Below are positions 1 to 20,000 of a DNA stretch of 20,000 nt, piece by piece. Within the stretch, counting starts at the first letter, position 1. Each line of letters opens with the position of its first letter. Position numbers and translations under genes: made by a program. The stretch is taken from NCBI GenBank assembly GCA_964576115.1, contig CAZNUA010000012.1, forward strand, positions 55,731 to 75,730. Reading direction: 5' to 3'. The stretch comes from an uncultured Gemmatimonadota bacterium. GTDB taxonomy: Bacteria > Blakebacterota > Blakebacteria > Blakebacterales > Blakebacteraceae. Below the pieces are notes generated by a model, which was not told the origin of the DNA, ran no database searches, and was given only the letters and a program-made list of their open reading frames with translations.

Positions 1-459
1 GAACGGGGAGTAGCCGAGATGCTGCACAATCTTTGCCACCGCACCGAGGCGACCATGGAGCGGATCTACGGCGGCTGGGAGGTCGACCGGCTCGACACCA
101 ACTGGGCTCGCTTCGCGGCCAACGCCCACCAGTCGGGAGGAGTGGCGGCGGTGGGGACCTGCCACTTCCCGCCCAACGGCGAGGCCCACTACGACTACGA
201 CAATCCCCGGGTGGTGCAGAGTTCGGCTGTGGACTGGCTCGCATTTCCCGACCTGACCGGCCGCAGGGCACCGGTTAGCTGCGAGACCTGGGGCGGCCCC
301 GATTATCAGCTCAACTATCTGCGGTGGTGGTTCTCCCACCTGCCGCAGGCCGCCTGTACGAATTCCGACGGTCGGCTCAACAACTGGTGGGAGTACGTCT
401 TCGGTTTCTGGATGTACGCTGCCGACGGTTCGCCGTTGACCACCGATCCGGCACCCTGA
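1..459 (+). CDS. Hypothetical protein, C-terminal part (5' truncated by the window edge); Trp-rich with an HxxxH motif
   Basis: Frame is open from base 1 (GAA CGG GGA GTA GCC GAG ATG = ERGVAEM...) to TGA at 457-459. Codon usage is GC3-rich. Motifs EMLHNLCHRTE, GTCHFPPNG, YLRWWFSHLP and LNNWWEYV look like conserved coding sequence. The product is not recognised. Confidence 0.75.
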   Translation, partial: ERGVAEMLHNLCHRTEATMERIYGGWEVDRLDTNWARFAANAHQSGGVAAVGTCHFPPNGEAHYDYDNPRVVQSSAVDWLAFPDLTGRRAPVSCETWGGPDYQLNYLRWWFSHLPQAACTNSDGRLNNWWEYVFGFWMYAADGSPLTTDPAP

Positions 460-507
460 ATCGAGCGGGTGCCGACTGCAATCTCCGCCTGCAAGGAGGC
501 AGATGTC

Positions 508-3500
508 ATGATCGCTTTCTCCCCCGTCAACCGCACCTGCCGGGGTTCGGCTCGGGCCCGGCGCGTCACCTTTATCGCTTTCCTGCTCGCCCTGGCGCTT
601 GCGTGCGGTCCGGGCATCGTTCCCGGCACGGTTTCCCGCGTGGCGGCTCAGAGGGCTCCGGACGTAAGCGGCGAGCTGTTCGGCCAACTGGCCCTGCGCG
701 GTATCGGACCGGCCAACATGAGCGGACGGGTGGTGGATCTGGCAGTTTTCGAGAGCGATCCAACTCTCTTCTACGTGGCCACCGCCACCGGGGGATTGTG
801 GAAGACTGACAACAACGGGGTGACCTTTACCTGTGTCTTCGAACGTGAGGCGGTCCACTCGATCGGGGCCGTGACGCTCTGTCAGACCAATCCCGACCTG
901 ATCTGGGTCGGTACCGGTGAGCGGGCCAACCGGCAGAGTTCGGGCTGGGGCAACGGCGTCTACCGCTCCACCGACGGAGGACGGAGCTGGCACAACCTGG
1001 GGCTGCGCGATTCCCGCCACATCGGCCGGATCGCCATCGATCCCACCGACTCCGACATCGTCTTCGTGGCGGCCATGGGCCATCTCTGGGGCCCGAATGC
1101 CGAACGCGGGCTCTACCGCACCACTGACGGCGGCCGCAGCTGGGAGCAGGTGCTCTTCATCGACGATGATACCGGGGTGGTCGACGTGGCCATCGATCCC
1201 GATGATCCGTCCATCGTGTACGCCGCCACCTACCAGCGGCGCCGCCGGACTTTCGGTTTTCACGGTGGGGGGCCGGGGAGCGGACTCTGGAAATCCACCG
1301 ACTCCGGAAGGAACTGGTGCGAGCTCACCCGCGGTCTGCCCGAGGGGGACAAGGGCCGGATCGGTATCTCGATCTACCGCCGCGATCCGCGTATCGTGTA
1401 TGTCTGCGTGGAACAGGGCTGGCGCTACAACGCCTCGACCGCCTACGGCGAGCGGCGGGCCGGCGTTTACCGCTCGGAAGACCGCGGCGAGAACTTCACG
1501 CACATGAGCGATTGGAATCCCCGGCCGATGTACGCCAGCCAGATCTACGTCGACCCCAATGACGATCGCCGGGTCTACATGCAGAACTCCTTCAGTGTCT
1601 CGACCGACGCCGGTCAGACCTTCCACTCCATCAGCAACTCCCTGCACGGCGACGATCGCATTGTCTGGGTCGACCCGGCCGATTCCCGTCACCTGATCAA
1701 GGGCGACGACGGCGGGCTTGGAATCTCGTGGGATCGGGCCGAAAGCTTCCTCTACCTGCCTCACCTGCCCGTGAGTCAGTTCTACCGGGTGGGGGTCGAC
1801 TATGCCGAGCCCTTCAATATCTACGGCGGTCTGCAGGATAACGGCAGCTGGTACGGTCCCAGTGCCACGTATCGACGGGAGGGGATCCTGAACGAGGACT
1901 GGATCCGCACCGGGGGCGGAGACGGTTTCTTCAACGTTCCCGATCCCGCCGACGAACGCACTCTGTACACCGAATCGCAGTACCTCATGCTCTCACGCCG
2001 CGATCTGGTGACCGGCGAGAGCCAGTCGATCCGCCCCGGCGATCCGCACGGAGCCATCGGCGCCCGCCGCAACTGGGATGCCTGGGGACCGGGGCTGCCC
2101 GAGCCGGAACTGGGCAACGCCATGGCGCCGGCCAACTGGGACGGACCTTTCATCCTCAGCCCGCACGATCCGCAGACCGTCTACGCCGGCACCGACACTC
2201 TGTGGCGGAGCACCGACCGCGGCCGGACCTGGACCTCGCTGGGGGATATGACGACCGGTACCAACCGGCGCGAGTTGCTCATCATGGGCCAGCGGCCGCA
2301 TGACGAGACCCTTTCGCTCGACGACGGTATCCCCTACTGGCCGACGATCACGGCCATCGAGGAGTCGCCGGACGTGCGCGGTCTGCTGTACGTCGGCACC
2401 GACGACGGCAACCTGCAGGTTTCCGCCGATAACGGACAGACCTGGACCAACGTGGCCGACCGTTTTCCCGGCCTGCCGGGGCCCCGGTGGGTGTCCGATA
2501 TCGAGGCCTCCCACTACCGGGTCGGGGTGGTGTATGCAGCCTTCGACGGGCACCGCAGCGACGACAACGGCAATTATCTCTATCGCTCCGAGGACCGGGG
2601 GCAGAACTGGCGTTCGATCACCGGCGACCTGCCCCCCGAACGAGTGGTCCGGGCTGTGCATGAGGATCCGCGCAATCCGGAGGTGCTCTGGCTGGGGACA
2701 GAATTCGGCTGCTTCGTCACGCTCGATGGCGGCGGGCACTGGGTGGAGCTGAAGAACAACCTGCCGACTGTGGCGGTCAACGACCTGCTGGTGCACCCCC
2801 GCGACAACGATCTGGTGCTCGGCACCCACGGGCGCGGCATCTGGATTCTCGACAACGTCAATGCACTGCAGGAACTCACTCCCGGGGTCGTTGCTTCTCC
2901 GGTCCATCTCTTCACCATCGAACCGGCCGTCATGATCCGCCTGCAGAGCGAAAAGGCTCACAGCGGCGATATGATCTTCCGCGGGCCCAACCCCCCCGCG
3001 GGAGCGATCATCGATTTCTGGCTCTCAGCCGACGACCCGGCCGACTTCTCGCTCGAGGTCCTCGACGCCGCCGGGCAGTGGGTGGCCGACGTGCGGGTGC
3101 GTTCGCCCCGGCGCGGAATCAACCGGGCTGTCTGGAATCTGCGCTGTTCCCCCTTTTATGCCGGGCCGGGCCGGGAACGAGCCGAACGTTCGGGTACCTC
3201 CTTCCTCATAACTCCGGGTGAGTACACGGTCCGCCTGCAGGGCGGGGGAACGGTTTGCGAACAGATTCTCGAGGTATCAGAGGATCCGAGGATACCGGCT
3301 ACGACCACCGAACGTCGGGCCTGGACACAAAAACTCCTGAGTCTCGGCGATCTCATCCGGGACTGCGGTGTTCTCGTGCAGGAAATAAACGAAGCCGCCC
3401 CCCTGGCCGAAGCTTTGCGCGAGAGCCGACGGAACCGGGAACTCAAGACCGAAGCTGCTGAATTACAACGGATGGGCCGGGAACTCTCGAGCCGGATCCG

Positions 3501-3780
3501 CCGTCTGGCGAGCGAGATATCGGGCTGGACGGGGCTCCCCACCACCGATCAGCTGAACGAGGAAGAGTACTTCCGGGCGATGGTGGATACCCTGCGCGAG
3601 CGCCTGGAAGCCCTGCGGGAACGGCTCGGTGAGGCTGTGAAGCCCCGGCCGGGCCTTTCGGCCCCCGACCCCCCTCATCTCCCGGTCGGATTGAGGGATT
3701 GCGGGCGGGGATCCGAACGCGAGCTGCGTCAATTTGTTACACAGAGCTCTGAAGCGCGGGAATACGGACATAACATGTAA
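508..3780 (+). CDS. Exported VPS10/sortilin-like BNR (Asp-box) repeat beta-propeller protein (GH74-like glycosyl hydrolase annotation)
   Basis: AAGGAGG at 493-499 lies 8 nt before ATG 508. The N-terminus has a basic then hydrophobic signal (RARRVTFIAFLLALALAC). Family start motif RGIGPANMSGRVVD. Many Asp-boxes (WKTDNNGVTF, YRSTDGGRSW, YRTTDGGRSW, WKSTDSGRNW, WRSTDRGRTW, YRSEDRGQNW). Also YGGLQDNGSW, GGGDGF and LVLGTHGRGIWILD, with a helical C-terminal tail. Confidence 0.9.
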   Translation: MIAFSPVNRTCRGSARARRVTFIAFLLALALACGPGIVPGTVSRVAAQRAPDVSGELFGQLALRGIGPANMSGRVVDLAVFESDPTLFYVATATGGLWKTDNNGVTFTCVFEREAVHSIGAVTLCQTNPDLIWVGTGERANRQSSGWGNGVYRSTDGGRSWHNLGLRDSRHIGRIAIDPTDSDIVFVAAMGHLWGPNAERGLYRTTDGGRSWEQVLFIDDDTGVVDVAIDPDDPSIVYAATYQRRRRTFGFHGGGPGSGLWKSTDSGRNWCELTRGLPEGDKGRIGISIYRRDPRIVYVCVEQGWRYNASTAYGERRAGVYRSEDRGENFTHMSDWNPRPMYASQIYVDPNDDRRVYMQNSFSVSTDAGQTFHSISNSLHGDDRIVWVDPADSRHLIKGDDGGLGISWDRAESFLYLPHLPVSQFYRVGVDYAEPFNIYGGLQDNGSWYGPSATYRREGILNEDWIRTGGGDGFFNVPDPADERTLYTESQYLMLSRRDLVTGESQSIRPGDPHGAIGARRNWDAWGPGLPEPELGNAMAPANWDGPFILSPHDPQTVYAGTDTLWRSTDRGRTWTSLGDMTTGTNRRELLIMGQRPHDETLSLDDGIPYWPTITAIEESPDVRGLLYVGTDDGNLQVSADNGQTWTNVADRFPGLPGPRWVSDIEASHYRVGVVYAAFDGHRSDDNGNYLYRSEDRGQNWRSITGDLPPERVVRAVHEDPRNPEVLWLGTEFGCFVTLDGGGHWVELKNNLPTVAVNDLLVHPRDNDLVLGTHGRGIWILDNVNALQELTPGVVASPVHLFTIEPAVMIRLQSEKAHSGDMIFRGPNPPAGAIIDFWLSADDPADFSLEVLDAAGQWVADVRVRSPRRGINRAVWNLRCSPFYAGPGRERAERSGTSFLITPGEYTVRLQGGGTVCEQILEVSEDPRIPATTTERRAWTQKLLSLGDLIRDCGVLVQEINEAAPLAEALRESRRNRELKTEAAELQRMGRELSSRIRRLASEISGWTGLPTTDQLNEEEYFRAMVDTLRERLEALRERLGEAVKPRPGLSAPDPPHLPVGLRDCGRGSERELRQFVTQSSEAREYGHNM

Positions 3781-3862
3781 GTACTTTCATTGTATTTATG
3801 TTTTTTCGCGGTTTTTCCCTGTTTCTGAAGAGAGAGTTCCTTAGGTTGAAAATAACGTTCAT
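3765..3862. promoter_or_regulatory. AT-rich intergenic promoter/operator region upstream of the aminomutase operon
   Basis: GC content drops sharply here. Palindrome AAGTACTT (3779-3786) sits inside the inverted pair ACATAA (3768-3773) / TTATGT (3796-3801). TTGAAA at 3846-3851 is -35-like. No unambiguous -10 element. Confidence 0.4.
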
Positions 3863-3870
3863 CTTCCGCA

Positions 3871-3946
3871 GTCTCGGTACGGGGCGGGTTCAGAGTGGAC
3901 CCGCAACCCGTCAGGCCCGCCCGGTACCCCGCGGGCTCTGCGAGAC
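3871..3946 (+). promoter_or_regulatory. Candidate structured 5' leader (possible cis-regulatory RNA) with alternative pairings
   Basis: GGTACGGGGCGGG (3876-3888) pairs 12/13 with CCCGCCCGGTACC (3916-3928). Alternatively GCGGGTTCA-gag-TGGACCCGC (3884-3904) forms a hairpin, extended by ACGGG/CCCGT. GTCTC (3871-3875) / GAGAC (3942-3946) closes the region. Confidence 0.35.
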
Positions 3947-4049
3947 AAGTACCAGTATCCGAGCGCAATACCCCCGTCAGGTCAGGTGCGACTGCTCCTG
4001 TGCCTGTATACAGTGAACCACCACTCAGCCCCTCGAGGTGAATCACGTT

Positions 4050-5357
4050 ATGTCCCCGACAACCACGAATCGTGAAACGGTCATCGAGAGAATCTGTGAA
4101 GACGGCGTCACCGCCGACTGGAAGGACTGGCGCTGGCAGATCAAGAACGCGGTGAGGGATCTCGACACCCTGCAGCGGGTTCTCGATATCACCTTCGACG
4201 ACGAGGAGAGACTGGATCTGGAACGGACGGTGGCGAAGTTCCCCTTCTCAGCCACCCCGTACTATCTCTCCCTGATCGACACCGCCAATTACCGTAATGA
4301 CCCGGTCTTCAAACAGGCGGTGCCCGATCCCCTCGAACTGATCACCGAAAACTGCGAGATGACCGATCCCCTGGCCGAGGACAAGGACAGTCCGGTGCCG
4401 GGGATTACCCACCGGTACTACGACCGGGTTCTGTTGCTGGTCAGCAACACCTGTTCGATGTACTGCCGCCACTGCACGCGCAAGCGCAAGGTGGGCGATG
4501 CCGATTCGATCCCCACCCGCGATATCATCGACACCGGTCTCGACTACATCCGTTCCACTCCCCGGGTGCGCGACGTGCTGCTCTCGGGCGGCGATCCCCT
4601 CATGCTCAAGGACGAATACCTCGATTACATCCTGACCGAACTGGACGCCATCGACCACGTCGAGGTGGTCCGGATCGGAACCCGCATGCCGGCGGTCCTG
4701 CCCTTCCGGATCACCGACGAGCTGGTCGAGATGCTCAAACGTCACCACCCGCTGTGGGTCAACACCCACTTCAACCACCCCCGCGAGCTCTCGGGGTCAG
4801 CCCGAGCCGCCCTGGCCCGGCTGGCCGATGCCGGGATACCGCTGGGGAACCAGAGCGTGCTACTGGCCGGCGTGAACGACTGCCCGCGGATCATCAAGCG
4901 GCTCGGTCATCTACTGGTGCAGAACCGGGTCCGGCCCTACTACCTCTATCAGTGCGATCTCTCCGAGGGGCTGTCGCACTTCCGCACCCCGGTCGGCAAG
5001 GGGATCGAGATCATGGAGAACCTGATCGGTCACACCAGCGGGTTCTCGATCCCACGCTACGTGATCGACGCTCCCGAAGGTGGCGGCAAGATCCCGATTC
5101 AGCCCAACTACATGATCTCGCGCGGGACCAACAAGGTCGTCCTGCGTAACCACGAGGGCGTGATTACGGTCTACGAAGAACCCGACTCCTACCAGCAGAC
5201 CTTCTGCGACCGCAACTGCGCCGAGTGCGAGCTGGAGCTCGATCTCGACGAGGCCGGCGAGTACACCGCCACGGGGATCTACCAGCTTCTTTCCACCTGG
5301 GACGACACCATCAGCCTGACCCCCGAAGGAACAGAGCGCCTCGAGCGGCGCGACTGA
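4050..5357 (+). CDS. ablA: Lysine 2,3-aminomutase (radical SAM/PLP, KamA family, AblA-like C-terminus)
   Basis: RBS GAGGTG at 4035-4040, ATG at 4050. Motifs: [20 protein letters not shown]; radical [11 protein letters not shown] followed by [38 protein letters not shown] and [11 protein letters not shown] retain the two lysine-binding Asp residues and the PLP Lys of C. subterminale LAM. C-terminal Cys cluster CDRNCAEC. Confidence 0.9.
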
Positions 5358-5366
5358 GAGGACCGC

Positions 5367-5858
5367 ATGAGCACCCGCATTCTCATCGTCGGCAGCTGGG
5401 CCAAGGAGCAGATCACGGTCGAGAATATCAGGCGCGCGGACGACTACGAGGTCCATGCCTGGCTCGACACCAACAATCCCGGCATCACCGGTCAGGTGGA
5501 CGGCTTCGAGATCGGCAGTCTGTATGCGATCGACGAGATCGTGGACTACGCCGTCCGGCAGACCGTCGACCTGGTCCTGCCGACCACTGCGTCCCCGCTC
5601 TCGGCCGGGCTTGTCGATGCCCTCTCGGCCAAACAGGTGCCGGTCTTCGGTCCCGTCCGGGACGCCGCCCGGCTCGAATCGGACAAAGCCTGGACCCGCC
5701 GGCTGATGCAGAAGTGCTGTCCCGAGGCGATTCCCTCCTTCCGTGTCTTCACCGACCGGGACGAGGCCGTGGCTCATGCCCGCGAGCGCGACTTTGAAGT
5801 GGCCGTGAAGCCGACCGGTCTCACCGAAGGGCTCGGGGTCAGGGTTTTCGGCGATCAG
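5367..5858 (+). CDS. PurD (GAR synthetase)-like ATP-grasp ligase, divergent paralog; N-terminal ~164 aa only, truncated by the gap
   Basis: RBS GAGGA at 5358-5362; ATG is 9 nt after the ablA stop. Aligns by eye to the PurD N and B domains: RILIVGSWAKE (vs KVLVIGxGGRE), NNPGI, PLSAGLVDAL, VFGPVRDAARLESDKAWTRRLM, VAVKPTGLTEGLGVRV. Confidence 0.75.
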
Positions 5859-5958
5859 NNNNNNNNNNNNNNNNNNNNNNNNNNNNNNNNNNNNNNNNNN
5901 NNNNNNNNNNNNNNNNNNNNNNNNNNNNNNNNNNNNNNNNNNNNNNNNNNNNNNNNNN
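5859..5958. other. Scaffold gap (100 N), real missing sequence of unknown length
   Basis: Flanks are not duplicated. The PurD-like gene enters the gap with less than half of a typical PurD length (~420 aa) and does not re-emerge. Confidence 0.9.
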
Positions 5959-5959
5959 C

Positions 5960-6448
5960 ATGACCCTGACAATCCGACAGGCCCGTGAGGACGATTTCCT
6001 CCGGGTTCATGCCTTCATCGACCGCTGTGAGATCCTCGTCACACATCCCGAACACGTCTATCGGATCATTTTGCGTTATTTCGCCGACAGCTGTTACGTG
6101 GCCGAGCGCGACGGCGAGATCGTCGGTTTCCAGATGGGCTTTCTCTCCCAGCGCCACCCCGGAACGTATTTCCTCTGGCAGATCGGAACCGATCCCGCCC
6201 TGCGTCGCCAGGGAGTCGGCCGGGCCCTGCTGGCGCACGCCGAGGAGGATCTGCGCGACAGCGGTTGCGAGCGGATCGAGGTCACCATCGATCCCGAGAA
6301 CGTCGCGTCTGTCCGGATGTTCGAAAAACGGGGCTATGTCAATATCAGCCGCCGCGAAGGCGACACGGTCGAAGTGAACGATATGACAGCCGTGAAAGAT
6401 TTCTACAGCCCCGGCCGCCACTTTGTCCTGCTCGAGAAGGTCCTGTAA
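5960..6448 (+). CDS. GNAT N-acetyltransferase resembling EctA (diaminobutyrate acetyltransferase) family
   Basis: YFADSCYVAERDGEIVGFQMGF, PGTYFLWQIGTDPALRRQGVGRALL (acetyl-CoA motif A, RxxGxG) and IEVTIDPENVASVRMFEK match the EctA-type pattern FADT.VVAE..GE.VGF / T.FVWQVAV / TI...N.AS..LF. The ATG is at the gap edge, so the true start is uncertain. Confidence 0.85.
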   Translation: MTLTIRQAREDDFLRVHAFIDRCEILVTHPEHVYRIILRYFADSCYVAERDGEIVGFQMGFLSQRHPGTYFLWQIGTDPALRRQGVGRALLAHAEEDLRDSGCERIEVTIDPENVASVRMFEKRGYVNISRREGDTVEVNDMTAVKDFYSPGRHFVLLEKVL

Positions 6449-6526
6449 GATACAGCCTGTCACAGGTCCGGGTACGGTCCAGACGATCCGGATGATCTCA
6501 GACTGTCTGACGGACTCGATGCCGGC

Positions 6527-6616
6527 GTGAAGAGCGCTTTCAACCGGCCGCTTTTCGCCAGCTATCTCCTGATCGTGATCCTGGTTCTGCTGCCGGTTCT
6601 GATACTCCTCTTCTGA
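6527..6616 (+). CDS. Candidate 29-aa single-pass membrane peptide (MKSAFNRPLFASYLLIVILVLLPVLILLF)
   Basis: Translated manually: GTG 6527 to TGA 6614-6616. Basic N-terminus followed by a strongly hydrophobic stretch of about 20 aa, with mostly G/C-ending codons. The RBS is weak. Not in the ORF track. Confidence 0.4.
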   Translation: MKSAFNRPLFASYLLIVILVLLPVLILLF

Positions 6617-6834
6617 TCGGCGCCGTCGCCGGCTTCCTGTCCGCTCGATGGACCAGCCGGGTCGCGTTCGAAGGGCCCGCGATTTTCCGGTAACTATTTC
6701 GACCGTGGGATCGTTCAATACATCAGTTCGTGATATCACTTTCATAGGTCATGGCCGGGAACGTGGCCGGGAGCCAGACGAGTATCCTTCTCCTCTTTCG
6801 GTGCGACCGGGTTTCGAGAGTCAGGAGTCAGACG

Positions 6835-7179
6835 GTGAGCGGTATCGATAGTATTTACGGAACGGTCGATCTGATGATCCTGCAGACGCTGCAGGCAGAA
6901 GGCCCGCTGCACGGCCTGGGGATCGCCGAGGAGATCCACCGGGTCTCGGAAACCGAGGTCAGCGTGGAAGACAGCGCGCTGTACCCCGCTCTGCGCCGGC
7001 TCGAGGAGCAGGGTCTGATCGAGGGGGAATGGAAGATCTCCGAGCGCGGACGGCGGGCCCGGTTCTACGATCTGACACCGCGCGGACGAGAACACCTCGA
7101 TGTCCAGACGAAGGAATGGGCCCGGCGGGTGGGCGTCATCGGCCGCGTGCTCGGCTTCGGGGGGGTGAGGATCCGATGA
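6835..7179 (+). CDS. PadR-family transcriptional regulator (acidobacterial type)
   Basis: AGGAG at 6823-6827 before GTG 6835. GTVDLMILQTL, PLHGLGIAEEI, SALYPALRRLEEQGLIEGEW, RRARFYDLTPRGR; 114 aa. Directly upstream of an ADOP permease. Confidence 0.9.
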   Translation: MSGIDSIYGTVDLMILQTLQAEGPLHGLGIAEEIHRVSETEVSVEDSALYPALRRLEEQGLIEGEWKISERGRRARFYDLTPRGREHLDVQTKEWARRVGVIGRVLGFGGVRIR

Positions 7180-9725
7180 AGAACCCTGCTGGCCGTACTG
7201 ACCCTCGCCCTGGGCATCGGTTCGGTCACCGTCATCTTCAGCGTGGTGAACGCCGTGCTCATCAGACCGTTGCCGTACGAGGATCCCGACGGGCTGGTGC
7301 AGATCATGGAACGGGTCGAGACCGTCTCGCCCACGATACCGGTCTCGCAGGGTCTCTTCCTTGCCCTGCGGGAGCAGACCACCACCCTGGCCGGCCTGGC
7401 CGCTTCGGATTTCGTGACCTTCTCGGTGATCGGCGGAGAGGAACCCGTCCAGGAACCGGGGGTCATGACGACGGCCGACTTCTTCACTCTTCTCGGCGCC
7501 CGCCCCGAACTCGGCCGCTTCTTCACCCGGGAGGAGGAAACCGCCGGATCGAACGGCGTGGCGGTGCTGAGCTTCGGTGCCTGGCAGAGCCTCTTCGCCG
7601 GTGATCCCGAGGTCATCGGCCGGCGGATCCGGTTGATCACGACCTACCAATACGGTCCGCCGCGCAGTCTGCCCGAGGAGGTGACCGTTATCGGCGTGCT
7701 CGGGGAGGATTTCGTCTCCCCGTACGGGAATACCCGTATCTTCGTTCCCCTGGGGATACAGGGGGAGCGTGAGAACAGGATGCACCAGTACCTCTGGCTT
7801 CTGGGGCGGCTTGGTCCCGGCACGACCGCTGAAACCGCCCGCGCCGAGATGGATGTGATCGTCCAGGGAGTCGATCCCCAGTTCAGGGGGACGAGAGGTA
7901 ATGAAGACTGGGACAACGGCGTCACCCTGACCTCGTTCTGGGAGGTCCAGCGGGGATACCTCCGCAGCTCCCTCCAGATCTTCTTCGTGGCGGTAGGTCT
8001 GCTGCTGCTGGTGGGATGCGCCAATATCGCCAACCTGCTTCTGGCCCGCGGTNNNNNNNNNNNNNNNNNNNNNNNNNNNNNNNNNNNNNNNNNNNNNNNN
8101 NNNNNNNNNNNNNNNNNNNNNNNNNNNNNNNNNNNNNNNNNNNNNNNNNNNNTCTGCTGCTGCTGGTGGGATGCGCCAATATCGCCAACCTGCTTCTGGC
8201 CCGCGGTGCCGGCCGCGGCCGGGAGATGGCCGTGCGGCTCGCCATCGGCGCTTCGCGCCGCCGGCTCGTCCGGACCCTGCTGATCGAGAACGCCCTGCTG
8301 GCCGCGGTCGGGATTGCGGTCGGTCTTTTCCTCACCTGGGTGGGGATCCGGCTGCTCGTCGCGGTCTATCCGAGCGCCGTCCTGCAGCGGACCGGCGTGG
8401 GACTCGATCTGCCCGTTCTGCTCTTCGCCGCCGGAGTGGGGGCGGTGAGCGTGCTCCTCTTCGGTCTCGCACCTGCCCTGCAGACGTCCCGGGTCAGCCC
8501 CGGTACGACCCTGCAGACGGGCGGGCGGACCCTGTCGGCGAGCCGGGGGCAGCGGCGTCTGCGCAGCACGCTGCTCGTCATCGAAGTGTCCCTGGCCGTC
8601 ATCCTCACGGTCGGCACCGGCCTGCTGCTGCGCAGTCTGCATAACATGATGCACGTCGAGTTGGGCTTCGAACCCGGGAACCTCATCATGATGCAGCTCC
8701 CCCTTGATCCATCGGCGTATCCGGCGCGGGAACATCAACTCGAGTTCGGGCGGCAGCTGCACGAAAGGCTCACCGCCCTGCCCGAGGTCGAACAGGCCGG
8801 ATCGTTCGATTTCCTGCCCTTCAGCGGGGCGGCGCCGGGGATCTACTTCCAGATCCCCGATCACCCCGATCCCGAACGGCAGCAGCAGACCATGGGCCTG
8901 CTGCGGACCGCCGGTCCGGGAGCCCTCGAAGCGCTGGGGGCGCGGCTGCTCACCGGGCGGTGGTTCGAAGAGGCGGATCTGGCGATCACCCCCGACGTGG
9001 TCATCATCGACCGCACCTTGGCCGAGCGGTACTGGCTCGACGGCGATGCCGTGGGCCGCCGCATCAACCTCATCACCCGCACGCCGTGGCCCCCGGTGAC
9101 GGTGATCGGGGTGGTGGAGACCATGAGGCTGCTGGACTTCGGGAGCGACGGGAATCCCGGTCTCTTTTTCCCGACGCACTACTCGCAGAGTGCCGGCGTG
9201 GTCGTGCGCACCCGGTTCGAGCCGGCGGATTTCGCCGAGCGCCTGCGTGCCGTCGTCGCCGACCTCGATTCCGATATCCCCCGCGGCGATATCCGGATCA
9301 TGGAGACGGTGCTGCGTGATTCCTCCTCGACCCAGCGTTTCCGGGCCATTCTGCTGGGTTTCTTCGGCGGTCTCACCCTTCTGCTCGCCCTGGTGGGGGT
9401 CTACGGCGTGCACAATTACACTGTGACCCAGCGCACGCACGAGATCGGTCTGCGCATGACCCTGGGAGCCCGCAGATCTGGCCTGCTCCGCCTCATCCTC
9501 TTCGAGGCGGGCCGCCTGACCGGACTGGGGATCGTGCTCGGGATCGGCGCGTCACTGGCCCTGAACCGGCTCATCCGCTCGTTCCTCTTCAACCTGAGCC
9601 CGACCGATTTGCTGACCTACGCGGCGGTCGCGGTGGCGATCCTCATCGTCACCGGGATCGCCAGCCTCCTGCCCGCCTGGCGGGCCAGCCGGGTCGATCC
9701 GGTCGTGACGCTGCGGGTGGATTGA
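7180..9725 (+). CDS. ADOP-type (MacB/FtsX-like, internally duplicated) ABC permease; ~800 aa once the gap duplication is collapsed; start codon problematic
   Basis: LAVLTLALGIGSVTVIFSVVNAVLIRPLPY, LLLVGCANIANLLLARGAGRGREMAVRLAIGASRRRLVR, LLLALVGVYGV, QRTHEIGLRMTLGA, LLPAWRASRVDPVVTLR. The halves join in frame after removing 155 nt (100 N plus a 55-bp duplicate). There is no adjacent ABC ATPase gene. Confidence 0.88.
7998..8207. other. Assembly artefact: 100-N gap (8053-8152) flanked by an exact 55-bp duplication (7998-8052 = 8153-8207)
   Basis: TCTGCTGCTGCTGGTGGGATGCGCC...GGCCCGCGGT is identical on both sides of the gap. Confidence 0.92.
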
Positions 9726-9822
9726 GGCGCGAGTCCTGCCGTATCCTTGTCTCTGTGCACCCGCCGGCTGCGAGCCGTCGGAGCGCTCGCACCGCGAGGG
9801 CGGGGGAGAAAGAGGACCGGCC

Positions 9823-11088
9823 ATGGGCAAAGAGATCCCCAACCGTCAGAAGAAACGAGTCATGCCTCCCCGTCCCGTACCGGGGCGTGAAACAACCGAG
9901 CGGATCCCGGAACGGGAACGGAAGCAGGCGGAGGAGGAAAAGACCGGGAAACGGAAGCGGCGCAGGGCGGGCACCGGCAGTCTTCTCCTCTGCCTTGGCC
10001 TGCTCCTCGCCTCGTGCGGCGGCGGACAGGGACCGCCTGCCGGGGATGAGGCGTCCGGCGGCATGGGCGCAGCCTTCCCTCAGCTCGATGCCGGCAGCGT
10101 GTCCGCGTTCGCGGGGTTGGCTCTGAAGGGGATCGGTCAGGAGTTTCCCAACAAACTGGATCACGTGATGAACGATGCCGGGGAGGTGCGCCGCCCCGCC
10201 GCGCTGCACCCGGTCTTCTCCGGCAGCTTCGACTGGCACTCCTCGGTGCACGGGCACTGGCTGCTGGTGCGCCTGCTCAAGCTCTTCCCCGATCTGCCCG
10301 AAGCGGTACGCATCCGCGGTACCCTAGACGCCCACCTCACGGCCGGGAACGTGCGTACCGAAGTAGACTACCTGAACCAGCCGAACCGGGCGTCTTTCGA
10401 GAGAACCTATGGCTGGGCCTGGCTGCTGAAACTGGCCGAGGAACTCCGGACCTGGGATGACCCGGACGCCCGGCGCTGGTCGACCGCCCTCCAGCCGTTG
10501 GCCGATGCCTTCGTAGCTCGCTATCTCGACTTCCTGCCCCGGCAGACGTATCCGATCCGCCGCGGCGTGCATCCCAATACCGCCTTCGGGATCGCCTTCG
10601 CCCTCGATTACGCGCGGGCGGCGGGCCGCACCGACCTGGAGGCGCTGCTGCTGGAACGCGCCCGCACCTACTTCGCAGACGATGCCGACTACCCGGCTGC
10701 ATGGGAACCGGACGGGGATGATTTCTTCTCCCGCTCGCTGATCGAAGCCGACCTCATGCACCGGGTACTGGACCCAGCCGCCTTCGCCGACTGGTTCCAC
10801 CGCTTCCTGCCCGATCTGGAGAGGGGGGAACCGCGCTCCCTGCTCGAACCGGCCGATGTCTCCGACCGCACCGATCCCAAGATCGTCCACCTGGACGGCC
10901 TGAATCTGAGCCGGGCCTGGTGCATGCGGGGGATCGCGGAGGCTTTGCCGGACGGCGATCCCGTCCGGCGGGTGCTGCTCGATTCATCCGTCCGGCACGC
11001 CGAAGCCACCCTGCCGCACATCGTCAGCGGACACTACGAGGGGGAACACTGGCTGGCTTCCTTCGCGGTCTACCTGTTGAGCCGATGA
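9823..11088 (+). CDS. DUF2891 family protein, probable lipoprotein
   Basis: RBS AGAGGA before ATG 9823. Family motifs EFPNKLDH, LHPVFSGSFDWHSSVHGHWLL, FERTYGWAWLLKL, YPIRRGVHPNTAF, KIVHLDGLNLSRAW, YEGEHWLASFA. Lipobox LLLASC. Confidence 0.85.
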   Translation: MGKEIPNRQKKRVMPPRPVPGRETTERIPERERKQAEEEKTGKRKRRRAGTGSLLLCLGLLLASCGGGQGPPAGDEASGGMGAAFPQLDAGSVSAFAGLALKGIGQEFPNKLDHVMNDAGEVRRPAALHPVFSGSFDWHSSVHGHWLLVRLLKLFPDLPEAVRIRGTLDAHLTAGNVRTEVDYLNQPNRASFERTYGWAWLLKLAEELRTWDDPDARRWSTALQPLADAFVARYLDFLPRQTYPIRRGVHPNTAFGIAFALDYARAAGRTDLEALLLERARTYFADDADYPAAWEPDGDDFFSRSLIEADLMHRVLDPAAFADWFHRFLPDLERGEPRSLLEPADVSDRTDPKIVHLDGLNLSRAWCMRGIAEALPDGDPVRRVLLDSSVRHAEATLPHIVSGHYEGEHWLASFAVYLLSR

Positions 11089-11193
11089 CGGCTCTGCTGC
11101 TCACCGGCTTGCCCGGGCGGGTGATCGCGTGGCCCGGACTCCAGTGAACGGGAAGGATGGCTGGTTGAGGATCGACTCGGCAGCCGGAGCCGG

Positions 11194-12810
11194 TCAGGCG
11201 ACCGGCGTGCCTTCACCTTCCACCAGCATCCGGTAAGTCTTCTCTATCCGGTCCCAGTGTTCCTCGCGGTCCAGCGACCAGAAGCGCCCGATGACGGTCG
11301 CGACCTGGCCCACGCCCAGGCGCTCGGCGGTCTCCTCGACCTGCTGGATGTAGACCGCCCCGCTCTCGGGACGTTCGCCCCGGCGACCCAGCATGGCGTG
11401 GGTGTAGACCTCGGGCACCTCCTCGCGGGCGGCCATTTCCATCAGGGCCAGCAGGTGATCGACACTGCCGTGCGAGCTGTAGAAAGAAACGATGCCGAGC
11501 AGGTGCAGGCGGGTGCCGGCTTCTTTCGCTCCCCGCATGGCGCGAAGGAAGGCCTCATTTTCGAAGAAGGATCCGTCCTCGAGGGCCGAATTGATCCGCA
11601 CCCGGTCGGCCGGGATCACGCGCCCGGCGCCGATGTGGCCGTGACCGGCCTCGGAGTTGCCGACCGTGCCTTCGGGCATCCCGACCGCGGGGCCCGAGGC
11701 CGCGAGCCGGGTCATCGGCCACTCGGCCTGGAAGGCATCCATATTCGGCGAGTGCGCCTTCGCGATCAGGTCGACCTCACTGCCGTCGCCGATTCCCCAG
11801 CCGTCGGTGATGAGCAGCAGCACGCGCCGGCGGTCTTCGGGACCAGTGGTGGCTTCGGTGGATGCGGCCGCAGGGCCGGGCAGGTCGATCGGTTCGGCGA
11901 TCAGGCTCCGGCCGGTCATCGCCTCGGGCCGGGGCAGGCCCATCAGGTGCAGCACAGTGGGGGCTACGTCGGTCAGAGCGCCTTCGCCGCGCATGACGAT
12001 ATCGGTGCCGAGGGTGTCGTCGATCACGATGAAGGGCACGGGATTGTCGGTGTGTCCGGTGTCGATCTTGCCGTCGGGATAGTACCAGCGTTCCACGGTG
12101 CCGTGATCGGCGGTGATCACGGTCGTGACACCGGCCTCGCGGGCGGCGGCGACGATACGGGCGGTCTGGGTATCAACCGTCTCCACGGCGGTGTTGATGG
12201 CCTCGGGATTCTCGATGTGGCCGATCACGTCCACATTGCACAGGTTCACGGTCACCAGGGCGTACTCGGGATTCTGCACTGCGGCGATGGCCGCCTCGGC
12301 CACCCCGGCGGCACTCATTTCCGGCGGCATCTCGGCGTGGGAGGTCACCCGGGGGGAAGGGACCACGAAGCGGTCCTCGCCCTCAAAGACCGTCTGGGTC
12401 TTGCCGTTGAGAAAGAAACTGAGGTGGACCGCTTTCTCCGACTCGACCGCCTTGGCCTGTTTCAGGCCGGCCTTGCTCACCACTTCACAGAGCGTATCCT
12501 CGATGCTTGCCTGGGGCGGGAAGGCCACCTCGACATCCAGATCGGGGTGGTATTCGATCATGGTCGCAAAATTGACGGTCATTTCGGGTCGGGAGAAGTG
12601 GGGGAAGTCCTTCTCGATGAAGGCGTTTGTGAGTTCGATCTCCCGCTCGCCGCGGATGTCATAAAAGATCACCCAGTCACCGTCGCCGATGGCGCCGACC
12701 GGATTTCCATCGGAATCGACCCGCACCAGGGGGAGGAGTTCTTCATCTTCCTGTCCGTCCCGGTAGGCGGCCCGGACTGCATCGGCCATGAGATACCCTG
12801 AATCCGCCAC
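11194..12810 (-). CDS. Circularly permuted 2,3-bisphosphoglycerate-independent phosphoglycerate mutase (iPGM/GpmI)-like enzyme
   Basis: GGGAG RBS before GTG 12810. All iPGM motifs are present but in swapped order. First come IFYDIRGER, ESEKAVHLSFF, NVDVIGH, ITADHG, TGHTDNPVP and MTGRSLI. After a linker come LLLITDGWG, VGNSEAGH, GAGR and GRFWSLDREEHWDR. Confidence 0.9.
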   Translation of the reverse strand: MADSGYLMADAVRAAYRDGQEDEELLPLVRVDSDGNPVGAIGDGDWVIFYDIRGEREIELTNAFIEKDFPHFSRPEMTVNFATMIEYHPDLDVEVAFPPQASIEDTLCEVVSKAGLKQAKAVESEKAVHLSFFLNGKTQTVFEGEDRFVVPSPRVTSHAEMPPEMSAAGVAEAAIAAVQNPEYALVTVNLCNVDVIGHIENPEAINTAVETVDTQTARIVAAAREAGVTTVITADHGTVERWYYPDGKIDTGHTDNPVPFIVIDDTLGTDIVMRGEGALTDVAPTVLHLMGLPRPEAMTGRSLIAEPIDLPGPAAASTEATTGPEDRRRVLLLITDGWGIGDGSEVDLIAKAHSPNMDAFQAEWPMTRLAASGPAVGMPEGTVGNSEAGHGHIGAGRVIPADRVRINSALEDGSFFENEAFLRAMRGAKEAGTRLHLLGIVSFYSSHGSVDHLLALMEMAAREEVPEVYTHAMLGRRGERPESGAVYIQQVEETAERLGVGQVATVIGRFWSLDREEHWDRIEKTYRMLVEGEGTPVA

Positions 12811-12843
12811 GTGTCTGCTCCCGTCTGTTCCGCTGTGATCACA

Positions 12844-12874
12844 TCGCCCGGTGCCGGGCGACCCCCGGTCGGGG
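12844..12874. other. Two adjacent GC-rich hairpins between the pilin gene and the iPGM-like gene
   Basis: Perfect inverted repeat TCGCCCGG/CCGGGCGA (12844-12861), then CCCC-ggtc-GGGG (12863-12874). No U-tract, so terminator function is uncertain. Confidence 0.35.
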
Positions 12875-12931
12875 AGAACCTAAGATAGAATATCGGCCGT
12901 GAGAGGCAATACAGTGCTCAGGCAGTCACCC

Positions 12932-13423
12932 CTACCGGTACCTGATCAGCCTCCGTTCGTGTATCGGACGGTCGTCGCGGAAATAGGTGAGGACCATGAA
13001 ACTGTCGGTGCGTCCGTTCCGGTCGAAATCGATGTCGGCGTCGACGATCAGGTAGAGATAGTTGAACCGGAACCGCCTGTTTTCCCGGTTCACGGAATAT
13101 ATCCGGAAACTGTGCAGATGGTCTTCGGGGAGCCTGACGTCGAGTTCGGAACTGCTCCACTGCGTCCGGCTGAGGATGTTGAGAGTACCGTTCTCGGGAT
13201 AGAAATGCCCGTGCTCGGTGAGGTAGAGATCCTGGGCGTCCATGATGATGTCGACGTACTCCTCCAGGGCGGCGTACTGGGCCTTGAGCTTGTAGCCGGT
13301 GTAATTGGGAATCGAGATCGCGATCAGGGTGCCCAGGACCAGCAGGGTCGTGACCATCTCGATGATGGTAAAACCCCAGTGTCTGCGGTCGGTTCTCAAG
13401 GATGTGAGGGCCCGGCGGTTCAT
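12932..13423 (-). CDS. Type IV pilin / pseudopilin with a prepilin peptidase cleavage site
   Basis: Basic leader MNRRALTSLRTDRRHWG, then FTIIEMVTTLLVLGTLIAISIPNY (G-1, F+1, E+5). The start overlaps the upstream stop (ATGA at 13420-13423). RBS GAAGGAGG. Confidence 0.88.
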   Translation of the reverse strand: MNRRALTSLRTDRRHWGFTIIEMVTTLLVLGTLIAISIPNYTGYKLKAQYAALEEYVDIIMDAQDLYLTEHGHFYPENGTLNILSRTQWSSSELDVRLPEDHLHSFRIYSVNRENRRFRFNYLYLIVDADIDFDRNGRTDSFMVLTYFRDDRPIHERRLIRYR

Positions 13424-14001
13424 CTCGGCCCTCCTTCGGTCAGCACCAGCTCCGGGGTGGCGTCTTCAGGTGGTTCGAGCAGGCTCAATTCCCAGGTGCG
13501 GGGTGAGGTTCTCCGGTAACGGTACGCTTCCAGTTCGTCCGAATCCATCAGTTCGGCCGGCAGGTAGTCGCCCCGAAGGGCATTCAGGTCGGCGGGAGCT
13601 TCGCCGTTTTCCTGCAGGTAATCGCGGATCGCGGCATCCACAATCACCAGCGAGGCGACCGGATATTCGGACGCGACGAACGCTTCGATTTCGGGCACCG
13701 GTGCGGTCATGAACAGGATGAGGTTGGCGATGCAGATCAGGACAACCAGCGCGATCGGAACGATCAGACGCAGGCGGCTCCGGCGCACTTTCGCCTCTTC
13801 CTGACGGGCCCGTCGGGCGGCACTTTCAGTGACCTTCTGGCGGGTCTCCTCGGTCACTTCGCCGGCGGCCGCCAGAGCCAGGCACTTGTTACAGAGGACC
13901 GTGCCCGCTTCCCCGGGCAGGGCGCACTCCTCGCAGAGCGCCGTGTCGCAGGCCGCACACCGGGCGACGGCTTCCCGATCGGGATGTTGAGCGCATTTCA
14001 T
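13420..14001 (-). CDS. Membrane protein with N-terminal B-box-like zinc finger, coiled linker, one TM helix and a pilin-like extracytoplasmic domain
   Basis: RBS GGAGAGGTG before ATG 14001. Zinc finger C-x2-H-x8-C-x2-C-x4-C-x2-C-x10-C-x2-C (CAQHPDREAVARCAACDTALCEEC...CNKC). TM segment LIVPIALVVLICIANLILFM. 193 aa. Confidence 0.8.
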   Translation of the reverse strand: MKCAQHPDREAVARCAACDTALCEECALPGEAGTVLCNKCLALAAAGEVTEETRQKVTESAARRARQEEAKVRRSRLRLIVPIALVVLICIANLILFMTAPVPEIEAFVASEYPVASLVIVDAAIRDYLQENGEAPADLNALRGDYLPAELMDSDELEAYRYRRTSPRTWELSLLEPPEDATPELVLTEGGPR

Positions 14002-14165
14002 CGTCACCTCTCCGGCCGGTATACTCCCGGTACCGCCCGGGGGAATTCCACTCCCCCGGGCCCGGTCATCATAGGCGATTGAGCCCTTGTCTTCCAAGCT
14101 GTCGTAACGCTCGCGGCTGGATATCCAGGGCCTGCCCGCTCTCATCCGGGGAGGGGAGAACCGGA

Positions 14166-17100
14166 ATGGCCTCTCGTGCCGATCAACCTGAAGTAACGAC
14201 CACGAAGAATCCGCAGCTGCTGGCCGAAATCATCTCCCGTCGCCAGCCTGAAGATGAGAGAGGGATGGTTCTCGACCGGATGGTCGGTGAGGGAATGAAG
14301 CAGATGCTGGCCCGCCATCTGCTGGGGGAGAGCCCCTTCGCGGAGTTGAACCACATCCTGCTGGCTGCGGTTGTGACTTTCATCATCTGGCCCTCGGTAC
14401 CGTTCCCGACAATCGGCGCCTGGGCAGGGGCNNNNNNNNNNNNNNNNNNNNNNNNNNNNNNNNNNNNNNNNNNNNNNNNNNNNNNNNNNNNNNNNNNNNN
14501 NNNNNNNNNNNNNNNNNNNNNNNNNNNNNNNCTTTCATCATCTGGCCCTCGGTACCGTTCCCGACAATCGGCGCCTGGGCAGGGGCGATCGTGCTCGTGA
14601 CCGGTTTCCGGATCGTGATGAGACAGCGGATCACCCGCACCATTGCCGACCCGGAGCGGGCCACCGGGCGGATCCGCTTCTGCATCACCCTGCAGGGGCT
14701 GGCCTGGGGCCTCGGCACCTTCGCCGTCGCCCCTCTCCTGCCGGCCCGGGATCTGGCCCTGGTCATGGTGGTCTTCGCGGGACTGGTGACCGGCGCGACG
14801 GTGGTCCTCAACACCGACTACCTCGCCTTCAGGCTCTTCGCCGCCGCGATGCTGCTGCCTCTCGCAGCCGCCATCCTGCTCAGCGGAACCACCCGGTTCC
14901 ACCTCGTGGCTGCCCTGCTGGTGTTGTTCTTCATTCTCATGACTTCGATCCTGCACCGCCGCCTGCACCACCAGGTCATCAGCCATCTCAGCGCCCGCAA
15001 GCGGCTGGAGTACAGCGAGAAAGTCGTCGAGCAGGAGAAGAACTACCTCAATGCGGTCTTCATGCACGCTCCGATCGCGATCGCCACCCTCGACACCGAC
15101 GGCCGGGTCATCGAGGTCAATCCGGGCTTCGAGAAGCTCTTCGGCTATTCGGCCGGGGAAGTGGTCGGGATCGAACTGAACCGGTTGGTGGTGCCCGAAG
15201 AGGAACTCGATCGCAGCCGTCTGCTGGATCGCCAGCTCTCGACGACCGAACCCACCGTGATCGAAGTCGTGCGCCGGTGCAAGGACGGCACCCTGATCGA
15301 GGTGAAGGCTTCCGGGACCATCACCGGAGAGTCCGAGGACGCTCTCATCTTCGTTCTCTACGACGATCTGACCGAGATCCGCCAGGCGCAGGCAGCCCTG
15401 CGCGAGACCGAGGAGCAGTACCGCAAGCTGATCGAATCGGCCTCTGACGTCGTCTGGCAGGTGGATGGCGAAGGGCGGTGGACTTTTCTGAACACCGCCG
15501 CCGAAGAGGTCTTCACGGCCGACCGGGACGACCTGCTCGGCCGGTCCTTCCTGGAGATGATGCCGCCCGACCAGCACGAGGCGGCCGGCGAGAGTTTCCG
15601 GCGGATTCTGGCGGGACAGGATCTCATCGATTTCGAAACCGTCTTTCTCACCTCGACCGGAGAGATGCGGCACATCAGTTTCTCGGGCCGGCCGATCCAC
15701 GATCCCGCGACCGGGCAGAGCGTCGGCGCCCGGGGGATCGCCCGCGATGTGACCGCCCGGGTCGAAGCGCGTCAGGCGCTGGAAGACGCCCGGTCTGCGG
15801 CCGAGCGACTGGCCGAAACACGGAGCAGCTTCCTGGCCAACATGAGCCACGAGATCCGTACCCCCATGAACGGGATCCTCGGCATGACCGAGCTTCTGCT
15901 CGATTCCGATCTGACCCCCGAACAGCGACAATCGGCTCAGCTCATCCAGACTTCGGCCGAGGCTCTGCTGCGGATCCTGAACGACATCCTCGATTTCTCC
16001 CGGATGGAAGCGGGTCAATACGAAATCGAACGCACCAGCTTCAATCTGCCCGCCCTCGTGGACTCCACCTTGAGAACCTTCGCCGTGCGGGCTTTCGAGC
16101 AGGGTCTGGAGCTGGTTTCCGACATGCACGGCGACACCCCCCACCAGGTCATCGGCGACCCGGGCCGCATCCGGCAGGTCCTCAACAACCTGGTTGGAAA
16201 CGCGCTCAAATTCACTCCCGAGGGGGAGGTGAGTGTCGCGGTCGCCCCGGTCGGGGAGCGGGAGGGCGCCGCCCTCATCAGGTTCACCGTCCGTGATACC
16301 GGCATCGGCATACCGGCTGAGAAACAGCAGCACATCTTCGAGGAATTCGCCCAGGCCGATTCCTCGACCACCCGCCACTATGGCGGAACGGGTCTGGGAC
16401 TGGCCATCTCCAGCGGTATCGTCCGCCTCATGGGGGGTGAGATCGAACTCGAGAGCGAGGTGGGGCAGGGGAGTGTGTTCAGGTTCGAGATCCCTCTCGA
16501 AATCGAAGCGGCCGACCTGCGTCCCGTTCCCGAGCGCGAAAAAGTGATCCTGGAGGGGATCCGGGTTCTGATGGTGGACGACAACGCCACCAACCGGCGG
16601 ATCGTGAGACAGATGCTGGACGGACTCGGTCTTGAGATCGAGGATGCCGAAGAAGCTGAAGCCGGGCTGGCGAAGCTGCGCGCCGCTGTCGAAAAGGAGC
16701 ACCCCTTCGACCTGGCCGTCATAGACGGTCACATGCCCGGGCGCGACGGCTTCGAGATGGCGTCGGTCATCCGGTCCGAAACCCGGATTGCGGGAACGAA
16801 GCTGATGATGCTGACCTCGGCGGCCCGTAAAGGCGACGGCCAGCGGTGCCGCGAGCTGGGGATACACGCCTATCTGACCAAACCGGTCGCGCGCCCTGAT
16901 CTGCTGGAGGCAATCGTGATGGTACTCGGTGAAAAAGGTCCCGAAGAAAAAGCGGACACCCTCATTACCCGGCATTCGATCGAGGAGACCCGTCAGCACC
17001 GCCGGATCCTGCTGGCCGAAGACAACCCGGTCAACCAGAAGGTTGCCGCCACCATGCTTCGCAAGCGCGGCCATGAGGTCGAGGTCGTGGAGAACGGCCG

Positions 17101-17803
17101 TCTGGCTGTAGAGGCGGTACGAAAGCGGACCTACGACCTGGTGCTGATGGATGTGCAGATGCCCGAAATGGACGGTCTGGAGGCCGTGCAGGAGATCCGC
17201 CGCGATCGGGCTCTGGCGAACCTGCCGGTCATTGCGCTGACCGCTCACGCCCTGGAAGGAGACCGGGAGAAGTTCCTCGAGGCGGGGATGAACGGGTATC
17301 TCTCCAAACCCTTCAAGCCTCACGAGCTCTTCTCGACCGTCGAGGAGTGGACGGCCGGCAGAGACGAGGAGTCTGCGGAAGGGGGAGAGAAGCAGACAGG
17401 GGAGCGGGGTGTGCCGGGACCTGGAACCGATGGCAGTCCGCCGGTCGATCTGGAAAGCCTGCGGGCCACAATGCGAGAGGCCGGGGTCGAGGAAGCGGTT
17501 GACAGCATGCTCGAACTTTTTCTTGATGATTCTCCGGGCCGGATGGCCGACCTGCGGCGAGCCGTGGAGGCTTCGGACGTTGAAGCAACGGCCAAAACCG
17601 CCCACGCCTACAAATCGGCGGCGGCCACGATCGGGGCCGCGACTCTGGCCGAACTGCTCAAGGAGATCGAACTCGAATCCAAAGAGGGAAACATAGCTCG
17701 CGCGGGCGAGCTTCTGGCGCAGACCTCGGCGGAGCACGAGGCCGTGATCGCCTACCTGCAACCCCGTCTGCCAGAAGGAGGCCAGGATGACCGGGGAGCG
17801 TAA
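14166..17803 (+). CDS. Membrane-bound hybrid sensor histidine kinase (multi-TM, 2 PAS, HisKA, HATPase, 2 REC, HPt); 1160 aa once the gap is collapsed
   Basis: RBS GGGGAG before ATG 14166. H-box FLANMSHEIRTPMNGILG; N-box QVLNNLVGNALKFT; G1 DTGIGI; G2 GGTGLGLAIS. REC1 AVIDGHMPGRDG; REC2 VLMDVQMPEMDG; HPt AHAYKSAA. The frame is continuous (WAGAIVLVTG) after removing the gap and duplicate. Confidence 0.93.
14377..14586. other. Assembly artefact: 100-N gap (14432-14531) flanked by an exact 55-bp duplication (14377-14431 = 14532-14586)
   Basis: CTTTCATCATCTGGCCCTCGG...GGGCAGGGGC is identical on both sides of the gap. Confidence 0.92.
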
Positions 17804-19988
17804 TCCCTGCCAGTGGATGATAGATGCCGTTCAGAAGGCCGGTTTCAGCATCCCCGACGTCGTCTGTCTGAGTCTGCCCGAGGAGACCGGCGAGCTCTGG
17901 CAGAGCATGATCGAGAACTGCGGTGTCACCGAGTACGAACTGGCCGATATCGTCGCCCGCCATGCCCGGCTCAAGGTTGCCGATCTGAACAACGCCGAGG
18001 ATCACGTCCTCAAGCTGTTGCCCGAAAAGCTGGCTCGCCAGAACCTCGTTCTGCCTCTGCGTGAAGATGACGAGAATCTCATCGTCGCCACCGGAGCGCC
18101 CTTCGATTTCAATGCCGCCAAGATTCTTTCCTTTGCCTCGGGGCGAACCCCGCTCTTCGAGGTCGCGCCTCCTTCCCGGCTCGCCGAGGCGATCGAATCG
18201 CGCTACTCCCCCGACCGGGTCGTGGAAGGCCTGCTGGGCAACGTGGAGGCGCAAGATGCAGACGATGTGACCGTCCTCGAGGAGCGCAGCGCCGAGGATC
18301 TGGAACTGGCCGCGGTCGAGGCCGGGCCGGTGGTGCAGCTGACCAGCGCGATCCTGCGTGACGCTCTATCGCAGGGAGCGAGCGATATCCATCTCGAACC
18401 CTCGCGGATCGGCGCCGTCATCAGATTCCGGGTCGACGGGGTCATGCGTCACTACATGCAGATGCCGGTACCCGCCCTGAACCGGGTCCTCTCCCGGCTC
18501 AAGATCCTCGCCAGGATGGATATCGCCGACCGGCTCCGGCCGCAGGACGGTCGGGCTTCGGTCCGGGTGCGGGGGCACAGCTACGATCTGCGGGTCTCGA
18601 CCGTCCCGACCCGGAGCACCGAGAAAATGGTCATTCGCGTGCTCGACAGCGCCGCCTCGATATCGCTCGACGCGATCGGTGTGCCGCGCCGCGAGCTGGA
18701 GCAGTTCCGGCGCATGCTCTCGCAGCGGGACTCGATCGTCATCATGACCGGACCCACCGGTTCGGGGAAAACGACGACTCTCTATGCCGCCCTGCAGGAA
18801 CTGGCCACCGAAGAGGTCAACATCATCACCGTGGAGGATCCGATCGAATACGAGCTGGACGGGATCACCCAGATCCAGGTCCAGCCGCAGCAGGGGGTGA
18901 CCTTCGCCTCGGCCCTGCGCGCGATCCTGCGCCAGGATCCCGATATCATCCTGCTCGGTGAGATCCGGGATACAGAAACAGCCGAGATCGCCGTACAGGC
19001 CAGTCTCACCGGGCACCTGGTCCTGGCCACGCTCCATACCAACGATTCGATCGGTGTCATCACCCGTCTCGAAGATCTCGATCTCGACCGGACCGCCATC
19101 GCCGAATCGCTGCAGGGAGCGCTGGCCCAGCGTCTGATGCGCCGGGTCTGCGACCGTTGTGCCGAACGGATCCTGGAGGAAGATCTGACCGAGGACGAAC
19201 GCCGGCTCGCCGATCGCTGCGGAGTGGTGCCGCTCGTCAGAGCGAAGGGATGCGAGCAATGCGGCCAGTCCGGCTACCGTGGCCGCTTCGCCATCTGGGA
19301 ACTGTGGAGTTCGAACGGAGAAATGGAGGAGCTGATCGCCGGCGGGGCGAATATTTCCGAACTGCGCCGTGCCATCGCGCGTTCGGGCATGCGAACTCTC
19401 TTCGACTCGGCCCTGGACAAAGTTCGGGAAGGAATCACGACCCTTGAAGAGGTCGAACGGGTTCTGGGGGCGGCCGGTGAAGCGGCGCCTGCCGTCGCGG
19501 AAGTGCCGACGGCTGGAAACGCTGTTTCTCCAGAACCCCCGGTCGGGATCACGACTCTATCCGAACCTACTGCCGAAGAGGAGGAAGCCGAACTCAAAGC
19601 CGATGCCGACGGAGCGCTCGTTCTCATCGTCGATGACGATCCGGTGAATCGGAAACTGGCTCGGACCCTGCTTGAAAAGAACGGTTTCGATGTGGCCGAA
19701 GCCGAGGACGGCGGCGCTGCGGTCGAACTGCTCGATCTCAATCCGGGCTTCAGCCTGCTCGTGCTCGACCTGGATATGCCGGTTATGGGCGGGGAGGACG
19801 TGCTGACCCACGTCCGGGGCTCGGTCGGGACAGCAGGCCTGCCGGTGGTGATCCTGACCGGTAGCGAGGAGCAGGACACCGAGGTGCGCCTGATGGCGGC
19901 CGGGGCCGACGACTACATCCGCAAACCGCTCAACCCCGGCAAGTTCATGGCCCGGGTCAACGCCGTGCTGCGCCGCGCCGGCATGTGA
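17787..19988 (+). CDS. GspE/PilB-family assembly ATPase fused to a C-terminal response-regulator receiver domain
   Basis: RBS AAGGAGG at 17775-17781; 17-bp overlap with the kinase. ASDIHLEP, RFRVDG, RLRPQDGR, Walker A GPTGSGKTTT, Asp box TVEDPIE, LRQDPDIILLGEIRD, His box TGHLVLATLHTND, zinc motif CDRC...CEQC. REC at ~19614-19985: IVDDD, LVLDLDMP, ILTG, YIRKP. Confidence 0.93.
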   Translation: MTGERNPCQWMIDAVQKAGFSIPDVVCLSLPEETGELWQSMIENCGVTEYELADIVARHARLKVADLNNAEDHVLKLLPEKLARQNLVLPLREDDENLIVATGAPFDFNAAKILSFASGRTPLFEVAPPSRLAEAIESRYSPDRVVEGLLGNVEAQDADDVTVLEERSAEDLELAAVEAGPVVQLTSAILRDALSQGASDIHLEPSRIGAVIRFRVDGVMRHYMQMPVPALNRVLSRLKILARMDIADRLRPQDGRASVRVRGHSYDLRVSTVPTRSTEKMVIRVLDSAASISLDAIGVPRRELEQFRRMLSQRDSIVIMTGPTGSGKTTTLYAALQELATEEVNIITVEDPIEYELDGITQIQVQPQQGVTFASALRAILRQDPDIILLGEIRDTETAEIAVQASLTGHLVLATLHTNDSIGVITRLEDLDLDRTAIAESLQGALAQRLMRRVCDRCAERILEEDLTEDERRLADRCGVVPLVRAKGCEQCGQSGYRGRFAIWELWSSNGEMEELIAGGANISELRRAIARSGMRTLFDSALDKVREGITTLEEVERVLGAAGEAAPAVAEVPTAGNAVSPEPPVGITTLSEPTAEEEEAELKADADGALVLIVDDDPVNRKLARTLLEKNGFDVAEAEDGGAAVELLDLNPGFSLLVLDLDMPVMGGEDVLTHVRGSVGTAGLPVVILTGSEEQDTEVRLMAAGADDYIRKPLNPGKFMARVNAVLRRAGM

Positions 19989-20000
19989 GACAGCGGCGCT

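Follow-up and report, generated by a model that had tools for sequence, protein, structure and literature searches.

What could a lysine 2,3-aminomutase gene be doing just ahead of a relative of the purine enzyme PurD and an acetyltransferase resembling EctA? In the 20,000-nucleotide stretch of DNA analysed here (the window), these genes follow one another on the plus strand, and the original prediction had correctly read from the sequence that they are co-directional and that the first two lie 9 nt apart. Its count of three genes needs one correction, as the PurD-like gene is present only as its N-terminal 164 codons and not whole. On balance, we lean toward regarding the three genes as one biosynthetic cassette for a compatible solute of the acetylated glycyl-beta-lysine type. 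The product is probably an undescribed salt-protection compound.

The first gene, ablA or kamA (4050..5357, plus strand, with its TGA stop at 5355-5357), encodes a lysine 2,3-aminomutase of 435 aa, as assigned from TIGR03820, Pfam domains and motifs. The whole protein scores 733 bits on the AblA model TIGR03820, above the cut-off of 525.4, and remains below cut-off on the rival models for Glu-2,3-aminomutase (450 vs. 650), Arg-2,3-aminomutase (359 vs. 600) and EpmB (TIGR03821, 242 vs. 369). It has a Radical_SAM domain and a C-terminal LAM_C domain (135 bits), and the cysteines of its radical-SAM CxxxCxxC motif (C135, C139 and C142) do not vary across the aminomutase alignment. Both lysine-type Asp residues that the original prediction had named are indeed carried by the protein, in YQCD (as YLYQCD) and VIDAP; we take them to be Asp293 and Asp330 of the Clostridium enzyme, which bind the epsilon-amino group of lysine. 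Judged by its profile scores, the enzyme is of the full-length LAM type and is not EpmB, and a profile search found it to be the single AblA above cut-off in the window's genome. It had also been claimed that no known partner lies near the aminomutase. This can be extended to the genome (93.7% complete) for ablB, which a profile search did not find, and for Kce (PF05853), which was not found there while one control matched; KamD (PF09043) gave no match in the window's genome and none in any control genome either.

The 9-nt spacer after ablA (5358..5366, plus strand), read from the sequence, contains GAGGA, a ribosome-binding-site-like motif, and is followed by the ATG of the ligase gene at 5367. 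The 5′ part of this gene (5367..5858, plus strand; 164 codons) comprises GARS_N and the start of GARS_A. It was assigned to a family of PurD-paralog ATP-grasp ligases from these domains, from sequence identities and from a residue table. The fragment is 56-58% identical to family members vs. 35% to the PurD of its own genome, includes GSWAKEQ, TTASPL and GLTEGLGV, motifs specific to the family, and scores 96 bits over 164 aa on the purD model TIGR00877, whose cut-off is 288. It is interrupted by a scaffold gap of 100 N (5859..5958), one of three N-runs of exactly 100 in the window. Full-length homologues have 437-452 aa, and the gap would hide some 265-280 ligase codons, or about 0.8 kb. Since the window shows 164 of about 445 codons, most catalytic residues have to be taken from homologues.

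The original prediction had cautioned that this gap might hold further genes, with an ablB or a mis-join as the possibilities to be checked. Contigs of four sequencing runs allowed us to read both of its edges. Past 5858, they extend the ligase reading frame by LQTPEDVVAY, where the family consensus is GDQL..E..V..Y, and the 49 nt before 5959 in public contigs translate by hand as ..KSREVEALRS-stop, matching the family's C-terminal consensus SKxxxVxxLRx; the stop overlaps the start of the acetyltransferase gene as ATGA. None of the contigs of the four runs spans the gap, leaving about 0.5 kb of the ligase gene still unseen. With both edges continuing the ligase in frame and its reading frame ending across the next start codon, the caution can be withdrawn: to go by the edges, the gap conceals the rest of the ligase only, and neither an ablB nor a mis-join.

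The third gene (5960..6448, plus strand) starts with an ATG at 5960, one base past the end of the gap, and encodes a GNAT N-acetyltransferase of 162 aa (Acetyltransf_1, 80 bits). Its closest family and closest solved structure are both EctA, the L-2,4-diaminobutyrate N-gamma-acetyltransferase (TIGR02406, 74.5 bits, the best NCBIfam match; 6sjy/6sk1, E 2e-18), an enzyme that likewise acetylates a short diamino acid en route to an osmolyte. Unlike EctA, however, the window's GNAT scores below the EctA cut-off of 120.6, belongs to a family with its own C-terminal motif, AVKDYYKPGRHF, and has no ectB or ectC next to it, its neighbours being ablA and the ligase. An EctC search of the window's genome gave no match, as did the control genomes. 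The AblB model TIGR03827 did not match the GNAT at E<=0.01. Searches of five other cassette genomes left three without an ablB, and because none was found in these or in the window's genome, the GNAT is the only candidate beta-lysine acetyltransferase found there.

We analyzed the conservation of this neighbourhood in 49 ligase-family loci from 48 MAGs and genomes, representing some 15 bacterial and archaeal groups at phylum level. A GNAT gene is directly downstream of the ligase, or fused to it, in 47/49 loci, and the remaining two are cut off by the end of the contig. An AblA-type aminomutase lies upstream in 36/49; 32 of these share 63-71% identity with the window's AblA and four share 35-49%, all four of the latter keeping both lysine-type Asp residues. 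The ligase and the GNAT form one fused ORF in 22/49 loci, an AblA-ligase fusion occurs in 1/49, and in all five tested cassettes without an adjacent ablA an AblA above cut-off is encoded elsewhere in the genome. The expectation of conserved ablA, purD-paralog and ectA-like neighbourhoods was thus borne out, and given the frequencies of ligase-GNAT adjacency and of upstream aminomutases, the arrangement goes far beyond what chance would produce. Many bacteria and archaea that are not closely related carry the cassette, frequently with fused genes; Omnitrophota, Acidobacteriota, Methanoperedens and Asgard archaea are among them. Its distribution across groups is patchy, and it was not found in 40 relatives, one of the same genus included, which indicates that it is accessory. 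The GC content of the window's cassette is 62.6%, vs. 64.5-64.9% in its flanks, with no signal of recent transfer. In our literature search, we found no paper that connects kamA or beta-lysine with a ligase of the PurD-like or ATP-grasp kind and none describing the cassette, and the ESM Atlas contained no named cluster for the ligase family, only generic GNAT + ATP-grasp fusion clusters and PurD folds.

The ligase has to be distinguished from the housekeeping PurD. As the original prediction had anticipated, a canonical purD is encoded elsewhere in the window's genome, on another contig (G000:C8:91978-93240, 523 bits), and a canonical gene (415-540 bits) coexists with a paralog (304-325 bits) in 6/6 genomes, namely the window's and 5/5 other cassette genomes. 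Full-length paralogs score 285-325 bits on TIGR00877, straddling the cut-off. A tree built with a quick method placed 45 paralogs on one side of a branch (SH-aLRT 100, at a point where long branches meet) and 16 canonical PurDs on the other. We then tabulated residues in 120 ligase-family members, the matches listed, and in the 16 canonical PurDs. Invariant in both sets (120/120 paralogs listed) are E105, K108, K149, E193, E200, D220, K222, R299, D302, E304 and R390. PMC8880213 and PMC2978367 give these as ATP, Mg and glycine ligands of G. kaustophilus and human PurD. The window's fragment itself shows E105, K108 and K149, and the other ligand positions fall in the gap.

The proposed PRA site, in contrast, is changed family-wide, with GGREH replaced by WAKEQ, GPE by TTA and GGRV by (T/S)ERG, and the B-loop AAGK (canonical GLAAGK) has become T(E/D)GL. 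Among the paralogs listed, W12 and K14 are found in 120/120 and TTA in 119-120/120, where G, R and GPE are found in 16/16 canonical PurDs; L157 (118/120) stands in place of a K (16/16), and E389 (119/120) in place of a G (14/16). The window's fragment reads WAKEQ, TTA and TEGL at these positions. Changes also occur family-wide near the glycine ligands (GG234-235 to AS and AGL282-284 to GQF), and the kept ligands would be no proof that glycine is the substrate. The family hence resembles PurD (TIGR00877; PDB 2ys6, 2yw2, 1gso, 2qk4) in its GARS_N/A/C architecture and in all ligands, at about 30-38% identity and with archaeal PurD nearest, and differs from it in the replaced PRA motifs and B-loop lysine, in coexisting with a true purD and in adjoining ablA and the GNAT gene. 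Pur genes never adjoin the ligase in the loci examined. By these sequence criteria the paralog is separate from the housekeeping purD, even though all source names among the 120 matches listed, most of which have none, are "phosphoribosylamine--glycine ligase."

In the pathway that we propose, AblA would convert L-lysine to beta-lysine. The PurD paralog would be an active ATP-grasp ligase that activates a small amino acid as its acyl-phosphate, with glycine, the substrate of PurD, the likeliest choice, and couples it to beta-lysine through an amide bond at the expense of ATP; the EctA-like GNAT would use acetyl-CoA to acetylate an amine still left free. We predict a dipeptide of the glycyl-beta-lysine type, N-acetylated, that would serve as a compatible solute; with one glycyl and one acetyl group its formula would be C10H19N3O4 ([M+H]+ 246.145). 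The corresponding computed masses are 189.123 for acetyl-beta-lysine, 204.134 for glycyl-beta-lysine and 288.155 for the diacetyl-glycyl form. We infer the acyl donor, the ligated nitrogen, the acetylated nitrogen and the order of the steps. Of the original prediction, which had beta-lysine acetylated and amide-ligated through its carboxylate by the PurD paralog, the pairing of the two reactions gains support from the synteny and the separate purD, but the polarity probably has to be turned around. Because the acyl (glycine) site of PurD is kept and its amine-acceptor site is changed, beta-lysine is more likely to accept a small aminoacyl group on an amine than to donate its carboxyl to another amine.

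The opposite polarity is unlikely in our judgment, although it is the alternative that we take most seriously. [quoted passage not shown] Such a scheme would suit a GNAT most closely related to acetyltransferases that act on the distal amine of short diamino acids, genomes in which ablB was not found (the window's and 3/5 others searched), and the common occurrence of GNAT + ATP-grasp fusions in the ESM Atlas. AsnO is the amidotransferase of the NAGGN pathway, and a GATase_7 amidotransferase-like gene reminiscent of it lies just upstream of the cassette in one locus (L019), but in only that one of the 49. The residues that hold the amino and carboxyl groups of glycine in PurD are invariant in 120/120 paralogs listed and it is the acceptor (PRA) site that has changed, a combination more readily explained by a new amine acceptor than by a new, much larger acyl donor. 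A point that counts against our own scheme is that a true AblB adjoins the cassette in 3/49 loci, all in Methanoperedens and in the same operon; with a normal ablB at hand, the GNAT there is therefore not simply an AblB replacement.

These Methanoperedens loci also bear on the function of the glycyl-beta-lysine-type product, whose osmolyte role we infer from context. In one of them (L048), the order is an mscS-like gene, kamA, ablB, the PurD-like gene (17 nt past ablB) and the GNAT gene; Methanoperedens has the MscS-like channel and kamA-ablB upstream of the ligase-GNAT pair and another aminomutase downstream. For a Methanoperedens strain, PMC11337218 describes an operon of ynaI, kamA and ablB in which kamA and ablB were upregulated with salinity by RT-qPCR, and mentions "genes of unknown function" 41 bp downstream of it. 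Elsewhere, a Na+:solute symporter immediately adjoins the cassette in three loci (L046, L078 and L080), and further immediate neighbours include MFS and ABC transporters and a P-type cation ATPase. Beta-lysine is also found in several antibiotics and in the modification of EF-P. The cassette might serve another kind of beta-lysine molecule, for example a metabolite with an antibiotic-like or signalling function, a store of nitrogen, or a group that modifies a macromolecule or the envelope. We consider this rather improbable. It would be in keeping with an accessory, patchy cassette and with the genes that flank it in the window, one for a Sortilin/BNR protein and PadR with a MacB-like permease, in which nothing points to osmotic stress. 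However, when 1057 neighbour ORFs were clustered, the three small enzymes were all that recurred, and genes for NRPSs, resistance, export or tailoring showed no such conservation; AblA is not of the EpmB type; and the channel, kamA-ablB and symporter contexts argue for a solute. That the PurD-like gene is a mere second GAR synthetase in a meaningless neighbourhood, or that the GNAT was joined to it by a scaffolding error, is very improbable despite the paralogs' scores around the purD cut-off, their database names and the 100-N gap, as at least 118/120 paralogs listed have other residues in place of the PRA-site motifs that 16/16 canonical PurDs share, a canonical purD coexists in 6/6 genomes checked, pur genes are not adjacent, 22 ligase-GNAT fusions and one AblA fusion occur, and both gap edges fit a ligase whose stop overlaps the GNAT start.

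Two known systems invite comparison. AblA and AblB make N-epsilon-acetyl-beta-lysine in methanogens and Methanoperedens (Pfluger et al., 2003, cited in PMC11337218). The cassette shares their first enzyme and the genetic coupling of AblA to an acetyl-CoA-type GNAT, and in Methanoperedens it is physically continuous with kamA-ablB, but its GNAT of 162 aa is EctA-like and not AblB, and it always has an ATP-grasp ligase, often fused to the GNAT, which the AblA/AblB pathway lacks. The NAGGN system (bifunctional Ngg plus AsnO) also combines an N-acetyltransferase with an ATP-grasp ligase, often in one polypeptide, to give an acetylated dipeptide-type solute. The resemblance is in logic only: the Ngg model TIGR03103 gives 26.4 bits (cut-off 569), the cassette's ATP-grasp enzyme is of the PurD type and precedes the GNAT, and a radical-SAM aminomutase supplies the substrate.

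Beta-lysine osmoprotection has been thought to need just AblA and AblB; the cassette points to a further branch, perhaps the more common one in bacteria, in which the extra ATP-dependent ligation step would yield a different solute. More tentatively, and with rather less confidence than we place in the cassette itself, we suggest that this is a widespread unrecognised pathway of anoxic and saline habitats, in which a descendant of PurD serves as an amino-acid:beta-lysine ligase and, together with the EctA-like GNAT, makes an acetyl-glycyl-beta-lysine-type solute. If so, a core purine enzyme would have been recruited for small-molecule synthesis, of which we know of no earlier case, and salt-stress studies tracking only m/z 189 would have missed the new solute. 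Where they name it, databases annotate the cassette ligase as purD throughout, and since the paralog, with scores on both sides of the NCBIfam purD cut-off, can pass it, "purD" counts in MAG-based metabolic reconstructions would be inflated. As the cassette lies directly behind kamA-ablB in Methanoperedens, existing LC-MS data could be re-mined for the predicted masses. In the window, no sigma-70-like promoter site was found between 3600 and 6900, and the same interval contains four terminator-like sites vs. 1.7 expected, positioned inside genes or before ablA.

The lysine 2,3-aminomutase ORF ablA (4050-5357) is co-directional with the ORFs of the PurD-like ligase (starting at 5367 and broken by a gap at 5859-5958) and the EctA-like GNAT (5960-6448). 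The most likely role of this cassette is beta-lysine formation, ATP-driven aminoacyl attachment and acetylation to give a dipeptide-type compatible solute. Lysine would be converted to beta-lysine, a small aminoacyl group, probably glycyl, would be joined to one beta-lysine amine with ATP being spent, and an amine left free would be acetylated. We found no description of the cassette in a literature search; within beta-lysine-derived solute synthesis, a known kind, a repurposed PurD is its new element. With 733 bits, the window AblA passed the TIGR03820 cut-off (525.4), whereas the EpmB model and those for glutamate and arginine aminomutases stayed under theirs. Its sequence contains the cluster motif CSMYCRHC and a LAM_C domain, and the motifs YQCD and VIDAP, whose Asp residues the original prediction had read as lysine-specific, are both there. 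For the 162-aa GNAT, whose ORF starts one base past the gap, EctA was both the best family (74.5 bits, under the cut-off of 120.6) and the closest solved structure (6sjy/6sk1, E 2e-18). Its family is compact: a library clustered at 50% identity contained 19 representatives with E<=1e-30, past which scores drop to the level of generic EctA-like GNATs.

For the ligase active site, 120 family members were aligned with 16 canonical PurDs, taking residue roles from studies on G. kaustophilus PurD (PMC8880213) and human GARS (PMC2978367). The ATP, Mg and glycine ligands (E105, K108, K149, E193, E200, D220, K222, R299, D302 and E304) were invariant in both sets, as was R390. Since these ligands are kept, the paralog should, judging from its sequence, still be able to activate a small amino acid as its acyl-phosphate. 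The elements proposed for phosphoribosylamine and the gamma-phosphate loop were replaced in a family-invariant manner: GGREH of the N-terminal loop by WAKEQ (W12 and K14 in 120/120 paralogs, G and R in 16/16 canonical PurDs), the helix motif GPE by TTA, AAGK of the B-loop by T(E/D)GL, and GGRV of the C-domain loop by (T/S)ERG. The first three replacements are visible in the window ligase, and the C-domain loop falls in the gap. Across these changes, a Lys and a Glu are lost and two acidic residues gained; if all of them line the acceptor pocket, a cationic amine would suit it better than an anionic sugar phosphate. Activation of the beta-lysine carboxylate, as in NAGGN synthesis, would give the ligation the opposite polarity and is a live rival to acylation of a beta-lysine amine, for which the retained glycine ligands and the altered pocket argue.

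It is also possible that the product is not an osmolyte, and the neighbors in the window itself are uninformative as to function. In Methanoperedens nitroreducens (locus L048), genes for an MscS-like channel, kamA, ablB, the PurD-like ligase, the GNAT and a 604-aa KamA-family protein follow one another co-directionally, the PurD-like gene starting 17 nt past ablB and the GNAT gene overlapping it. According to PMC11337218, N-epsilon-acetyl-beta-lysine was identified in a Methanoperedens enrichment, kamA and ablB, in an operon with ynaI, increased with salinity by RT-qPCR, and "genes of unknown function" lie 41 bp downstream; we infer that the latter are the PurD-like and GNAT genes. A Na+:solute symporter (SSF family) directly follows the fused cassette of L046 (5662-7080) and the unlinked ablA of two genomes (L078:2767-4245, L080:53-1483). 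Other neighbors include an MFS transporter (three loci), ABC transporters (L055, L062), a P-type cation ATPase (L044) and MarR regulators (L035, L046). Just 3 of the 49 family loci contain ablB; the gene was not found in the window genome (93.7% complete) or in three of five other cassette genomes searched.

Two further neighbors were observed. The Methanoperedens 604-aa gene (L048:9822-11636; also in L034, L036, L052 and L065) overlaps the GNAT gene at the latter's end and possibly adds a beta-glutamate branch to the operon. Its product scored 262 bits on the glutamate 2,3-aminomutase model (cut-off 650) and has Lys and Asn at the two Asp positions of lysine 2,3-aminomutase, presumably the glutamate 2,3-aminomutase signature. 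In one of the 49 loci (Omnitrophota, L019:782-2179), a 465-aa GATase_7-domain protein, reminiscent of AsnO, the NAGGN-pathway amidotransferase, is encoded 179 nt upstream of ablA.

Annotation would make the PurD-like gene a second GAR synthetase. Most paralogs family-wide (304-325 bits) score above the 288 bits that NCBIfam sets as its purD equivalog cut-off, which explains why automated annotation names them purD and genomes seem to carry two purD genes. With P0005, a full-length homologue encoded in L019, as query, the matches listed by a word-indexed search comprised 120 proteins of 52-62% identity; among these matches most were nameless, every source name shown was "phosphoribosylamine--glycine ligase", and 33 were 601-640 aa long with GNAT domains. 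A second GAR synthetase is nonetheless very unlikely, as the phosphoribosylamine elements are replaced and a different contig of the window genome carries a canonical purD (523 bits), the presence of which the original prediction had left to be confirmed. The window fragment shares 35% identity with this purD and 56-58% with genes of four MAGs labelled as other phyla; no close match was found in 40 relatives, the same-genus genome included (none above 37%). Canonical purD (415-540 bits) and paralog (304-325 bits) occurred together in all five further cassette genomes. In a quick maximum-likelihood tree, in which long branches meet and which leaves out the window fragment and four loci that are partial or frameshifted, a branch with SH-aLRT 100 separated 45 paralogs, bacterial and archaeal intermixed, next to two archaeal canonical PurDs. 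The cassette appears to be absent from the same-genus relative (83% complete), whose sole AblA-like match is part of a KamA-family gene cut off by a contig end (L094:7114-7890); Lys and Thr stand in place of the two Asp residues there, so it is not a lysine-type aminomutase.

When one genome per species was scanned for the pattern, 55 loci emerged, 49 of which, from 48 MAGs or genomes, were family members; the six left out were canonical-like (26-45% identity). The synteny proved to be conserved, with tblastn placing the GNAT immediately behind the ligase in 47 of the 49 loci and the other two (L047, L063) stopping at a contig end. Upstream, 36 loci have an AblA-like gene, which is 63-71% identical to the window AblA in 32 and divergent (35-49%) in four; all four divergent genes retain both Asp positions, and one (L056, 562 bits) passes the AblA cut-off while three fall short. 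Two of the 13 remaining loci are truncated at the 5′ end, and the other 11, in which ligase and GNAT are fused, make up a single clade; unlinked AblA over the cut-off (762-784 bits) was present in all five tested genomes whose cassette has no adjacent AblA. Ligase and GNAT are fused into a single ORF in 22 loci, and a single 890-aa ORF (L035:5901-8573) contains a full AblA (773 bits) and a full PurD-like ligase (324 bits), which could alternatively have arisen in the MAG by loss of a stop codon. Clustering of 1057 neighbor ORFs revealed no widely recurring fourth gene.

In the window, the 9-base spacing between the ablA stop and the ligase start was confirmed, and GAGGA precedes this start. 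The ligase ORF, matching GARS_N and the beginning of GARS_A, is interrupted after 164 codons by exactly 100 N, one of three such runs, which could make the cassette linkage an assembly artefact or, as originally cautioned, hide further genes. Logan contigs from four metagenome runs (sediment and seawater; the source sample may be among them, so the runs are not independent of the window) overran both gap edges, and none spanned the gap. They supply 178-255 more letters beyond 5858, the first 30 of which translate in frame to LQTPEDVVAY, in agreement with the family consensus GDQLKxExxVxxYI. The 49 letters ahead of 5959 read ..KSREVEALRS followed by TGA, in agreement with the C-terminal consensus SKxxxVxxLRx, and this TGA shares bases with the GNAT ATG (ATGA). 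Both translations were made by hand from the contig consensus. Both edges thus read as ligase, with no sign of another gene, and since full-length homologues have 437-452 aa, the gap conceals ~265-280 ligase codons. Given the conserved synteny, a chance mis-join of the ligase fragment to its cognate GNAT is not credible, and an artefactual linkage is very unlikely.

All four runs also contained the GNAT region (6175-6356) as a second contig variant, with nine base differences (6205-6326) and roughly a quarter of the depth; co-existing strains are probably the cause of the fragmented assembly and the gap. Of the two other 100-N gaps, one (8053-8152) breaks a MacB/FtsX-type permease gene downstream of a PadR regulator (6751-7179), and the other (14432-14531) is just before, or inside, the start of a hybrid histidine kinase gene (14591-17803).

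What the first reader, a model, noticed from the sequence alone, without database searches (positions are those of the whole stretch)
14166..19988. Phosphorelay that appears to end on a pilus/secretion motor: hybrid kinase-HPt coupled to a PilB/GspE-REC fusion
Seen: a complete His-Asp-His kinase (HisKA, two phosphorylatable RECs, HPt His at ~17603) overlaps by 17 bp a GspE/PilB ATPase. The ATPase carries, after an Ala/Pro/Glu linker, an intact receiver domain (DDD, phospho-Asp in LDLDMP, T, KP). No DNA-binding response regulator is in view, and a pilin operon is transcribed divergently 164 nt away. Established: HPt domains donate phosphate to a terminal receiver, while characterised PilB/MshE motors are controlled by c-di-GMP or separate proteins (Chp/PilG, FimX/PilZ, Frz/MglA). 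Inference: direct post-translational switching of filament assembly by Asp phosphorylation of the motor itself.
Basis: partly seen in the sequence, partly recalled or inferred. Interest (0 to 1): 0.76.

Follow-up and report, generated by a model that had tools for sequence, protein, structure and literature searches.

The report
Pilus-type motor ATPase with fused receiver
A sensor kinase that passes phosphate through four steps sits directly in front of a pilus/secretion-type motor protein that carries its own phosphate-receiving domain, an arrangement shared by a large uncharacterised family and suggesting the motor is switched directly by phosphorylation.

Summary
A membrane hybrid kinase (PAS-PAS-HisKA-HATPase-REC-REC-HPt) overlaps by 17 nt a MshEN-T2SSE ATPase with an intact C-terminal receiver. 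The N run inside the kinase is a scaffold artefact.

The fusion is not unique. 119 of the 120 best database clusters carry it, and 134 of 301 sampled Gemmatimonadota genomes have a strong match. The fused ATPases form one clade.

In the window's subclade, 13 of 22 loci have a hybrid kinase and/or an HPt beside the ATPase. One protein has HPt fused to the ATPase itself.

None of 40 fused proteins keeps the c-di-GMP motif that the genome's unfused PilB paralogues have.

So a phosphorelay ending on the motor's own receiver is the best reading, but it is inferred. Three points limit it:
- The contig ends 12 nt after the gene.
- The nearest relative has a stand-alone receiver just downstream.
- The ATPase is an orphan without a platform gene.

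Seven literature searches found no paper on this architecture. An N-terminal REC-MshEN-T2SSE form is catalogued. I rate it a new variant of a known kind, of moderate interest.

The parts
14166..17803 (+). Hybrid sensor histidine kinase, 1160 aa once the scaffold gap is collapsed. It has hydrophobic segments at about aa 56-215, then PAS, PAS, HisKA, HATPase_c, REC, REC, Hpt.
   Evidence: Pfam (ORF 14591-17803). Collapsed ORF length and hydropathy. The gap is bridged by contigs.
14432..14531 (.). 100-N scaffold gap inside the kinase gene, flanked by an exact 55-nt duplication (unresolved contig overlap). It is not a real interruption.
   Evidence: Joint 14376->14532 skipping 155 nt in contigs of X3 and X4.
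15848..15850 (+). HisKA phospho-His codon (H420 in the numbering of ORF 14591-17803, motif SHEIRTP).
   Evidence: Invariant in 7 orthologous kinases. HisKA matches residues 411-475.
16724..16726 (+). Phospho-acceptor Asp of kinase REC1 (D712).
   Evidence: Invariant in 7 orthologues, with D663 and K764.
17150..17152 (+). Phospho-acceptor Asp of kinase REC2 (D854, in LMDVQMP).
   Evidence: Invariant in 7 orthologues, with D811, T884, K906 and P907.
17603..17605 (+). HPt phospho-His codon (H1005, motif AHAYKS).
   Evidence: Sequence. Hpt matches residues 973-1053. A1004, H1005, A1006 and K1008 are invariant.
17775..17803 (+). Gene junction: Shine-Dalgarno AAGGAGG (17775-17781), ATPase ATG at 17787, kinase stop TAA at 17801-17803. 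The 17-nt overlap suggests translational coupling.
   Evidence: Read directly.
17787..19988 (+). PilB/GspE-superfamily ATPase with a C-terminal receiver, 733 aa. The N-terminal MshEN-like domain has no c-di-GMP motif. The T2SSE core has Walker A, His box and a tetracysteine motif. A disordered linker (563-608) leads to the REC.
   Evidence: Pfam; PDB hits to PilB/GspE/PilF, E 1e-111 to 1e-100; NCBIfam; AlphaFold2; alignments.
18747..18773 (+). Walker A, TGPTGSGKT (residues 321-329).
   Evidence: Invariant in 25 sequences and 42 sequences.
19473..19610 (+). Ala/Pro/Glu-rich linker (residues 563-608). Its length varies widely in the family.
   Evidence: pLDDT below 50 over 563-583 and 585-608. 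Length variation is visible in alignment A1.
19620..19958 (+). Receiver domain (residues 612-724). The phospho-acceptor D661 is at nt 19767-19769.
   Evidence: Pfam. D616-618, D661, T691, K713 and P714 are invariant in A1. D661 and K713 are kept in 38 of 42 sequences.
14002..14165 (.). 164-nt divergent intergenic region between the kinase gene and the B-box/pilin gene pair.
   Evidence: One sigma-70-like match on the minus strand (14097-14068), no more than the shuffles give.
13420..14001 (-). 193-aa protein with an N-terminal B-box-like zinc ribbon and one hydrophobic segment. A homologue (49% identity) holds the same place in G002.
   Evidence: Pfam zf-B_box E 4e-4, below the cut-off..
12932..13423 (-). 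163-aa pilin/pseudopilin-like protein with a class III signal (G|FTIIE). A homologue (43% identity) holds the same place in G002.
   Evidence: Sequence. Weak NCBIfam GspG/ComGC/PilA matches, below cut-offs.. The G002 homologue matches N_methyl.

Best explanation
The two genes form one signalling-to-motor unit. A membrane-anchored hybrid kinase autophosphorylates on H420. It relays the phosphoryl group through one of its own receivers (D712 or D854) to H1005 of its HPt domain. HPt then donates to D661 of the receiver tethered to the C-terminus of the co-translated PilB/GspE-type ATPase.

The ATPase belongs to a monophyletic family, mostly in Gemmatimonadota and this small related phylum. In this family the N-terminal c-di-GMP-binding motif of MshE/PilB has been lost and a phospho-competent receiver has been gained. 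Control of the motor has therefore moved from a second messenger to direct Asp phosphorylation.

The receiver hangs on a roughly 45-residue disordered linker of variable length. It most likely acts as a tethered switch, either docking on or releasing the ATPase, or changing hexamer formation or recruitment to a machine. Rigid coupling is unlikely.

The output is probably assembly of a type IV pilin-like filament, using a platform protein encoded elsewhere. The divergently encoded pilin-like protein is a candidate substrate.

Shown here: domain content, catalytic residues, gene overlap, family distribution, conserved neighbourhood and loss of the c-di-GMP motif.

Inferred: phosphotransfer to D661, its effect on the ATPase, and the filament.
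For: Architecture and residues.

Gene linkage: the 17-nt overlap follows a perfect Shine-Dalgarno.

Family size:
- 119 of the 120 best clusters carry MshEN+T2SSE+REC.
- 134 of 301 sampled Gemmatimonadota genomes match at E<=1e-140, most to query residue ~730. One of the 134, G192, is flagged unpublished.
- 3 of 10 genomes of the window's own phylum carry it.

Single origin: the 41 fused rows form one clade (SH-aLRT 100) apart from the 4 unfused paralogues of the same genome (quick tree).

Neighbourhood in the window's clade A, 22 rows:
- Hybrid kinase with HPt immediately upstream on the same strand in 7 (window, L185, L147, L151, L152, L153, L155).
- Stand-alone HPt adjacent in 3 (L154, L158, L161).
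- CHASE3 hybrid kinase upstream in 3 (L159, L160, L162).

Rosetta-stone case: P0090 is Hpt(13-93)-MshEN-T2SSE-REC.

c-di-GMP motif (NF053729, cut-off 38 bits): 0 of 40 fused N-termini reach it. The genome's own unfused paralogues score 60 (C17, C38) and 113 bits (C20) as whole proteins. The C17 and C38 N-termini, run as controls, score 62 bits.

HPt is scarce: only 2 HPt domains occur in the whole genome.

Structure: AlphaFold2 folds each domain well, with a disordered linker.

Precedent in trans: phosphorylated PixG binds PilB1 (PMC11181946, abstract). DrdR binds PilB and PilT and raises their ATPase activity (PMC13507683, abstract).
Against: No experiment exists; everything about phosphotransfer and output is inference.

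The contig ends 12 nt after the ATPase stop. Contigs from four runs all stop at the same place. A downstream response regulator therefore cannot be excluded. In the closest relative, G002, a 123-aa stand-alone receiver follows directly.

9 of 22 clade-A loci, and the B1/B2 clades, have no kinase or HPt beside the ATPase.

In L159-L162 the fused receiver is degenerate (D617P, D661E, T691G/A/P, K713S or a gap) yet still sits by a hybrid kinase. Adjacency alone therefore does not prove transfer to the fused receiver.

The ATPase scores below both equivalog cut-offs: GspE 507 against 630, PilB 489 against 676. No T2SSF gene is nearby. The genome's 3 T2SSF genes each lie beside another ATPase.

REC-GGDEF genes lie upstream in L163 and L164, which hints that c-di-GMP still matters for some members.

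pTM of 0.50 gives no domain arrangement.
Confidence: 0.6

Rival explanations
1. The phosphorelay ends on a separate response regulator, for example a single-domain receiver encoded just beyond the contig end, as in G002. The ATPase's receiver would then be a competing phosphate sink or be fed by another kinase. This would resemble a PixG/PixH or PilG/PilH two-receiver design.
For: A stand-alone REC gene lies directly downstream of the ATPase-REC in G002 (L185) and in L161, L162 and L165. The same is seen in L168, L170, L174 and L179. The window's contig stops 12 nt after the gene.
Against: No close orthologue of G002's 123-aa REC is found in G000; the best match is 37% identical. The HPt-ATPase-REC fusion P0090 and the invariant acceptor residues are best explained by the fused receiver being a real acceptor. 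A sink and an output can coexist, so this rival partly overlaps the main reading.
Confidence: 0.2
2. The ATPase-REC is not a filament motor. It is an orphan PilB-like NTPase that acts as a signalling or regulatory protein, or powers something other than a pilus. The neighbouring pilin-like gene would be coincidental.
For: It scores below the PilB and GspE equivalog cut-offs. No platform, alignment or secretin genes are nearby. The genome already has a canonical pilB-pilT-pilC-pilS-pilR set, a second T4P-like cluster and a T2SS, each with its own ATPase. The 193-aa neighbour has no homologue in the 38 Gemmatimonadota loci.
Against: Walker A, His box, tetracysteine and other catalytic residues are invariant. 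The best structural relatives are PilB, GspE and PilF. Pilin-like (N_methyl) genes recur within 3 genes of the fused ATPase in 5 of 31 loci scanned (L148, L185, L168, L170, L174). They also occur in the window, and in the delta-proteobacterial L010 in the same divergent layout.
Confidence: 0.12
3. The receiver works without phosphorylation, as a fixed dimerisation or localisation module (pseudo-receiver). The kinase next door would signal elsewhere.
For: A subclade (L159-L162) has exactly such a degenerate receiver with Glu at the acceptor position.
Against: The window's receiver and 37 other family members (38 of 42 sequences in all) keep the acidic pocket, D661, T/S691 and K713. That conservation is expected only if phosphorylation chemistry is used.
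Confidence: 0.05

Closest known systems
REC-MshEN-T2SSE architecture (e.g. Geobacter metallireducens Gmet_3473), listed in Supplementary Table 4 of Wang et al. 2016, PMC5013675 (read)
   Same: A two-component receiver is fused to a MshE/PilB/GspE-type ATPase. It is catalogued by domain analysis only, with no function tested in that paper.
   Different: There the receiver is N-terminal and the distribution is beta-, gamma- and delta-proteobacteria. Here the receiver is C-terminal behind a disordered linker, the c-di-GMP motif is lost, the family is centred on Gemmatimonadota, and HPt or hybrid-kinase genes are linked. MshEN-T2SSE-REC is not in that table.
PixG (PatA-type response regulator) acting on PilB1 in Synechocystis (PMC11181946, abstract read)
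   Same: An Asp-phosphorylated receiver protein controls a type IV pilus extension ATPase by direct contact. A second CheY-like receiver (PixH) acts as antagonist.
   Different: There the receiver is a separate protein fed by a CheA-like kinase. Here it is covalently fused to the ATPase and apparently fed by an HPt of a hybrid kinase.
DrdR, a tandem-receiver regulator of PilB/PilT in Xanthomonas campestris (PMC13507683, abstract read)
   Same: A receiver-only regulator binds the pilus motors and raises their ATPase activity.
   Different: DrdR is an orphan, separate protein with no linked kinase, and it acts on canonical PilB and PilT.
MshE / PilB c-di-GMP control through MshEN (PMC5013675, passages)
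   Same: The same ATPase family and the same N-terminal MshEN fold region (Pfam PF05157).
   Different: The 53-residue c-di-GMP motif (NF053729) is not detected in the window's protein or in 39 fused relatives. It is detected in 3 unfused paralogues of the same genome.
ArcB/BarA/TorS-type hybrid kinases with HPt (best NCBIfam matches TorS, BarA, ArcB, all below cut-off)
   Same: A His-Asp-His relay within one protein that donates to a terminal receiver.
   Different: This kinase has two receivers before the HPt, and the likely terminal acceptor is an ATPase rather than a DNA-binding regulator.

Membership tests
PilB/GspE-type secretion ATPase (Pfam T2SSE PF00437) | T2SSE core domain over the curated cut-off | tested here: met
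   423 bits against a cut-off of 24.9, residues 177-558. PDB relatives are PilB, GspE and PilF at E 1e-111 to 1e-100.
PilB/GspE-type secretion ATPase (Pfam T2SSE PF00437) | Walker A lysine, catalytic Glu, His-box histidines, tetracysteine zinc motif | tested here: met
   K328, T329, E392, H410 and H417 are kept in 42 of 42 sequences. C455, C458, C489 and C492 are kept in 40-42 of 42. Motif names are recalled.
Type IV-A pilus assembly ATPase PilB (NCBIfam TIGR02538 equivalog) | Score over the equivalog cut-off of 675.65 bits | tested here: not met
   488.8 bits. The paralogue on contig C17 passes with 727.3 bits.
Type II secretion ATPase GspE (NCBIfam TIGR02533 equivalog) | Score over the equivalog cut-off of 630.25 bits | tested here: not met
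   507.3 bits.
Type IV pilus / T2SS motor in its machine | Encoded with a platform protein (PilC/GspF, T2SSF) | tested here: not met
   No T2SSF in the window. The genome has 3 T2SSF genes (C17, C38, C26), each beside another ATPase.
Phospho-accepting receiver domain (Pfam Response_reg PF00072) | Acidic pocket, phospho-acceptor Asp, conserved Thr/Ser and Lys | tested here: met
   93.1 bits against a cut-off of 30.2. D616, D617, D618, D661, T691, K713 and P714 are present and invariant in 25 sequences.
Phospho-accepting receiver domain (Pfam Response_reg PF00072) | Actual phosphorylation at the Asp | not testable with these tools
   Needs a phosphotransfer assay.
MshEN c-di-GMP receptor | 53-residue tandem c-di-GMP-binding motif (NCBIfam NF053729, cut-off 38 bits) | tested here: not met
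   No match at E<=0.01 in residues 1-150. 0 of 40 fused proteins reach the cut-off, and 2 give faint hits of 18.5-18.8 bits. Positive controls score 62 bits. The paper notes that imperfect motifs can still bind.
Multistep His-Asp-His phosphorelay hybrid kinase | HisKA His, receiver Asp and HPt His all present | tested here: met
   H420, D712, D854 and H1005 are invariant in 7 orthologues. The domains are found.
REC-MshEN-T2SSE architecture of Wang et al. 2016 | Receiver placed N-terminal to MshEN | tested here: not met
   The receiver is at residues 612-724, C-terminal to the ATPase. The table was read.

The most novel reading that the evidence does not exclude
A phylum-wide class of pilus/secretion-type hexameric motors has exchanged its c-di-GMP input for a covalently tethered receiver. 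These motors serve as the terminal acceptors of His-Asp-His-Asp phosphorelays. They would be response regulators whose output domain is the motor itself, giving transcription-independent on/off control of filament assembly. A degenerate Glu-bearing subclade (L159-L162) would represent a locked-state variant.
Probability: 0.45. Interest if true: 0.7.

Novelty: new variant of a known kind. Interest (0 to 1): 0.55.

Why it matters
How response regulators such as PilG, PixG and DrdR act on PilB-type motors is still being worked out with separate proteins. A natural covalent fusion would give a compact system for biochemistry and cryo-EM of phosphorylation-dependent motor control. This one has its cognate kinase next door, and in one case the HPt sits in the same chain.

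The fusion would also add a motor ATPase to the list of response-regulator output domains. It suggests that whole lineages swapped c-di-GMP control of pili for two-component control.

For annotation, these genes are currently named generically ('ATPase, T2SS/T4P/T4SS family', 'TadA', 'hypothetical').

Tried and rejected
Complex prediction of ATPase core (170-575) against receiver (600-733): no verdict, score 0.00 against a mark of 0.32, controls not run. I draw nothing from it.

Sequencing runs: no RNA holder is listed, so nothing can be said on expression.

The search for related loci in genome contigs with alignment A1 used generic Walker motifs and returned mostly ordinary PilB/GspE from many phyla. 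Only L010, L013, L025, L070 and L077 were followed up. Of these, L010 and L025 are true C-terminal fusions. L013 and L070 have a separate REC gene. L077 has no REC.

Looking beyond window 20000 failed: the contig ends there, and Logan contigs from 4 runs stop at the same base.

Searching G000 for G002's downstream 123-aa REC gave only generic receiver similarity, at most 37% identity. ftsZ, its neighbour in G002, lies in the middle of contig C24 in G000.

The 193-aa B-box protein has no homologue in the 38 Gemmatimonadota loci by tblastn or phmmer. An earlier run with a wrong start coordinate gave no x193 result and was redone.

Scan notes held nothing relevant.

AlphaFold2 gave pTM 0.50, so no inference on where the receiver docks.

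Seven literature searches found no paper on a C-terminal REC fused to PilB/GspE. Subscription journals are not covered. InterPro and Pfam architecture tables could not be consulted.

Rejected idea: that G002 shows a natural split into ATPase plus REC. The break lies inside the ATPase C-terminal domain (query 519-534, frame change). It is therefore a frameshift, either an assembly error or a pseudogene.

Full report
**What is in the sequence**

The window is G000:C12:55731-75730, and contig C12 ends at window base 20000. On the + strand, ORF 14591-17803 carries these Pfam domains:
- two PAS domains
- HisKA (residues 411-475)
- HATPase_c
- two Response_reg domains
- Hpt (residues 973-1053)

ORF 17787-19988 (733 aa) carries MshEN (71-144), T2SSE (177-558, E 1e-126) and Response_reg (612-724, E 1.6e-26).

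The kinase gene contains a 100-N run at 14432-14531. Its flanks share an exact 55-nt duplication. Collapsing it gives one in-frame ORF of 1160 aa from ATG 14166, with hydrophobic segments at about residues 56-215. Contigs of runs X3 and X4 join 14376 to 14532, skipping 155 nt. These runs may be the source sample.

The HPt His codon is at 17603-17605. The kinase stops at 17801-17803. The ATPase starts at ATG 17787, five bases after AAGGAGG (17775-17781), so the overlap is 17 nt.

Divergently, 164 nt away, lie two genes:
- a 193-aa protein with a weak B-box-like zinc ribbon (13420-14001)
- a 163-aa pilin-like protein with a G|FTIIE class III signal (12932-13423)

An iPGM gene follows on the same strand. 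The rest of the window holds unrelated housekeeping genes.

**Are the parts functional?**

Seven orthologous kinases were aligned: the window, G002 and five Gemmatimonadota. H420 (HisKA), D712 and K764 (REC1), D854, T884 and K906 (REC2), and H1005 with K1008 (HPt) are all invariant.

In the ATPase, the Walker A Lys, the catalytic Glu and both His-box histidines are kept in 42 of 42 family members. The four zinc-motif cysteines are kept in 40-42 of 42. The nearest solved relatives are M. xanthus PilB, V. cholerae GspE, Geobacter PilB and Thermus PilF.

The receiver has D616-D617-D618, D661, T691 and K713-P714. These are invariant in 25 homologues. D661 and K713 are kept in 38 of 42.

AlphaFold2 folds the four domains confidently. 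It leaves residues 563-608 disordered and gives pTM 0.50. The receiver is therefore a tethered module without a predicted fixed position.

**How common is the fusion?**

It is not a singleton.
- 119 of the 120 best-scoring 90%-identity clusters carry MshEN+T2SSE+REC. The exception is the 516-aa frameshifted G002 protein. Source names are generic or point to Gemmatimonadota and Longimicrobiales.
- The window's own GTDB phylum holds only 10 genomes, and 3 have the fused type.
- In Gemmatimonadota, 134 of 301 sampled genomes match at E<=1e-140, most through query residue ~730, and many twice. One of these genomes, G192, is flagged unpublished.
- True C-terminal fusions also occur in a delta-proteobacterial MAG (L010, 780 aa) and an Omnitrophota MAG (L025, 962 aa).

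A quick maximum-likelihood tree puts all 41 fused rows in one clade (SH-aLRT 100), apart from the four unfused paralogues of G000. It splits them into clade A (22 rows, support 100, includes the window), B1 (8 rows) and B2 (11 rows). This is a quick tree, rooted at the midpoint only.

**Neighbourhood**

I fetched 40 loci, called genes with a GC3-based script that was checked on the window, and ran Pfam on the neighbours. One search covered 21 loci, one search covered 10 of the 18 B-clade loci, and one search covered L152.

In clade A (22 rows):

| Neighbour of the ATPase-REC gene | Loci | Count |
|---|---|---|
| Hybrid kinase with HPt immediately upstream, same strand | window, L185 (G002), L147, L151, L152, L153, L155 | 7 |
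| Stand-alone HPt gene adjacent | L154, L158, L161 | 3 |
| CHASE3 hybrid kinase upstream, no HPt seen | L159, L160, L162 | 3 |
| REC-GGDEF upstream | L163, L164 | 2 |
| Pilin-like gene plus unknown upstream | L148 | 1 |
| MshEN-REC protein two genes upstream | L149 | 1 |
| Nothing relevant | L150, L156, L157, L166 | 4 |
| Contig too short to judge | L186 | 1 |

So 13 of 22 clade-A loci have a hybrid kinase and/or an HPt beside the ATPase.

P0090 (871 aa) is Hpt-MshEN-T2SSE-REC in one chain.

B1 loci typically read ATPase-REC, then a single REC, then an unknown of ~180 aa, then an N_methyl pilin. B2 loci have a large unknown protein upstream and a divergent FHA-GAF-cyclase.

In L159-L162 the fused receiver is degenerate (D617P, D661E, T691G/A/P, K713S or a gap).

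**Place in its own genome**

G000 has five PilB-like ATPases:

| Contig | Context |
|---|---|
| C17 | pilB-pilT-pilC-pilS-pilR; this PilB passes the TIGR02538 cut-off |
| C38 | a second T4P-like cluster with pilins, PilN, PilO, a secretin, HD-GYP, PilC and a PilS/PilR-like pair |
| C26 | a T2SS (GspF, H, K, M, D, E) |
| C20 | an orphan with a weak PATAN/DUF4388 match and two c-di-GMP motifs |
| C12 | the window's orphan ATPase-REC |

Only three T2SSF genes exist, each beside one of the first three ATPases. The window's ATPase scores below both equivalog cut-offs. Only two HPt domains exist in the genome.

**Loss of the c-di-GMP motif**

The NCBIfam model of the 53-residue MshE motif (NF053729, cut-off 38 bits) matches the whole C17, C38 and C20 paralogues at 60-113 bits. 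The C17 and C38 N-termini, run as controls, score 62 bits.

It matches none of 40 fused N-termini at the cut-off. Two give faint hits of 18.5-18.8 bits. Wang et al. caution that imperfect motifs may still bind.

**Interpretation**

The best reading (confidence 0.6) is a His-Asp-His-Asp relay whose last acceptor is the receiver tethered to the motor ATPase. Phosphorylation would replace c-di-GMP as the input. Four lines of evidence support it:
- conserved linkage of kinase or HPt genes to the ATPase
- the HPt fusion in P0090
- conservation of the receiver's catalytic residues
- scarcity of HPt domains in the genome

The weak points are:
- There is no biochemistry.
- The contig ends 12 nt after the gene, and in G002 a stand-alone 123-aa receiver follows directly. 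No close orthologue of that receiver was found in G000.
- 9 of 22 clade-A loci lack the linkage.
- The ATPase is an orphan, so 'pilus motor' is inferred from family membership and from recurrent pilin-like neighbours. These are seen in the window, L185, L148, L168, L170, L174 and L010.

**Comparison with the literature**

Wang et al. 2016 (PMC5013675) list REC-MshEN-T2SSE (Gmet_3473), MshEN-REC and other combinations in Supplementary Table 4. They do not list MshEN-T2SSE-REC (passages and table read).

Phosphorylated PixG binds PilB1 (PMC11181946, abstract). DrdR binds PilB and PilT and raises their ATPase activity (PMC13507683, abstract).

Seven full-text searches found no paper on a C-terminal receiver fused to a PilB/GspE ATPase or on an HPt feeding one. 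Subscription journals and InterPro architecture tables were not available.

**Verdict**

I classify it as a new variant of a known kind: a receiver-controlled enzyme, and a receiver-ATPase fusion already catalogued in another orientation. The family is large but uncharacterised. Interest 0.55.

Noticed in passing
window 5859-5958, 8053-8152, 14432-14531: Three 100-N scaffold gaps. The second and third are flanked by exact 55-nt duplications (unresolved k-mer overlaps). The first has no overlap and truncates a purD (GARS) gene at 5367-5963.
   Followed up: partly
G000:C20, locus L188:8718-10664 (-): A second orphan PilB-like ATPase (648 aa) with a weak DUF4388/PATAN match at its N-terminus and two c-di-GMP motifs (NF053729, 112.7 bits, 2 stretches). 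It sits next to a HepT/nucleotidyltransferase pair. PATAN-domain regulators are known partners of PilB1 in cyanobacteria, so this may be another regulator-motor fusion.
   Followed up: no
L159, L160, L161, L162 (Gemmatimonadota genomes G217, G279, G061, G026): A subclade whose fused receiver is degenerate (D617P, acceptor D661E, T691G/A/P, K713S or a gap) but which keeps a CHASE3 hybrid kinase upstream. In L161 and L162 a separate intact REC lies downstream, plus an HPt in L161. This looks like replacement of the fused receiver by a free one.
   Followed up: partly
P0090 (871 aa, from a 3.8-Mb contig): HPt domain (13-93) fused to the N-terminus of MshEN-T2SSE-REC. Donor, motor and acceptor are in one polypeptide.
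   Followed up: partly
L149:3250-4128 (+): A 292-aa MshEN-REC protein without an ATPase domain, two genes upstream of a fused ATPase-REC. The MshEN-REC architecture is listed by Wang et al. 2016.
   Followed up: no
L163:6018-6950 and L164:8698-9591: REC-GGDEF diguanylate cyclase genes lie immediately upstream of the fused ATPase in two sister loci, although the ATPase N-terminus lacks the c-di-GMP motif.
   Followed up: no
G000:C38, locus L187:7572-9224 (+): A HAMP-GAF-HD-GYP phosphodiesterase gene is embedded in a T4P-like cluster, directly upstream of its c-di-GMP-motif-bearing ATPase.
   Followed up: no
window 20000 (contig end): Logan contigs from four runs in three studies all stop exactly at window 20000, 12 nt after the ATPase stop. 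The assembly graph branches there, which may reflect strain variation or a repeat downstream.
   Followed up: no
window 15736-15939: Summed contig depth is 10- to 50-fold higher than in the flanks (389-1620 against about 30-50). This is the HisKA H-box region, and many short contigs of other organisms map to it.
   Followed up: no
window 14183-17761 (-): A 1192-aa antisense ORF runs across the whole kinase gene. It is a high-GC artefact, rejected by codon-position GC.
   Followed up: yes
G000:C53:17072-17320 (+): The only other HPt domain in the genome, in a 156-aa open frame (probably a stand-alone HPt). Its context was not examined.
   Followed up: no
L185 (G002:C74) about 8536-8566: The G002 orthologue changes frame inside the ATPase C-terminal domain (query residues 519-534). 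This gives a 527-aa ATPase ORF and a 198-aa REC ORF. It is a frameshift, either an assembly error or a pseudogene, not a natural domain split.
   Followed up: partly
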